64,000 nt of DNA from an uncultured delta proteobacterium (GCA_963745835.1 CAVUZH010000025.1:1-64000); one strand, 5' to 3'; counted from the stretch's first letter, positions 1-64,000 are shown. Notes: generated from the sequence alone by a model not told the origin. Made by a program: numbers and translations.

Positions 1-1163
<1,163 letters not shown>

Positions 1164-1328
1164 TTTTGCTTCGCCTTCCACGAATGCCCGATCCGACGCA
1201 AAAAGGATGTGAGCATCCATTGTCAATCCGTTCCGACACGAACACGTAAACACGAGCACGGCTTCTTTAGAAGTGTGCTGGGCAAAAAGATACTGCTGTG
1301 CTAGTACCAGCAAAAGATTGAGGCCAAT

Positions 1329-2351
1329 ATGACTATGTCGATTCGATTGCGATTGTTGCTTGCTCCGATATTAATCATCGTGATTTTTCTACCGCCTGAG
1401 GCGAGCCGGGCCTCCGGCGAACTGCTGGTCGCCTACGGCGGGCATAACGAGACCATGGCGCCGATGTGGGTGGGCGTTGATCGAGGTTTGTTCAGAAAGC
1501 ACGGTGTCGATCCGCGAGTGTTGCAGACCCGCAGCGGCCCGATCATGATGGCGACCTTGGCGTCGGGCGGAGCCCCTCTGGTTTGGGCGGCGCCGACCAG
1601 CGCCATCAGCGCGGCGCTGGGAGGAATGAAGCTCGGGTGCTTTGCAGTCGGCAACGATAGAATTCCCCGCGAGTTGATCGCCCGCAAAGGGATCGAATCG
1701 TTGGATGATTTGCGCGGTAAAACCTTCGGCGTTCAAAGCATCGGTGGTGGCTTCTGGTTGGCCACCATGGCCGTGCTCAATGGGCTCGACATCGATCCCG
1801 ACAAGTACAAGCTCAGTATGCGGGTGATTGGCGACACCGGAACAGTTACGCAAGCCCTGACCACCGGCAATATCGACGCTGCGGTGGTGCCTTATAGTTT
1901 TGCCGATATGGCCAAGAGGGCCGGCGCCCGCTCGTTGGCGGATGCGGGTAGGGTAAAACTCGTTTATCAGGGCACAGCGATGTGTGCGCGGCAAGATTCC
2001 AGCGCCATTAGTAATGAAACGATGATCGGATTGGCCAAAGGAATTGTCGAAGCGCTGGTTTATATCCAAGAGCCGGCAAATAAGCGTGATGTATCCGAGA
2101 TTCTCAAGAAGCATCTCCGCCTGACAAGAGACGAAGATATCGAAGCATCATACAAAGTGACACGTTTACAGATGACAGCTTTGGATATCGCCCCCAACGC
2201 CGAGGCTTGGATACGAATCCAGCGCCTGCTCACACGGGTCAATCCTAAAGTTAAGGAGGCGGATCTGGGTCAGTTATTGGTGAACAACGCAGCACGGACT
2301 CTGGAGGAGAGCGGCTTCTTGCCCGAGATGAGAAAGAGACTCGGAAGGTAA
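1329..2351 (+). CDS. ABC-type substrate-binding protein, NMT1/SsuA/TauA family
   Basis: Signal peptide, GLFRKHGVD and DLRGKTFGV motifs, ~340 aa. Confidence 0.8.
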   Translation: MTMSIRLRLLLAPILIIVIFLPPEASRASGELLVAYGGHNETMAPMWVGVDRGLFRKHGVDPRVLQTRSGPIMMATLASGGAPLVWAAPTSAISAALGGMKLGCFAVGNDRIPRELIARKGIESLDDLRGKTFGVQSIGGGFWLATMAVLNGLDIDPDKYKLSMRVIGDTGTVTQALTTGNIDAAVVPYSFADMAKRAGARSLADAGRVKLVYQGTAMCARQDSSAISNETMIGLAKGIVEALVYIQEPANKRDVSEILKKHLRLTRDEDIEASYKVTRLQMTALDIAPNAEAWIRIQRLLTRVNPKVKEADLGQLLVNNAARTLEESGFLPEMRKRLGR

Positions 2352-2477
2352 TGAAATTGCGACTAGGAACCAAGGGGCGGTCTCGTGTTGCTGCTCATGC
2401 GTCGTGACATGAGTTGGCTTAGCTGACGGCACGAACAGGTTGACGTGAACCCGATCAGGCAGGAAGGAGATTGAATC

Positions 2478-4190
2478 ATGCAAGGTGGACAGGCAATGTT
2501 GAAGGCGATTGAGCGAAGCGGCGTCGATTACATTCTTTCTTCTCCAGGCTCGGAATGGCCGCCGGTCTGGGAAGCCTTGGCCGAGGCAGCGGCGCGTGGA
2601 GCGCAAAAGCCGAAGTACATCAACTGTCGCCACGAGGCCGTCGCGGTTGCGATGGCGGCGGGTTACACGAAAGTGACCAATCGGCCGCAGGTGGTAATGC
2701 TGCACGCTACGGCTGGTCCGCTCAATGCGGCCATGACGTTGCGCGCCGCCTTACACGAGCGTACGCCGATGGTGATCCTCAGCGGTGAAATCGCCGCCTA
2801 CGGTGAAAATACGCGTGTTGCCGACCCGGGCGGCCAGTGGCTACACGATCTCACGGATCTCGGCGGCTCGCCGGATTTGCTCAGAAGCTGCGTCAAGTGG
2901 GCGGATCGGATTTCTTCAGCGGAGCTGTTGGCTCCGACCATCGAGCGCGCCATGCAAATTGCCGTTGAGCCACCGGCGGGTCCGGTGCTTATTGGCATCC
3001 CCTTCGAATGCATGATGGAAGAAGTTCAGTGGATCGAGCATGGCAAAGCCAACGAAGTAGTGCGCTCGGTGGCAGTAGACGATAAGGCCATAGATCAGGC
3101 GCTAAAGCTCATTGCCAGTGCAAAGAATCCCGTCGCAGTCACGGAATATGTCGGTGGCGATCCGCGCGCTGTTGAGAGGCTCGTGCAGCTTTGTGAATTG
3201 TTTTCCATTCCGGTGATGGAAACGTACCGGCCGGCATTCGTGAATTTTCCGCGCAGTCATCCACTTTATTTGCATCATGATGCGAAGGCCATCGATGCGG
3301 CGGATTTGATATTGATGGTGGAAGCTGTGACACCCTGGTATCCGGCGAGCAAGTCGCCCAAGAACGCCAAAGTCATCGCCATTGCCACTGAGTTTCCCAA
3401 TTCACGGCTCCCTTACTGGGGCTACAATGTCGACCTAGCTCTAGTGGCGCCGCCGGCGCAGACGCTGGAGAAAATAGTAACCAAAGCAAAAGCGTCCGAA
3501 GAAGTCGCCAGCAATCGCGCGGCTTACGAACAACGCCTGGTGCACACGCGCGAAAAACACGACGATCATTTCGGCAAGTTGAATACTGAAGCCCGAAAAC
3601 ATGCCGATGACACGCCGATTGACCCAAGATGGCTGTGTCATGCGTTGGCCGAGGCGTTGCCCGAGAACTCGGTGATCTCGGAAGAAACCACGGTTTATCG
3701 CACCCTCATACAGGAAGCGATCCCACGCAACCAGCCGCAATCATATTTTGCCCGAATCACCGGCGGGCTCGGCGTCGGTTTAAGCTATGCGTTGGGCGTA
3801 AAATTAGCGATGCCGGACCGGCCCGTGTTCGCGCTGATCGGCGATGGCGCGTTTCACTACAATGCCGTGCCGTCATGCCTTGGGGTCGCTGAAGAATATC
3901 AACTGCCGATCCATGTGTTGGTCTTCAACAATGGCCGCTACTTGTCGATGGAAACCAGCCTGATCAAATATTTCCCGGAGGGCGCAGCGAAAAAGACCGG
4001 AGTTCACTTTGGCGCCAACATCGCACCGCATCCGGACTACCAGTATTATGCTCAAGCGCACGGCGGTCGCGGATTCCGGGTGACGCGGCCGGATCAAATC
4101 AAGACGGCAGTGGAGCAGGCGCTGGTGCAAGAAAGGGAAGGCAAACTCACAGTGATCGATGTCGTTCTCAGCGATTTCAATCCGCGATAG
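2478..4190 (+). CDS. Thiamine-pyrophosphate-dependent enzyme (acetolactate synthase / benzoylformate decarboxylase-like)
   Basis: SPGS, CRHE, GDGAF...NNG TPP motif; RBS AGGAG upstream. Confidence 0.9.
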   Translation: MQGGQAMLKAIERSGVDYILSSPGSEWPPVWEALAEAAARGAQKPKYINCRHEAVAVAMAAGYTKVTNRPQVVMLHATAGPLNAAMTLRAALHERTPMVILSGEIAAYGENTRVADPGGQWLHDLTDLGGSPDLLRSCVKWADRISSAELLAPTIERAMQIAVEPPAGPVLIGIPFECMMEEVQWIEHGKANEVVRSVAVDDKAIDQALKLIASAKNPVAVTEYVGGDPRAVERLVQLCELFSIPVMETYRPAFVNFPRSHPLYLHHDAKAIDAADLILMVEAVTPWYPASKSPKNAKVIAIATEFPNSRLPYWGYNVDLALVAPPAQTLEKIVTKAKASEEVASNRAAYEQRLVHTREKHDDHFGKLNTEARKHADDTPIDPRWLCHALAEALPENSVISEETTVYRTLIQEAIPRNQPQSYFARITGGLGVGLSYALGVKLAMPDRPVFALIGDGAFHYNAVPSCLGVAEEYQLPIHVLVFNNGRYLSMETSLIKYFPEGAAKKTGVHFGANIAPHPDYQYYAQAHGGRGFRVTRPDQIKTAVEQALVQEREGKLTVIDVVLSDFNPR

Positions 4191-4229
4191 CGCGGCAGAG
4201 AGGGATAATCGAACGGCGGTTTTGAGCAG

Positions 4230-4454
4230 CTAAGGAGAGTTTCTTTTGTTTTTCGGCTGATGTTTGGATACGGCGGTTTTCTTGCGCATCCCAGTGCGCT
4301 GCTTCGCCGGCAGGGTTTTCTTTACGCGGGAAACAGTCGGGGGTAATCCCAACTTTGTTTTTCTTGTTGTTTCCTGCTCCGTTTGCATCACCAGAGGTTG
4401 GCCTACAGCCCACTCGGTAATCGGGTCTTTCTTGCTTTTGTTGGGATGCCGCAT
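4230..4454 (-). CDS. Small basic hypothetical protein
   Basis: Lys/Arg-rich ORF from ATG 4454; no recognisable motif. Confidence 0.3.
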   Translation of the reverse strand: MRHPNKSKKDPITEWAVGQPLVMQTEQETTRKTKLGLPPTVSRVKKTLPAKQRTGMRKKTAVSKHQPKNKRNSP

Positions 4455-4667
4455 AGCTTCTATGATGTCACAGTTGTAGTATCTTTCCAATACCAGCGCC
4501 CTGCATGTAACTTACGGTTAGTACATATCCTTGGACTGGCTCCATCCGGATGGCATCATGGCGCCGGCACGCATTGGCTCACTACCTCATTTCGTTAGAA
4601 AAGATGCCATGATTTAAAAGCGACCGCGCGAGGGGGCCGACCCCAGGCGCTTCAGGGTTAAATCCCA

Positions 4668-4832
4668 TGCTTCGTGATCAGCATCTTTCTTACCATGGGC
4701 ATAGCCTTTGGTAGTCGCAATGCTTTTTCGGTTTTCTTACTCGCGGTGATTGATGTTAAGAGCGGCGGTTTTTATCTGGACAGCGGGCTCGCGCAGAAGC
4801 AGATGAGCTCGGCGACACCACAAAGCAAATGA
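4668..4832 (+). pseudogene. Probable remnant of an MFS transporter first transmembrane segment
   Basis: Translates to CFVISIFLTMGIAFGSRNAFSVFLLAVID, resembling an MFS N-terminus, then loses similarity and stops. Confidence 0.4.
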
Positions 4833-4893
4833 TACTTCTAGTTGTTATCCCTTTGTTTATCCACTCACGGACAACAAGTGTAAGCACGTTTTG

Positions 4894-5901
4894 TTACCTA
4901 GCTGCCGATGCACCGAATATGCGCGGAAAGAGCTTTCTTACATTGCCTTCGGTAATTTTGTATCTCTCTTCCTGGCTGAGCCAATCAATTTCCTGAAAAA
5001 TCGGCACGAGGTCCTCGAAGTTTCTGCCGGTCATGGGATCGATGGCATTAACGGCGCCGAACATCTCCGTGGCAAAAAGCACGTTATCGGCGCCTACCCG
5101 CTTGATTAGAAGCTCCATCGATTCTTTGTCGTAGATCGCCATGTCCCAATAAACTCGCCGAGCCGCTTCCTCGAACGGCTCAAGCCCTTCCTTTACGTGC
5201 ATGCCGCGATTGCGATTCCACTGGTACGGGACGGCGCCGCCGCCGTGCGGAATGACGATCTTTAATTTTGGAAAATCTTTGAATACGCTGGATTTGAGCA
5301 GCTCGATGGCGGCCGAGTTGTGATGAGCAAGATAATAAGAATTTGTAAGATGCATTGCCGGATTGAGCGACGCGCTGGCATGGATCGTACACGGCACGTC
5401 GAGTTCGACCATCTTTTCCCACAGGGGATACCACCAGTCACTGCCGAGAGAAGGCGTCAGAGGTTCGCGTCCCCCGGCAACATCGGGGTTGACGTTGCAA
5501 CCGACGAATCCCAATTCTTTAACGCAACGGTCAAGTTCACCGACCCATTCCTTCGGGCTGACATCCGGCGATTGCGGCAACTGGCATACGGCGGAAATCT
5601 TATCCGGCCATAACCCCGCAACGCGCGCGATGAGATCGTTGCACGCCTCTGTCCAATACCGGCTAACCAGGGGCGAGCCGAAATGATGGCCCATCGCGGA
5701 GGCTTGGGGAGAAAACAGAAGCCGATCGATACCGGATTCTTTCATTCGCTTGAACTGACCTTCCATTGAGCGTGCCAGAACCTCATCGCTGATCTGTAAC
5801 TTTGCTGGTATGGGCTTCCCTAGATGCGTGATCTGCTGGCCGCGGTACGCCTGCAGCTGCGCTGGAGCAGTGGTGTAGTGGGTGTGGGCATCGATGATCA
5901 T
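4894..5901 (-). CDS. Amidohydrolase_2 family protein, 4-oxalomesaconate hydratase (LigJ)-like
   Basis: Start MIIDAHTHYTTAP; VCQLPQSP, GFVGCNVNPD, PHGGGAVPY, VLFATEMFGAV motifs. Confidence 0.85.
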   Translation of the reverse strand: MIIDAHTHYTTAPAQLQAYRGQQITHLGKPIPAKLQISDEVLARSMEGQFKRMKESGIDRLLFSPQASAMGHHFGSPLVSRYWTEACNDLIARVAGLWPDKISAVCQLPQSPDVSPKEWVGELDRCVKELGFVGCNVNPDVAGGREPLTPSLGSDWWYPLWEKMVELDVPCTIHASASLNPAMHLTNSYYLAHHNSAAIELLKSSVFKDFPKLKIVIPHGGGAVPYQWNRNRGMHVKEGLEPFEEAARRVYWDMAIYDKESMELLIKRVGADNVLFATEMFGAVNAIDPMTGRNFEDLVPIFQEIDWLSQEERYKITEGNVRKLFPRIFGASAAR

Positions 5902-6005
5902 GAGGTGGCTCCTTCCTATATTTCTCAAAGGCGAATCGGTTTGTCTGACATAGAGCCCTTTGCTATACAACTGGCGCAAGCAACGAGACCAAGGAGTACG
6001 GTGTC

Positions 6006-6875
6006 ATGTCAGACATACCCCGCTTAAACGGCGTAATCAAAGCCCTCGAGCAAGGCCATACCGCCTTCGTTTCATTTTGCCCGGTCGATATCGAAAGTGC
6101 CGTCGCCATGGCGGGATCGCAGCTCGATGGCGTCGCTTTCGAAATGGAGCATGGCCCCCTCGATTTCCCCGGTTTACGCCAAGCTCTGCAGTTCATGCTC
6201 GACCGGCGTCAGATCATCCAACAAGCAACGTTAGCTCCCGCGGTCACGCCTATGGTGCGTATTCCGCCCAACGGCGGCGAGCACAATCAGTGGATCGCTA
6301 AACAGGTGCTCGATATCGGCGTTTTTGGAATCATTTTCCCGCACGTCAGCTCTGTCGAGGAGGCCTGGAACGCTGTGTGCGCATGCCGCTATCCGCGTCT
6401 CGCTACAGTTCCGCACTACGACCCAGCCGGAATTCGCGGTGATGCGCCGGCGCGAGCGGCGCGCTATTGGGGTTTAACCCAACAGGAGTATTACCAACGG
6501 GCCGACGTGTGGCCATTGGCACCGCACGGAGAAATTCTCGTCATCATTCAATGCGAAGATACGCGCGCCATCGATAATCTTCCGAAGATTCTCAAGGAGG
6601 TGCCCGGCATCGGCGTTGTTTTGATAGGTGAAGGCGATTTAAGCCAGGAGTTGGGCCATCCTAGAAATTATGAGCATCCGGTTGTGGCGGACGCGATCGC
6701 TAACATTCTCAAAATTTGCAGGGAGCACAACGTACCGTGCGGCCATCCTCACCCAGACTCGCATAATATTGAGCGGCTGGTCGCCTGCGGCTATCGCTTC
6801 CTGATGCCGTCTGCGCCGCGATCCTTCAATGTTCTCGAACTTGGCCGCAAGCTCGCCGGCAGAACTGCCGGTTGA
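6006..6875 (+). CDS. HpcH/HpaI aldolase family protein
   Basis: EMEHGP, PMVRIP, KQVLDIG, IGEGDLS motifs. Confidence 0.9.
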   Translation: MSDIPRLNGVIKALEQGHTAFVSFCPVDIESAVAMAGSQLDGVAFEMEHGPLDFPGLRQALQFMLDRRQIIQQATLAPAVTPMVRIPPNGGEHNQWIAKQVLDIGVFGIIFPHVSSVEEAWNAVCACRYPRLATVPHYDPAGIRGDAPARAARYWGLTQQEYYQRADVWPLAPHGEILVIIQCEDTRAIDNLPKILKEVPGIGVVLIGEGDLSQELGHPRNYEHPVVADAIANILKICREHNVPCGHPHPDSHNIERLVACGYRFLMPSAPRSFNVLELGRKLAGRTAG

Positions 6876-6959
6876 ATCTCGTCGACAAAAATAAAACTGT
6901 GCAGTTCAATATCTGACTGATTGACCGCAAGAGCTTGCTATAAGAGACGTTGCTTGAGG

Positions 6960-7196
6960 ATGCTATCGATAAGGGACGTGAAGGACGAGGCACTTTGCGC
7001 GGCCGCCAGTCTTGATAAACTCGCTCAGGAATCTCGAAGGCGGAAATCCCAGCGCCTGCAACTGGCTGCTGATTTGAGGGCAGCCGTGATTCATGATTAC
7101 ATTTTTCTCCACCACAATATTGCTCTTGAGCCAGTAAGTATCTGCTCGGGCGACTGTGATTCATTCCCTGGATTGATCTCGTGCTCGATGCCGTAA
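6960..7196 (+). CDS. Hypothetical protein
   Basis: ORF from ATG 6960; no motif. Confidence 0.25.
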   Translation: MLSIRDVKDEALCAAASLDKLAQESRRRKSQRLQLAADLRAAVIHDYIFLHHNIALEPVSICSGDCDSFPGLISCSMP

Positions 7197-7381
7197 AAAG
7201 CAGGCGGGCACATCAACATCCCCATATGAATATTTTATTGCCCAATCGTTCGGGGAGAGAACGAAACGCGGCCACATCTAGGGGAATCGCACCTATGATC
7301 AGGTCTACGTTGACAGTGGATTTTTATGTGATAAGAGGCACGACATCTTGCTAAAGCCAGGCTGCTTGCTGGGGTGACAAC

Positions 7382-7654
7382 ATGAGACTACTACGTCGGC
7401 TGATTCGTGGCGTCCTAGCATTAACGATTTGTCTGATTTCCGTTCCGCAAAAACTTGATTCTCACGGCGGAGACCCTGACCTGATTCACGCCTGCATTAA
7501 CGATAAGGGGGTCGTTCGGATTGTTCGTCCCAAGGATGAATGTGCCAGATCGGAAACGGCGCGACACTGGATACGAGTTCGACCGGGGGACAAGCCGCCG
7601 CGCGACCGCAAGGTGTCCGACGGCAAGTTAGCGTCGGTAGAGTTGTTGGACTAG
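7382..7654 (+). CDS. Small secreted hypothetical protein (IHAC...VRIV...C...E...W module)
   Basis: Signal-peptide-like N-terminus followed by a two-Cys module. Confidence 0.5.
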   Translation: MRLLRRLIRGVLALTICLISVPQKLDSHGGDPDLIHACINDKGVVRIVRPKDECARSETARHWIRVRPGDKPPRDRKVSDGKLASVELLD

Positions 7655-7966
7655 CCGTAGGTCTCGCAGACACCCAGCGCGGGCTCGCGGATAGTAAGCT
7701 ATTATTCGCGGAACCATCACGGAGCTTGCCACTTCCTAGTGACTGAGCTCGATGATACCTCGCGCCCCCGCTTTCGGAATGGCGCTATCTTCGCACAGTA
7801 GTTTTTCGAAGCGGCGCTTATGGCCCCTGCGGCCTTAAACTGATGCTGACACGGCTAAGATTATCGAGCGCGCAGAATAAGACTGCCGTTCCGCCCTTCG
7901 TTTGTTTACACAGACCCGGGTTTCGAATAATACATCAGGCATCTAGGCTCGACATTAGGAGGCGCC

Positions 7967-8995
7967 ATGATTTACACGCGCATTTGCGATCTGCTCGACA
8001 TCGTTCATCCGGTCGTTTTGGGCGGGATGGGAACTGCGACCACTGCGCCGCTCGTCGCTGCCGTATCCAATGCCGGCGGTTTCGGCACTCTGGGCACATC
8101 TGCGTTCAATGCCTCAACTCTTGATACGGAAATCGCGTCGATCCGTGAGCGAACCGACAAGCCATTCGGCATCAATCATCTGCTCTTTCAAATCCAGGAG
8201 GATATGTTCACGGTTACTCTAAGCGCTAAACCGACGGTCGCCGCGTTTGCCTGGGCTCGCAAGGATCAGAACCTGCGTGAATATTTTCAGCGCGCTCACG
8301 ATGTTGGATCTAGGGTCATGTACATGGCCGGTGAAGTTCCTGAAGCTCTCCGTGCTGCGGATGCCGGGGCGGATATGATCGTGGCTCAGGGCACAGAAGC
8401 CGGAGGGCATGTGGGTTGGATGGCGTCCCTACCGCTGCTACCGATGATGGTCAAAGCCGTAGCGCCGTTACCAGTTCTCTGCGCGGGTGGTATCGCCGAT
8501 GGCCGAGGTCTTGCTGCCGTGCTGGCGCTTGGCGCCGAAGGTGTACTGCTCGGCACCCGTTTCATGGCCACGCCGGAAGCGCCGATTCATCCGAACTTCA
8601 AACGAGCGATTGTTGAAAGCGACGGCCACGACACCGTGCTGACGGAAATTCCTGATCTCGCCAGTCAGCGCGTCTGGCCCGGAGCGATGTCGCGAGCTCA
8701 GCGCAACCGTTTCATCGAGCGCTGGGCCGGACGCGAATGGGCGCTGCGGCAAAATGCCCGGGACGTTGGCCGGCAGGTTGCGGCTGCCCGCGCTGCCGGC
8801 GATATCGATAACGCCTCACTTTCCTTCGGTCAAGATGCCGGCTTAATCGATTCCATCAAGAGCGTACGGGAAGTAATTCGAGACATCATCGGCGAGGCGG
8901 AGAATATCATCAAAGATCGATTGCCCGGCCTTCTCCAGAGCGGAGAAGCGAACAAGTTAGCTAGCGGCAAAAAGACTGCGTCAAAAGGTTCGTAG
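7967..8995 (+). CDS. Nitronate monooxygenase / FabK-like FMN oxidoreductase
   Basis: LVAAVSNAGGFG, QGTEAGGH, AGGIADGRG, GTRF motifs; AGGAGG RBS. Confidence 0.92.
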   Translation: MIYTRICDLLDIVHPVVLGGMGTATTAPLVAAVSNAGGFGTLGTSAFNASTLDTEIASIRERTDKPFGINHLLFQIQEDMFTVTLSAKPTVAAFAWARKDQNLREYFQRAHDVGSRVMYMAGEVPEALRAADAGADMIVAQGTEAGGHVGWMASLPLLPMMVKAVAPLPVLCAGGIADGRGLAAVLALGAEGVLLGTRFMATPEAPIHPNFKRAIVESDGHDTVLTEIPDLASQRVWPGAMSRAQRNRFIERWAGREWALRQNARDVGRQVAAARAAGDIDNASLSFGQDAGLIDSIKSVREVIRDIIGEAENIIKDRLPGLLQSGEANKLASGKKTASKGS

Positions 8996-9143
8996 TAACC
9001 GCACCGATTTGCCTGGACGTTTGATGGGTACAGGAGAGGCAGTGAAGAACAGTTCTTCGGCGGACAGAATTTCGAAATCTGCGCTCTACCCGACCACTGG
9101 CTTAAATACTCGCTGCTTCAGCTGAACATGGCAACGAGCAACG

Positions 9144-9377
9144 TTATCTAAAGGCCGCCTGGGTTTTACTTATTTTCAACCAATCAGGTGACTCTTCCAA
9201 ATGCGCCGACTGGCATCGTTTATCACGATGTTTTTGAATACAGCTCAAGCAGAAGCCGATCACTGGCGAATCAGCGATCTCCTCATAGTAGCGTAGCGGC
9301 CAGTTCTCGCACTCCCTGCAAAAATGCCAGATGTCGGTCAGGTTAGACTTTCGATAAAAGGTTCTCAAATCGGCCAT
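9144..9377 (-). CDS. Small Cys/His-rich putative metal-binding protein, copy A (WHFCxxCxNWP...CxxC...C)
   Basis: AGGAG RBS; paralog at 12289 conserves the Cys/His/Trp pattern despite DNA divergence. Confidence 0.7.
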   Translation of the reverse strand: MADLRTFYRKSNLTDIWHFCRECENWPLRYYEEIADSPVIGFCLSCIQKHRDKRCQSAHLEESPDWLKISKTQAAFR

Positions 9378-9402
9378 GCGAGCTCCTGATCAGCAGAACT
9401 GA

Positions 9403-9588
9403 TTACGAACCACAGGAGAATGGAGCGGCGATACAATCAACGACTTTGCTCCAACTTCCTGCCAGTTCATCGCCTATGTTAGTGCTTCTCATGCCGCCCC
9501 AGAAAACCAGGGCAACCAGAAATACGATCAAGGTATATTCCATCAATCCCTGACCCCGCTCATTACGCAAGTTCTTTAGTGGTTCCAT
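9403..9588 (-). CDS. flp: Flp family pilin, copy A (61 aa)
   Basis: MEPLKNLRNERG|QGLMEYTLIVFLVAL: short leader, G cleavage site, E5-Y6 Flp motif, hydrophobic helix; GGGAG RBS. Confidence 0.85.
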   Translation of the reverse strand: MEPLKNLRNERGQGLMEYTLIVFLVALVFWGGMRSTNIGDELAGSWSKVVDCIAAPFSCGS

Positions 9589-9642
9589 GACTTTCTCCCT
9601 TCGTTGCTTTTTGCGACGTTGTGGTATCACAACGCGGCATAG

Positions 9643-9658
9643 CGCAACTCTAATGCCA
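9643..9658 (-). promoter_or_regulatory. Sigma54 (-24/-12) promoter of flp copy A
   Basis: TGGCATTAGAGTTGCG on the minus strand, GG-N10-GC spacing. Confidence 0.8.
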
Positions 9659-10068
9659 CAAAGTAAGCTCTTGAGATGTTTGAAGACTTGGAGGTAAGGC
9701 AATTGTATTTTTGCCGACGTTGACAAAAATCAATTGAAGACTTGTCAGATTCGGCACCACCTTATAACTTTTGGTGCCCTTGAGAAAAGTTAGGTAACTG
9801 ATTCCAGCGTGGAATCGATAGCGGGCGCGCGGAGCGTATTAGCTCCCTCGCGAGTTGCGGCGCTTACGCTAACTCCATGCAGGTGCAGTCAATTAGATTC
9901 GCCTCGCTTGATGTCTATCTGTTTTCGATTTGACCACCGAATAATTTTGTTTCTTACGATTTTGATGCAATGACCTAAAGACAGCTACGGTTTGCTTCTT
10001 GCAGTTGCCACAGCGAAGTATTTTTGTCGTGCTATGGCAAATATTTTGATTCTAAGGTAATACTTTAA

Positions 10069-11550
10069 ATGATAAGTACATCTTGTGCGCGCCTAATCAG
10101 CGGCCCTCCGGCCAATGCGATGACACCCAAAATTCTTGTGGTTGACGATGATGTTGTAGTCCGTGAGCTCATGGTGCGGCTATATCTCGATAACGGTTAT
10201 AGCGTTGTCGGAGTGAGTTCGGGTGAAGAAGCCTTAGCGTTGCTGGTCCAGAGAAACATAGATTTCGTCATTACCGAGATCAATTTACCGAGAATGAGCG
10301 GTACCGAACTGATAGCTTACATTCAGGAGAATTCTCCTGATGTTCCGGTGATCGCAGTCACGGCGCATTCGAATATCGAGATTGCGATAAACGTTCTTAA
10401 ACTTGGCGCAGCGGATTTTGTGGTCAAGCCGTTCGATCTGGGCACGGTACAGGAATCGACGCGTGTAGCACTGGAGAAGACCCGGGTCTACATGGAGATT
10501 CGCCATCTGCGTCGGGGTCTTAAGAACGGCTCTGAGTTTGGCGGCATGCTCAGCAAAACGGCCGAGATGCATCGGATGTTCGAAATCATCCGCATGGTAG
10601 CGCCCACCGAGATGACGGTCTCCATCGAAGGAGAAACCGGCACCGGTAAGGAGTTAGTGGCCAGCGCGGTTCACTATCATAGCGGGCGGCGCGAAAAACC
10701 GTTTGTCACGATTAACTGCGCCGGTTTTCCCGAATCCCTGCTCGAGAGCGAGCTTTTTGGATACGAACGAGGCGCCTTTACCGGCGCAGTACAAGCCAAG
10801 GCAGGAAAGATTGAGCTAGCCCACGGCGGCACCTTGTTTCTCGATGAGATCGAGAGCATCTCAGTGGTCATGCAGGGCAAATTGCTCCGGGTCTTGGAAG
10901 ATCAGAAGGTTCAGCGGCTCGGTGGCAGCGCCGATATTCACGTTGACATGCGGGTGATCACGGCCACCAATGTGCCGCTCAAGCAGCTTGTCGCCGAAGG
11001 CAAAATGCGCTCGGATTTTTATTATCGGGTCAATGTCATCCCGATCCACCTGATCCCGTTACAGCAGAGAAAGGTGGATATTCCTCTATTGGTTCAGGAT
11101 TTTCTCCATCGTCATCCGGTGGCCGCGGGCAAGGGGATCACCTCGATTTCCAAGCAAGCGATGCGTCGGCTGTTGGACTACTCCTGGCCGGGCAACATTC
11201 GCGAACTGCAAAATGTTCTCGAGCGCGCCATCGTTCTCAACACCGGCAGAACCATCGAACATGTCGATCTACCGGAAGTCAGCTTTGAGGCGCATCCAAG
11301 CAGGGGCGGCAACGCCTTTAACGCCCCGCTTAACCAATGGCTGCAGGAAAAAGAAAAGGAGTATCTGGCGCAAAAACTCGATGATTTCGGCGGCAACGTC
11401 GGACTCACCGCAAAGAGCTGCCGGATCGGCGTGCGCACCCTTTCTCGTAAGATGCGCGAATATGGAATCGATAAAGCTTCCTTTAAGCAAAGAGTGACTG
11501 CGCTTTCTGCTGGGCATTCTTTGGCCGGATCGATGGTTACACCGCGCTGA
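10069..11550 (+). CDS. Sigma54-dependent enhancer-binding response regulator (NtrC/PilR/AtoC family); alternative start ATG 10120
   Basis: Receiver domain, GETGTGKE, ESELFG...GAFTGA, TLFLDEI, WPGNIRELQN and a C-terminal Fis-type HTH. Confidence 0.95.
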   Translation: MISTSCARLISGPPANAMTPKILVVDDDVVVRELMVRLYLDNGYSVVGVSSGEEALALLVQRNIDFVITEINLPRMSGTELIAYIQENSPDVPVIAVTAHSNIEIAINVLKLGAADFVVKPFDLGTVQESTRVALEKTRVYMEIRHLRRGLKNGSEFGGMLSKTAEMHRMFEIIRMVAPTEMTVSIEGETGTGKELVASAVHYHSGRREKPFVTINCAGFPESLLESELFGYERGAFTGAVQAKAGKIELAHGGTLFLDEIESISVVMQGKLLRVLEDQKVQRLGGSADIHVDMRVITATNVPLKQLVAEGKMRSDFYYRVNVIPIHLIPLQQRKVDIPLLVQDFLHRHPVAAGKGITSISKQAMRRLLDYSWPGNIRELQNVLERAIVLNTGRTIEHVDLPEVSFEAHPSRGGNAFNAPLNQWLQEKEKEYLAQKLDDFGGNVGLTAKSCRIGVRTLSRKMREYGIDKASFKQRVTALSAGHSLAGSMVTPR

Positions 11551-11909
11551 CTGGCAGTTCACGAGCGTGGCGGCCAAACGCTAGTCTCTGATGAACTGGA
11601 GTTTGATGACCAATGGAAGGATCTCTCCTCGAACTAGTAAGTGTCCTGGTGGTGGCGGCTATCAGCTACTTTGTGAGTACCGTGACGCTTTGATATCCAA
11701 CCTTTCTTAGATCTCCGCAGCTCCTCAAGGTCGCTGCTTACAAAGGGATTTTTCTAGGACTGTAATTTCTTCAAGGTGTAAAGCCTCGATCCCCCAGCAT
11801 AACGGCAGCATTCCTGACTGAGCCGGTCAATCTTTCAGACGACCTGCGTTCCAAGCGCATCGTAAAGTTACTTAACAATTCTTCGAAGCACACTAAAGTC
11901 ACGCCCAGG

Positions 11910-11954
11910 TGCCGAATCTGACAAGTCTTCAATTGATTTTTGTCAACGTCGGCA
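11910..11954 (+). promoter_or_regulatory. Candidate pair of upstream activator (enhancer) sites; mirrored at 9712-9756
   Basis: TGCCGAATCTGACA (11910-11923) and TGTCAACGTCGGCA (11941-11954), both TGYC-N6-GRCA, about 55-100 bp upstream of the -24 element. Confidence 0.6.
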
Positions 11955-12007
11955 AAAATACAATTGCCTTACCTCCAAGTCTTCAAACATCTCAAGAGCT
12001 TACTTTG

Positions 12008-12023
12008 TGGCATTAGAGTTGCG
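12008..12023 (+). promoter_or_regulatory. Sigma54 (-24/-12) promoter of flp copy B
   Basis: TGGCATTAGAGTTGCG. Confidence 0.8.
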
Positions 12024-12077
12024 CTATGCCGCGTTGTGATACCACAACGTCGCAAAAAGCAACGAAGGGAGAAAGTC

Positions 12078-12263
12078 ATGGAACCACTAAAGAACTTGCG
12101 TAATGAGCGGGGTCAGGGATTGATGGAATATACCTTGATCGTATTTCTGGTTGCCCTGGTTTTCTGGGGCGGCATGAGAAGCACTAACATAGGCGATGAA
12201 CTGGCAGGAAGTTGGAGCAAAGTCGTTGATTGTATCGCCGCTCCATTCTCCTGTGGTTCGTAA
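12078..12263 (+). CDS. flp: Flp family pilin, copy B (identical to copy A)
   Basis: Same protein as 9403-9588. Confidence 0.85.
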   Translation: MEPLKNLRNERGQGLMEYTLIVFLVALVFWGGMRSTNIGDELAGSWSKVVDCIAAPFSCGS

Positions 12264-12288
12264 TCAGTTCTGCTGATCAGGAGCTCGC

Positions 12289-12537
12289 ATGGCCGATTTG
12301 AGAACCTTTTATCGAAAGCTGCCGCACGAGAATGTATGGCACTTCTGCAGGAAATGCGAGAACTGGCCTCAGTTTGGATACGGTGAACACGACGATACGG
12401 ATTCCCATTCGGTGATCTTCTGCATTCGCTGTATCGAGCATCATCGTACAAGCCAATGCGAATGGCTTCACTTGGAATTGTCCCCGGGAGTCCGCTGTCT
12501 CTGCGAAGCGCCAGCGGGGCGACCTCGTTTGTTCTGA
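12289..12537 (+). CDS. Small Cys/His-rich putative metal-binding protein, copy B
   Basis: MADLRTFYRK...WHFCRKCENWP...CIRC...C; paralog of 9144-9377. Confidence 0.7.
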   Translation: MADLRTFYRKLPHENVWHFCRKCENWPQFGYGEHDDTDSHSVIFCIRCIEHHRTSQCEWLHLELSPGVRCLCEAPAGRPRLF

Positions 12538-12555
12538 AGCTATGAAGGGACTCCA

Positions 12556-12918
12556 ATGAAGAAGATTTTGATCGCCGATGACTATCCAGACATGCGTGAA
12601 TTGCTGGGCAGACAGATAGAATCTCTGGGCTTCGTTCCAATTCTGGCTGAAAACGGTAAGGACGTTTTAGAGAAAGCTATCCGAGAGAAACCGCAGTTGA
12701 TACTACTCGATATGATTATGCCGGTAATGGATGGTTGGGAAGCCGTCCGAAGTCTGCGGGCTAATCCTGAAACCAAGGACATCCCGATTTTGGCAGCAAC
12801 GGCGTTATTTCACCAATCGGATCTCAACACCTGCATAGAACAAGGTTGCGACGGCTACATCAATAAGCCGTTTACTATCGTGGAACTTAAAAAAAAGATC
12901 GAGGAACTTATTCGCTAA
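12556..12918 (+). CDS. Single-domain response regulator (CheY/DivK-like)
   Basis: ILIADD, LILLDMIMPVMDG, ATA, GYINKPF motifs. Confidence 0.92.
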   Translation: MKKILIADDYPDMRELLGRQIESLGFVPILAENGKDVLEKAIREKPQLILLDMIMPVMDGWEAVRSLRANPETKDIPILAATALFHQSDLNTCIEQGCDGYINKPFTIVELKKKIEELIR

Positions 12919-12990
12919 ACGAAGGGCAACCGCGGGCGGTGTCCGGTGTTGCAGTATAGCAGTATATAAATGATCGGCTTGTTACCAAGA

Positions 12991-13992
12991 TCATTTATAA
13001 AGCTTATCGACGAAACCTGACTTACCGAGTTCCATGAGTATGGAGTTGTCGATGAGACTTTCGGGCTTGGCTGCTTTGGCGCTCTGATGCGACGCGAAGT
13101 TAAGCATTGTTTGTACGGCCGCAGCCGGGACCATGGGAAGCCGTTCCCAAGCGGGTACAAACGCTTGATAAGAACTTTCCAAGTCTGCCGCATCGGTTGT
13201 CTTGGTATACTTGCCGATCATCTGTTTAGTGAATTCCGCGTCGGTGAGAGCGATTTTAATGCCCTCGAGATATGCCTGCAAAAACCGCCGCGTCAAATCA
13301 GGGTGTGTCTTGAGATAATCTCTAGTTGTTGCTAGAGCCGCATGGATCATTGGAATATTCTTCTCCGTCACATTCACCAATTCTTTCAGTCCTGCGGTGC
13401 GCGCTTTCAAGGTTGTTGGCGCTGTAAAGATTCCCGCCACGGCGTTTCCCTGGTTTATTCCCGCCAAAATTTCCGGCATTCCCCTGAGATAAAGAAGCTT
13501 AACATCTTTTCCCGGCGCTAAACCCGATTGTTGGAGCAGCACACGGGCCGCGAAATCAGTAGTCGCGCCGGGCACGGTAACGCCCAGGACTTTGCCTTTT
13601 AGATCGGACATCGAGTTGATCTCCGGCTTTGCGTAGATCGACATGACGGCTCGATTGAGAATTCCCGCGATAAATACCACTGGCTCGCCGTTTAATCCTG
13701 CTTCGACGATCTCACCGCCCGGATTGATAATATCAAGGTTTTTGGCAAGCAGTGCCTGAGTCGCGGTGGCGGGCGCGATGTATCGTAGATCGACATTTAA
13801 ACCGTATTTTGTGAATAAGCCTCGCTCCGTTGCAATCCACAACGGCGCGAAGGCGCCGCTAATCGCCGCATAATTAGCTCGTACCAGGGGCATCTCAGCC
13901 GCACGAGCTGCGATGGAACCGGTGAGAATGTAGAACAGTGACAGCAGAACTGCCGATCCGCAGGCTCGTACCGAGACTTTAATTACCCTCAT
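12991..13992 (-). CDS. ABC-type substrate-binding protein, NMT1/SsuA family
   Basis: Signal peptide, PLWIA..RGLFTKYGL, DLKGKVLGV. Confidence 0.85.
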   Translation of the reverse strand: MRVIKVSVRACGSAVLLSLFYILTGSIAARAAEMPLVRANYAAISGAFAPLWIATERGLFTKYGLNVDLRYIAPATATQALLAKNLDIINPGGEIVEAGLNGEPVVFIAGILNRAVMSIYAKPEINSMSDLKGKVLGVTVPGATTDFAARVLLQQSGLAPGKDVKLLYLRGMPEILAGINQGNAVAGIFTAPTTLKARTAGLKELVNVTEKNIPMIHAALATTRDYLKTHPDLTRRFLQAYLEGIKIALTDAEFTKQMIGKYTKTTDAADLESSYQAFVPAWERLPMVPAAAVQTMLNFASHQSAKAAKPESLIDNSILMELGKSGFVDKLYK

Positions 13993-14125
13993 TTGACCTC
14001 CACGCTTCTAACGATCATTTTATCTAAGCTCGATCAGAAATCCGTTCTCGTCAGTATTGCCATGAAACGTCGAGTCGCGACTTCTCTACCTGCAATCCAG
14101 GTCGCGACTTCCGCGCATAACCGCA

Positions 14126-15124
14126 TTATTGCTTATATAGTTGTTTGATAAAGCCGGTGGCTTCGATTTCTTGCACCAAACTCATGTCGACGAACGCCTT
14201 AGGATCGGCGGTCGCCGCCTTCGGGTTTCGTGGCGCGAGGTCGTCCAGCATGGTTTTGACGCCATCCGCAGTGGGTAGCAAATTTTCCGGAAAAACGGAG
14301 ACATAAGCTTGGTACGCCCTTTCGAGACCTTCTGGATCGGTGAGCTTGAGATTTTTGCTGTAGATCGCCTTGGTTCCTTCTTTGTCGGTTTTGATGTAGT
14401 GAATGGCTTCCATCATTGCCCGGGAAAATTTCGTCAACACCGCTCGATTTGACTTCACGGCCGACTCTTTGGCGAGAACAGCATTCCACCAGAACGGTAT
14501 TTTTAGTGACTGGATATCGAACAGATCTTTGAAACCTAACTTCTCAGCTTCGCGGACAAAAGGCTCCGGCATGATACTGAACTGAATGATCCCGCGAGAA
14601 ATCGCCGCCAGTCTCGCCGGATTGTCTCCGGCGGTAATAATCTTGACGTCTTTTTCCGGATCAATTCCCTTACGGCGCAGCGCCAGCCGGAGCCCCAAAT
14701 CCGAAGTGCTGCCGAGGCGGTTTACCCCGCCTGTCTTACCCTTTATCTGCTCGAGAGCCGTAACGCTCGGATGGGAGATGATGTGATCTAGGAACGTCGG
14801 TACCATTCCTAGGATCATCACGATATCGGCACCCGCCAGGCGAGAGAGGGCGAGCGTAGTGACGGAAGTTACGATCACATCTACTTCGCCGGCAAGCAAA
14901 GCCTGTAGCGCAATCGGACTTGCGGAAATACTGATGACCTCGCCGTTAAGTCCGTGTTTCTTGAGCAACCCTCTTTCTTGAACCACCCAAATCGGGCTAT
15001 TTGCCGGACTCACTCCAGCCCAGGCGATCCGAATTCTTTCCTGCGCGAGGGACTGATCTCCTTGGCCTGAGAGAACGGCTAGAGCAGTGAGTAAGACTAA
15101 AACAATCCGACTAAAAGATCCCAT
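14126..15124 (-). CDS. ABC-type substrate-binding protein, NMT1/SsuA family
   Basis: Signal peptide, PIWVVQERGLLKKHGL, QALLAGEVD, GSTSD. Confidence 0.85.
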   Translation of the reverse strand: MGSFSRIVLVLLTALAVLSGQGDQSLAQERIRIAWAGVSPANSPIWVVQERGLLKKHGLNGEVISISASPIALQALLAGEVDVIVTSVTTLALSRLAGADIVMILGMVPTFLDHIISHPSVTALEQIKGKTGGVNRLGSTSDLGLRLALRRKGIDPEKDVKIITAGDNPARLAAISRGIIQFSIMPEPFVREAEKLGFKDLFDIQSLKIPFWWNAVLAKESAVKSNRAVLTKFSRAMMEAIHYIKTDKEGTKAIYSKNLKLTDPEGLERAYQAYVSVFPENLLPTADGVKTMLDDLAPRNPKAATADPKAFVDMSLVQEIEATGFIKQLYKQ

Positions 15125-15180
15125 GATTTAAGCTCCTAAATGTAGTGATGTTCGATGCAACACGACCTGCGTGACATCGA

Positions 15181-15990
15181 TCAGACTCTCGGCTCCCATT
15201 TCAACAGTGATAAAAAATTGGCCGAGAAAACTTTTTTCAAGTCCTCCTGATTGAGTTTGGCGGCCCGGGTTACGTGTCTCGATATTTTTTCAACTTCCAT
15301 GGACAATGGATTGTAGGGATGATCGGAGCCAAAGAGGATCTTGCTTGTGCCAACGCCGCGAAAGGCCTCGAGCAGCAGGGGCATCCAACCCACGACTGAC
15401 GTTTCCAGGAAAATATTTTCGTTCTGCCGAGCCACCGCCACCGCCAACTTTACATATTCCGAAACACCCATGTGGCCGAGAATAACCGGGACATCTTTAT
15501 AGTTAGCGGCGAGCTCTGCGATAACCCCTGGTGATGCCTTGCTCGACATTCCGGTATGGAAAATAATCGGCACATGATAGCGCCGAGCCGCAGCGTAAAT
15601 CGGCTCCATTAACTCCGCTTCGTTCGGATCGAAGAACTCGATCTCCGGATGGAGTTTGATTCCCTTCAGTTTGAGATTACCCAGGCAATGCTCCAGCGCA
15701 TCCGCCGAAGCCTGCGGACCAAAATTAGGATTGATCCTGCAGAAACTAATTATACGTTTGGGATGCTTGGCCATTTCCTCCGCCATGATCTGGTTTGCCT
15801 CTGAATAGTCCGTGTATGAAGCTCCCAGAGGAAAGGCCACGGCACAATCGAGGCCTGCTTCGTCGAGATTGCGGACTAAATCATCGCCAAGAAAACTCGC
15901 CACTCCGTGGCCCAACGGGGTTTTGCGCCGCCCCAAGTGAGAATGGGCGTCGATCGCGTAATATTCGGAATCGTTAATGCGTAAAGCCAT
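15181..15990 (-). CDS. Amidohydrolase_2 family protein
   Basis: IDAHSH, KGIKLHP, FHTG, LGHMG, LFGSDHP. Confidence 0.9.
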   Translation of the reverse strand: MALRINDSEYYAIDAHSHLGRRKTPLGHGVASFLGDDLVRNLDEAGLDCAVAFPLGASYTDYSEANQIMAEEMAKHPKRIISFCRINPNFGPQASADALEHCLGNLKLKGIKLHPEIEFFDPNEAELMEPIYAAARRYHVPIIFHTGMSSKASPGVIAELAANYKDVPVILGHMGVSEYVKLAVAVARQNENIFLETSVVGWMPLLLEAFRGVGTSKILFGSDHPYNPLSMEVEKISRHVTRAAKLNQEDLKKVFSANFLSLLKWEPRV

Positions 15991-16239
15991 TTAAGATCTC
16001 CTTCATCCGACCAACGCCGCCGTGATCAACGCTTCATACTAGTGTCGCGTCATCTGAAATTCGTACGGACGACTTAAATTATCGGATTTGAACTCAACAG
16101 ATCATGGACGATTGCGGGCAAATTGGCAGCAATCCATTGCGCCAGCTCTAATATGGTTCAAAAGCCCTGTCAACCCAACGGGTGTTTGACCTCCTGGTTT
16201 CTTGTACGAATGTCTTCGATGGCGACACTTAAGAAAAAC

Positions 16240-16269
16240 TTGACATAGGTAGTTAGTAAATGCTAACTA
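16240..16269 (+). promoter_or_regulatory. Sigma70 -35 box (TTGACA) with an adjacent TetR-type palindromic operator
   Basis: TTGACA at 16240-16245; TAGTTAG-taaatg-CTAACTA at 16250-16269, just upstream of the tetR ATG. Confidence 0.7.
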
Positions 16270-16275
16270 ACCAGT

Positions 16276-16965
16276 ATGGGAAATGTCGCACGGTTGTCGG
16301 CTGATCAGAGAAAGCAAGCGATTGTCGATGCTGTGCGGGACGTTTTTGCCGAGAAAGGGTTTGACGGCACGACCACCCGGGAGCTAGCTAAGGCGGCTGG
16401 TGTTTCGGAAGCGCTGCTCTACAAGCATTTTCCCAGCAAAGAATCTCTTTATGCGGCGATGTTGGATGCCTGCGCCAAAGGGCCGGCGTTTGCGCAGTTC
16501 AAGCGGATCTTGGCGCTTGAGCCGTCGACTTCAACGTTGGTTTTGATGGTTTATTTCACCATCTCTCACTATGTGCTGCAGCGTCCCGGCGACCCGCACA
16601 AGGCGGCGCTGAACTGTCTGCTGGTGCGCAGCCTGCTCGAGGACGGAGCTTTGGTTCGGTTGACACACAAGAAATTTGCCAGCGCGTGGGTCGCCAAGTT
16701 CGAGGCTTGCGTGAAGGAAGCGGTCAAGACCGGAGACCTCGGCGAGACGCGGTTGCGCCGGGATCTGCGGGTTTGGTTTGTGCACCACATTGCGTTCTCG
16801 TTGATGCTGCACCTCCATCCCAAAGTTCCGGCGATCGATTACAACGTGTCGAAGGATGCGCTGGTCGAGCAGGCGACGTGGTTTGCACTTCGGGGGGTAG
16901 GTTTGGGAGAAGAGGCAATCAAACGTCTTTACAACCCTAAGGCATTATCTCTACTGGGTGGTTAA
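16276..16965 (+). CDS. TetR/AcrR family regulator
   Basis: FAEKGFDGTTTRELAKAAGVSEALLYKHF HTH. Confidence 0.93.
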   Translation: MGNVARLSADQRKQAIVDAVRDVFAEKGFDGTTTRELAKAAGVSEALLYKHFPSKESLYAAMLDACAKGPAFAQFKRILALEPSTSTLVLMVYFTISHYVLQRPGDPHKAALNCLLVRSLLEDGALVRLTHKKFASAWVAKFEACVKEAVKTGDLGETRLRRDLRVWFVHHIAFSLMLHLHPKVPAIDYNVSKDALVEQATWFALRGVGLGEEAIKRLYNPKALSLLGG

Positions 16966-16974
16966 ATTTAACGT

Positions 16975-16992
16975 GGTGAGTAGAAGCTCACC
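16975..16992 (+). promoter_or_regulatory. Second palindromic operator-like site
   Basis: GGTGAG-tagaag-CTCACC, same geometry as AGTTAG-taaatg-CTAACT upstream of tetR. Confidence 0.6.
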
Positions 16993-17010
16993 TGAGAATG
17001 TGAGAGGAAA

Positions 17011-17457
17011 ATGAAACTTAAGACAATGGAACTAAAAAAGACCCATCTAGAAGAAGAACAACAAGAGAAAAGCCTCGGCACAGAGGACCGCTTGAGCCCG
17101 TTGTTCCAGCCCGACACTTTAATGTCGGACGAGTACTTCGCGAACTACCGGAGAAGGATTCCGTTGGAGCCGGAGAAGACCTTGCTGCTGGCCGTTTTGG
17201 AAGACGGAGTGCGCACCTTTCAGGACAATATCTTTGCTGAGACCGGCAAGAAGCGCGTGCTGCTGGACGAAGCCCGCGAGTGGCTTTTCACCGACGGCTT
17301 TGAGCACGTTTTTTCGTTTAACTCAGTCTGCTCTTCGCTGGGAATTGATCCGGGGTATGTCCGTCGCGGCCTGAAGCGATGGGAGGAGCACACCCGAGCA
17401 GCAACAAGGAAGAAGCAGCGGGCTTCTCAAACTGCTCCTGAACGTCTCGTGGCCTAA
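17011..17457 (+). CDS. Hypothetical protein (LFQPDT...EPEK.LLLAVLED...FSF..VC..LG.DP)
   Basis: GAGG RBS; abuts the next gene with a 4-bp gap. Confidence 0.75.
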   Translation: MKLKTMELKKTHLEEEQQEKSLGTEDRLSPLFQPDTLMSDEYFANYRRRIPLEPEKTLLLAVLEDGVRTFQDNIFAETGKKRVLLDEAREWLFTDGFEHVFSFNSVCSSLGIDPGYVRRGLKRWEEHTRAATRKKQRASQTAPERLVA

Positions 17458-17461
17458 ACCG

Positions 17462-18637
17462 ATGAGATGGTTGGCACTGAAGCAGGGCAGTGGGAGCCCT
17501 CTTAAAGGGATTGGGATTTTGGGCCTGCCGCTGATTGTGTTCTTGGCCGGATGTGACAGGCAAGCGCCCGCCTCTTTCGAACGCCCGCCCGCGCCGGTTT
17601 CCGTCGCTGCCGCGCTGACTCAAGATGTGCCGATCTATATAGATGCTGTCGGTAAGATCGTTGCCCGAGAGGTAGTTTCCATTCAGCCGCAGGTATCGGG
17701 AAGGGTTATGAAGATCCATTTCGCCGATGGCGCCGATGTCAGGACCGGCGACGTGCTGTTCACAATCGACCCACGTCCGTTTCAGGCGCACCTCAATCAA
17801 GCCGAAGCCAATGTCGCCCAAGCGCAGGCCGCCTTGAACCTGGCTAAGACCAACTTCGCCCGGGTCGAAAACATCAGCGATCCTCGCGCGATTTCGCGGC
17901 AAGACTTCGATGCCAAGAAAAATGCCGTGGAAGTAGCCGAGGCCCAGCTACAGCAGAATCGCGCTGCGGTGGAAACAGCTCGCTTGAATCTCGAATATTG
18001 CACGATCCGCTCGCCGATCGACGGGCGCGCCGGGCAGCGGTTGGTGGATCTCGGTAATGTGGTGACGTCGGGAAATAGCGCTCTTTTGGTGATCCAAAGG
18101 CTCGATCCGATTTACGCCGATTTTACGATTCCCGAGAGCGATCTTACCGAAGTGCAGCGTAATATGGCGCGCCGGACGCTGCGCGCGGAGGTTCGGCTTG
18201 CCGACGAAAAGACTAAAGGGCGCGAAGGAAAGCTGACCTTTCTCGACAATTCGGTGCAAGAAGGAACCGGCACCGTTAAGTTGCGCGCAACTGTGGAAAA
18301 CAAAGACCGGCTTTTTTGGCCAGGGCGGTTTGCCAGAATCCGATTGATTCTGGACACGCATCACTCGGCGGTTTTGGTGCCGGCCGACGCGCCGCAACTC
18401 TCGGCCAAGGGATCGTTTGTCTATGTCGTCAAGCAGGACGAAAGCGCCGAGTTGCGGCCGGTGACTGTCGGCCAGCGCCACGGCGATCTCGTCGTCATTG
18501 GGCAAGGCGTGAAGGAAGGTGAGCGCGTCGTCATCAATGGCCAGCTTGGTGTTACCCCCGGCGGCAAGGTTAAGATCGCTGCTCCAGGGACAAAAAAAGA
18601 TCCAGCAGCTGCCTCGCAATCTGGCGCCAAATCATGA
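17462..18637 (+). CDS. RND efflux periplasmic adaptor (MdtA-like), lipoprotein
   Basis: LAGC lipobox, IDPRPF, IRSPIDGRAG, DNSV..GTGTVKLRA. Confidence 0.92.
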   Translation: MRWLALKQGSGSPLKGIGILGLPLIVFLAGCDRQAPASFERPPAPVSVAAALTQDVPIYIDAVGKIVAREVVSIQPQVSGRVMKIHFADGADVRTGDVLFTIDPRPFQAHLNQAEANVAQAQAALNLAKTNFARVENISDPRAISRQDFDAKKNAVEVAEAQLQQNRAAVETARLNLEYCTIRSPIDGRAGQRLVDLGNVVTSGNSALLVIQRLDPIYADFTIPESDLTEVQRNMARRTLRAEVRLADEKTKGREGKLTFLDNSVQEGTGTVKLRATVENKDRLFWPGRFARIRLILDTHHSAVLVPADAPQLSAKGSFVYVVKQDESAELRPVTVGQRHGDLVVIGQGVKEGERVVINGQLGVTPGGKVKIAAPGTKKDPAAASQSGAKS

Positions 18638-21600
18638 GCTTCTCAGAGTTATTCATTCGCCGGCCGGTCATGACCATGGTCTTGACCGTGTCGGTGGTTC
18701 TCTTTGGAATTCTCAGTTACCTGCGCCTTCCGGTCAACGATTTGCCGGCAGTGGATTATCCCGTCATCCAGGTTCAAGCGAACTATCCGGGCGCTAGCCC
18801 CGATACCGTGGCGAATAGCATCGCTACGCCTCTCGAGCGCCAGTTCATGCAGATCAACGGGCTCGAGCTGGTGATTTCGAAGAGCACCCAGGGACATACC
18901 AGCTTGACTTTGCAATTTGCGTTGGAAAAAAGCGTCGATGTAGCGGCCACCGACGTCCAAACGGCAATTTCACAGGCTACCGGCAGTTTACCGGTGGATC
19001 TACCTTCGCCGCCGACATACTCCAAGACCAATCCTAACGATCAACCGATCATGTATATTGCGTTGACCAGCGATTCCGTCACGGTGGGTCAGCTCTACGA
19101 CTATGCCAGCACTCAAGTAGGCCAGCGCATTAGCATCCTGCCGGGGGTCAGCCGGGTCAATGTTTTTGGCGCCAAGTCGGCAGTGCGCATCAAGGCCGAC
19201 CCGTCCGCCATGTGGGCCCGCGGCATCTCCGTTGAAGATCTCGCAGAAGCGATTCGCAACGGCACCAGCACCATCGGCGCGGGGCAATTCGACGGCTCTG
19301 GCGGAACGTTACTGCTTCGCCCGCAAGGTCAATTGGATGATGCCAAAGAGTATGGCGATCTAATCGTCAGCAGCAAGAACGGCTCGCCGGTTTATTTGCG
19401 CGATGTCGCCCAGGTAAAAAATTCGGTCCAGGATGAGCGCATCAACATGCGCTTCTGGGTGCGCGGCTATGATCCGCCCGCAGCCACGGTAATTGTCGCG
19501 GTTAACCGCAAGGCGGGAGCCAATGCGGTGGAAGTCGCTCAAAGCGTTCGCCAGCTGTTGCCGCTGATCAGCACCGAGCTGCCGGGATCCGTGAGGGTGA
19601 CTCCGATCTATGATCGGTCCCAGACGATCATTCACTCCATTCTCGACGTGCAGTTGACCTTGGCTATCGCATTCGCGCTGGTGGTGATTGTCATATTTGT
19701 CTTTCTCGGCCGCGCCACCGACACTTTGATACCCGCGGTGGCTTTGCCGTTGTCGTTGCTGATCACGTTCGTGGTCATGGACCTGCTGGAATTCAGTCTG
19801 GATAATCTATCGCTCATGGCCCTCACCTTGGCGATTGGCTTTCTGGTCGACGATGCCATCGTTTTTCTCGAAAATACGGTACGCCGGATGGAACACGGCC
19901 AAAAAGCTCTCGAAGCAACCATCGCCAGCGCTCGAGAGATCAGCTTCACAATCATCTCGATGACCATTTCGCTTGCCGCGGTTTTCATCCCGCTGGTCTT
20001 CATGCCTGGACTAGTCGGACGGATCTTTCGCGAATTCGCCGTCACAATTGTCGTCGCCATCATCGCCTCGGGCTTGGTGTCGCTGACTTTGACCCCGCTG
20101 ATGTGCGCTCGGATGTTAAGCGACCGCGGCCAAAGTTCCAAGCAAACGTGGATGGAAGCGAAGATGAGCGCTTGGGAAAAAAGTTTTCTCGATCGCTATA
20201 GCCGGGCTCTCTGGTGGTTTCTGCGTTTTCGCTGGGTCTCAGCGCTGATTTGGGTCATGTGCCTGGCAGGTACGGTTTGGCTTTTTATCCTCGTTCCCAA
20301 AGCTTTTCTGCCGCCTGGAGACAGCAGCTTTATATTCGGGTTGATGATCGGCCGCGAAGGCTCGTCGCCAGGGCAAATGCACCAGCTTCAGAACCAGGCC
20401 GATGAAATTCTCCGCGCCGACCCCGGTGTCCGAGCCACTTTTACCATGACGGGTAACGGTCAGTTTCTCGCCTCGAACCAGGGCCTGCTCCTGGCGTTTC
20501 TTGAAGAACCCGGCAATCGCGCGCCGATCGAATCTGTAGCCGGCGGGTTAATGGGCAAACTGGCGATGGTGCCGGGAGTGATGCCGTTTATGCGGCCGCG
20601 CCCGGTGCTCGAGATCAGTACCGGCGCAACTAACCAAAATCAGGGGCAGTACGCATTCTCGCTCTCCGGGGTGAACCCCAAGCAAGTTTACGATGTCGCC
20701 GGCAAACTGATGGAACGTTTGCGGCCTTATCCGGGCTTCGCCAGTTTATCTTCCGATTATTTCAACAACACGCCGAATCTGGACATTGAGATCAAACGCG
20801 AACAGGCGCGGTTGCACGGAGTCTCAGAGGCGCGCATTCTTCAGTTGCTGCGCAGTGCCTACGCACAAAACTATCTTTATCTAATCAAAAAGCCGGAAGA
20901 TCAGTATCAGGTCATTCTGGAAGCCGAGGATGCGGCTCGCTCTGAAGCGCAAGATTTATCCTTGCTGCACATTAAATCCGACGACGGCAAAAAGCTTGTG
21001 CCACTGAACACGTTGGTCACCTGGAAAGAATCGCTCGGCCCGCAGGCGGTGAATCACCTCAATCAGTTCACGAGTGTCACCCTGTTCTTCAATCTCAAAC
21101 CCGGAGTCGCAGTCGGCGAAGCTACAGATTTCATCACCAAGGCGGCGGCAGAAATTGTGCCACCTACTGTCCGCGCCAGCCTACAAGGTGAAGCGCAAAC
21201 TTTTCAGGATACCGTGCGACATCTAACCCTGTTAATGGCCCTGGCGGTCTTTGTCATGTATGTAATCCTGGCAATTCTTTATGAAAGCTACTTGCATCCT
21301 CTAACCGTTTTATCCACTTTGCCTACCGCATTGGTGGGAGGTCTGTTAACCCTGTGGCTTTTTGGCGAACAAGCATCGCTCTATGCGTTTGTCGGCATGT
21401 TTATGTTGATGGGCATCGTTAAAAAGAACGGCATCTTGATCGTTGATTTCGCTATCCATCGAGTTATGGCCGGCGAACGGGCCGACCAAGCGATTCACGA
21501 TGCCAGCCTGGACCGTTTCCGTCCTATTCTGATGACGACCCTCGCCGCGGTATTCGGCGCGTTGCCGATTGCCTTGGGCATCGGCGCCGACGGCGCCTCG

Positions 21601-21780
21601 CGCCGGTCGCTGGGTCTTGTGATTGTTGGTGGGCTGGTCGTTTCTCAATTCATCACCTTGTTCATCACTCCAGTGATTTACCTCTACCTCGAGCAATTTC
21701 AAGAAAAGGTGCTCGACCGGACCTCGTTCTTTCGATCGCACCGAACCACCTCGACGTTGGCGCCTGGCGTAGACGGATAA
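18634..21780 (+). CDS. RND efflux permease (MdtB/MdtC-like)
   Basis: 1048 aa; FIRRPV, GFLVDDAIV, GIVKKNGI, RFRPILMTT. Confidence 0.95.
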   Translation: MSFSELFIRRPVMTMVLTVSVVLFGILSYLRLPVNDLPAVDYPVIQVQANYPGASPDTVANSIATPLERQFMQINGLELVISKSTQGHTSLTLQFALEKSVDVAATDVQTAISQATGSLPVDLPSPPTYSKTNPNDQPIMYIALTSDSVTVGQLYDYASTQVGQRISILPGVSRVNVFGAKSAVRIKADPSAMWARGISVEDLAEAIRNGTSTIGAGQFDGSGGTLLLRPQGQLDDAKEYGDLIVSSKNGSPVYLRDVAQVKNSVQDERINMRFWVRGYDPPAATVIVAVNRKAGANAVEVAQSVRQLLPLISTELPGSVRVTPIYDRSQTIIHSILDVQLTLAIAFALVVIVIFVFLGRATDTLIPAVALPLSLLITFVVMDLLEFSLDNLSLMALTLAIGFLVDDAIVFLENTVRRMEHGQKALEATIASAREISFTIISMTISLAAVFIPLVFMPGLVGRIFREFAVTIVVAIIASGLVSLTLTPLMCARMLSDRGQSSKQTWMEAKMSAWEKSFLDRYSRALWWFLRFRWVSALIWVMCLAGTVWLFILVPKAFLPPGDSSFIFGLMIGREGSSPGQMHQLQNQADEILRADPGVRATFTMTGNGQFLASNQGLLLAFLEEPGNRAPIESVAGGLMGKLAMVPGVMPFMRPRPVLEISTGATNQNQGQYAFSLSGVNPKQVYDVAGKLMERLRPYPGFASLSSDYFNNTPNLDIEIKREQARLHGVSEARILQLLRSAYAQNYLYLIKKPEDQYQVILEAEDAARSEAQDLSLLHIKSDDGKKLVPLNTLVTWKESLGPQAVNHLNQFTSVTLFFNLKPGVAVGEATDFITKAAAEIVPPTVRASLQGEAQTFQDTVRHLTLLMALAVFVMYVILAILYESYLHPLTVLSTLPTALVGGLLTLWLFGEQASLYAFVGMFMLMGIVKKNGILIVDFAIHRVMAGERADQAIHDASLDRFRPILMTTLAAVFGALPIALGIGADGASRRSLGLVIVGGLVVSQFITLFITPVIYLYLEQFQEKVLDRTSFFRSHRTTSTLAPGVDG

Positions 21781-21896
21781 TCGATTGGACGAGGAGATAC
21801 AGATTCCCGGCACCTGACGTTCCAACGATCGAGATTCCGTTATTGTCGCGTGTCGCTGCTCTTCTCCAGGAGCTGCATCTGTCCTTGCTGCGACAC

Positions 21897-21926
21897 AGGA
21901 AACTAATTATACTAATCTAGTTTCCT
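21897..21926 (+). promoter_or_regulatory. Palindromic operator upstream of the second tetR
   Basis: AGGAAACTA-N12-TAGTTTCCT. Confidence 0.65.
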
Positions 21927-21935
21927 TGGTACTTT

Positions 21936-22574
21936 ATGGCCGTCCCTTCGTCTCGAACCCGAAAGGGCACCCTCATTCCACCGCACGACGATGATTCCGC
22001 TGCGCGGATCATCGCCATCGCGCGGCAACATTTTTTTGCCCACGGTTTTCGCGGCGTCACCATGGACGATCTAGCCGGGGAATTGGGGATGAGCAAGAAA
22101 ACCCTGTACGCCTCTTTTCCGACCAAGACCGATCTGTTACGAGCCGTGCTTCTGGACAAATTTCGCAGGGTCGAAGTCGATCTTCAACGCATAGCCGCCG
22201 GTTTTTCCAACGACATGCTGGATTCACTGCGTCAACTGCTGGCATGCCTGCAGCGTCATACCGAAGAAATACAACCGCCGTTCGTCCGCGATATCAGGCG
22301 TGAAGCTCCGCAAATGTTCGAGTTGGTGCAAACCCGACGACGTCAGGTAATTCAAACTTATTTTGGTTCTTTACTGGACGAATGCCGTAAAGCCGGAATC
22401 GTTCGCAAGGATGTTTCGACTCGCCTTATCATCGAAATTCTTCTCGGCGCAACCGAGGCGATTATGAATCCCGCGAGAATGGCCGAGCTCGGTCTAACCC
22501 CTAGGACGGGATATTCGACGATCATCAATGTGGTTTTCGAAGGTGTATTGACTGAAAAGGGGCGCAGACGATGA
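21936..22574 (+). CDS. TetR/AcrR family regulator
   Basis: GFRGVTMDDLAGELGMSKKTLYASF HTH. Confidence 0.92.
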   Translation: MAVPSSRTRKGTLIPPHDDDSAARIIAIARQHFFAHGFRGVTMDDLAGELGMSKKTLYASFPTKTDLLRAVLLDKFRRVEVDLQRIAAGFSNDMLDSLRQLLACLQRHTEEIQPPFVRDIRREAPQMFELVQTRRRQVIQTYFGSLLDECRKAGIVRKDVSTRLIIEILLGATEAIMNPARMAELGLTPRTGYSTIINVVFEGVLTEKGRRR

Positions 22575-22608
22575 CACGCGATGCGGACAGCGTGAGCAGC
22601 GGTTGTAC

Positions 22609-23634
22609 ATGAAACGGCGTTTTTTGATCGGCGGACTGATAGCCGTGAGCCTCATTGCCGCAGTCGCAGCCTGGCGGCTGATGCAACGCGAGAGTGCTGC
22701 AACGCATCTGACGCTTTATGGCGATATCGATCTGCGGCAGGTACAGCTTTCTTTCAACAACAGCGAACGTATCGCCGCTGTTTTGGTTCAGGAAGGCGAC
22801 CGTATCAGGCAGGGTCAGCTGCTGGCGCGGCTCGATACCGCAAGATTGGAGCCGCAACTGGCCCAGGCCGAGGCGCAAGCCGCGGCGCAGCTGCAGGTCG
22901 TGAAGCGACTGCGCAGCGGCAGCCGTCCTGAGGAGATCGCCCAGGCGCGGGCGAACCTGCAAGCCGCGCAGGCTGATTTGACCAACGCGCGGCACCAGTA
23001 TGAGCGTTGGAAGAGCGCAGCCGAAATCTCTGCCGGCCGTGCAGTGCGCCAACAGGACGTCGACAATGCAAGAACGGCGGTACAACTTGCTGAAGCAAAA
23101 TTGGCGGTGGTTCAGAAAACGTTGGATTTGGCGATAGCCGGGCCACGCCAGGAAGAAATAAGCGAGAATGAGGCACGGCTAAAAGCATTCGAGGCGCACG
23201 CGAGTGTGCTGCGCCAGCAACTGAAAGACGCCCAACTGATCGCTCCCGTGGACGCGGTGATTCGCACCCGATTGATGGAGCCAGGAGAGATGGCTTCGCC
23301 GCAGCGGCCGGTGTTTGCGCTGGCGATTACGGATCCAAAGTGGGTCCGCGCCTTCATCTCTGAGCCGGACCTTGGAAAAATCAAACCGGGCATGGCCGCC
23401 GCTATTGTAGTGGATAGCTTTGCCGGTCGCCGGTTCGACGGCTGGATCGGATTCATTTCGCCGGTCGCTGAATTCACGCCAAAAACAGTGCAGACCGAGG
23501 AACTGCGAACCAGCCTGGTATATGAGGTGCGCGTGTTTGTGAAAGATCCTGACGATGAACTGCGATTGGGAATGCCAGCGAGCGTTTATGTCAGACCAGA
23601 AGACGTCACGGCGAGCGGGAGAGGGGAGAGCTGA
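22609..23634 (+). CDS. HlyD family adaptor (YbhG-like)
   Basis: LYGDIDLRQV, SPVAEFTPKTVQTEELRTSLVY. Confidence 0.9.
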   Translation: MKRRFLIGGLIAVSLIAAVAAWRLMQRESAATHLTLYGDIDLRQVQLSFNNSERIAAVLVQEGDRIRQGQLLARLDTARLEPQLAQAEAQAAAQLQVVKRLRSGSRPEEIAQARANLQAAQADLTNARHQYERWKSAAEISAGRAVRQQDVDNARTAVQLAEAKLAVVQKTLDLAIAGPRQEEISENEARLKAFEAHASVLRQQLKDAQLIAPVDAVIRTRLMEPGEMASPQRPVFALAITDPKWVRAFISEPDLGKIKPGMAAAIVVDSFAGRRFDGWIGFISPVAEFTPKTVQTEELRTSLVYEVRVFVKDPDDELRLGMPASVYVRPEDVTASGRGES

Positions 23635-23639
23635 GCGCC

Positions 23640-25613
23640 GTGAATCCGAGCGTCTTGATCGGCCACGACATTCGCAAGACTTTCCGCCGCGACAGCGGTG
23701 AAAAAGTTGAGGCACTGAACGGCGTTTCAATCGAGGTGGCTCATGGCACGTTGACGGCGCTGGTGGGACCCGATGGGGCAGGGAAAACTACCCTGATCCG
23801 ACTCGCCGCCGGCTTGATGCGGCCCGACGGCGGCGATCTAAAAGTACTCGGCATCGATGTCACTTCCGAGCCGCAACGCGTGCAAGATCGGATCGGCTAT
23901 ATGCCGCAAAGATTCGGCTTGTACGAAGATCTAACCGTTCAGGAAAATCTCGATCTCTATGCCGACTTACACGGCGTCTCCATGAAAGAACGGCGCCAGC
24001 GCTACCCGAGTTTGATGGAGATGACCGCGCTGGAGCCTTTCACTGGGCGATTAGCCGGACGGTTGTCCGGCGGCATGAAGCAGAAACTGGGGCTGGCGTG
24101 CACACTGGTGCGCGCGCCGGAGTTACTGTTGCTGGACGAACCGACAGTCGGTGTGGACCCGCTTTCGCGTCGTGAGTTGTGGAACATCATTCTGCAACTG
24201 GTCAACCGGCAAAGCATGACAGTATTGCTGAGCACTTCCTATCTCGACGAGGCCGAACGCTGCGGGCAGGTGGCAGTGATGCATCAAGGCAACATTCTTT
24301 TGCAAGGTCATCCGCATGAGATCAGCTCATTAGCTCAAGGCCGCGTATTTCTTGCCGAACCACCGGCGGGCCAGAAGGCCAGAGAATATCAAGCTCGGCT
24401 GTTAGACAAGCGGGAAGTGGTGGATGCCGTCCCCGAGGGCGGACGGGTCCGGGTCGTTACAGAAAACCGGAAGAATGAAAGCGGAACCTTGAAAGAAGCC
24501 GTTCAGATCCGAGGAAGAGGAGACAAGGAGACCGAGAGACAAGGAGGTCCCGATTACTTAGACGGCATAGCTATTTCAGCGCAGCCGCGATTCGAAGATG
24601 GCTTTATGGTGCTGCTTAAAACAGGCAAGGAGATCGGGAGACCAGAAGACACGGAAAACAGGCATGACGACAGGGAGGCATGGAGACAAGGAGACCAGGA
24701 ATCGGTGCCGGGCGCTTCCTCTGCTCCGAATCGTCCCCCTTTCTTGTCTCCTAGTCTCAATGTCTCCTTGCCTGAATCACCCGATCACCCGCGCTCTATG
24801 ACTCCCAGTCTCACAGTCTCCCAGTCTCCGAATGTGGCGGTCGTTCAGGTTCAAAATCTGGTCCGTCGCTTCGGAAAATTTGTCGCCGTCGATCATGTCA
24901 CATTCGAGGTTCAGCGCGGTGAAATTTTCGGACTACTGGGTCCTAATGGGGCGGGCAAGACCACAACCTTTCGCATGCTCTGTGGTTTATTGCCGGCAAG
25001 CGAGGGAACGTTGCGCGTAGCGGGAGCGGATCTGCGCCGCGCCCGGGCCTCGGCGCGCCAGCATATCGGCTATGTCGCGCAAAAATTCTCCCTTTATGGC
25101 CAGCTCTCGGTCAGCGAAAACTTGGAGTTTTTTGCCAGGGCTTATAACCTGCGCGGCACGCAAAAAGATCGGCGCATCGATTGGGCTCTGCAACACTTCC
25201 AGCTATCAGCCATGGCAAACCTGTCAAGCGGCAATCTCCCCGGCGGTTTTAAGCAGCGTTTGGCGATGGCGGCGGCGCTGCTGCATGAGCCAGAAACGCT
25301 TTTTCTCGACGAGCCGACCAGTGGCGCAGATCCTTTGGCCCGGCGCGATTTCTGGCGGCGCATCACCGCGCTCTCCCAAGTAGGAGTGACGGTGGTGATC
25401 ACGACCCATTTCATGGAAGAAGCCGAATACTGTGATCGCATCGCAATTCTAGACGCCGGCAGAATACTCGCGCAGGGTACGCCCGCGGCAATTCGCGGTC
25501 AGGCGAGTCGAGGACCGGGAAGCGAGCCGACCATGGAGGATGCGTTTATAGCGGTGGTCGAACAGGCACGCGCAAAACAGGCGCAAACCGCTGCCGCGAA
25601 GGGTGCGGCATGA
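23640..25613 (+). CDS. ABC ATPase with two nucleotide-binding domains (YbhF-like) and an expanded linker
   Basis: Two Walker A motifs (GPDGAGKT, GPNGAGKT), LSGGMKQ and two DEPT motifs. Confidence 0.92.
   Translation: MNPSVLIGHDIRKTFRRDSGEKVEALNGVSIEVAHGTLTALVGPDGAGKTTLIRLAAGLMRPDGGDLKVLGIDVTSEPQRVQDRIGYMPQRFGLYEDLTVQENLDLYADLHGVSMKERRQRYPSLMEMTALEPFTGRLAGRLSGGMKQKLGLACTLVRAPELLLLDEPTVGVDPLSRRELWNIILQLVNRQSMTVLLSTSYLDEAERCGQVAVMHQGNILLQGHPHEISSLAQGRVFLAEPPAGQKAREYQARLLDKREVVDAVPEGGRVRVVTENRKNESGTLKEAVQIRGRGDKETERQGGPDYLDGIAISAQPRFEDGFMVLLKTGKEIGRPEDTENRHDDREAWRQGDQESVPGASSAPNRPPFLSPSLNVSLPESPDHPRSMTPSLTVSQSPNVAVVQVQNLVRRFGKFVAVDHVTFEVQRGEIFGLLGPNGAGKTTTFRMLCGLLPASEGTLRVAGADLRRARASARQHIGYVAQKFSLYGQLSVSENLEFFARAYNLRGTQKDRRIDWALQHFQLSAMANLSSGNLPGGFKQRLAMAAALLHEPETLFLDEPTSGADPLARRDFWRRITALSQVGVTVVITTHFMEEAEYCDRIAILDAGRILAQGTPAAIRGQASRGPGSEPTMEDAFIAVVEQARAKQAQTAAAKGAA
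24511..24830. repeat. Degenerate octamer tandem repeats (GGAGACAA, then the complementary GTCTCCxA) inside the ATPase gene
   Basis: ggagacaaggagaccgagagacaaggag and ggagacaaggagaccagg, followed by ttgtctcctagtctc and cagtctcacagtctcccagtctcc. Confidence 0.7.
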
Positions 25614-26734
25614 CGGCAAGTTTTAGTTCGCGGCGCATCGGCGCCTTGGTGCGAAAGGAGGCGAAACAGATGCTGCGCGATCCAAGCAGCATCGCCATCG
25701 GCATCATTATGCCGGTGCTGCTCATTTTGCTCTTTGGCTATGGATTATCTCTCGACGTAACCAAAGTGCCGGTGGCGGTTGTTCTGGAAGATTCATCGCC
25801 GGACGCGACGGAATTAGCCGCCGGCTTTCAACTGTCGCCCTATTTCGAGCCGGTATTGCTGACGTCAATGGCTAAGGCCGAAGAGCTCATGTTGGCTCGG
25901 AAGGTGGACGGCATCATCCGCATTCGACCTGACTTCGCTCGCACTCTGACTGCTGGCGGCGCCGAAGTGCAAATACTCGTTCACGGGGTTGATGCCAACC
26001 GCGCACGCATCATTCAAAATTATGCCCAAGGGGCGGTTGGCCAATGGACTGCGCGGCGAGCGGCTCGAGGAATCGAAGTGGTTGCTGGTCCGGTGACGGT
26101 GCAAAGCCGCATGTGGTTCAACGAGGCCAACGAAAGCCGCTATTTCCTGGTGCCGGGATTGATCGTTTTGATCATGACCTTGATCGGCGCCTTGCTCACC
26201 ACGCTGGTAATGGCCCGTGAATGGGAACGCGGCACACTGGAGGCGTTGTTCGTGACCCCGGTCCGGACCGATGAAATCTTGCTTGGCAAAACGATTCCAT
26301 ATTTCATTCTAGGCATGATCGGCCTGGTGCTCTGTCTGCTCGCCGCCAAGTTTCTGTTCGCCGTTCCGTTTCGCGGTTCGGTAACGGTCCTCGCCGGCGC
26401 ATCCATGCTTTACCTGCTGGTGGCTCTCGGTATCGGTCTGCTGATCTCTTCGGCGGTGAAAAACCAGTTCGTTGCCAGTCAGATCACCTTGCTAGTTTCG
26501 TTTCTGCCGGCGGTCATGCTGTCGGGATTTCTCTTCGACCTGCGCAGTATGCCGGAGTTGGTCCGGACGATCACTTACGTGCTGCCGGCGCGTTATTACG
26601 TGGCCTTACTCCAGACGATTTTTCTCGCCGGAGATATTTGGCCTGTGATTATTCCCAACGCTCTGGTGCTCGCTGCAATGGCCGTGGTGCTGGTTATTTT
26701 CACAAGAAGGGTCACTACGAAGAGGCTTGCTTAA
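25610..26734 (+). CDS. ABC-2 permease (YbhS-like)
   Basis: AREWERGTLEALFVTP. Confidence 0.9.
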   Translation: MTASFSSRRIGALVRKEAKQMLRDPSSIAIGIIMPVLLILLFGYGLSLDVTKVPVAVVLEDSSPDATELAAGFQLSPYFEPVLLTSMAKAEELMLARKVDGIIRIRPDFARTLTAGGAEVQILVHGVDANRARIIQNYAQGAVGQWTARRAARGIEVVAGPVTVQSRMWFNEANESRYFLVPGLIVLIMTLIGALLTTLVMAREWERGTLEALFVTPVRTDEILLGKTIPYFILGMIGLVLCLLAAKFLFAVPFRGSVTVLAGASMLYLLVALGIGLLISSAVKNQFVASQITLLVSFLPAVMLSGFLFDLRSMPELVRTITYVLPARYYVALLQTIFLAGDIWPVIIPNALVLAAMAVVLVIFTRRVTTKRLA

Positions 26735-26740
26735 TACACC

Positions 26741-27859
26741 ATGCTTGACACCCTGTACCGCATACTCGCTCTAACCCGCAAGGAGTTGTTGGCGATTCTC
26801 AAAGATCCACGCAGCCGTTTTAGTCTTATTCTGCCACCGATTTTGCAGTGCCTGATTTATGGCTATGTGGCGACTTATGACTTAAATCATGTTCCCTATG
26901 CCGCGTTCGATCACGATCGCAGCGCGGCGTCGCAACAACTGCTAGCAAGAATAGACGGCTCGGGAGTTTTCCAGCGAGTAGGCAATCTCGACCGCGATCT
27001 CGACGTGAAGACTATCATCGATCAGCGGCGCGCTTTGCTGGTCATTCGTATCGATCGCGATTTCGAGCGACGCTTGCTCTCAGGTATGCCGGCGACCGTG
27101 CAAGTCATTGCCGACGGGCGCAACTCCAATACAGCCGGCACAGCGATGGGCTACGTTGATGCCATTGTCAACGCGTTCAACGCCGATTGGCGCAAGCGCC
27201 GTGGCCAAGGTGGAGCGCCGATCCGGGTCACTACCCGGGCTTGGTACAACCCGAATCTCGAGACTCGCTGGCACATGATTCCAGCTCTGATCGGCACTTT
27301 GACATTGATTCAGACGCTGCTTCTAACCGGCTTGTCAGTGGCGCGCGAGCGCGAGCAGGGGACCTTTGATCAGTTGCTGGTGACGCCGTTTCGGCCGGCG
27401 GAGATTATGGCGGGTAAGGCGCTGCCCGCAGTAGTCGTTGGAATCGTCCAGGCCACTATGGTTTTGCTGGTGGCGCAACTCTGGTTTCAGATCCCGTTCG
27501 CGGGCTCGTTTGTTACGCTTTATGTGGGTCTCGGCGTTTTTCTGCTTGCGGCGATCGGTATCGGGCTGCTGCTATCGTCCCTGGCCGCGACCATGCAGCA
27601 GGCGATGCTGTTTTCTTTTCTTCTGATCATGCCCTTTTCATTGTTATCAGGGTTGACCACTCCGATCAGCAGTATGCCGATGGTTCTGCAGTACCTGACC
27701 CTGCTTAACCCACTGCGTTATGCCATCGATATTGCTCATCGGGTCTATCTCGAGGGAGTAGGCCTGAATTTTTTAATACCTGAGCTTTGGCCCCTGGCGC
27801 TCATGGCCGCAGTCACGCTCTCGGCAGCGTCATGGATGTTTCGCCATCGGCTAACCTAA
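26741..27859 (+). CDS. ABC-2 permease (YbhR-like)
   Basis: AREREQGTFDQLLVTP. Confidence 0.9.
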   Translation: MLDTLYRILALTRKELLAILKDPRSRFSLILPPILQCLIYGYVATYDLNHVPYAAFDHDRSAASQQLLARIDGSGVFQRVGNLDRDLDVKTIIDQRRALLVIRIDRDFERRLLSGMPATVQVIADGRNSNTAGTAMGYVDAIVNAFNADWRKRRGQGGAPIRVTTRAWYNPNLETRWHMIPALIGTLTLIQTLLLTGLSVAREREQGTFDQLLVTPFRPAEIMAGKALPAVVVGIVQATMVLLVAQLWFQIPFAGSFVTLYVGLGVFLLAAIGIGLLLSSLAATMQQAMLFSFLLIMPFSLLSGLTTPISSMPMVLQYLTLLNPLRYAIDIAHRVYLEGVGLNFLIPELWPLALMAAVTLSAASWMFRHRLT

Positions 27860-27899
27860 ACAGAGACATGCAAGCAATACTCAGATCAAGGACAATCTA

Positions 27900-29342
27900 A
27901 TGAGCCTCAGTAAATTCGCAAGTAATTCTCGTGCCGTCTGGGCAGTGATGATTCTGGTGGCGGGATGCTCCGTCGGCCCAAATTATAAGCCGCCGGAGAT
28001 CTCAGTTCCGGCAAGCTGGAATGAAGCGCAGCAATCCGACTTCGACACCGGGCCTGCGCCACTGAAGGATTGGTGGACGGAGTTCAACGATCCATTGCTC
28101 AATACGCTGGTGGAACGAGCCGTGCAGTCAAACCTGGATATTCGTCTGACTGAGGCGCGCATCCGTGAGTCGCGGGCGCTCAGGGCAGTCACGGCAGCGG
28201 ATGCGTGGCCGGGTTTGGACGCTGCGGGTTCTTACAGGCGAAGCCGCTCGAGTGAGAACGCGTTTGTTTCCGGCGGAGACGGCGACGCCTTTTTAGGCGG
28301 CAATGGCGGAGGCGATCTCTTCAGGGCCGGTTTCGACGCCAGCTGGGAAGTCGACATCTTTGGCGGCGTCCGCCGAAGGGTGGAAGCGGCCGATGCCAAT
28401 GTCGAGGCTTCGGTCGAAGAGCGGCGCAATGCGTTGGTAACGTTGCTGGGTGATGTCGCCAGAAATTACATCGAGGTGCGTGGGTTCCAACGTCGCCTGG
28501 CAGTGGCGCGATCCAATCTTCAGGCACAGCAAGAAACGTTGGATCTGACGAAAGTGCGGTTTGAAGCCGGACTCTCGAGCGACTTCGAGGTGGCGCAGGC
28601 CGAAGGCCAGGCGAACACAACCTCGGCGCAGATCCCAGCGCTCGAAAGCGCGCTCAAGGGAAGCGTGCATCGTCTCGACGTGCTGCTCGGCCAACAACCG
28701 GGCGCGCTATGGGCGGAACTCAGCAATGAGGCGCCGGTCCCGGCATTGCCGCCTCAGGCGCATGTCGGTATGCCTGCCGAGCTCCTCAGGAGGAGGCCGG
28801 ATATCCGGCGCGCCGAGCGAGTCTTAGCCTCTACGACCGCGCAAGTCGGCGCTGCAACGGCTGATCTGTATCCGAGATTTTCATTGACTGGAGCTTTTGG
28901 CTTCCAGAGTATCAGCGCAAGCGACTTGATCTCCGCTCCGAGCCGTTTCTGGTCGATCGGGCCGAGGATTTTCTGGCCGGTTTTCGATGCCGGCAGGATT
29001 CGCGCCAACATCGCGGTGCGCAACGCCCAGCAGGAGCAAGCTCTGACGTTGTATGAGAAAACTGTTCTGACGGCGTTCGAGGATGTGGAAAATTCTCTGG
29101 TGAACTACGCCAAAGAACAAACCCGCTATCGCGCTTTGATGGATGCGGTGGCCGCTAATCGCCGCGCTGTGCAGATGGCTAACGAGCTTTATACCAGAGG
29201 TCTAGTCGATTTCCTCAATGTGCTGGAAACGCAGCGCTCGCTGTATGCGTCCGAAAGCGAGCTCGCCCAAAGCGAAACGGTCATGGCGTCGAATCTGGTT
29301 GCCCTGTATAAAGCGCTGGGCGGCGGTTGGGAGACGGACTAA
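27900..29342 (+). CDS. Outer-membrane efflux lipoprotein (NodT/OprM family)
   Basis: VAGCSVGPNY lipobox, WWTEFNDPLL, ELLRRRPDI, LYKALGGGW. Confidence 0.93.
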   Translation: MSLSKFASNSRAVWAVMILVAGCSVGPNYKPPEISVPASWNEAQQSDFDTGPAPLKDWWTEFNDPLLNTLVERAVQSNLDIRLTEARIRESRALRAVTAADAWPGLDAAGSYRRSRSSENAFVSGGDGDAFLGGNGGGDLFRAGFDASWEVDIFGGVRRRVEAADANVEASVEERRNALVTLLGDVARNYIEVRGFQRRLAVARSNLQAQQETLDLTKVRFEAGLSSDFEVAQAEGQANTTSAQIPALESALKGSVHRLDVLLGQQPGALWAELSNEAPVPALPPQAHVGMPAELLRRRPDIRRAERVLASTTAQVGAATADLYPRFSLTGAFGFQSISASDLISAPSRFWSIGPRIFWPVFDAGRIRANIAVRNAQQEQALTLYEKTVLTAFEDVENSLVNYAKEQTRYRALMDAVAANRRAVQMANELYTRGLVDFLNVLETQRSLYASESELAQSETVMASNLVALYKALGGGWETD

Positions 29343-29400
29343 GACAAGTATAAAAAGATGAAAGCGGAAAGATGAAACGTCGCCCGGCTCGCGCTGGTCA

Positions 29401-30003
29401 TTATGGATTGTTATTCGGCAGTGCCCGCGCGATTTCGATCCAATTGTGGTGCCTGCTTACCAGCTCATGTTTCGTATCTTTCCGGTTCCACGGGCGATCC
29501 AGCAATGCAACGGGAGTCTTCATCTGAGATGCCAAGTACATTGCCATAATCGGCGAGTCTTCCACCGCCCAACAGAAGCTGTGATTGATCAGGGCCTCGA
29601 GAGAGATGCATTGGCTGCCATCGGGTGCGAACCGTCCGTATTTATCGACGATCAAGATCCTGTTATGGGGCACCCCGTGTTTGTTTAGCCATTGCACGGA
29701 AGGCTCATAGGTGTCCGGTGGGCGGCCCGTGACGATGGCAATCTCATGGCCGGCAGCGCTCCATTGCTGCAAAACATCGACGGCTCCTGGAATCGGCGGG
29801 ATGTTCAAGAGCTCCTCACCCTGATGCACGATCCGGTACAACTCCTGTTTTTCGTTTACCGTGAGCTCGCAAGCCTGGCCGACATCGAAATCAGTGAGTT
29901 GCTCAAAGGCAAATCTTTTCCCGAAATCTCTTTCGAGAATCGTTAGAAAGTGCTGCGCTGTTTGGCACAAGACATCATCCATGTCGACGTAAACGCATTG
30001 CAT
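29401..30003 (-). CDS. HAD-superfamily 5'(3')-deoxyribonucleotidase-like protein
   Basis: VDMDDVL, IVTGRP, VEDS, DRPWN. Confidence 0.75.
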   Translation of the reverse strand: MQCVYVDMDDVLCQTAQHFLTILERDFGKRFAFEQLTDFDVGQACELTVNEKQELYRIVHQGEELLNIPPIPGAVDVLQQWSAAGHEIAIVTGRPPDTYEPSVQWLNKHGVPHNRILIVDKYGRFAPDGSQCISLEALINHSFCWAVEDSPIMAMYLASQMKTPVALLDRPWNRKDTKHELVSRHHNWIEIARALPNNNP

Positions 30004-30194
30004 GTAGTCATCCCTTCACCACGTTACTTGCGATGGTTGTGACGCTTCCGGTATCTGCCAGAATCGAGTAATTTTTAGCTACAATCAACCTTGTCGCTTC
30101 TTGTGCGCGAGCTCATCCCCTGGATTGCTCGATCTTCTTGCCGGCTGTCTGACAGGTTCAGATCTAATTTCATCTTAAATCTCGAAGTCCGAAG

Positions 30195-30400
30195 TGAAAC
30201 AGCGATCAAGCAGCAAGCCCTCCGGAGCGAACCCAGACAATGGACCTGTGCCTGTACGGTTGCAATCTCTGTTACTGAAGGCCGACTTCCGGCGAATCAT
30301 CAGCCATGGACCAAGCGCCAATCATGAGATCGAAATTGTTCGCTTCTGTTCTTTCGCTCCCCAGGTCGCCTCTCGATCGGTACCAAACAACTCTCTTCTG
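30195..30400. mobile_element. MITE-like element with terminal inverted repeats, copy 1 (ends approximate)
   Basis: agcgatcaagcagcaagccctccggagcgaa ... ttcgctccccaggtcgcctctcgatcg; collinear with the copy at 40.1-40.3 kb. Confidence 0.55.
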
Positions 30401-30469
30401 CGAAATCTGGGTTTGTTCATTATTGAGTTTCCCGCGTCGTGTTTCTATACTTCTGCACTGGAGAAAACT

Positions 30470-31267
30470 ATGTCTTTGTTGAAGATTGCTACCTGGAACG
30501 TCAATGGCATTCGCGCGCGCGAAGCCCAGGTGCTCGAATGGGTCGAGCGCGAGCGACCGGACGTTGTCTGTCTTCAGGAATTGAAATCGACCGTGGCGCA
30601 GATTCCCGCGGCGCTTTGCGAGCTGCAGGGCTATCGATGCTACTGGCATGGCGCGCGCGCTTATTCCGGAGTCGGTCTGCACATACGCCGCGACGCTTTT
30701 GCCGAGGAGCCGCGCTTCTTTCATCCTTCCTTCGATTTTGAAACCCGTGTGGTCGCAGCGCAAATGGACGATCTGGTGGTGGTCTCGGCTTATGTTCCAA
30801 ACGGCGGTAAAGATTTTGCGGCAAAAATGCAGTTCCTGCGCGATATGGAAAACTATGTTGGCGAAGTTCACGTCAGCGGCGCCCGGCTGGTCTTCTGTGG
30901 CGATCTCAACATTGCGCGAAGCGAGCGCGATGTGCATCCGAAAGAGCGAAACCCCGGGATCATCGGGCAACGGCCGGAGGAGAGAGAACTGTTCGAGCGA
31001 ATTCTTGGTCACGGTCTTGTGGACGTTGGACGGGCGCTTGATCCGGATAACGAAAATCTTTTCACCTGGTGGGCGCCGTGGCGTCGCATGCGCGAGCGCA
31101 ATATCGGCTGGCGGCTCGACTACGTTCTGGCCAGCCAGTCTCTAGCAGCGCGCGCTTCGCAGTGCTTGGTCTATCGTGAAATCGGCACCAGCGACCACGC
31201 GCCGGTGGTCGCGCTATTCAATCTCGATGATGATACCGGTGAAACGGTGACGGTAGAACCCATATGA
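30470..31267 (+). CDS. xth: Exodeoxyribonuclease III
   Basis: ATWNVNGIR, LQELK, YVPNG, GDLN, GWRLDY, SDHAP; GGAG RBS before ATG 30470. Confidence 0.93.
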   Translation: MSLLKIATWNVNGIRAREAQVLEWVERERPDVVCLQELKSTVAQIPAALCELQGYRCYWHGARAYSGVGLHIRRDAFAEEPRFFHPSFDFETRVVAAQMDDLVVVSAYVPNGGKDFAAKMQFLRDMENYVGEVHVSGARLVFCGDLNIARSERDVHPKERNPGIIGQRPEERELFERILGHGLVDVGRALDPDNENLFTWWAPWRRMRERNIGWRLDYVLASQSLAARASQCLVYREIGTSDHAPVVALFNLDDDTGETVTVEPI

Positions 31268-31923
31268 AAAAAGATCGTGCGCAGCCCGACGATCTGAGCC
31301 ACTTCGGCAGGCTGGCAGAATACAATCGCAAGCGTCACTTCGGTGTCACCCCGGAGCCCCAGGGCAAGCTCGGCCGGCCAAACAGGAAAACTTTGGAATT
31401 TGTCGTTCAAAAACATCGCGCGAGCCGGCTCCACTATGATTTTCGTTTAGAGCACGACGGTGTGATGCTCTCATGGGCAGTGCCAAAGGGCCCGTCTACC
31501 GATCCGGCGAACAAGCGGTTTGCAATGCAGACCGAAGATCATCCCATCGAGTACAACCAGTTCGAAGGCGTGATCCCGGAAGGGGAATATGGCGGTGGCA
31601 CCGTAATGATTTGGGATCGGGGCACGTGGGAGCCCGAAGTGGATGATGTCGAGAAGGCGCTTGCTAAAGGTGATTTGAAGTTCAAACTAAATGGTAAAAA
31701 GCTACGCGGGTCGTGGGTGCTCGTGCGCATGCGGCCGCGGCAATGGCTGTTGATCAAGCACCGTGACATCGCCGCGTCCGCCGAGGACATTACGGTTGCG
31801 AAACCGCGCTCTGCGGTGTCTCGGCGAAGCCTTGCAGGAATCGCGCGCAAGGCCGGCGCAACTCCTCGACAGCTAGCGCAAGCACAAGAAGCAGACCGAT
31901 CTGCGGCAATACCAGCCGAATAA
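31264..31923 (+). CDS. Stand-alone LigD 3'-phosphoesterase domain protein
   Basis: FVVQKHRASRLHYDFRLE, SWAVPKGPS, EDHP, GEYGGGTVMIWDRG; no polymerase or ligase domain. Confidence 0.9.
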   Translation: MKKDRAQPDDLSHFGRLAEYNRKRHFGVTPEPQGKLGRPNRKTLEFVVQKHRASRLHYDFRLEHDGVMLSWAVPKGPSTDPANKRFAMQTEDHPIEYNQFEGVIPEGEYGGGTVMIWDRGTWEPEVDDVEKALAKGDLKFKLNGKKLRGSWVLVRMRPRQWLLIKHRDIAASAEDITVAKPRSAVSRRSLAGIARKAGATPRQLAQAQEADRSAAIPAE

Positions 31924-32017
31924 ATTGAACTCGATGTCCGTGGGTTTTTTAGATGGAATCATGCGATCGCGTCCGACTTGAAACCCGACCCGGGCGCGGT
32001 TTTTCACGAGAGCTTAG

Positions 32018-32722
32018 TTAAGACCTTACACACGAGTTTCCGGGTTGGTTTTCTAGCGCCGCAGCTAAACCCTCAGTGTCGTACTGTAGCAACAAATCCT
32101 CCGCATTCCGGTAAATCGCCACGCAGCCGGCGCGGCGCAGTTCCTCCTGGGTCCAGCCGCCGCACAGTAAGCCAATCGTTTTTAAGTTTGCCTTGGAAGC
32201 AGCCTGCGCATCGTAGGGTGTGTCGCCGATCACGACGGCATTTTCGGCCGCTACGCCTTTTAAACGAGCCAGGGCTGCCTGGAAGATATCCGGGTACGGC
32301 TTGGATCTATCGGCGTCATCGGACGAAGTTTCACTTTCGATCAGATCGTCGATTCGAGCAATTTTCTTGTACACGTCGAGTTCATCCGCCTTAGCGGAGG
32401 AGGCCAGGACGATTTGTTTGCCGTCTTTCTTTATTCGCTGGAACAATTCCCGCACTCTCGGAAATGCTTGTACGCGGGGCAAATAATCTTTTTTAAATAT
32501 CTCACTACGGTATTCGTCCAGATCTTCACCGAATTGATCCAGCTCTTCCTTCGAGAGAAAAACCGGCAGCAATTGGTCGGAGCCCTTGCCGATTTGGCGG
32601 CGGACCTCGTGAAATGGAAAGTTCTTGCCGAACTTTTCGAAAGCAACTCTCCAGGCTTCGGCATGCAGACCGACGGAATCGACGATGGTGCCGTCAACGT
32701 CGAATATCACGGCTTGTAGCAT
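32018..32722 (-). CDS. HAD family hydrolase/phosphatase
   Basis: FDVDGT, SKPYPDIF, IGDTPYD. Confidence 0.9.
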   Translation of the reverse strand: MLQAVIFDVDGTIVDSVGLHAEAWRVAFEKFGKNFPFHEVRRQIGKGSDQLLPVFLSKEELDQFGEDLDEYRSEIFKKDYLPRVQAFPRVRELFQRIKKDGKQIVLASSAKADELDVYKKIARIDDLIESETSSDDADRSKPYPDIFQAALARLKGVAAENAVVIGDTPYDAQAASKANLKTIGLLCGGWTQEELRRAGCVAIYRNAEDLLLQYDTEGLAAALENQPGNSCVRS

Positions 32723-32809
32723 TTGTTCAGCGTACGTGCTGCCGGCGAGACACTGTCTTTGGCTTGTGCCAAGAACGAAACAGGAGAGGATGATGGCGTT
32801 CGGTATTGA

Positions 32810-32848
32810 GACAGACGAAGCAGGCTAATGTTTGCTGCTTCGTCTGTC
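32810..32848. terminator. Perfect 14-bp hairpin downstream of the 25-aa ORF
   Basis: GACAGACGAAGCAG-N11-CTGCTTCGTCTGTC; no strong U-tract. Confidence 0.55.
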
Positions 32849-32861
32849 CGACGATTCAGGT

Positions 32862-32939
32862 TTAGCGCAATCCTAAATAGCCCAAGATAAACAACACCAC
32901 GACGATGACGCCGATGATATAAAAAATATTTCCAGGCAT
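32862..32939 (-). CDS. 25-aa single-transmembrane peptide MPGNIFYIIGVIVVVLFILGYLGLR
   Basis: Manual translation; AAGGAGG RBS 7 nt upstream; upstream sigma54 box and downstream hairpin. Confidence 0.75.
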   Translation of the reverse strand: MPGNIFYIIGVIVVVLFILGYLGLR

Positions 32940-33053
32940 GACCGATCCTCCTTAGTAGTTGATTTTCCTGAACCCACCCCAGAGGTTCCGAACTCTGCAG
33001 GCGAACGCAGGCAAAATAGTTGCGACAGATCCGAGACTACGTGACTTATTTTC

Positions 33054-33069
33054 AGCAATTGATATGCCA
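33054..33069 (-). promoter_or_regulatory. Sigma54 promoter
   Basis: TGGCATATCAATTGCT on the minus strand, near consensus. Confidence 0.75.
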
Positions 33070-33172
33070 CGAGTGAAATTCACAATTCCCGATCTGAGCC
33101 TACATCGAGGCGAGTTCACGACTCGACTAAACCAGGAGTACCGTGTCTTAAATAAAAAAGAGCGTCACGAAA

Positions 33173-35119
33173 TCAACTTTGATCGACGTTCGCGAGATTG
33201 ATGGCGTGCTTCGAGGCTGAACTCCATTCGGCAACTACAAGCGCGACGCCGAGAAGAATGCCGGCGGCATTCGCTCCGAGCCAAAGGGAAGTAGACGCCG
33301 ATGGAATTAGTAACAGTCCGGCCGCTATCATCAGGATTCGTTTCGTCCAGCCTAGCCAATGGAAGAGATAACCCGCCACGCCAACACTCAAGAAAACGAC
33401 GCCGATCACCGCCGTGATAATCGCCGCGCCGATTTCTACTATCGTGCCTTTGAAGAGCAACGCCGGATGAAAGACAAAAACGAAGGGAACTATATAAGCG
33501 ACGATGCCCAGTCTCATGCCGGTCCAGCCGGATTTCCAAAAGTCGGCGCGCGCAATCGACGCCGCCGCGTAAGTCGCGATGCAATCGGGCGGAGTAATCA
33601 GCGACAGCATGCCGAAGTAAAAGAAGAAAAGGTGCGCGGCCAGCGGCGGGATGCCAACTTGTACCAGCGCTGGGCCGACCAGCACCGCAAGCATGATGTA
33701 GACAACCGTCGTTGGCAGCGACATTCCGAGAATGATCGAAACTACTGCCGTAAGGATCAAGAGAATTATGGTACTGCCGCCGGCCATCTTGACCAGTAGC
33801 AGCGCCAGCTTGAACGTCAGGCCGGAAAGTTGGAAAGCGCCAATGACCAGTCCCGCGAGCGCGGTCACCACGGCGATGTCCAGAAGTATCTTGCCGGTTC
33901 CTTCGATGCTATCGAGAATGCTCTTGAGGCTCGGCCGTGTTTCCTTTTGCAGCGCGCCAACGAGAAACGTCGCGATTACTGCCGCCATGCCGGCTTTACC
34001 CGGTTCCCAAAAGGCGAACATGAGGGTGTAAACCAGCACCGCAAGTGGAAGCAGAAAAACCCAGCCTCGTTTGATTACGTCGCGGAACTTGGGAATCTCG
34101 CTTTCCGGCATGCCCACGAGCCCCAGCTTGGCGGCTTCCAGATCGATCTGAGTGAACAAGGCGGCATAGTAGAGACAAGCGGGGATGGCCGCGGCAAGGG
34201 CAACTTCGCCGTAGGATATGTTTAGGAACTCGGCCATCAGAAACGCCGCCACACCCATAACGGGCGGCATAATCTGGCCGCCGTTGGATGCGACCGCCTC
34301 GATAGCTGCGGCGACATGGGGCGGATAGCCGCTCTTTTTCATCATCGGAATGGTGATGGCGCCATCGACGACAACGTTGGCCACGGCACTGCCGGACACT
34401 GTGCCAAAGAGAGTCGAGGAGACAACGGCAACTTTAGCAGTTCCGCCGCGAAAACGCCCCATGAGCACAAGAGCAATATCGGTGAGAAACTTATCGCCGC
34501 CGACTGCATACAGCGCTTGGCCGAAAAAGATGAAAGCGACGATTACGCTGGCCGCGACATCCAATGGCAAGCCGAAGATGCCACTGGAATCTAAATAAAG
34601 ATAAGTGACGAGCCGTTGCCAGCTAGAGCCATTGGCGTTCAATATGCCGGGGAAGAGGTAGGCGAATTTGGCGTAGAGAATAATCGGCACGGTGATCCAC
34701 ACCAGCGCCCAGCCCACTACGCGGCGTGTCGCTTCGAGAATCAAGAGAATCGCTATGCCGCCCAGTATCCAGCGCTCGGGCGAGAGAACTCCCAAGCGGT
34801 AGGCGATGACCGGGTACATGACTGTGACATACCCACCCACGGTCAAGCCGGCGATCGCCAAGAGCCAGTCGTGCCAAGGGATCACATCGTCAGGATCGGA
34901 CGCGCGCGCTTTGACGTTGATAAAAATGCTCGCGAGCACAAGAGCGAAGAAGAGCCCGAGATATTGTTCTTTAAAAAATGTCCACGAGAGTGCGTCGTGA
35001 ATCTCGAGCGCCCAAAGCGCGCCTAAAAACGTCAGGGCACAAAGCAGCAGACGCGCCAACTTCGCCGGCGCTCCGGGGAGAGATCTGAATTTGCTTGTCG
35101 GCGCGAAGTCGTCACTCAT
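33173..35119 (-). CDS. TRAP transporter fused 4TM/12TM permease
   Basis: SGSAVANVV, EAVASNGGQIMPPVMG, ITPP. Confidence 0.93.
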   Translation of the reverse strand: MSDDFAPTSKFRSLPGAPAKLARLLLCALTFLGALWALEIHDALSWTFFKEQYLGLFFALVLASIFINVKARASDPDDVIPWHDWLLAIAGLTVGGYVTVMYPVIAYRLGVLSPERWILGGIAILLILEATRRVVGWALVWITVPIILYAKFAYLFPGILNANGSSWQRLVTYLYLDSSGIFGLPLDVAASVIVAFIFFGQALYAVGGDKFLTDIALVLMGRFRGGTAKVAVVSSTLFGTVSGSAVANVVVDGAITIPMMKKSGYPPHVAAAIEAVASNGGQIMPPVMGVAAFLMAEFLNISYGEVALAAAIPACLYYAALFTQIDLEAAKLGLVGMPESEIPKFRDVIKRGWVFLLPLAVLVYTLMFAFWEPGKAGMAAVIATFLVGALQKETRPSLKSILDSIEGTGKILLDIAVVTALAGLVIGAFQLSGLTFKLALLLVKMAGGSTIILLILTAVVSIILGMSLPTTVVYIMLAVLVGPALVQVGIPPLAAHLFFFYFGMLSLITPPDCIATYAAASIARADFWKSGWTGMRLGIVAYIVPFVFVFHPALLFKGTIVEIGAAIITAVIGVVFLSVGVAGYLFHWLGWTKRILMIAAGLLLIPSASTSLWLGANAAGILLGVALVVAEWSSASKHAINLANVDQS

Positions 35120-35217
35120 TACAATCGCTAAAATCGTTTCAAGTTTTTAATTTTCGAGCACGCGCCGATTCCAAACGTTTCAACGTTCAACAAGCTTCAC
35201 CCGCGACCAAAGTGAGT

Positions 35218-36258
35218 CTAGGAATTCATTGCCAACAGGCGCTTTTGGGTTTCGTCCATCTTGGTTGGCCAAGCGTTCTTCTCCTTGTAAAACGGTATTG
35301 CCGCCGGATGGTAAGGTATGGTCGCATCGAGAGTGACAGCGCGCTCGCGTGTCCACTCCTGGAGGGAGGGGTGTAGGAGCGCGAGCTTGTCGGTGTTGTC
35401 CCAGATCGATTTCAAGGCCGCGTGGACTATGTCATTGCTCAACGCTTTATGACCGACGAGGTACATGTCGTAGGCTTGCACGCAGGTATCGCCGACGATG
35501 CCGTTGGAGATGCCGGATTTTAATATCGTCAGATAGTAACCCGGAACCGCTTTTTTAAGGCGTGCCTCGCCTTGGGGCGAGCAGTCGAGCGCCACAAAGC
35601 GCACGCCGATGGCGGCGTCGGCTTCTTTGACTTTGGCCGAACCGACGGTGTGGTTGCTCACGTCGGCGCGTCCCTGAATCAGGGCGTCAATGCCTTCGTT
35701 AACCGCCGGGACCGGCACGACTTTAACATCATCCCAGGTCAAATTGCCGGTGGACAACGAGCCATAGACACTGAACCATACGGCGAGGTGCGCGGGATAT
35801 TCGCCAGTGACCCGCTTGCCTTTGACATCATTGACGGTTTTCACTGGACCGTCTTTGCGCGAGACCAGACTTGTCAGCAGCGGCGAACCGCGCATGATGA
35901 GTCGAGCATTGGGCGTGTATGGCAGCGGGTTTCGACCGCCGATTTTCAATTTTGGACCCTGATAGGCCATGGCCATGTCAACGGCGTTGATGATGCCAAA
36001 GTCGAGTTCGCCGTTATCTAACATCGGCAAAAAGGTGCTGCTGCCTGTATAGGGCTGGACCATCGCCTGCATCGGTCCGGCGCCGCTGATTACCTTTGCA
36101 AGACCACTCGCCACTGAATAGAAAAGGCTACCCGCAGGATTGGTGCCGATGATTGTCGATGCGGGGAGCTTCTGCGCCTGGGCCGGCGCAGATACAAGTA
36201 AAAACGTTGCGGTGCTGACAGTGATGAAAAGATCGCGAATGTTACGTCCCGTACGCAT
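35218..36258 (-). CDS. TAXI family TRAP solute receptor
   Basis: GTNPAGSLFY, KGKRV, IPYHPAA. Confidence 0.9.
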   Translation of the reverse strand: MRTGRNIRDLFITVSTATFLLVSAPAQAQKLPASTIIGTNPAGSLFYSVASGLAKVISGAGPMQAMVQPYTGSSTFLPMLDNGELDFGIINAVDMAMAYQGPKLKIGGRNPLPYTPNARLIMRGSPLLTSLVSRKDGPVKTVNDVKGKRVTGEYPAHLAVWFSVYGSLSTGNLTWDDVKVVPVPAVNEGIDALIQGRADVSNHTVGSAKVKEADAAIGVRFVALDCSPQGEARLKKAVPGYYLTILKSGISNGIVGDTCVQAYDMYLVGHKALSNDIVHAALKSIWDNTDKLALLHPSLQEWTRERAVTLDATIPYHPAAIPFYKEKNAWPTKMDETQKRLLAMNS

Positions 36259-36312
36259 AAAAATTCCCCGCGTTGCCGTTTGAAGATTCTCAGGTTGTCG
36301 AACTGCGAGTTT

Positions 36313-37350
36313 TTAGTTTAGAGACAATAGCTTTTTCTGCACCTCATCCATTTTGGCCGACCATGCGCCGTTCTCTTTGAAGAAGCGAATCGCGGCCGGA
36401 TGATATGGGATGGTGACTTCCGGGTCGACAGCCCGTGCCTGGGTCCACTCAGCGAAACCCGGATGAAACTGCGGGAGCTTTTCGACATTGACCCAGATTG
36501 CTTGCAGGGCGGAGCGCACGACGACGTCGGGCAGCGCCTTGTGGCCGACAAAGTAAATGTCGTAGGTGTAAGCGCAAGTGTCTTCGACGATGCCGGTTGA
36601 CGAACCCGCTTTGACGACGGAGAGATAATACCCCGGCACAGCTTTTTTGATCCGCTCTTCGCCTTGCTTGGAGCAGTCGAGCGGAATATACCGAATACCC
36701 ACGGAAGCGTCCGCCTCCCGTACTTTCGCGGAGCCAATGGCATGGGTGGTCACGTCGGCGCGTCCCTGAACGAGAGCGTCGACGCCTTCGTTCACCGCCG
36801 GAACCGGGACCACCTTCACATCCTTCCATGTCAAGCCGGCGTTGGAGAGGGAACCGAATACGTTGTACCAGACGGCAAGCTGCGCCGGATACTCGCCGGT
36901 CACCCGTTTGCCTTTGACTTCACCAATGCTTTTTATCGGCGAGTCCTTCTTGACGATCAAGCTGCTGCGCAATGGCGAGCCGCGCATGATGAGGCGGGAA
37001 TTGGGCGTGTGCGGAAACGGATTTCTGCCGCCGATCTGCAAACGCTTCGGTCCCTGGTAGGCAAGACCCATGTCGACCGCGTTGACGACGCCGAGATCGA
37101 GTTCACCGGAATCGAGCAAGGGTAAAAATGTACTGGTGCCGGAGTAGGGCTGAACTTGGGTTTGAACGCTGGTTGAATCGCTGATGACCTTGGCTAGGCC
37201 GCTAGCCAACGCATAAAACAGCGACCCTGGCGGGTTGGAACCGATGGCTGCGGATTTAGGAAGCTGTTGGGCGTTCGCTACGCCCCCGAGAAGCACGAGC
37301 GGTAATAACGTGGTCATTAGGAACCGATATAGATTCGATCGGGCATTCAT
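36313..37350 (-). CDS. TAXI family TRAP solute receptor (paralog of the adjacent gene)
   Basis: GSNPPGSLFY, KGKRVTGEYPA, IPYHPAA. Confidence 0.9.
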   Translation of the reverse strand: MNARSNLYRFLMTTLLPLVLLGGVANAQQLPKSAAIGSNPPGSLFYALASGLAKVISDSTSVQTQVQPYSGTSTFLPLLDSGELDLGVVNAVDMGLAYQGPKRLQIGGRNPFPHTPNSRLIMRGSPLRSSLIVKKDSPIKSIGEVKGKRVTGEYPAQLAVWYNVFGSLSNAGLTWKDVKVVPVPAVNEGVDALVQGRADVTTHAIGSAKVREADASVGIRYIPLDCSKQGEERIKKAVPGYYLSVVKAGSSTGIVEDTCAYTYDIYFVGHKALPDVVVRSALQAIWVNVEKLPQFHPGFAEWTQARAVDPEVTIPYHPAAIRFFKENGAWSAKMDEVQKKLLSLN

Positions 37351-37480
37351 TGCCAATAATCCTCCTTCGCTGCCGCTAATCCAATTGGCGCGTTTTGCCG
37401 TGCCGGATGAAATTTCACATCAGCATTCTTGCGTTTCGATTTTCAGAGCATCGATGGCGCCAGGGAATTTATTTGCTGCC

Positions 37481-38506
37481 TTATTTCGCCTCGGGGATTT
37501 CCACCTTACCGACGCGCTTGATGGCGTCGGCGAGCATCTTGGCATCCTTGTCCCAGAATTTCTGAAACTCGGGCGCGTCAAGATAGGCGATCGGCGTCTC
37601 TAATTTTTCCATAGCCGATTTGAACTCGGGTGTGTTCACCGCCTGCTTTACAGTATCGCGAATTGTTTTCATCACGGCAGCCGGCGTTCCTCTTGGCGCA
37701 AACAGCCCGGCCCAGATGTAAAATTCGACATCGTATCCAAGCTCCTTGAAAGTCGGCACATCAGGAAGGGAATCGACCCTCTTCGCGCCCCATCCGGCCA
37801 ACGGTCGCAGCTTGCCTCCCTTGATGTGTGGGATCACCACTGCCGGTCCTGAGGCGAGGGTGTCGACATGTCCTCCGAGAATCGCCGTGAGCGCCGGTCC
37901 CGCTCCGGCATAAGGAACGTGCTTCAATTTGATGCCTGCGGAATGAGAGAGCATCTCCATCGCCATGTGCAACGTCCCGTACACACCAGAGGAAGAAAAA
38001 GAAATATCCGCCGGACGTTTTTTGGCATCTTCGACAAATTCTTTAACGTTTTTCCATGGCCGACTCGCGCTCACAACCAAAATCGTCGGATCAGCGGAAA
38101 TCAACGCGATCGGAATGAGCTGGTCCATGGAATAGGCGGGTTTGCGGTCGAAGAGCTTATCCGCCTCTGGAATAATGGAGATGCTTGAGAGAGCCATAAG
38201 CAGGTTGTATCCGTCAGGCTTGCTATTGGCAACGAAAGACATTCCGACAGCGCCAGCCGCTCCAGTCTTGTTCACGACCACCACCGGGTTTTTCAAAACC
38301 TTTTCCATCGCGGCGGCAACCGGCCGAGCCGTCAGATCGGCAACCCCCCCGGGAGGGAATGGAGCTACGATGGTAATCGGACGGTTCGGGTATTTTTCTT
38401 GGGCCGGCGATTCAGCGATCAGAGCGAAGAACTGAACCAACAAAAATGAGAGAAAGTGAACCCAGCGCGACCGCGGCAGAATAGCTGGACTATAATTGTT
38501 TGTCAT
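37481..38506 (-). CDS. tctC: Tripartite tricarboxylate transporter receptor (Bug/TctC)
   Basis: YPNRPITIVAPFPPGG, PDGY, HVPY, PDVPTFKE. Confidence 0.92.
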   Translation of the reverse strand: MTNNYSPAILPRSRWVHFLSFLLVQFFALIAESPAQEKYPNRPITIVAPFPPGGVADLTARPVAAAMEKVLKNPVVVVNKTGAAGAVGMSFVANSKPDGYNLLMALSSISIIPEADKLFDRKPAYSMDQLIPIALISADPTILVVSASRPWKNVKEFVEDAKKRPADISFSSSGVYGTLHMAMEMLSHSAGIKLKHVPYAGAGPALTAILGGHVDTLASGPAVVIPHIKGGKLRPLAGWGAKRVDSLPDVPTFKELGYDVEFYIWAGLFAPRGTPAAVMKTIRDTVKQAVNTPEFKSAMEKLETPIAYLDAPEFQKFWDKDAKMLADAIKRVGKVEIPEAK

Positions 38507-38529
38507 TGTTCACCTCCCATAGACGAGAT

Positions 38530-40056
38530 TCAGGTGCTGTCCTTTGCCGCGAATCCAAGCCGCTGCCGCCAATCCAGCCGCTTCATAAGAAACGGACGGG
38601 CGGCTAATAACAGCAGCGACAATCCAACGATAAGCATCACCAAGGCAATCGGCCGGTTAAGGAAGATAGCGTAGCTGCCAGACGACATCGCGAGCGACTG
38701 ACGAAAGCTCATCTCCATCATCGGCGCCAGGATAAGTCCCAATACTACCGGCGCGGTATCGAAGTCAAATTTGCGCAGCATGTAACCGAGAGCGCCCATC
38801 ACTGTCATGATCCCGATATCGACGACGCTGCCATTGACCGCATAGACACCGATAAGACAGAAAATGAGAATTGCCGGATACAGAAGAGGATATGGAATTC
38901 TTAAAACACTGACAAAAATCCCGACCAGCGGCAGATTCAAGATCAAGAGCACTAAATTGCCAACGTACATGCTGGCGATGAAACCCCAGAAGAGCTCCGG
39001 TTGCTGGGCGATTAAAAGAGGACCCGGCGAAATGCCATGCACCATCATAGCCGCAATCATCACGGCAGGGATCGGCCCGGAAGGCACACCCAAGGCGAGC
39101 ATAGGAACGAAGGCTCCTGATGTCGCCGCGTTGTTGGCCGATTCCGGTCCCGCTACTCCCTCGATGGCGCCATGACCGAAGCGCTCAGGATGTTTGGAAA
39201 GGCGCCGCTCCATCGCATACGAAACGAACGAGGCGATAATGTGCGCCGAGCCCGGTATGATGCCAATCAAAAAACCCAAGACGGTCCCTCTACCGAGCGG
39301 CCAGAGTGAAGCGCGCCATTCCTCGCCCGAGGGGAGAAGCTCTTTCAACCGGGGCTGTTTGACTTGGGGCGCGGACGGCTGTCCTGCGGTCAGCAGAATT
39401 TCTGAAATCCCAAACAGCCCCACTGCGACTGGAACAACTCCGATGCCGTCACCAAGCTCGATCAATCCATAGCTAAAACGAACGAATCCGGTCATGGGAT
39501 CGATGCCGATCATGCCGAGAAGCAATCCCAGGGTTGCCATGGCCAGCGACTTGAGCATGGAGCCGCCGCTCATGTAGGCGAGGACCAAGAGTCCGAGAAG
39601 CAGAAGGGCGAAATATTCAGGCGGTCCGAAGCGGAGCGCAAAGCTCGCTAAAGGCGGCGCCAAAAGCATGAGACCGACGATGCTGGCGGTACCGGCTATA
39701 TAGGAAGCCACCGCTGCAATGGCCAAAGCGGCGCCGGCCCGTCCTTTGCGCGTCATCTCATAACCGTCGATACAGGTCATGACCGAAGCTGCTTCACCCG
39801 GGATGCGCATCAGTATTGAGGTCGTGGATCCTCCATACATGGCTCCGTAGTAGATTCCCGCCAGAAGCACGATGGCCGAAGTCGCATCGAGACCGAACGA
39901 TACGGGCAGGAGCAAACTGATGCCCGCAAGCGGACCCACGCCTGGCAAGACACCTACGAGCGTTCCAATGACGCAACCGACAAAGGCGTAGAGCAGGACA
40001 TTGGGGGCAAGAGCGACTGAAAAGCCAATATAAAGATTGTGCAGAGTTTCAGTCAT
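38530..40056 (-). CDS. tctA: Tripartite tricarboxylate transporter permease
   Basis: GVLPGVG, IYYGAMYGGS, GPESANNA. Confidence 0.93.
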   Translation of the reverse strand: MTETLHNLYIGFSVALAPNVLLYAFVGCVIGTLVGVLPGVGPLAGISLLLPVSFGLDATSAIVLLAGIYYGAMYGGSTTSILMRIPGEAASVMTCIDGYEMTRKGRAGAALAIAAVASYIAGTASIVGLMLLAPPLASFALRFGPPEYFALLLLGLLVLAYMSGGSMLKSLAMATLGLLLGMIGIDPMTGFVRFSYGLIELGDGIGVVPVAVGLFGISEILLTAGQPSAPQVKQPRLKELLPSGEEWRASLWPLGRGTVLGFLIGIIPGSAHIIASFVSYAMERRLSKHPERFGHGAIEGVAGPESANNAATSGAFVPMLALGVPSGPIPAVMIAAMMVHGISPGPLLIAQQPELFWGFIASMYVGNLVLLILNLPLVGIFVSVLRIPYPLLYPAILIFCLIGVYAVNGSVVDIGIMTVMGALGYMLRKFDFDTAPVVLGLILAPMMEMSFRQSLAMSSGSYAIFLNRPIALVMLIVGLSLLLLAARPFLMKRLDWRQRLGFAAKDST

Positions 40057-40134
40057 CGATGTTGACGATTCAATTCACCTTACTAGTCTCTTCCTGAACG
40101 GTTGAGGGAGTTGAACCCGGATTTGGTAATTCAA

Positions 40135-40360
40135 AATGACACTGCGATCGAGGGCGAGCCCTCCGGAGCGAAGGCAATGCGCCTCTGGCTGATAGCGGCC
40201 CGCAAGCTCCAGTGTTTTAGCCGACACCTGAAACAATTGTCGACCTAAGGCCAATTACCCATAGACGGTCTTGAATTGTTGGTTTCGATGCCTTCGCTCC
40301 TCCAGAGTCTCCCTCGATCGCTGTACAGTTCTCCCTCTACCGCGGAGTCCGAATTGCATT
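40135..40360. mobile_element. MITE-like element with terminal inverted repeats, copy 2, between tctB and tctA (ends approximate)
   Basis: GCGATCGAGGG/CCCTCGATCGC and GGAGCGAAGGCA/TGCCTTCGCTCC pair perfectly (40144-40321). Confidence 0.6.
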
Positions 40361-40381
40361 TTGCGCAAGATGAGCTCCCCT

Positions 40382-40822
40382 TCAGAATCCGAATGGTCCT
40401 TGCGGCAGGGGCACTCGCAGGACGGTATAGAAAAGGAAGAAGGAACCAAAAGACAACGTAAAGGCAAACGATAAAGACACTATCCAACTGCGCTGCTCCA
40501 GCAGTTTAACTAGAAAACCCAACACGAGCAGCACAGTGAGGCGGTAACCAAGACGCTCAATGGCGAAAACGGAAAAGAGGGATGCCGCCAATATCGCCAG
40601 GGCATGACGCCATTCGGTCCAGCTAATGGATGATAATGACGGAGCGCGACTGCTGGTGAGCACAAGGAAAACTGCGAACATCAGAAGAAGCAAAGCCAGC
40701 AGGATAGGAATGAAGGCGGGGCCGGGTTGGCGGAATGTTCCGAGCGGAAGCTGACGGCTCTCCCATATTACTAGAAGAGCGAAGATGATAAGGGCGATTG
40801 CCGAGGCCCGTTCGGTTGTCAT
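40382..40822 (-). CDS. tctB: TctB family protein
   Basis: PGPAFIP, four TM segments, LRVPLPQG. Confidence 0.88.
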   Translation of the reverse strand: MTTERASAIALIIFALLVIWESRQLPLGTFRQPGPAFIPILLALLLLMFAVFLVLTSSRAPSLSSISWTEWRHALAILAASLFSVFAIERLGYRLTVLLVLGFLVKLLEQRSWIVSLSFAFTLSFGSFFLFYTVLRVPLPQGPFGF

Positions 40823-40867
40823 AGCGGCGCGAATCTTAACGAGCCGACTAGCGGTACGAACTTCCGT

Positions 40868-42022
40868 CTACTTTCCCCACAATTGTTTTGTCGCGATGCG
40901 CGCGCCTTCGGCCATGGCTTCAAATTTCGCCCATGCAATCTGCGGATCGCCGACACGCGGCCCTAGGCCGCAATCGGTGCCGGCCATGACGTTTTCCCGG
41001 CCAACGATCCTAGCATAACGCAGCAGACGCTCAGCGATGACCTCCGGGTGTTCGACGATGTCGGTTGCGTGGCCAACGACGCCGGGCACGATGACTTTGC
41101 TCTGCGGAAATTTCACATCTTCCCACACGCGCCACTCGTGCTCGTGGCGCGGGTTGGACGCCTCGATCGAGTAGGTGTTGGCGTTGACTTTAAGAATAAT
41201 GTCGACGATGTCTCGCAGCGGAATGTCGAACTTGTGCGGCCCATGGTAACTGCCCCAGCAGGTATGGAAGCGAACTTTCTCGGGCGGGATGTCTCTCAAG
41301 CCGTGATTGAGCGCATCGACGCGCAGTTCGGCGTAGCGGCGATATTCCGGCACCGACATTTGCGACATGAACTGCCAGCCGTCGGGCAAATCCGGATCGT
41401 CGATTTGCAGCAAAAATCCGGCATCGACGATCGCCTTGTACTCCTCGTGCATCGCGTCGGCGATGGCGACCAAATACGATTCGTCGTCGGGATAATAGTC
41501 GTTCTTCATCCAGTGCTCGATGGTGCCCGGCGCGATCGCCGGCAGAAAAGATTCTTCGTAGGATTGTCCTTGCAGGCCCGCTTTGAAGTCTTCGATCTCG
41601 GCTTGAAGCGAGGCATGACCGACGTATTTGAGCGGCCCATTGCAGAAGACTCTCTTGACGTTTTCGCCGCGAATGCCGCCCATGCGCCTGCGAAAATAAT
41701 CGCCGAACTCGACCATGTCCCGAGCGAAGATCGAAGAGACGTGATCTTCCGGTTTCGCTTCACGTTCGATGAAGCCGCTCAAGCGCTCCCGGGCGTAGCG
41801 CGAAAAGTTGGACTTGCCGACTTCGCCATCGTTGATGATATCGAGGCCGCAAGCCAACTGTTTCTTAACCACTTCGGCAACCGATTGGCGCACCCGCTGA
41901 GCGAAAGCGGCCTCATCGATGGGCTGGCCGCTGATTTTTGCTGAGTGCATCTGCTTTAGATCGTCGGGTTGGGGCAAGGCTCCGGCGTGGGTGGTCAGTA
42001 TTCGGTCAGTGCTGAATTTCAT
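40868..42022 (-). CDS. Cobalamin-independent methionine synthase II-like Zn enzyme (single barrel; epoxyalkane:CoM transferase-like)
   Basis: ILTTHAGALP, INDGE, HTCWG, SIEA, TDCG. Confidence 0.88.
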   Translation of the reverse strand: MKFSTDRILTTHAGALPQPDDLKQMHSAKISGQPIDEAAFAQRVRQSVAEVVKKQLACGLDIINDGEVGKSNFSRYARERLSGFIEREAKPEDHVSSIFARDMVEFGDYFRRRMGGIRGENVKRVFCNGPLKYVGHASLQAEIEDFKAGLQGQSYEESFLPAIAPGTIEHWMKNDYYPDDESYLVAIADAMHEEYKAIVDAGFLLQIDDPDLPDGWQFMSQMSVPEYRRYAELRVDALNHGLRDIPPEKVRFHTCWGSYHGPHKFDIPLRDIVDIILKVNANTYSIEASNPRHEHEWRVWEDVKFPQSKVIVPGVVGHATDIVEHPEVIAERLLRYARIVGRENVMAGTDCGLGPRVGDPQIAWAKFEAMAEGARIATKQLWGK

Positions 42023-42103
42023 TGTGCCTCCGAAGGATCGTTCAAGCCGTTCAAAACGTTCAAGTGGTTCAATCCGCGAGAATTATAATTTTGTCTACAT
42101 CCT

Positions 42104-43096
42104 CTACTTCATCGACTCCGCGACTTTCTGTGCGAAGCTGAAGTCAAAGACACGCTCCGGTGGGACCGGATCTTTGGGTTTGACCCGTTGCGCCGCCGTG
42201 GCGATCATGTCGCGCTGCAATTTCTCGTCGACCACTCCCGACTGGAGATAGAACTGCAAAGCGGTGTCATAAACTCGATCGGCGTACTTGTCGCGTTCTT
42301 TTCCCAGGTCAAGAAACGGCCCTTTGATAAAGTCGACGGCGAATTTCTTATCATTGCGGATCAGGCGCAAGGCCTTCTGTGTTGCGCGGATGACTCTCGT
42401 GGCAACCTCCGGGCGTTCGCTTATGACCGTCTTTGTAGTGGTTAGACCTCCTTGAACGGCACGGTAAACATCGGCGCCCGAAGCGATCTTCCGATAGCCT
42501 TCTTCTTGGGCGATGAGATTCTGCGGCACTTGCAGCATGGTCGCGTCGATGGTGCCGGCCTTTAGGGCGACGTACGTGACATCGCTGGTGCCCAGTGAGA
42601 GCATGGTGACTTGGTCCAGCGGGATCTTGTTTACCAGCAGAATCTGCCGAGCAAGAATTTCTGTGAGCGAGCCGGGCGCGGAAATGCCGAGTTTCTTGCC
42701 GCGCATCTGCTGTACGTTAGTGATATTCGACTGCGCAATCATATCGAAGGAGGGCTTGTCTGTTAGAGCGAATACCACGCGCACATCGGCGCCGTTTACC
42801 GCGGCGCTGATGGCGGTGCCGGTTGCGGTGCCAAAATCGACGCCGCCGGCAAGCATCGCCTGCACCGTCTGGATCGCCTTCATGAAGATAAACTCCACGT
42901 CCAAACCCTCCTCGCGGAAAAAACCTCGATCGCGGGCGATCACGTAGGGCATATCCAAAATGCTGCGCGACACGTAAGCGATGCGAACGGGCGCGAGTTT
43001 GCTGGTTTTCTCAGCGCACCATACGAGCTCGGTTGGACCAAGGAGAAGTATCGATAGAAGAAGAAGCCGGAGAGCCGTTGGGATTATCGTGATCAT
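42104..43096 (-). CDS. ABC-type substrate-binding protein, NMT1/SsuA family
   Basis: RGFFREEGLDVE, MRGKKLGISAPGS; GGAGG RBS. Confidence 0.85.
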   Translation of the reverse strand: MITIIPTALRLLLLSILLLGPTELVWCAEKTSKLAPVRIAYVSRSILDMPYVIARDRGFFREEGLDVEFIFMKAIQTVQAMLAGGVDFGTATGTAISAAVNGADVRVVFALTDKPSFDMIAQSNITNVQQMRGKKLGISAPGSLTEILARQILLVNKIPLDQVTMLSLGTSDVTYVALKAGTIDATMLQVPQNLIAQEEGYRKIASGADVYRAVQGGLTTTKTVISERPEVATRVIRATQKALRLIRNDKKFAVDFIKGPFLDLGKERDKYADRVYDTALQFYLQSGVVDEKLQRDMIATAAQRVKPKDPVPPERVFDFSFAQKVAESMK

Positions 43097-43189
43097 GAAA
43101 ACCACCTCCAAGCTCTTTCGATGTCATTGACCCTTCAGCTAGTGTCCTCGAACCCGAGCCCCGTTTAAAAGTCATTGGATTTTCGAAAT

Positions 43190-43314
43190 GCAGCTGCTCA
43201 AAAAGACCTCAGGGGCAAGGCGCGCGAAGTTCGACGAGCTGAGGCGTACGCTTCAGTACGTTGAAATGAGTCGGGCAAGCGCAACGAAGCATATGGGTCT
43301 TTTCAGCAGCCTGC
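43190..43314. mobile_element. Short palindromic MITE/REP-like element
   Basis: Terminal inverted repeats GCTGCTCAAAAAGACC / GGTCTTTTCAGCAGC, internal CGTAC-gcttca-GTACG hairpin. Confidence 0.65.
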
Positions 43315-43323
43315 TCGCATGTC

Positions 43324-44001
43324 TCATGCATACGCGTCATAGATGCCTTCGAATTTTGCCAGTTTGAAACGGACCATGTTACGCGCCGCGGCGCGGACCA
43401 TCTCTTTTTCCCGATCGGTGTTGGCGTTGCGCGCGATGCTTTCGGAGGCCATGGCGGTGTGCTCTTGATCGACTTTGCTATGCACGATGAAGAATGTTCG
43501 GGCGCGGCTATCGAATCCGTAGTGCTTCTCCAAGTAGGTATCGAATTCTCCGGAATAGCGGCAAACCATGGTTTCATTCACGAGCGCGCCGGCGCGGCTT
43601 TCGGCCTGGGTTCCTAAAAACATGCCGCGAATCACCGCGGCGGTGTGAGCCACGCATTCGAAGATCAACAGCTCTCTGTCAAAATCTTCATCAGTCAAGC
43701 CAATGGCCAAACCGAAACGCTTCATCAAGCCCGGATGCGACTGCTCTTCGGTAAACAGCTCCTGAAACTGGTTGTAGAGCGGCGGGTTATTGGCGTTTCT
43801 CACCATGCAGAACGCCAGGCCCTTATTGATCGCGTGATTGCAATGATAGTGCTGTAGCGCGAAGCCTTTGAGCCGCTTCTGCGATAATTTGCCTTGCCTT
43901 AACTCGGTAAAAAAACGGTTATTGATTAATTGATCGACCCCTGGTTGAACGATTTCTTGAATAATGGAATCGACAAACTTTTGGTTTTCCATAATCACCA
44001 T
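43324..44001 (-). CDS. Heme-oxygenase-like (PqqC/CADD/TenA fold) iron-containing redox enzyme
   Basis: EEQSH, NE and FFIVHSKVDQEH metal-ligand pattern. Confidence 0.75.
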   Translation of the reverse strand: MVIMENQKFVDSIIQEIVQPGVDQLINNRFFTELRQGKLSQKRLKGFALQHYHCNHAINKGLAFCMVRNANNPPLYNQFQELFTEEQSHPGLMKRFGLAIGLTDEDFDRELLIFECVAHTAAVIRGMFLGTQAESRAGALVNETMVCRYSGEFDTYLEKHYGFDSRARTFFIVHSKVDQEHTAMASESIARNANTDREKEMVRAAARNMVRFKLAKFEGIYDAYA

Positions 44002-44094
44002 CCTGAAGGAAGAAAATCATCGGCAGCCGAACACTCTCAAAGCAATCATAAAGTGTCAAGCGGCTCAACGGGTGCGGCTGCGAGGGACTTTCGG

Positions 44095-44811
44095 TCAAAT
44101 TCCTAGATGCTGCTGCAGCAGTTCCGGCTGATTGCGTAATTCATTGCCGGTGCCTTCAAAAACAACGCGGCCTTTGACCAGGATAATGTTCCGATCGGTG
44201 AGAGCCGAAACGGCGCCGAAGTTTTTGTCAACGATGATGGCAGCGATACCACTTTCGCGAACAGTGCGGATGATGCGCCAAATTTCCTGGGCAATCAGAG
44301 GCGCGAGGCCCTCAGTGGCCTCATCGAGCACCAGCAATGTTGGATTGGTCATCAGGGCGCGGCCAATGCAAAGCATTTGTTGCTCGCCGCCGGAAAGCTG
44401 TTGTCCACCATGTGATACACGCTCGGCTAGCCGGGGAAAAGTTTGCAGCACCCGCTCGTAGGTCCAGTGACACTGCCCATTCGGTCCGGGGCGCGCCATC
44501 ATGATCAGATTTTCGCGAACAGAGAGATTCGGGAAAATGCCGCGTCCCTCGGGAACGTAAGCGATGCCTTGGCGCGCGATCAGGTAGGGCGCAGCCTGAG
44601 TCATGACACGGCCGTTGATCTTAATCGCGCCATGGCGTGGCGCGACCTGACCAACCAGGGTGCGAATCAGTGTGGTCTTGCCCATGCCATTGCGTCCCAT
44701 GAGCCCAATGGCTTCGCCGCGGCGCACTATCAAGTTAATGCCGTGAAGAATATGGCTGGCGCCATAATACGTGTGCAGGCCTTCGGCCTCGATGATCGGG
44801 CGAGCCGTCAT
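44095..44811 (-). CDS. livF: HAAT (Liv-type) ABC ATPase
   Basis: GRNGMGKT, VPEGR, LSGGEQQM. Confidence 0.9.
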   Translation of the reverse strand: MTARPIIEAEGLHTYYGASHILHGINLIVRRGEAIGLMGRNGMGKTTLIRTLVGQVAPRHGAIKINGRVMTQAAPYLIARQGIAYVPEGRGIFPNLSVRENLIMMARPGPNGQCHWTYERVLQTFPRLAERVSHGGQQLSGGEQQMLCIGRALMTNPTLLVLDEATEGLAPLIAQEIWRIIRTVRESGIAAIIVDKNFGAVSALTDRNIILVKGRVVFEGTGNELRNQPELLQQHLGI

Positions 44812-45566
44812 GGGTGTTCGTCGACCTTACCCAAGTACGCGCGTTGGACTTGCTCATCTGCCCGAACCTCATCCGGCTTGCCGGAAGCGAGAACCCTGCC
44901 GTCGACCATAACCGTGAGCACCCGAGCCAGTTGGAAGATCGCATCCATGTCGTGTTCCACCAAAAGAATAGCGTGCGTCTGCGCCATGCGACGGATCAGC
45001 TCGACCATCCTCGAAGACTCTTCGATACCGAGACCCGCCAACGGTTCGTCCAGCAGCAATAGTTTGGGCTGGGTGGCCAGCGACATGGCGATTTCGAGCT
45101 GGCGCTGCTCGCCATGACTGAGAGTGAAAGCTATGGTCTCAGCGCGATTTGCCAGGCCGACATCTGCAAGCGCGGATCGGGCGGTGTCTACGATCACATC
45201 GTTGGAGCTTGCCTCGCGCAGCCAGTTCAATGGCCGTGGATCGCGCGATTGCGCTGCCAAGCGGCAGTTCTCCAACGCGCTGAATGCGGCAAAAATGTTT
45301 ACCTTCTGATAGCTTCTGCCGATCCCTAAACGCGAGCGGCGCTCCGGTGAGAGATGCGCGACTTCGTCGCCGCCGAAGCGAATGCTGCCGGCGCTGGGCG
45401 ATAGATCGCCCGACAGCATGTTAATCAGCGTGGTTTTACCGGCGCCATTAGGTCCGATGACCGCATGCAGTTCGCCGACGTTGACGTCCAGTGAAACCTC
45501 GGCGACCGCTGCAAGGCCGCCGAATGTTTTGGCTAATCGGCGCACCTTCAGAATCGGCTCAATCAT
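44808..45566 (-). CDS. livG: HAAT (Liv-type) ABC ATPase
   Basis: GPNGAGKT, LSHGEQR, EHDM, VQRAYLG. Confidence 0.9.
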   Translation of the reverse strand: MIEPILKVRRLAKTFGGLAAVAEVSLDVNVGELHAVIGPNGAGKTTLINMLSGDLSPSAGSIRFGGDEVAHLSPERRSRLGIGRSYQKVNIFAAFSALENCRLAAQSRDPRPLNWLREASSNDVIVDTARSALADVGLANRAETIAFTLSHGEQRQLEIAMSLATQPKLLLLDEPLAGLGIEESSRMVELIRRMAQTHAILLVEHDMDAIFQLARVLTVMVDGRVLASGKPDEVRADEQVQRAYLGKVDEHP

Positions 45567-46566
45567 CGAGGGCCTCTTCCACCCGCGCCGGCTTAGTTGA
45601 GCGGATGCGCAACGACAGATCGAGAATTCCGGCCAACCCATGCGGGAAAGCCAGAACGATTAACACGATCAAGCTTCCCATCGCCAGCTGCCAGTGTTTG
45701 GCGTACGAACCAAGCAGCAACGGCGTCGACAGAATTTCTTGCAGCAAGGTATAAGCCAACGCGCCGAGCACCGCGCCATGGAGTTTGCCCATGCCGCCCA
45801 GGATCACCATCATCAATACGCCGGCCGAATGATGCCAGGCGAGAATCTCGGGATTGACGAAACCGAACTGGCATGCTGCGAGATAGCCGGCGATTCCCGC
45901 AATCGCGCCGCCGAGCACGAAAGCGCCGAGCTTGTAGCTCGATACCGGATAGCCGATAGAGCGCATTCGGTGCTCGTTGGCTTTGATGCCCGCCAGGGCG
46001 CGCCCGAACGGCGCATGAAGCACTCTACTCAATAAAGCATAAACACCCACCATCATCAGAAGCACGAAGTAGTAAAATTGCACCGGGCTTTCCAGATTGA
46101 AAGGTCGGATGCCGGCTACTGCCAGTTCCGGCCGCACGTATATGTAAATCCCGTCAGAGCCGCCGCCCAGATTGGTGTCGTGAAAAATAGAATAAAGCAT
46201 CTGCGCGAAGGCAAGCGTCACCATGATGAAATAGACGCCGGTGGTTCGCACGACAAGAAAACCAATCACCAGCGCCGCCAGAGCGGTGATTACAACCGCC
46301 ACAGGCAAGGTCAACCAGAGATTGGCTGCTTGATATTGGGGTGAAATCAACGCCAGCACATACGCCGCCAAGCCAAAATAAGCAGCGTGTCCCAGACTCA
46401 CCAGACCAGTGTGACCGACGAGAAAATCCAGGCTCAAGGCAAAGATCGCCATGATCATGATCTTAGCGCCGAGCTGAACGTAAAATGTCGAACCGACTAG
46501 CGGAACAATGGCGATCACCGCGACGGCGATGAGCAAGACCGATCGTGGCAGAGTGATAGGGCTCAC
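45559..46566 (-). CDS. livM: HAAT ABC permease
   Basis: GLVSLGHAAYFG, GVYFIMVTLAFAQ, GGSDG. Confidence 0.9.
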   Translation of the reverse strand: MSPITLPRSVLLIAVAVIAIVPLVGSTFYVQLGAKIMIMAIFALSLDFLVGHTGLVSLGHAAYFGLAAYVLALISPQYQAANLWLTLPVAVVITALAALVIGFLVVRTTGVYFIMVTLAFAQMLYSIFHDTNLGGGSDGIYIYVRPELAVAGIRPFNLESPVQFYYFVLLMMVGVYALLSRVLHAPFGRALAGIKANEHRMRSIGYPVSSYKLGAFVLGGAIAGIAGYLAACQFGFVNPEILAWHHSAGVLMMVILGGMGKLHGAVLGALAYTLLQEILSTPLLLGSYAKHWQLAMGSLIVLIVLAFPHGLAGILDLSLRIRSTKPARVEEALDD

Positions 46567-46571
46567 GACCG

Positions 46572-47429
46572 TTAAGCTCTACCGGCGATTCCTTGGGGCC
46601 GCCATAACAGAATCGCCGCCATCAGCAAATAAACTGCAAATGCGGAATATTCCGGCGCCATTACTTTGCCGAGGGTGTCAGCTAGCCCGATGGCCAAAGC
46701 GGCGATCATCGCGCCGTTGATCGAACCGATGCCGCCGATGACCACGACCACGAAGCAGATGATCACGATGTGATTGCCCATGCCGGGAGACACCGAGGCA
46801 ATCGGCGCCGAGATCGTTCCGGCAAAACCGGCGAGCGCGACGCCAAATGCGAAGACGAACGCAAACAGCAGCGGAATGTTGACCCCGAGCGAAGCGGCCA
46901 TTTCGCGATTGCTGGTGGCGGCCCGAATCATCATGCCGATGCGGGTCTTATGGATGACGAAGTACATGCTCAGAGCAATGGTGATGCAAACGGCGGTGAC
47001 GAACAAGCGGTAAACCGGATAGGAGAGCGTCTCCGTGAGTGGAATCGAAAAATCGAGCAGCGGCGGTACCGGAACCCCATGCACGTCGTCGCCGAACAGA
47101 ATGCTGCGCAGTTCTTCGAACACCAGGATCAAGCCGAACGTGAGCAATACCTGATAGAGGTGGTCCCGCTTGTACAGCCGGCTGAAGATGGTTGTCTCAA
47201 GCACCAGACCAATTGAGAAGGCGATGACAATACTGAGCGGAATTGCCAACCAGAGACTGCCCGTCGTCCTTACCAGCCAATAAGCCAGATAGGCACCGAT
47301 CATGTAAAAGCTGCCGTGGGCTAGATTGATGACACCCATAATCCCAAAGATCAGGGTCAGACCGCTCGCCAGTAAAAACAATAGCAGACCGTACTGGATG
47401 CCGTTTAGAAGTTGGATGAGATAGAACAT
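46572..47429 (-). CDS. livH: HAAT ABC permease
   Basis: GLTLIFGIMGVINLAHG; start MFYLIQLLNG at 47429 (the ORF-track extension runs through a repeat). Confidence 0.9.
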   Translation of the reverse strand: MFYLIQLLNGIQYGLLLFLLASGLTLIFGIMGVINLAHGSFYMIGAYLAYWLVRTTGSLWLAIPLSIVIAFSIGLVLETTIFSRLYKRDHLYQVLLTFGLILVFEELRSILFGDDVHGVPVPPLLDFSIPLTETLSYPVYRLFVTAVCITIALSMYFVIHKTRIGMMIRAATSNREMAASLGVNIPLLFAFVFAFGVALAGFAGTISAPIASVSPGMGNHIVIICFVVVVIGGIGSINGAMIAALAIGLADTLGKVMAPEYSAFAVYLLMAAILLWRPQGIAGRA

Positions 47430-47442
47430 GACTAAATGATAG

Positions 47443-47593
47443 GTTCCAGTCGTTCCAACAGTTCCAATCGTTCCATGTGTTAGGAAGCAGTCGAGTTCGG
47501 TCAACTTGCAAAGAAAATCGAGCTAGTTGAAAGACACAATTCGGTATTTGCTCTAACCATTGGAACGGCTGGAACGATTGGAACATTTGGAAC
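47443..47593. repeat. Opposed 9-bp tandem repeat arrays (GTTCCAxxx x4 ... TGGAACxxx x4)
   Basis: gttccagtc-gttccaaca-gttccaatc-gttccatgt and tggaacggc-tggaacgat-tggaacatt-tggaac. Confidence 0.8.
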
Positions 47594-47620
47594 CGCGCCA
47601 GAGTCCGAACTGTGGCGTTC

Positions 47621-48811
47621 TTACATCTTGCATCCCCGCGCCGGATCGGCGAGCGCTTTGTGCGCGATGCTGACCATTTTGTTTTCGCGCCCGACTACTC
47701 TGCGCAAGTAAATGTCTTGAATAGGATTGTGTGCTTTGGACATCGTCCAGGGACCGCGCGGGCTGTCGATCTTGGCTTTTTCCATAGCCGCGATCACTTC
47801 TTTCTTTTTGGTGACGTCGCCCTTCACTGCATCCAGTCCGATGTTGAGGAGAAGACCGGCGTCATAGCCTTGTACCGCGTAGACGTCTGGCTCATTATTA
47901 TATGCTTTGTTATATGCCGCGCGGAACTCGCGATCGCGCTTGGTGTTCAGGCCATCGGCATAGTGGAGCGTGGTTTCCAGGCCTTCGGCGGCTTTATCCA
48001 CGGCATCGAGCACGCCGTCGGTCAGAAAGCCCGAACCGAAGAGCGGGATCTGCCTGCGCAGCCCGGCCGCATTATAATCTTTGATGAACTTTGCCGCGCC
48101 GGCTCCGGCAAAAAATACGAACACCGCGTCCGGTTTGATCGAAGCCATTTCGGTGAGCAATGCTTGAAATTCCACATTGGGAAACGGAATCCAAAGTCCA
48201 CGAACCGATTTGCCGCCGGCTTTGATGAAGCCTTCATTAAATCCGGCCACGGCTTCCTGTCCAGCTCCGTATTTCCAAGCCAAAGTCAAAATATTGTTCA
48301 TGCCGCGGTCGGCAAGCACTTTGCCCATCGGATACGACGGCTGCCAATTGGAAAACGAAGTGCGAAAGATATTCGGCGCGCACAGCGCTCCGGTGGCGGC
48401 ATCGAGACCGGCATTGGGAATGATCATCAAGGTATTGCTTTCTTTCGCAACTTTGACCATGCCCATCTGCACGCCGCTATGAACCGTGCCGACCAGCACG
48501 TCCACCTTGTCGCGCTGCACCAGCCTATTGGCGTTCTCCGGCGCTTTAGCCGGTTCGGATTCATCATCAACGGAAAAATATTCCAGTTCGCGGCCGGCGA
48601 GTTTACCGCCGCGCTCCGCCACCGCGAGTTTGAAGCCGTTGGTTATGGCGGTGCCTAATTGGGCGTAAGTGCCGGTGTAAGGCAGCATGAGGCCAACACG
48701 TAGCTTTGAGGTCTGTGCGAGTGTCGGCGGATTCGGCAGCAATGCGCTTGCCGTGAGCAGGCCAGCCCTGACAAGAAATTGCCGGCGGCTCGAGTTTGGA
48801 TCGATGTTCAT
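47621..48811 (-). CDS. HAAT ABC substrate-binding protein, aromatic-acid type, with Tat signal
   Basis: SRRQFL Tat motif, LPYTGTYA, GTVHSGV, DSPRG; adjacent to benzoate-CoA ligase. Confidence 0.9.
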   Translation of the reverse strand: MNIDPNSSRRQFLVRAGLLTASALLPNPPTLAQTSKLRVGLMLPYTGTYAQLGTAITNGFKLAVAERGGKLAGRELEYFSVDDESEPAKAPENANRLVQRDKVDVLVGTVHSGVQMGMVKVAKESNTLMIIPNAGLDAATGALCAPNIFRTSFSNWQPSYPMGKVLADRGMNNILTLAWKYGAGQEAVAGFNEGFIKAGGKSVRGLWIPFPNVEFQALLTEMASIKPDAVFVFFAGAGAAKFIKDYNAAGLRRQIPLFGSGFLTDGVLDAVDKAAEGLETTLHYADGLNTKRDREFRAAYNKAYNNEPDVYAVQGYDAGLLLNIGLDAVKGDVTKKKEVIAAMEKAKIDSPRGPWTMSKAHNPIQDIYLRRVVGRENKMVSIAHKALADPARGCKM

Positions 48812-48839
48812 GATTGCCTCCGTGGAGTCCTAAAAAAGT

Positions 48840-50426
48840 TCAGCGCGGGTCATGCCCTAGTGGTTCTCGCAGTTTGAACCGTTGGATTTTGCCGGTAGCG
48901 GTTTTTGGCAGCTCGGGCACGAACTCGATCCAGCGGGGATAATTATGCGGCGCCAGATGCGTTTTTACGTGTTGCTGTAGTTCGGCAGTGAGTTCGGCTG
49001 TTTCCGTTACACCAGGGCGTAGAACAACGAATGCCTTGGGTTTGATCAGCCCGTTACCGTCCTCCTGGCCAACCACAGCGGCTTCCAGCACGGCTTCGTG
49101 CGAGACCAGCACTGCTTCCACCTCGAAAGGGGAGACCCAAATGCCGCTGACCTTGAGCATGTCGTCAGCACGACCACAATAGGTAAAAAAACCGTCTTCG
49201 CTCTCGATGTATTTATCGCCGCTCCTGGTCCAGGCGCCGAGAAATGTGTTGCGGCTCTTCTCGCGATTGTTCCAGTAGTACGCGGCGCTGCTGGGACCGC
49301 TGACCTGCAATTCGCCGAGCTCACCTTTGGCCACCTTGTTGCCGTCCTCATCGAGCAGCCGCACCTCATAACCCGAAACCGGTTTACCGGAAGTCCCGTA
49401 GCGCACGTCGCCCGGTCTGTTGGATAAAAAGATATGGAGCATTTCGGTGGAACCAAGGCCATCGAGAATGTCTACTCCGGTATGTTCGAGCCACTTCCGG
49501 CCGACGTTTGGCGGCAAGGCTTCGCCGGCCGACGTGCAACGTCGCAGGTTAAGCTCCGCGCGGTTGGGCAGTTCCGAACTCGCCAGAAGCGCGCCATAAA
49601 GAGTCGGCACGCCATAAAAGATTGTTGGCCGGTGCTGGCGCAGAATCCGGCAAACCGCAGCAGGTGTCGGCCGTTCCCCTAGCAAAACCGTGGTCGCGCC
49701 CACTGAAAGCGGAAAACTCAGCCCATTGCCTAGACCGTAAGCGAAAAACAATTTCGCCGCCGAGAATACAACATCGCTCTCCTCTATTCCCAAGATTGGT
49801 TTGGCGTAGAGCTCTGTGGTTGCAACCATACTGGTCTGAACGTGGACCGTGCCTTTCGGCGTACCTGTGGAGCCAGAAGAGTAAAGCCAAAAGCAAGCAT
49901 CGTCGGGCCGGGTCGGCGCGACGGTAAACTCGTTCTTCGCGCCTGCCATCAACTCTGCAAGCCGCGGCTCGCCGGAAGGGCTCGGGCCGGAGACCACAAC
50001 ATGGCTCAGGAACGGCTGTCCGGCCAGTATCGGTTTGAATACCGGTAGTAATGCGTCCGATACCACCAGAATGCGAGCGCGGCTGTCGCGCAGCATGAAA
50101 TCGTAATCGCCGCTGGTTAACAGCGTGTTCATCGCGACTGGAACGAGACCCGCCTTGATGGCACCAAGAAACACGCTTGGGAAATCCATCGTATCGCTCA
50201 GGCAGACCATGACACGCGACTCCAACGTCGCTCCCAGCTCACAAAGGGCATGGGCACAGCGATTTACACGCTCTGCGAGCTCGCTAAAGGTGTAACGGCC
50301 GTTGTCGTCGATGTAGGCGATTTTTTCAGGGCGCAGAGCGAGGTTGCGTTCAATCAAGTCGGCTGCGGCATTGTAGTAATGCATGTGATGACGAGCCGAT
50401 CCCGATCCATGTGAATTCTCAGCCAT
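48840..50426 (-). CDS. Benzoate-CoA ligase family protein
   Basis: YSSGSTGTPKG, AKLFFAYGLGN, DGLGSTEMLHIFLSN, PKTATGKIQRF. Confidence 0.93.
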   Translation of the reverse strand: MAENSHGSGSARHHMHYYNAAADLIERNLALRPEKIAYIDDNGRYTFSELAERVNRCAHALCELGATLESRVMVCLSDTMDFPSVFLGAIKAGLVPVAMNTLLTSGDYDFMLRDSRARILVVSDALLPVFKPILAGQPFLSHVVVSGPSPSGEPRLAELMAGAKNEFTVAPTRPDDACFWLYSSGSTGTPKGTVHVQTSMVATTELYAKPILGIEESDVVFSAAKLFFAYGLGNGLSFPLSVGATTVLLGERPTPAAVCRILRQHRPTIFYGVPTLYGALLASSELPNRAELNLRRCTSAGEALPPNVGRKWLEHTGVDILDGLGSTEMLHIFLSNRPGDVRYGTSGKPVSGYEVRLLDEDGNKVAKGELGELQVSGPSSAAYYWNNREKSRNTFLGAWTRSGDKYIESEDGFFTYCGRADDMLKVSGIWVSPFEVEAVLVSHEAVLEAAVVGQEDGNGLIKPKAFVVLRPGVTETAELTAELQQHVKTHLAPHNYPRWIEFVPELPKTATGKIQRFKLREPLGHDPR

Positions 50427-50681
50427 CGTCAGTTCCTCGCAATCGAGATTGTTCGGCTAACGCGCATAGCTTGCCAGCCATGGCTAGCATCATTTTTTAC
50501 TATGGAACGGCGGCAACCATCAAGACGGCTGTTGCCAGGTTGAAAATTTCGCCGAATGTGGGCTTGCGACGTCGCGCAATGATGAACAAAGATGCGCGAT
50601 GACCTGCTCCGATAGCATGCTAATCAAACGCGCATAATCTTTGGATCGCGCACTTCGTTCGTGGGCGCGATTAATGGTTCT

Positions 50682-51389
50682 CTACCCGATCAAATGCCGG
50701 CAAAAAAATTCCATGGCTTTGGGCCATGCCAAAGCCGCTGCATGGGGCCGGTAGTTGGCGGAACCGGCGTTGGCAAAGGCGTGAGCGGCGCCGGCGTAGG
50801 TGTGAAACTCGTGCGGCTTATTCCAGCGTGTGAGTTCGGCATCGAGCTTGCGCATGTCGTCGGGTGATGGGTTCTGATCATCCGCGCCGAAGTGTCCTTG
50901 AATCGGACAGCTGATCTCGCGGGTGCGATCAAATGGCGAGGGACCCTCGCCCAACGGCGTCATCGTGCTGCTGCCGTAAAACATCACAGCGGCTTTGAGC
51001 TCGCGAGTCGCCGCCGACATCAGATAAACGATTCGTCCGCCCATGCAAAAACCGACGATGCCTAAGCGCGCGCCGTCGACCTGGCGGTGGTTCTTCAAAA
51101 ACTGCAGCGCGCCGGTAATATCCGCGATGATATTGGGATCGCGCACTCTCGATTTTTTGGTCATGTTATCGTCTTTGCAATCCGGACCGTCGCGATGGTA
51201 CAGGTCCGGCGCAATCGCGGCATAACCCTGCAGCGCCAGCATGTGCGTCGTTTCTTTGATGAAATTTTCCAATCCCGACTGTCCGTGGACGACGACGATG
51301 CCGGGCACCGGGCCGCCCCGTTCCGGTACGCTAAGATAGAGCGGCATTGTGCTGTTCTCGACGGTAGTACTTTCCCATGAGCTGGTCAT
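50682..51389 (-). CDS. Dienelactone hydrolase family protein
   Basis: GFCMGG, YAGAAHAF. Confidence 0.9.
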   Translation of the reverse strand: MTSSWESTTVENSTMPLYLSVPERGGPVPGIVVVHGQSGLENFIKETTHMLALQGYAAIAPDLYHRDGPDCKDDNMTKKSRVRDPNIIADITGALQFLKNHRQVDGARLGIVGFCMGGRIVYLMSAATRELKAAVMFYGSSTMTPLGEGPSPFDRTREISCPIQGHFGADDQNPSPDDMRKLDAELTRWNKPHEFHTYAGAAHAFANAGSANYRPHAAALAWPKAMEFFCRHLIG

Positions 51390-51577
51390 GGCTCACCTCC
51401 GCTGTTCGTTGGTTATCAAAGGACCGAACGTCGCGATTATCTGGTTGTTGATTGTCGTCGGGTAAGCGCTTTCCTCAATAGTGCAGCACTCCATACCTGT
51501 CAAGCCAGATTGTCAATCCTTGCGGAGTGCTGCGCCTGTAAGTTAGAATCGAATACTTTCTAAGAGGGAGATTAATA

Positions 51578-51970
51578 ATGGACTTTGTCAACCTGGGCGA
51601 AAAACAATCCGAAGCGCGCGAAAACAAGAAGAGAAAGATCGACCTTTTCGGAACCGATAATTTCCGCTCCTGGATGCTCTACTTCGTTCCGGGTGACGGA
51701 ACGGACATGCATTATCATGCCAGCCCCGAGACTTTTCTCGTTCTCGAAGGATCGGGGACAGTCAAGGGCATTAAGGGCGACGAGCGACCAGTGAAGAAAC
51801 ACGACGTGCTGTTTCTTAGCGCAAAGGATTATTACCAGATTACGAACACTGGAACCGAGCCTCTGGTGCTGTTTGGCAATCGCTCTGAAGCGTTCGGCGG
51901 CGCGCACATCCTTGCCGACGGCAAGGATAGAAACCAAGCCGAAAGTCGAGCGACTAGTTCCGCGACCTAG
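51578..51970 (+). CDS. Cupin domain protein
   Basis: MHYH...ETFLVLEG, ITNTG.EPL. Confidence 0.85.
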   Translation: MDFVNLGEKQSEARENKKRKIDLFGTDNFRSWMLYFVPGDGTDMHYHASPETFLVLEGSGTVKGIKGDERPVKKHDVLFLSAKDYYQITNTGTEPLVLFGNRSEAFGGAHILADGKDRNQAESRATSSAT

Positions 51971-52036
51971 GCGCAATTGACAAACCCGGTGTCGGTGATT
52001 ACTTTAGCTGTTAACCTATTTAACTGAGGAATTAGC

Positions 52037-52381
52037 ATGCCTGTCTATGAATATGAGTGCCAGAAATGTGGAACTTTTGAAACGACGCAGAGAATTACCG
52101 ACGAACCATTATCCAAGTGTCCGACTTGTAAGGGAAAGGTGAAGAAGCTGATCTCAAACACATCGTTTCAGCTTAAGGGCACGGGCTGGTACATCACCGA
52201 TTACGCGCGCAAGGGTAAAGATGCCCCTAAGACCGAGAACGGCGCAAGTTCGTCATCGTCAGAATCCAAAAGCGATACTAAGGAATCGAGAAGCGAGGGC
52301 AAAGAATCAAAAACCGAGAGCAAGAAAGAGCCCGCTCCAGCTAAATCCGAATCTTCGTCCACATCCACGACTACCACCTGA
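52037..52381 (+). CDS. FmdB family zinc-ribbon protein
   Basis: [11 protein letters not shown]...CPTC...[13 protein letters not shown] with a Ser/Lys/Glu-rich tail. Confidence 0.92.
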
Positions 52382-52415
52382 CGACGCACGTACTCCGATC
52401 GAGTAAGTTTTCACC

Positions 52416-52446
52416 AACGCCGCGCTCATAATTAGCGCGGCGTTTT
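52416..52446 (+). terminator. Rho-independent terminator
   Basis: AACGCCGCGCT-cataatt-AGCGCGGCGTT-TT. Confidence 0.75.
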
Positions 52447-52620
52447 AGCTTCCGTGAATTGTTGCAATCTGTTGAAGGGCTTGCCCCGTGCCGGTGCTTG
52501 ACTGCCGCCATTTTGGCGCTCAATTATTTCTTCCAAACAAGTCATCCTTCCCTGGATTTGTGAGTTGATTTTGGCTATAGCTGGGCCATCCACAAACACA
52601 CTCGAAAGGAGAGAACTAAG

Positions 52621-53355
52621 ATGGCTCAAACCGTAGACAATATCGTTGATCCGAATGATGCGAGTCTCACGTCGGAGATGGTGCAGTTTCCTGGTAATGC
52701 GGGAAATGTCAGCGCCTATGTTTCGCGACCCAAGGATGGCAAGAACTTGGGAACGGTTATAGTGATTCATGAGAACAGGGGGCTAATCGGTCACATCAAA
52801 GACGTCGCCCGACATTTCGCCAAAGAAGGCTTTGCGGCGATAGCGGTGGACTGTATGGGGCGCATTGGCGGTAGCGATCAATACAATGGCAGCGACGAGG
52901 CCACCGAAGCTATCAAGAAAGTAAACGGTGGTATGGTCGCGGAGGATCTGAGCGCGGCTCTTAATTACATGAAGAAGCAGAGCTACGTGAACGGCAAGGT
53001 AGGCGTTGTTGGTTACTGCTGGGGTGGCGGTCAGTCGCTAAATTTTGCCACAAAAAATAAAGACCTAAACGCCGCTGTGGTTTATTACGGACGCAATCCC
53101 GATCCGCTCGATTCAGTGGCAAATATTCCCTGTCCGGTGATGGGCAATTACGCTGAAGATGACCCGAACATCATGCCGGGCGTTGAACCGTTGAAAGCCG
53201 CGATGCAAAAGGCGGGAAAGTCATTCGATGTTAAGACTTACCCCGGGGCGAAACATGCGTTCAATAACAACACCAACGCTGATCGCTATAATCCGGAAGC
53301 GGCCAAGGATGCCTGGGCAAGAACAGTCAATTTTTTCAAGAAGAACCTGGCTTAA
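52621..53355 (+). CDS. Dienelactone hydrolase family protein
   Basis: HENRGL, GYCWGG, YPGAKHAFNN. Confidence 0.92.
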   Translation: MAQTVDNIVDPNDASLTSEMVQFPGNAGNVSAYVSRPKDGKNLGTVIVIHENRGLIGHIKDVARHFAKEGFAAIAVDCMGRIGGSDQYNGSDEATEAIKKVNGGMVAEDLSAALNYMKKQSYVNGKVGVVGYCWGGGQSLNFATKNKDLNAAVVYYGRNPDPLDSVANIPCPVMGNYAEDDPNIMPGVEPLKAAMQKAGKSFDVKTYPGAKHAFNNNTNADRYNPEAAKDAWARTVNFFKKNLA

Positions 53356-53376
53356 TCGACCGAACGTAAGCTGATG

Positions 53377-53425
53377 AACGGCACGTGGCCCCCATCTCAA
53401 AGATGGTGGTTGCGTGCCGTTTTAT
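53377..53425. terminator. Hairpin between convergent genes
   Basis: AACGGCACG...CCATCT-caa-AGATGG...CGTGCCGTT followed by a T-rich tract. Confidence 0.65.
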
Positions 53426-53757
53426 TTTGGCTCGCTGAGTTCGGGCCGATCGCCGATGGCTTTACGCGCCACGGTGGGGGTTATGAAGTAAGGACCTTCA
53501 GTGGTGTCGCGCCAGATCTGCCTCGTCAACTCGGCATTACCCCCTGTTAGCACGAAGGATAAAGCTCCGCTGACCATTCCCATGGAAACGGAGATCGCTT
53601 TGGCCGGAAGGAACACGAGGTTGCCAGCTGTCACGCCAACATCGACAGCGGCTATTTCAATTGCCTCGTCCGCGTTGAGAATGAATGGCGAGAGGCTGAC
53701 GATGAATAATGCGGCGGCAACAGTCAGATGGCGAATGGTTTTGGCGGTTTTCGGCAT
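53422..53757 (-). CDS. Hypothetical exported/membrane protein
   Basis: Signal-like N-terminus and hydrophobic core. Confidence 0.65.
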   Translation of the reverse strand: MPKTAKTIRHLTVAAALFIVSLSPFILNADEAIEIAAVDVGVTAGNLVFLPAKAISVSMGMVSGALSFVLTGGNAELTRQIWRDTTEGPYFITPTVARKAIGDRPELSEPK

Positions 53758-53758
53758 T

Positions 53759-54199
53759 CTAACCTCGCATGAAAAGCTTTGACCGGATTGCATTGACTCC
53801 GTGCGTTGGGTTCCAGTAACGGCGCAGGCCGAAATAGTAACAGCAGCTATCGTTATCGAGATCGTTGTTAAAGCAGCGCAGTGTGCCGTCTTGAAAGCGA
53901 ATCCGGGCGAGACAGGTGCCGCCGGGCACCGAAGAAGTCATACATTCCATCACCACACCGATCCCCCAGTGTTCATAGCGAAGATGCGTGACTTCGTCGC
54001 CAACGCCCAGAAAAAGCCGTTTTCTTTCCTTAAAAATTGAACTCTCTTCAGGGCGATTTTCAGGAATGGTGGGAGCAAGTTTTACTGTCGAAGACGGAGG
54101 CGGCGTTTTTGATGGCTGCTCTTGCTCGGTCTGGGTATAATTTTTACGTCGTCGAGCGGGCTTCCTCTGTGTCGCTTCGTTCTTCTCAGTGCGCTTCAC
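53759..54199 (-). CDS. Hypothetical protein with DUF3553-like beta domain
   Basis: GDEVTH...WGIGVV...RIRFQDG resembles DUF3553. Confidence 0.55.
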   Translation of the reverse strand: MKRTEKNEATQRKPARRRKNYTQTEQEQPSKTPPPSSTVKLAPTIPENRPEESSIFKERKRLFLGVGDEVTHLRYEHWGIGVVMECMTSSVPGGTCLARIRFQDGTLRCFNNDLDNDSCCYYFGLRRYWNPTHGVNAIRSKLFMRG

Positions 54200-54532
54200 A
54201 AAAATTCCTTTAGCTTCAAAACATCCTTAAAGAATTGCTCCTCGCTCAATTCACCCCTTCATATTCACCAAAATGCAGGGTGACAGTCAAGCTCTCAAAT
54301 TCTGGCTAGATCAGGATAAGACTCCGGTCGTAACTAAGTTGACACCGAAAGGCGCGATCAGTATGAAGGCGAGAGGGCGCAGGCTCCTTTATAGATTTTT
54401 TTGCGGCTGAACGTTTGCGACGAGATCAACTCATAGCATTGAAGATCAACCGCAGGGTGTCATTGCGAGCCGCGCCAGTGAACGTTTTTGAATTAAGCGA
54501 TAGACACTAGGTTAAGGAAATAATCCATACTT

Positions 54533-55465
54533 ATGCCTAACCAACACACGCCTTGCGGTATCGAGCTTCCTCAAGTTTTTTTCGATGGTCCCACGGATAT
54601 GGAACACATTCGCAGGTTCGCGATGCAAGCGGAGACGCTGGGTTACGACAGCCTATGGCTGCAGGAGCGGATCATCGGCGACTTCACGATGCTCGAACCC
54701 GTGACACTGCTGAGCTATGTCGCCGGGATCACAACCAAATTGAAGTTGGGCACATCGGTCATTCTGTTGCCGCTGCGTAACCCGTTGCAATTAGCCAAGG
54801 CGTATTCGAGCTTGGACGTGATGAGCGGCGGCCGCGCGGTGATGGGTGTCGGGCTCGGCGGCGGCCATCTCGGATCTCATGAGGATGTTTTTGGCTACAG
54901 CCGTGAAGGGCGAGTAACCCGCTTTAACGAAGCAGTGCAGATCATGAAGCTTCTTTGGACGGAGCCGACGGCGAGTTTTCAAGGCCGTTATTGGAACTTC
55001 AAGGAAATCTCCATGGAACCCAAACCGCTGCAAAAGCCGCACTTGCCGATCATCTTTGGCGGCCATCACGACAACGCGCTTCGGCGGGCGGTGGAGTCCG
55101 CCAATGGTTGGATGGGCGCAGGATCGTCTTCTTCCGCATCCTTCATTCGCGAGGCGGCGCGTATTCGTATCTTCTTAGACCAGGCGCAGCGCGATCCGGC
55201 TAACTTTCATTTCGCCAAAAGAGTCTATCTCGCAGTCGACAAGGACAGCGCTCGCGGCGAGAAGCGTATTCGAGAATGGTTTGCTCGACGTTACAAAAAC
55301 GCTGATTTGGGACCCAAGGTCTCGATCTGGGGTAGCAGCGTCGAATGCGCCGAAAAAATTCAAGAGATCGTCCACGCCGGCGCGCAGCACATTGTCTTTA
55401 ATCCCATGTTTGATGAGATGGAGCATTTGGAAATCTGCGCCAAAGAGATCATGCCACATTTGTGA
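54533..55465 (+). CDS. LLM class flavin-dependent oxidoreductase
   Basis: AETLGYDSLW, LGTSV, SLDVMSGGR, PKPLQKPH. Confidence 0.92.
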   Translation: MPNQHTPCGIELPQVFFDGPTDMEHIRRFAMQAETLGYDSLWLQERIIGDFTMLEPVTLLSYVAGITTKLKLGTSVILLPLRNPLQLAKAYSSLDVMSGGRAVMGVGLGGGHLGSHEDVFGYSREGRVTRFNEAVQIMKLLWTEPTASFQGRYWNFKEISMEPKPLQKPHLPIIFGGHHDNALRRAVESANGWMGAGSSSSASFIREAARIRIFLDQAQRDPANFHFAKRVYLAVDKDSARGEKRIREWFARRYKNADLGPKVSIWGSSVECAEKIQEIVHAGAQHIVFNPMFDEMEHLEICAKEIMPHL

Positions 55466-56012
55466 ATGAGATTAACGCAGAGAAAATGATCGCAACCAGG
55501 TCGGAATTTCTCGCGTAAAGGCGTAAAGACGCCAACTAAAGAGGAGTCTCACCAGGACGACGAGTCGGTCTCTATTCTCCCGCTGTTTTTGAAAATTGGC
55601 AAAAGTTGGCGGTGACTCTTCGGGTTAAGGGCTTGTCAGGACGCCCGCGGTTATATGCCACATGTCAGTTGATAATGCGACCTGTGAACGGATTCGTGCG
55701 CCTTTCTTAGCCCGGGTGTGTGGTTCCGGTCGACCGCAAGCTTTCGGACGTGAAGCCGCTCGGGGCGTGCGCAACGTCATATCACATCTGCTGCCCGAGC
55801 CAGCTCCTGCGAGGGTGCAAAGCACTTCGCTCTCGCAAAGAGCAGGCTTCTAAAGGTCTTTGACTTTCAAGAGGTCAAGCAAATCGATTGCGTCCTGTGC
55901 AGCGCGCCGCGCAATTCCTTTTACTTGAGTTTTGATCCTTGCTTACACAAGATGGGATGCGATAGAAGCGACCCATCTGATACTCGACTCGCATGAAGGG
56001 AGGAATATAGAC

Positions 56013-57127
56013 ATGTCAAAAAATGGGTTTCGCGCCTTCGACAGCGATATGCATGTCTTCGAGCCGGCCGATTTGTACACGAAGTACATGAATCCCAAAT
56101 GGGGCGAGCGCATTCCGCGCGGCCAGCCGCGCACAAAGCATGGCATGACGCGCTATTTTTTAGGGAACGGCAAGCCGATTCGGCCGCCGAGCGACGTGGT
56201 GGATTTTCATGAAAGCCGCATGGCCGATCGCTTCAAGGAGTCGCTGGCGCGGGATTACGACAATATTTCTCAACTAGCCGCCATGGATAAGGAAGGTTTG
56301 GATATCGCAGTCCTGTTTCGCACTTCACCGCTCCACACCAACGAAAATTTTGAGCCGGAGTACGCCAACGATCTGTGCAAGGCATGGAACGATTGGATGG
56401 TCGATTTCTGCAAAGCGGACTCCAGGCGTCTCAAAGGATCAGCGTTGATTACGCTCCACGACGTTAATCTTGCCGTGAAAGAAGCTCAAGCGTACGCGTA
56501 AAGAACGGCGCAGTCGGTTTGTCGCTTTGTCCGGAGCCGATCAACGGCCGGCAGATTCACGATCGTTACTTCGATCCGCTATGGCGCGAAGCGCAGGAAA
56601 TGAACATTCCAATCTGTTTTCATCCACCGGCGCGCCCGCAGCAGCCGCAGGTGTCGAAAGATCGCTTCGAAGGCCATCCCAATCAGGCGCTTTTGGTCAA
56701 TCCGCTGCGCAATCCGATCGAGCAAATTCTGGCGGTCAGCGCCTTCACTGCCGGCGGTGTGTTGGAACGCTTCCCTAAACTGAAAGTGGCTTTTCTCGAA
56801 GGCAATTGCAGCTGGTTGCCGTGGTTGCTTTATCGGATTGATGAGTATTGGGAGATGCAGGGCGCGATGGCAGACATTCCTTTACGCAAGAAGCCCAGTG
56901 AGTATTTCAAGGAGCAGTGTTTTATCTCTGTGGACGTGGATGAGGGGCTGGTCAAGAACGTGATCGATTATTTGGGCGACGACAATATCGTCATTTCCAC
57001 CGACTACCCGCACATCGACTGCCGCTGGCCGCACGCGCTCGATGAGTTTCTGATGACGCCGATCAGCGAGCAATCAAAGAAAAAAATTCTCTGGGACAAT
57101 TGCGCGCGGCTGTACAATCATCATTAA
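56013..57127 (+). CDS. Amidohydrolase_2 family protein with a frameshift near 56487-56500
   Basis: FDSDMHVFEP in the first ORF; FHP, FLEGNCSW and STDYPH in the second; halves are collinear with the paralog at 58176. Confidence 0.8.
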
Positions 57128-57152
57128 CCAATCGATCGCGGAGGAACTCGCT

Positions 57153-58109
57153 ATGTGCCGTTCCGCATTCTGTGCAACTCTAACTTTGGGCATTTTGCTG
57201 TTCGCATGTCAGACCAGCATCGCCCAAACCCGCCTGCGCGCGTCTTACGGTTCCCTGGCAGTATCGCAAGTGGTTTTGCCCTTGGGGGTCCGCGCTGGCA
57301 TCTTTCAGAAAAATGGCCTTCATCTAGAACCTATCTATATCGGTGGCCGATCCGTCTCCGCCCTGATCAGCGGCGATGTGCAATTCGGCTTCATGGGTGG
57401 TCCGCCAGCGATCCTCGCGCGCGTCAGTGGTGGCGATGTAGTCATGCTTGCCGGGCTGAATGGTCTCGATCAGATTCTTGTCGCTCTGCCGATCATCAAA
57501 CGCGGCGCCGATCTGGTCGGTAAACGGGTCGGCATCAGCCGTTTCGGCACTACGGCGGATTATGGCGCTCGTATCGGGCTCAAGAAGCTGAAGTTGCAGG
57601 CGCAAAAAGATGTCACGTTAATCCAGATCGGCGACACTCCGGCGCGCATCGGAGGTATGTTGTCGGGGGCCATTGAGGCGGCAACCTTGAACAGCAGTGA
57701 AAAGGAGCTGGCCTTCAGGAATGGCTTTCACATCCTGGCTGATCCGAGCGATGTCGAATTTCCCGGTAACGCAATCGTGACCACGCGGGCATTTATGAAA
57801 ACAAACAGGGAGGACGTGAAGAGATTCGTGCGCGCTTTGGTCGAAGTCATTCAGTTTGCGAAAACTCAGCCTGAGCGCGGCAAAAAATTGCTGCAAGAGA
57901 TTTACCGCCAGAATGACGCGGCAGTGATTGCAAAGCGTTACGAGGCCATGGTGGAGATGTTTCCCGACTATCCTTATTTGACTAAAGGTTCGGTGCTGTC
58001 ATTCCTGGAAATACTGCGCGACGAAGGGAAACTGAAAGATCCGCTTTATCCTGAGCCATTTCTCGATACAAGCTTGTTGTCGGAAGTGGAGCGGGAGCGA
58101 AAAAAATAG
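57153..58109 (+). CDS. ABC-type substrate-binding protein, NMT1/SsuA family
   Basis: GIFQKNGL, ALISGDVQ, GKRVGISRFGT. Confidence 0.85.
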   Translation: MCRSAFCATLTLGILLFACQTSIAQTRLRASYGSLAVSQVVLPLGVRAGIFQKNGLHLEPIYIGGRSVSALISGDVQFGFMGGPPAILARVSGGDVVMLAGLNGLDQILVALPIIKRGADLVGKRVGISRFGTTADYGARIGLKKLKLQAQKDVTLIQIGDTPARIGGMLSGAIEAATLNSSEKELAFRNGFHILADPSDVEFPGNAIVTTRAFMKTNREDVKRFVRALVEVIQFAKTQPERGKKLLQEIYRQNDAAVIAKRYEAMVEMFPDYPYLTKGSVLSFLEILRDEGKLKDPLYPEPFLDTSLLSEVERERKK

Positions 58110-58175
58110 ATGGTTCAGGAGTTCAAGGCGAAGGTATGATCGGAGCGCTTCAGCTTGAACTTCGAACGGAAGGTG

Positions 58176-59312
58176 TCAGCCTTCGATCCCGTAAAATTTG
58201 ACGCAGTTATCCCACAATATCTTCCTGCGACTGTCCGCCGGCATCTCTTGATGAAAAAACTCCTGGGTGGCTTTGGGGAAGTCCGAGTCGCTGTGCGGAT
58301 AGTCGCTGGAGAAAACCAGATTGTCGTCGCCGATCAATTGGCAGACGTTGCCGATATCTGCTTCGTCGCCTTCGCAGCCGATTACGCACTGGCGTTGGAA
58401 ATATTCACTGGGCTTCATCGTCAGCAGCGGCGCGTCATGCTTGCCGAGCTGTTGCCAGTGCCGGTCCATGCGCTGCAGCCATGAAGGCGCCCAGCCGCAG
58501 TTGCATTCCAGGAAAGCGACTTTCAGTTGCGGAAACCGTTCCAACACACCGCCGACGATCATATCGACCATGGTGACCATTTGCCCGGTGACATGGGTAC
58601 AGATGTGGCGCAGCAAGCGGTTGCCTACGCCGAACCGTTCAAGATGTGGGTAGTGTCCTGAGTTGGTGCATTCATGAAAGCCGACGGTCATGGCTGTCTC
58701 TTCCAATTCCGCCCAAAGAGGCTCCCAGTAGACGCTGAACCAAGTCTGACCCGGCAACGGCGTCGCGCGCAGAAACGCGCTGACGAAGCCGAGCTTCTCC
58801 CGCGCGCGGCGCGCTTCGCGCACGGCCAAGGAAACATCGTGCGGCGGCAGTAGCGCAGCGCCGAAGAGCCGCCTGGGATTTTCCCGGCAAAAATCATAGA
58901 GCCAGTCGTTGTAGGCGCGGCAGATCGCTTCGGCGAGCAGCGGGTCCATGTCCGGCATCGTCATGATGTGCAAACAGGCGGTGGGGAAGAGCACGGCTAC
59001 ATCGATGCCTTCGATATCCATCGCTTCGAGCTGCGACTTGGCGTTGAAGTTCTGCTTGCGCGCGAAGTCGATGACGTCGCCGCGGGTGTTATTCCGCTTG
59101 CCGCTGATCATGCGCACGTCATGCGCCAATGTCGGACTGTTTTGACGCGGTTCTTTACCGTCGACCATCAGCAGGTTTAAATCGCCGCGCGTAGGTACGC
59201 GCACCGGCCGGGGCGCGCGCTCTTTGAAACGCGGGTCGATGTATTTTTCCCAAAGATCCAGCGGTTCCATGATATGCATGTCGGAGTCGATGATCTTGAA
59301 TCCATTCTTCAT
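58176..59312 (-). CDS. Amidohydrolase_2 family protein
   Basis: MKNGFKIIDSDMH, FHE, FLECNCGW, SSDYPHSD. Confidence 0.9.
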   Translation of the reverse strand: MKNGFKIIDSDMHIMEPLDLWEKYIDPRFKERAPRPVRVPTRGDLNLLMVDGKEPRQNSPTLAHDVRMISGKRNNTRGDVIDFARKQNFNAKSQLEAMDIEGIDVAVLFPTACLHIMTMPDMDPLLAEAICRAYNDWLYDFCRENPRRLFGAALLPPHDVSLAVREARRAREKLGFVSAFLRATPLPGQTWFSVYWEPLWAELEETAMTVGFHECTNSGHYPHLERFGVGNRLLRHICTHVTGQMVTMVDMIVGGVLERFPQLKVAFLECNCGWAPSWLQRMDRHWQQLGKHDAPLLTMKPSEYFQRQCVIGCEGDEADIGNVCQLIGDDNLVFSSDYPHSDSDFPKATQEFFHQEMPADSRRKILWDNCVKFYGIEG

Positions 59313-59453
59313 TGGTCTTCCCCACTTCGAAATGACGCCGTTTCGGTTATTTCCAACTACAACTAGCGCGGCGGCGCTGTCAACCATTACCTTGACATGA
59401 GTGAACCAGGAGTAATAGAAATTCGCGCAGCGAGTCACTAGGGAGTCGGCACG

Positions 59454-60470
59454 ATGGCAACAGACGTTCGTAAATCAGCATATAAGCGTAAACCAAGAAC
59501 AGCGATATTTCTCTCCGTCGTGATGCTGCTATTCGGTAGCGTAGTCCGAGAGGCTTTTGCCGGGAGTGCCGCCGAGCCCACGCGCTTGCGCATCAGCATT
59601 CCCGGCGTCGGCTCATCGTCTTATCCTTTGATAATGGCGCAGAAGAAAGGTTATTTCCGAGCCGAAGGCTATGAAGTCGAGCTGATCCCAATGGCAGCCG
59701 GACTCGCGGTAAAGACGTTGCTCGCCGGCGAAGTCGGTGTCACTGCTGCGGGCACTGTGCTGGCCAACTTGCAAGGCGCGAAGGTGCGCGTGGTGATGGG
59801 TTTTATCCGCGAACTTCCGTACGATCTCGTGGTGCCGCCGGAGATCAGACGGGTCGAAGATCTGCGCGGCAAAAAAATTGCGGTGGCCGACCGCGGCAGC
59901 GTGACTTTCTTCGTCGTGCGGGCGATTTTGCAAGCGCATGGCATGGAGCCGGATCGGGATGTCACGTTACTCAACATGGGAACGCCGGCAGTGCGTCATC
60001 AAGCGCTGCTGGCCGGGATTGTTCAAGGCGTAGTGGCGAACTTTGACGGCACCGCTCTGCTGGCGGACCGCGGTTACCATTCCGTGGCGAAGGCGGGCAG
60101 GTTCATGAAAGGCTTCGCAGGGTCGCTCTCGGTGACGCAAGAACAGTTGGAGAAGCGGCCTGATGACGTGTTCCGAGCCGTTCGCGCTACGCTGAAAGGT
60201 ATCCGTGCCTACCTGGCGCAGCGCGATGAAGCGATCAAGTACAGTTCGGCATGGACCAAGATCTCAGCGGACAATGCGGCGAAAGTTCACGAGCTGATGT
60301 CGGCCGGCGCATTGGCGCCGGATGGGCTGCTAGATCGCGAGACCATGGAATCCGTGATACAGGAATCCCGTGAAGTCGCCGGGGTTAAACGCGCGGTCAA
60401 GCTCGACGAAGTTTTCGACTTCCGCCTTGTCCAGCGCGCCAATGACGAACTGCGGAGCTGGCGGCCATAG
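59454..60470 (+). CDS. ABC-type substrate-binding protein, NMT1/SsuA family
   Basis: KKGYFRAEG, DLRGKKIAV. Confidence 0.85.
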   Translation: MATDVRKSAYKRKPRTAIFLSVVMLLFGSVVREAFAGSAAEPTRLRISIPGVGSSSYPLIMAQKKGYFRAEGYEVELIPMAAGLAVKTLLAGEVGVTAAGTVLANLQGAKVRVVMGFIRELPYDLVVPPEIRRVEDLRGKKIAVADRGSVTFFVVRAILQAHGMEPDRDVTLLNMGTPAVRHQALLAGIVQGVVANFDGTALLADRGYHSVAKAGRFMKGFAGSLSVTQEQLEKRPDDVFRAVRATLKGIRAYLAQRDEAIKYSSAWTKISADNAAKVHELMSAGALAPDGLLDRETMESVIQESREVAGVKRAVKLDEVFDFRLVQRANDELRSWRP

Positions 60471-60594
60471 TAAGCGAGCGCAAAGGCGTTGCTTAAAGTT
60501 GCGAAGGACAAAATCGCTGCGAACATTGTCGCGATCGTTGGAACCATCGCACTGATCGGCGAATGATACGGTCTAAACGGGGAAAAGGTTAAAG

Positions 60595-61383
60595 ATGGAT
60601 TTAGGACTGCGCGGGAAGGTGGCTGTTGTGAGCGGTTCCAGCGACGGCATCGGCTATGCTGTGGCGCATTCTTTGGCGCAGGAGGGCGCGCGAATTGCCC
60701 TGTGTGCCAGACGTGAGCCGCTTCTCGCCGAGGCGCGAAAAACCATTGAGAAGGAAACTGGCGCCGAAGTCCTGGCGGTAACCTGTGATGTTCAACGTCT
60801 GGACGAGGTCCAACGTTTGGTCGCGGAAGTCATGCAGCGCTTCGGCATGATCAATATTTTGGTCAACAACGCAGGGAGCGTTCCGAGTATCCGCTTTGCC
60901 GACATCGACGATGCTCAGTGGTATCGGATGCTAGAGGGAAAATTGCTCGGCTATATTCGGATGACCCGAGAGGTCGCGCCACACATGCGCAAGGCCGGGT
61001 GGGGCAGGATCATTAACATTGCGGGGACCGCCGGTTGGGAGCCAAGCGGTACCGCGATGGCAGTCGGTTTGAACAATGCCGCGGTGATGAACTGGACGAA
61101 GTCTTTGTCTCTCAATTATGCCGACGACGGCATTTTGGTGACGGCGGTGGCGCCGGGTTCGATCGAGACGCCGCGGCAAATTCGCAATCGCCAACGCGAG
61201 GCGGATATCACCGGCAAAAGTCTTGATGAGATCCGCAAGACGCGGACGCAAGAAATTCCACTGCATCGGCTGGGCCGAGCCGAGGAAGTGGCTAACGTCG
61301 TTGTCTTTCTTGCATCAGAACGGTCGAGCTATATGACCGGCACCTGTGTGACTGTAGATGGCGGGGTCGTGCGCGGCATTTGA
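60595..61383 (+). CDS. SDR family oxidoreductase
   Basis: SGSSDGIG, NNAG, VDGG; the canonical YxxxK is not evident. Confidence 0.9.
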   Translation: MDLGLRGKVAVVSGSSDGIGYAVAHSLAQEGARIALCARREPLLAEARKTIEKETGAEVLAVTCDVQRLDEVQRLVAEVMQRFGMINILVNNAGSVPSIRFADIDDAQWYRMLEGKLLGYIRMTREVAPHMRKAGWGRIINIAGTAGWEPSGTAMAVGLNNAAVMNWTKSLSLNYADDGILVTAVAPGSIETPRQIRNRQREADITGKSLDEIRKTRTQEIPLHRLGRAEEVANVVVFLASERSSYMTGTCVTVDGGVVRGI

Positions 61384-61439
61384 CGGCGGAGAAAAGATGC
61401 TGAGTGACGAGCAGGCGTGTCGTGGTTGCAGCTCGCGCT

Positions 61440-61615
61440 CAACTCCGGATTCCGCAGTTGAAGGGGGAGTCCTGACCGAGGAGCAAACGTTCCGCAGCGA
61501 AGACAATGCGTTTCTGCCTCGGAGAAGGCGACAGCTGTCAGTGCAGTGCATGACGGGCAAGCAAATAGAGTTGGACTACAAGGAAAAACGCGATTTTTAG
61601 AATTGCAATGTTCAC
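61440..61615. mobile_element. Degenerate partial third copy of the 30.2/40.1 kb element
   Basis: gaccgaggagcaaacgttccgcagcgaagacaatgcgtttctgcct aligns with gatcgagggcgagccctccggagcgaaggcaatgcgcctctggct. Confidence 0.4.
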
Positions 61616-61804
61616 GTCGGTTTACTAGATATCAGCATGTCGGGAGATCTCACCATGGCGCCAGGCTTCGCCGCGCCGTCAGCGATCTGTGTGTTTTAGA
61701 ACCGATGCGATCTCTGTCTCCATTATCCGACGAGGATTTCTCCCGCGATATTTGGCTGACGGCGGCCCATCTGGACGGCGCCGCTTAAAAGAGAGGGTCG
61801 AACG

Positions 61805-62812
61805 ATGATCATTGACGTGCACGGGCATGTTTCAGCGCCCACCGAGCTGTGGGCTTACAAGGCGGGTCTGCTGTCGCATCGGGGAGCCCATGGGCGCGGC
61901 GAGGTTAAAGTCACCGACGACGAGATTCGGGCTGCCGCGAATCGGGCAGAGACCTGGCCCAAAGGCCACCTCGATTATCTGCGGGATCACGGAACCGACC
62001 TGCAGCTCATTTCCCCGCGGCCGTTTCAGCTGATGCAATCAGAAAAGCCAGCGAAGCTCGTCCAATGGTTCGCCGAGGAATGCAACAATATTATCCATCG
62101 CCAGATGAAGCTTTTCGCCGGTAAATTCTTGGGCGTTTGCGCGCTGCCGCAAACCGCCGGGGATCCCATCGAGAAGGCCATCCCCGAACTCGAGCGTTGC
62201 ATAAAACAATTAGGATTCGTGGGCTGTTTGCTCAACCCTGATCCCTATGAAAACGGCGGCTCGGAAGCGCCCCCGCTGGGCGATCGCTACTGGTACCCGC
62301 TCTATGAGAAGCTGTGCGAGTTGAACGTTCCGGCTCATATTCACGGCACTACTTCACGTTCCGATCGTACGCCGTATTCGGTGCATCTGATCAACGAGGA
62401 GACCATCGCCGTCTACGGGCTGGTGAACTCAAACGTCTTTAAAGATTTTCCTTCTTTGAAGATCGTCGTCAGTCACGGCGGCGGCTCGATTCCTTATCAG
62501 TTGGGGCGATTCGAAGCGCCGACACTGAGGCGCGGTACGGGCGAGCGCTTTTCGACGCGGCTGCGAAATCTTTACTTTGACACCGTTCTATACACCGAGA
62601 ACGCGCTGGCTCTACTGATCAAGACGGTAGGAGCGGATCGATGCCTGTTCGGCACCGAATGTCCGGGTGTGGGTTCGGCCGTCAATCCAGAGACCCGGCA
62701 GTCGATGGACAACGTGCGCGCCATGATCGACAACATTGAATGGTTGACGGAAGCGGATCGAAAACAAATTTTTGAAGATAATGCCCGAGCGGTCTTCAAT
62801 CTGAAAGGCTAA
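61805..62812 (+). CDS. Amidohydrolase_2 family protein, LigJ-like
   Basis: MIIDVHGH, LPQ, GFVGCLLNPD, WYPLYEK, HGGG. Confidence 0.85.
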   Translation: MIIDVHGHVSAPTELWAYKAGLLSHRGAHGRGEVKVTDDEIRAAANRAETWPKGHLDYLRDHGTDLQLISPRPFQLMQSEKPAKLVQWFAEECNNIIHRQMKLFAGKFLGVCALPQTAGDPIEKAIPELERCIKQLGFVGCLLNPDPYENGGSEAPPLGDRYWYPLYEKLCELNVPAHIHGTTSRSDRTPYSVHLINEETIAVYGLVNSNVFKDFPSLKIVVSHGGGSIPYQLGRFEAPTLRRGTGERFSTRLRNLYFDTVLYTENALALLIKTVGADRCLFGTECPGVGSAVNPETRQSMDNVRAMIDNIEWLTEADRKQIFEDNARAVFNLKG

Positions 62813-62866
62813 ACGGGCAATTCCTGGCGATCCAATTCATGAATATTGACCGATGGAGAGACGGAT

Positions 62867-64000
62867 ATGTTTTCTCGAGAGGAAAATGAATTCCTCACGC
62901 GAGTAGCGCCCGGCACACCCGTCGGAAATTTGATGCGCAGTTATTGGATCCCGGCGCTGCTGTCGGAGGAAATTTCAGCGGCCGATTGCGACCCTGTCAG
63001 AGTGAGGCTATTGGGTGAAGACCTGGTCGCCTTTCGCGACAGCAACGGGGAAATAGGTCTCTTAGACGAGCACTGTTCGCACCGGGGAACATCGCTTTTT
63101 TTCGGGCGCAATGAGGAGTGCGGTCTGAGGTGCATTTATCATGGATGGAAATACGACGTCGAAGGCAATGTCTTGGAGACGCCCGCCGAGCCCGCCGACA
63201 GCGATTTCAAGAAAAAGATTCATCACACGGCCTATCCTTGTCATGAAACGGCCGGTATCGTCTTCACCTATATGGGGCCGCCCCGGAAGAGGCCCTTGAT
63301 GCCGGCGTATGAGTGGGTCAGCCTGCCTGCCGATCGCATGCATGTCGTCAAGGCCTATCTGGATTGTAACTACCTCCAAGGGATCGAAGGAGATTTTGAT
63401 TCATCGCACACGAGCTTTCTTCATTGCAACAATTTGGCGGACCTCGCGCGGCTCAATCGCGACGGCGCTCCGGCGTTGGAAGCAGAAGCGACGGAGTACG
63501 GGATGAGGGCGATATCGATTAGAAAACTCTCAGCGGACCAAAGCTATGTCCGGATCAGCCCGTTTATCTTGCCCGCTTTTAGCATCGTTCCCGGTCCCGC
63601 CACCGCTAAGTTCGAGGAGCATGATAGCCGCGCGTTTCGCTTCTGGATTCCCCGTGACGATACCAGCACCTGGTTTTATATTTTGACTATGCGCGATGCG
63701 CCGTTTTCAGACGATGAGAGAGCGGCGGCGCGGCGTTGGGTGGATTCGAATTACCGGAGAGTTCGTAATGCCGGCAATGACTATTTACAAGATCGGGAGC
63801 TTCAAAAGACGCGAAGTTATTCAGGCATCAAGGCCGTTATCCCCGCGGAACAGGATGCCTGCGCGACCGAGAGCATGGGACCCGTTTACGATCGTACCCG
63901 TGAGCATCTCGGTTACAGCGACAAGACAATTATCGCCTTGCGTAAGACTCTGCTGCTGGCCGCCAAGTCGGTGCAAGAAGGGCGCGAGCCGCCGCACGTG
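62867..64000 (+). CDS. Rieske oxygenase alpha subunit (phthalate 4,5-dioxygenase-like), runs past the window end
   Basis: Manual translation MFSREENEFLTRVAPGTP...YWIP, CSHRG, CIYHGW, DSSHTSFLH; not in the ORF track because no stop is reached. Confidence 0.92.
   Translation, partial: MFSREENEFLTRVAPGTPVGNLMRSYWIPALLSEEISAADCDPVRVRLLGEDLVAFRDSNGEIGLLDEHCSHRGTSLFFGRNEECGLRCIYHGWKYDVEGNVLETPAEPADSDFKKKIHHTAYPCHETAGIVFTYMGPPRKRPLMPAYEWVSLPADRMHVVKAYLDCNYLQGIEGDFDSSHTSFLHCNNLADLARLNRDGAPALEAEATEYGMRAISIRKLSADQSYVRISPFILPAFSIVPGPATAKFEEHDSRAFRFWIPRDDTSTWFYILTMRDAPFSDDERAAARRWVDSNYRRVRNAGNDYLQDRELQKTRSYSGIKAVIPAEQDACATESMGPVYDRTREHLGYSDKTIIALRKTLLLAAKSVQEGREPPHV

Follow-up and report, generated by a model that had tools for sequence, protein, structure and literature searches.

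Mirror-image Flp pilin units with sigma54-type promoters around an NtrC-type activator gene in an uncultured soil bacterium

In an uncultured soil bacterium of the Binatia group (genome G000), two outward-facing pilin units form a perfect 411-nt inverted repeat around a single gene for an NtrC-type sigma54 activator (bEBP). The locus lies in the window, a 64,000-nt stretch of contig C25, and is probably a sigma54-driven accessory Flp/Tad pilin module that is homogenized and occasionally flipped by homologous recombination. In outline, an old inverted duplication would have left two units of flp and a zinc-ribbon gene back to back around the bEBP gene. Sigma54-RNA polymerase would occupy the -24/-12 element of each arm, while the activator would bind TGACAA-N15-TTGTCAA ~60-90 nt upstream of the -24 element and open both promoters, yielding one outward transcript of flp and zinc-ribbon A and another of flp, zinc-ribbon B, and a CheY-like receiver. 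The prepilin would be cleaved at G12/Q13 by a TadV-type peptidase and assembled by tad machinery encoded on another contig, C13. Homologous (RecA-type) recombination between the arms would repeatedly convert one copy to the other and so keep them identical, and an occasional crossover would turn the 2.15-kb interior around, the difference observed when G000 is compared with the congeneric genome G006.

The inverted repeat, its pilin genes, and the cargo

The arms (Table 1) are separated by 2149 nt, based on a repeat search of the window, and a blastn search of the full 7.28-Mb genome with the arm as query finds no further copy. Each holds a candidate enhancer site, a sigma54-type -24/-12 element, a flp ORF, and codons 1-10 of a zinc-ribbon gene; the repeat thus covers the initial 30 nt of both Cys/His-rich ORFs. 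The initial annotation had described reverse-complement arms with exactly this content, and every element was recovered in both. Beyond the 411-nt core, similarity persists past both ends, far more weakly, and G000, G004, G005, and G006 share an outer boundary at zinc-ribbon codon 10; both features point to an old duplication whose core has been homogenized.

Table 1. Features of the cassette (positions in the window).
Feature	Position	Strand	Basis or remark
Zinc-ribbon protein A, 77 aa	9144-9377	-	ORF; 25 nt 3′ of flp A
Left arm (A) of inverted repeat	9348-9758	.	411 nt, 100% complementary to 11908-12318
flp copy A, 61-aa Flp-type prepilin + stop codon	9403-9588 (ORF without stop 9406-9588)	-	ORF call, G12/QGLMEY18 motif
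Sigma54-type -24/-12 element of flp A, TGGCAT-N5-TTGC (TGGCATTAGAGTTGC)	9644-9658	-	Pattern search
Candidate enhancer (UAS) of flp A, TGACAA-N15-TTGTCAA + CGTCGGC	9713-9747	-	Pattern search
Degenerate inner-flank motif (AGTTACCTAAC...AAAGT), just beyond arm A	9761-9799	-	~70% similar to 11866-11907
NtrC-type bEBP gene (REC, AAA+ sigma54-interaction domain, HTH_8)	10069-11550	+	ORF + Pfam
bEBP tract near-identical to paralog at G000:C25:177.6 kb	10429-11448	+	3 mismatches in 1020 nt
Degenerate inner-flank motif just beyond arm B	11866-11907	+	~70% identity over roughly 40 nt with arm-A flank
Right arm (B) of inverted repeat	11908-12318	.	411 nt, 100% complementary to arm A
Candidate enhancer (UAS) of flp B	11919-11953	+	Pattern search
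Sigma54-type -24/-12 element of flp B (TGGCATTAGAGTTGC)	12008-12022	+	Pattern search
flp copy B, identical to copy A	12078-12263 (ORF without stop 12078-12260)	+	ORF call
Zinc-ribbon protein B, 82 aa	12289-12537	+	ORF; 25 nt 3′ of flp B
Single-domain CheY-like receiver	12556-12918	+	Response_reg E=3.8e-24; 18 nt after zinc-ribbon B

An assembly duplication, the outcome that the initial annotation had flagged as fatal to the structure, is rejected. In Logan contigs from two studies (X1, which may be the source sample, and X2), unitigs end 30 nt into the arm. K-mer depth on the arm unitigs is roughly double that on the unique flanks (34-37 versus 18 in X1 and 21.7 versus 11.5-13.5 in X2), which indicates two arms. 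These sequencing-run data are k=31 contigs from 24 runs, in which both interior orientations yield the same k-mers. Consensus polishing could contribute in part to the perfect arm identity in G000, but the single arm unitigs at double depth in X1 speak against it.

The prepilin processing motif is defined as G/XXXXEY followed by a hydrophobic helix. The encoded protein carries G12-QGLM-E17-Y18 and then the hydrophobic helix TLIVFLVALVFW, and G12, E17, and Y18 are invariant in an alignment of 24 relatives. Its score against the Pfam family Flp_Fap (PF04964) is 15 bits (E=0.022), below the curated cut-off of 32.2, and an NCBIfam search gave no match; 16 of the 24 relatives match Flp_Fap at E<=0.1 (best 8e-05). 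Against the PDB, the single sequence has no relevant match, while the best matches of the 24-relative profile are Tad pilins, namely 8u1k_A (PilA, E=0.0054) and 8u2b_A (Flp family type IVb pilin, E=0.0075). A third flp, a 62%-identical paralog with its own sigma54-type promoter element, heads a complete tad locus on C13, where genome-wide profile searches identify genes for prepilin peptidase, CpaF/TadA, TadB, TadC, secretin, CpaB, TadZ, and pseudopilins. Both window copies are orphans on a different contig, and the protein is best read as a divergent Flp-type, accessory (“orphan”) Flp/Tad pilin. The earlier view of a self-contained pilin expression module therefore stands as regards a pilin unit with sigma54-type promoters around a bEBP gene and fails as regards self-containment, since the tad genes do lie elsewhere in the genome. 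Its companion statement, that no tad, prepilin peptidase, or recombinase gene was recognized in the window, agrees with zero C25 matches for PF01478, PF00482, PF00437, PF07811, PF00239, and PF00589.

The cargo differs between the two sides, as initially proposed. Zinc-ribbon proteins A and B are 54% identical, and B alone is followed by a gene for a lone receiver. The zinc-ribbon family is marked by the motif YRK..WHFCxxCxxWP...CxxC (family alignments A1 and A2), the domain has no Pfam family, and it is recurrently fused to receiver domains elsewhere. An AF2 model of zinc-ribbon B has a mean pLDDT of 73.7. Each flp may be co-transcribed with its cargo. Across 12044-12319, one RNA-library contig (X15 record 14) matches the window with 0 differences, although DNA carry-over is possible.

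Promoters and the activator

Both arms read TGGCAT-TAGAG-TTGCG, which has the canonical GG(-24)/GC(-12) spacing of TGGCAC-N5-TTGCW. The -24/-12 pattern occurs four times in the window versus 0.64 expected, a count reached in 0/100 shuffles. In 18 of 30 usable rows from relatives (16/26 excluding unpublished genomes), flp is likewise preceded by an element of this type, against a chance expectation of ~0.008 per row by hand arithmetic. The gene for the cognate factor, rpoN, is present on C19 (Sigma54_DBD E=5e-62). The 35-nt candidate enhancer has two matches in the window versus 0.00 expected and is conserved in the orphan-flp promoters of relatives, while tad-locus flp genes also have upstream TGACA/TGTCA clusters. 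The sequence GTTACTTAAC is likewise conserved 5′ of the single-copy orphan flp in G002-like sequences. A literature search combining Flp/tad pili with sigma-54/RpoN found no report of sigma54-dependent flp promoters, and the flp/tad row of one P. fluorescens table in PMC9207406 has “-” in its rpoN-mutant column.

The genome encodes many bEBPs. In the 2149-nt interior there is one, a Pfam-supported ORF that bears out the initial call of a single NtrC-family activator, with the domain order Response_reg (22-129), Sigma54_activat (162-327; E=1.3e-66, GAFTGA motif present), AAA_lid_14 (333-412), and HTH_8 (428-465). This is the order of the NtrC family, which is further marked by a phospho-acceptor Asp and a cognate histidine kinase. 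Here the phospho-acceptor position is occupied by Glu (codon GAG at 10276-10278), and no kinase gene adjoins the bEBP gene. Glu is found at the aligned position in G000, G006, L132, and L136, and Asp in L134, L135, and 14/14 paralog-type genes. The substitution suggests, from sequence, kinase-independent activity.

A paralog at a distance of 166 kb is immediately preceded by a PAS-HisKA gene and shares a nearly identical 1-kb tract with the window gene; the receiver domains of the two proteins differ. X1 unitigs break at the edges of this tract (records 1 and 4), within which record 3 reaches ~2x depth. The activator is, as judged from these alignments, a mosaic whose AAA+ and HTH parts have been homogenized with those of the kinase-linked paralog. 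It may be the protein that acts on the flp promoters, presumably by binding the candidate enhancers.

Concerted evolution and inversion

The cassette is carried by 4 of the 8 genomes of the genus. In G006 (locus L042), the outer gene order is that of G000, i.e., NMO, ZnA, flp ... flp, ZnB, CheY, NMT1, while window positions 9298-12368 align in reverse at 92.4%, with the bEBP gene on the opposite strand, both inner flanks swapped, and breakpoints inside the arms. Accordingly, the bEBP gene is co-directional with flp B, ZnB, and CheY in G000 and with flp A and ZnA in G006. This one assembly pair constitutes the evidence for inversion; it confirms the flp-bEBP-flp synteny sought in related genomes and lends substance to the proposal that recombination between the arms could flip the activator gene. 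The locus combines long identical inverted 5′ segments, outward-facing genes, and an interior found both ways, as in inversions by homologous recombination of the Campylobacter fetus sap type. It does not fit a site-specific invertible switch (Hin/Gin, Fim, Piv), in which short inverted repeats flank the segment and a dedicated recombinase is encoded within or beside it: the arms are 411 bp, and PF00239 and PF00589 have no match on C25.

Four short-read metagenome contigs span an arm: L132 has the G006 orientation, and L133, L134, and L136 have that of G000. L132 and L134 are probably chimeric at the 1-kb repeat, because a window-type bEBP 5′ part joins the paralog's 3′ flank, and short-read paths across repeats at this locus cannot be trusted. 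In the outer-B flank tree, G000, G006, and the L132 clade form a polytomy, so a single inversion event suffices.

The interior might instead invert frequently and reversibly, with read-through or unique inner-flank sites favoring one cargo operon per orientation. We regard this as unlikely, although several observations accommodate it. Both orientations exist in nature, and the inverted-repeat architecture is retained in lineages with 13-16% arm divergence. A scan for intrinsic terminators turned up nothing convincing from the bEBP stop (11550) to flp B; the sole terminator-like site (11646-11665) lacks a T-run and would form a weak stem, and the scan's three sites are no excess over the mean of 4.4 in shuffled sequence. 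Positions 11481-11885, 3′ of the bEBP gene, are represented in contigs from two RNA libraries, at RNA-library depths of 2-17, but the bEBP gene and intergenic DNA are covered as well and DNA carry-over is possible. Against frequent switching, one event accounts for the known orientations, and a search with the Resolvase and Phage_integrase profiles gave no match on the contig. Moreover, promoter and candidate enhancer are present in both arms, so the activator should drive either operon whichever way the interior lies, and a flip changes only sequence beyond the arm. The earlier suggestion that a flip could alter cargo read-through or inner-site input was thus overstated, and any effect on expression by these routes is conjectural.

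A bolder version is quite unlikely: in a recombinase-free flip-flop device of an uncultured phylum, the gene for a sigma54 activator made constitutively active by the Asp-to-Glu change would be inverted frequently through RecA, which would alter the signalling cargo transcriptionally coupled to it (zinc-ribbon A versus zinc-ribbon B and CheY), the zinc-ribbon being a new receiver-domain partner or output module that tunes Tad pilus behavior.

We attach similarly little credence to the orientation difference being an artefact in which the repeat is real and either G000 or G006 resolved it wrongly. Short-read contigs L132 and L134 do take wrong or unverifiable repeat paths here, and in two of the four cassette-bearing genus genomes (G004 and G005) the contigs break within the arms. 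On the other hand, both assemblies are highly contiguous (G000 in 25 contigs, the largest 1.45 Mb; G006 in 30), which suggests reads longer than the repeat. The G006 arms also differ at 6/409 positions, which would aid placement by the assembler, and the exchange of the interior is clean throughout, both inner flanks included.

The arms evolve in concert, as they are more alike within each genome than between genomes. Arms A and B differ at 0/411 positions in G000, 6/409 in G006, 9/312 in G005, 2/188 in G004, and 0/409 in the comparison of L134 with L136, whereas between genomes they differ at 16-18/410 (G000 versus G006) and 40-41/312 (G000 versus G005). A very recent duplication without continuing gene conversion would explain the 100% identity of the G000 arms but is scarcely credible, since lineages 4-16% apart share the two-arm architecture and outer boundary, arms in each lineage are closer to each other than to their orthologs, and the flanking zinc-ribbon paralogs are just 54% identical. 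We favor an accessory pilin module homogenized by recombination between its arms. Inversion would then be a by-product of the repeat and not a programmed switch, as neither arm loses its promoter or enhancer when the interior flips.

Comparison with known systems

In Pseudomonas, Geobacter, and Myxococcus, PilS/PilR and sigma54 control the type IVa pilin gene pilA. The present locus is similar in that its pilin gene has a -24/-12 promoter and adjoins the gene for an NtrC-type response-regulator bEBP. It differs in that the pilin is of the Flp/Tad (type IVc) kind and duplicated in mirror image around the activator, which has no adjacent kinase and has Glu at the phospho-acceptor position.

The plastid inverted repeat undergoes flip-flop recombination and copy correction, and its intervening segment occurs in both orientations. 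Here too, recombination maintains the identity of the repeats and the interior occurs both ways, but the arms measure 411 bp rather than tens of kb, the setting is a bacterial chromosome, and the orientations are known from comparison between genomes rather than as isomer frequencies.

RedR1 and RedR2 of Aromatoleum anaerobium are described in PMC10084136 as paralogous bEBPs identical except at the N-terminus. They resemble the window activator and its paralog in sharing an AAA+ and DNA-binding body with different N-terminal regulatory parts; here the body is apparently kept identical by gene conversion across 166 kb, with one copy inside a pilin inverted repeat.

Pilin inversion in Moraxella is site-specific and recombinase-dependent and swaps pilin coding ends. 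For this inversion (Piv) in M. bovis and M. lacunata, a table in PMC11868660 lists Marrs et al. 1988. Both loci have an invertible segment of ~2 kb at a pilin locus, but the one described here has 411-bp arms, identical coding on both sides, and no recombinase on the contig within the Resolvase and Phage_integrase search.

In the sap locus of C. fetus, surface-protein genes facing in opposite directions have conserved 5′ regions in common and recombine with each other in a RecA-dependent inversion. The invertible segment holds just one promoter, which picks the gene that is expressed, whereas the Flp cassette has a promoter in each arm and identical pilin genes and, thus, offers no antigenic choice. 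The resemblance lies in outward-facing surface-structure genes whose 5′ ends sit in long homologous inverted segments, and in an interior that occurs in both orientations. The sap segment inverts by homologous recombination without a dedicated invertase, and the same is proposed for the Flp cassette.

Layout of the mirror-image cassette

The cassette is framed by two arms that a repeat search of the window returns as 411 nt of 100% complementary sequence spaced 2149 nt apart, with an extra inverted 32-nt pair (88%) directly outside them. Each arm ends within a gene for a Cys/His-rich zinc-ribbon protein (ZnA on the arm A side, ZnB on the arm B side), and the interior encodes an NtrC-type activator (bEBP).

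Positions and content of the cassette and of related features; positions refer to the window unless a contig of the same genome, or another genome (G006), is named
Feature	Position	Content
Arm A	9348-9758	
Arm B	11908-12318	
Candidate 35-nt site	each arm	TGACAAGTCTTCAATTGATTTTTGTCAACGTCGGC; first element reading outward
-24/-12 element	each arm, after the 35-nt site	TGGCAT-TAGAG-TTGCG
flp	each arm, after the -24/-12 element	Shine-Dalgarno and 61-aa ORF
Start of Cys/His-rich ORF	outer end of each arm	first 10 codons, after a 25-nt spacer
bEBP ORF (interior)	10069-11550	REC, Sigma54_activat, AAA_lid_14, HTH_8
Phospho-acceptor codon	10276-10278	
Tract shared with bEBP paralog	10429-11448	~1.0 kb
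Lone receiver-domain ORF (CheY-like)	12556-12918	
Other -24/-12 pattern matches	21148-21162 (-); 33055-33069 (-)	
bEBP paralog	C25:177618-178997	
Third bEBP paralog	C3:1158663-1161536	
Third flp	C13:89292-89447	first gene of complete tad locus
tad locus region (L008)	C13:76000-93000	
Zinc-ribbon fused to receiver	C16:306847-307002 (L012 1486-2052)	
Single flp of G006	G006:C13:235498-235665	

Only two copies of the arm are found by blastn in the whole genome (G000; 7.28 Mb, 25 contigs), in which the window is C25:1-64000. Two DNA runs, each from a separate study, supplied Logan contigs that were mapped on 9759-13000: X1 (which may be the source sample) and X2. Unitigs of the unique interior and of the outer-B flank stop once they are 30 nt into the arm (X1 records 4 and 8; X2 records 30 and 25). 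The arm unitigs have depths of 34.4, 33.5, and 37.5 in X1, compared with 18.1 and 18.6 for the flanks, and 21.7 in X2, compared with 11.5 and 13.5. Arm depth is thus about twice that of the flanks in both runs, and the repeat is real, which confirms the initial annotation of a mirror-image repeat enclosing a sigma54 activator. The runs containing this stretch are soil and rhizosphere metagenomes. Contigs from the RNA runs X15 and X16 span flp, ZnB, the CheY-like ORF, the bEBP gene, and intergenic DNA at low depth; they may reflect DNA carry-over and carry no transcript start, strand, or level information. Scans for terminators and sigma70 promoters over 8900-13100 give site counts no higher than in shuffles.

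Concerted evolution of the arms and inversion of the interior

Beyond the 411-nt core, the two units align only weakly, outward through the zinc-ribbon genes and inward over ~40 nt (AGTTACYTAAC...AAAGT). Of the eight genomes of the genus, four have the cassette between the same outer genes (the window's own, G000, and G004, G005, and G006); contigs of the short-read assemblies G004 and G005 break at mirror positions inside the arms. The outer boundary lies at zinc-ribbon codon 10 in all four.

Differences between arms within and between lineages (L134 and L136, metagenome contigs)
Comparison	Differences
A vs B, within G000	0/411
A vs B, within G006	6/409
A vs B, within G005	9/312
A vs B, within G004	2/188
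L134 (A) vs L136 (B), one lineage	0/409
G000 vs G006	16-18/410
G000 vs G005	40-41/312
G000 vs L134/L136 lineage	51/409-410

Since arms differ less within a genome than between genomes, the paralogous arms co-evolve inside each genome, a hallmark of repeated gene conversion. The cassette would accordingly exemplify concerted evolution on a bacterial chromosome, with two regulatory-plus-coding units kept identical across several species-level lineages and a conserved conversion boundary.

The orientation of the interior differs between G000 and G006. The outer parts of the G006 locus (L042) are colinear with the window (6000-9758 at 95.1%, 11866-16000 at 94.5%), whereas 9298-12368 aligns in reverse at 92.4%. 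In G006, the bEBP ORF lies on the minus strand, flanked by the same ZnA-flp and flp-ZnB-CheY units, and the inner flanks are exchanged, such that the window's left flank adjoins arm B and its right flank adjoins arm A. Because the interior and inner flanks are swapped while the outer genes are colinear, the breakpoints fall within the arms. The earlier proposal that recombination between the arms could flip the interior is supported by this comparison of two related genomes; its reading as a switch is not supported. Domain searches find neither Resolvase nor Phage_integrase on the window's contig, C25, in line with the initial failure to recognize a recombinase.

One inversion would be enough to account for these data. 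The phylogeny does not show recurrent flipping: when the outer-B flank is placed in a maximum-likelihood tree (10 sequences; L137 and L138 excluded as short or odd), G000, G006, and (L131,(G004,L132)) form a polytomy. Both orientations hold identical 31-mers, and the k=31 contig data of X1 and X2 are thus uninformative on orientation; unitigs of X1, X2, X15, and X16 end at the arm boundaries, with no arm-spanning records. Metagenome contigs were considered as further witnesses, with 16 of 37 loci examined. Among these, four arm-spanning contigs have both cargo and interior identified: L133, L134, and L136 are oriented like G000 and L132 like G006. L132 and L134, however, leave the shared bEBP core for the 3′ flank of a bEBP paralog at a 1-kb shared tract; they are probably chimeric, the alternative being real recombinants, and short-read paths were hence discarded as proof of orientation. 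L135 reaches the interior, with no assignment for its cargo side. The 1216-nt contig L138 carries a minus-strand ZnA-like fragment that faces away from flp-ZnB and is separated by ~180 nt, with no bEBP, from the complete arm and flp-ZnB-CheY that follow; a deletion variant and a mis-assembly are the two readings of this layout.

The enclosed activator and sigma54-type promoters

The bEBP has a paralog of 90% amino-acid identity on the same strand 166 kb away (L129 6517-8043). Protein residues 116-463 are identical, and the shared ~1.0-kb tract has three mismatches, while the receiver part is ~50-83% identical per 60-nt block. The tract looks like a second gene-conversion tract, and the activator is, by sequence, a mosaic that shares its output domains with a kinase-linked paralog. 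The paralog sits directly behind a PAS-HisKA gene and ahead of RsbR/RsbS/RsbT-like and SpoIIE-type genes. The closest 12 of 80 loci of bEBP relatives (59-90% identity) have no flp or zinc-ribbon gene in their fetched flanks (0/12); as candidate orthologs of the window gene they were rejected, matching the paralog at C25:177.6 kb instead.

The phospho-acceptor (residue 70) is Glu (GAG) in the window gene, G006, L132, and L136, and Asp (GAT) in L134 and L135; each of the 14 paralog-type genes examined has Asp. The Glu/Asp polymorphism also separates L136 and L134, which are 99.6% identical. Glu at the phospho-acceptor of NtrC partly mimics phosphorylation, and if this mimicry applies here, the module's activator would need no kinase.

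A third bEBP paralog (72% identical) adjoins Phage_integrase matches broken by stop codons. Contig C12 seems to duplicate the end of C19, with tblastn bEBP hits equal in identity and length and identical sigma54-like sites, which agrees with this genome's estimated 9.3% contamination or redundancy.

The -24/-12 pattern TGGCAYNNNNNYTGC has four matches in the window compared with 0.64 expected. The flp gene of the tad locus on C13 is preceded by TGGCAT-GAACT-CTGCT, and rpoN is located on C19. Among relatives, an element of the form [CT]GG[CT]A[CT]-N5-[CT][TC]GC within 260 nt upstream of flp is present in 18 of 35 rows, or 18 of 30 usable ones (four lack upstream DNA and one is a TadE false match), and in 16 of 26 when the unpublished genomes G018 and G012 are omitted; by our own arithmetic, ~0.008 per row is expected by chance. 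These patterns point to sigma54 control of flp that is conserved among relatives. In alignment at -24, promoters of orphan flp genes (those without adjacent tad genes) keep TGACAA...TTGTCAA/TTGACAA and a CGTCGGC block, and flp genes of tad loci have TGACA/TGTCA clusters upstream. The shared TGACA-type motifs suggest common descent, with the orphan-flp promoter derived from the tad-locus promoter and using a related activator. The G002-type orphan-flp promoter retains GTTACTTAAC, an inner-flank motif, together with TGACAA motifs.

Pilin, Tad machinery, and zinc-ribbon cargo

The window pilin scores under the curated cut-off of the Flp_Fap HMM. It carries G12/QGLMEY18 and then a hydrophobic helix. 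The 24 relatives aligned with it all keep G12, E17, and Y18, 16 of them match Flp_Fap at E<=0.1, and the top PDB matches of their profile are two Tad pilins, 8u1k and 8u2b (E=0.005-0.008). Despite the HMM score, the protein is classed on these sequence features as a divergent Flp-type pilin. Two C-terminal cysteines are conserved among the Flp pilins of this family.

The module had initially been described as self-contained. This is not borne out, as a complete tad locus is located on another contig, where a third flp (62% identical) is followed by genes for Peptidase_A24, RcpC/CpaB, a secretin, a REC-ParA TadZ-like protein, T2SSE (CpaF/TadA), two T2SSF (TadB, TadC), two TadE, one Tad/TadG-like protein, and a DsbA-like thioredoxin, which closes the locus. 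Transcribed divergently from this flp are genes for a REC-GGDEF (PleD-like) protein and a histidine kinase, and in relatives a divergent receiver-domain gene adjoins flp at 12 loci. G006, G007 (C99, L047), and G002 (C135, L048) have further single orphan flp genes (70-84% identical) with neither a bEBP nor a zinc-ribbon gene next to them; that of G007 adjoins an MFS-type transporter ORF.

ZnA and ZnB are 54% identical and share the motif YRK-x6-WHFCxxCxxWP-x15-18-CxxC. The genome encodes five such proteins; in one of them, whose gene follows that of a hybrid histidine kinase, the zinc-ribbon is joined to a receiver domain, and further records listed with such a fusion are P0039, P0046, and P0073. 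A profile search returns 655 clusters at E<=0.001, mostly of 50-100 aa, and three of ten scanned matches (eight longer, two short) are fusions with Response_reg, in both domain orders. These fusions support a functional tie between ZnB and the adjacent CheY-like protein. The domain matches no Pfam or NCBIfam family, none of its 34 near-length homologs bears a name other than "hypothetical protein", and a word-based search found no longer forms. AF2 models reach a pLDDT of 46 in a first run and 73.7 in a second, in which the first 60 residues are mostly >70. Foldseek against the PDB gives one non-significant row (Ada protein, E=7.7), and the ESM Atlas returns only unnamed clusters.

Most likely, the cassette is an accessory pilin module that sigma54 and the bEBP would drive, with homologous recombination homogenizing the mirror copies and occasionally flipping the enclosed interior. 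The literature searched holds no link between sigma54 promoters and Flp/Tad pilin genes. Pili, tad, Flp, and sigma are absent from the main text of the Binatota genome paper, and Flp, Tad, and pilin are absent from Francke et al. 2011; supplement tables could list tad genes or sigma54 sites. Relative to the literature searched, the sigma54-type promoters that this Binatia family has on its Flp/Tad pilin genes form a link without precedent found. It stands beside a documented inversion of an activator gene enclosed by identical mirror units, an activator that combines a kinase-linked paralog's output domains with a phospho-acceptor Glu, and a widespread zinc-ribbon domain repeatedly fused to receivers. 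Taken together, the findings alter no central concept, and every point is testable.
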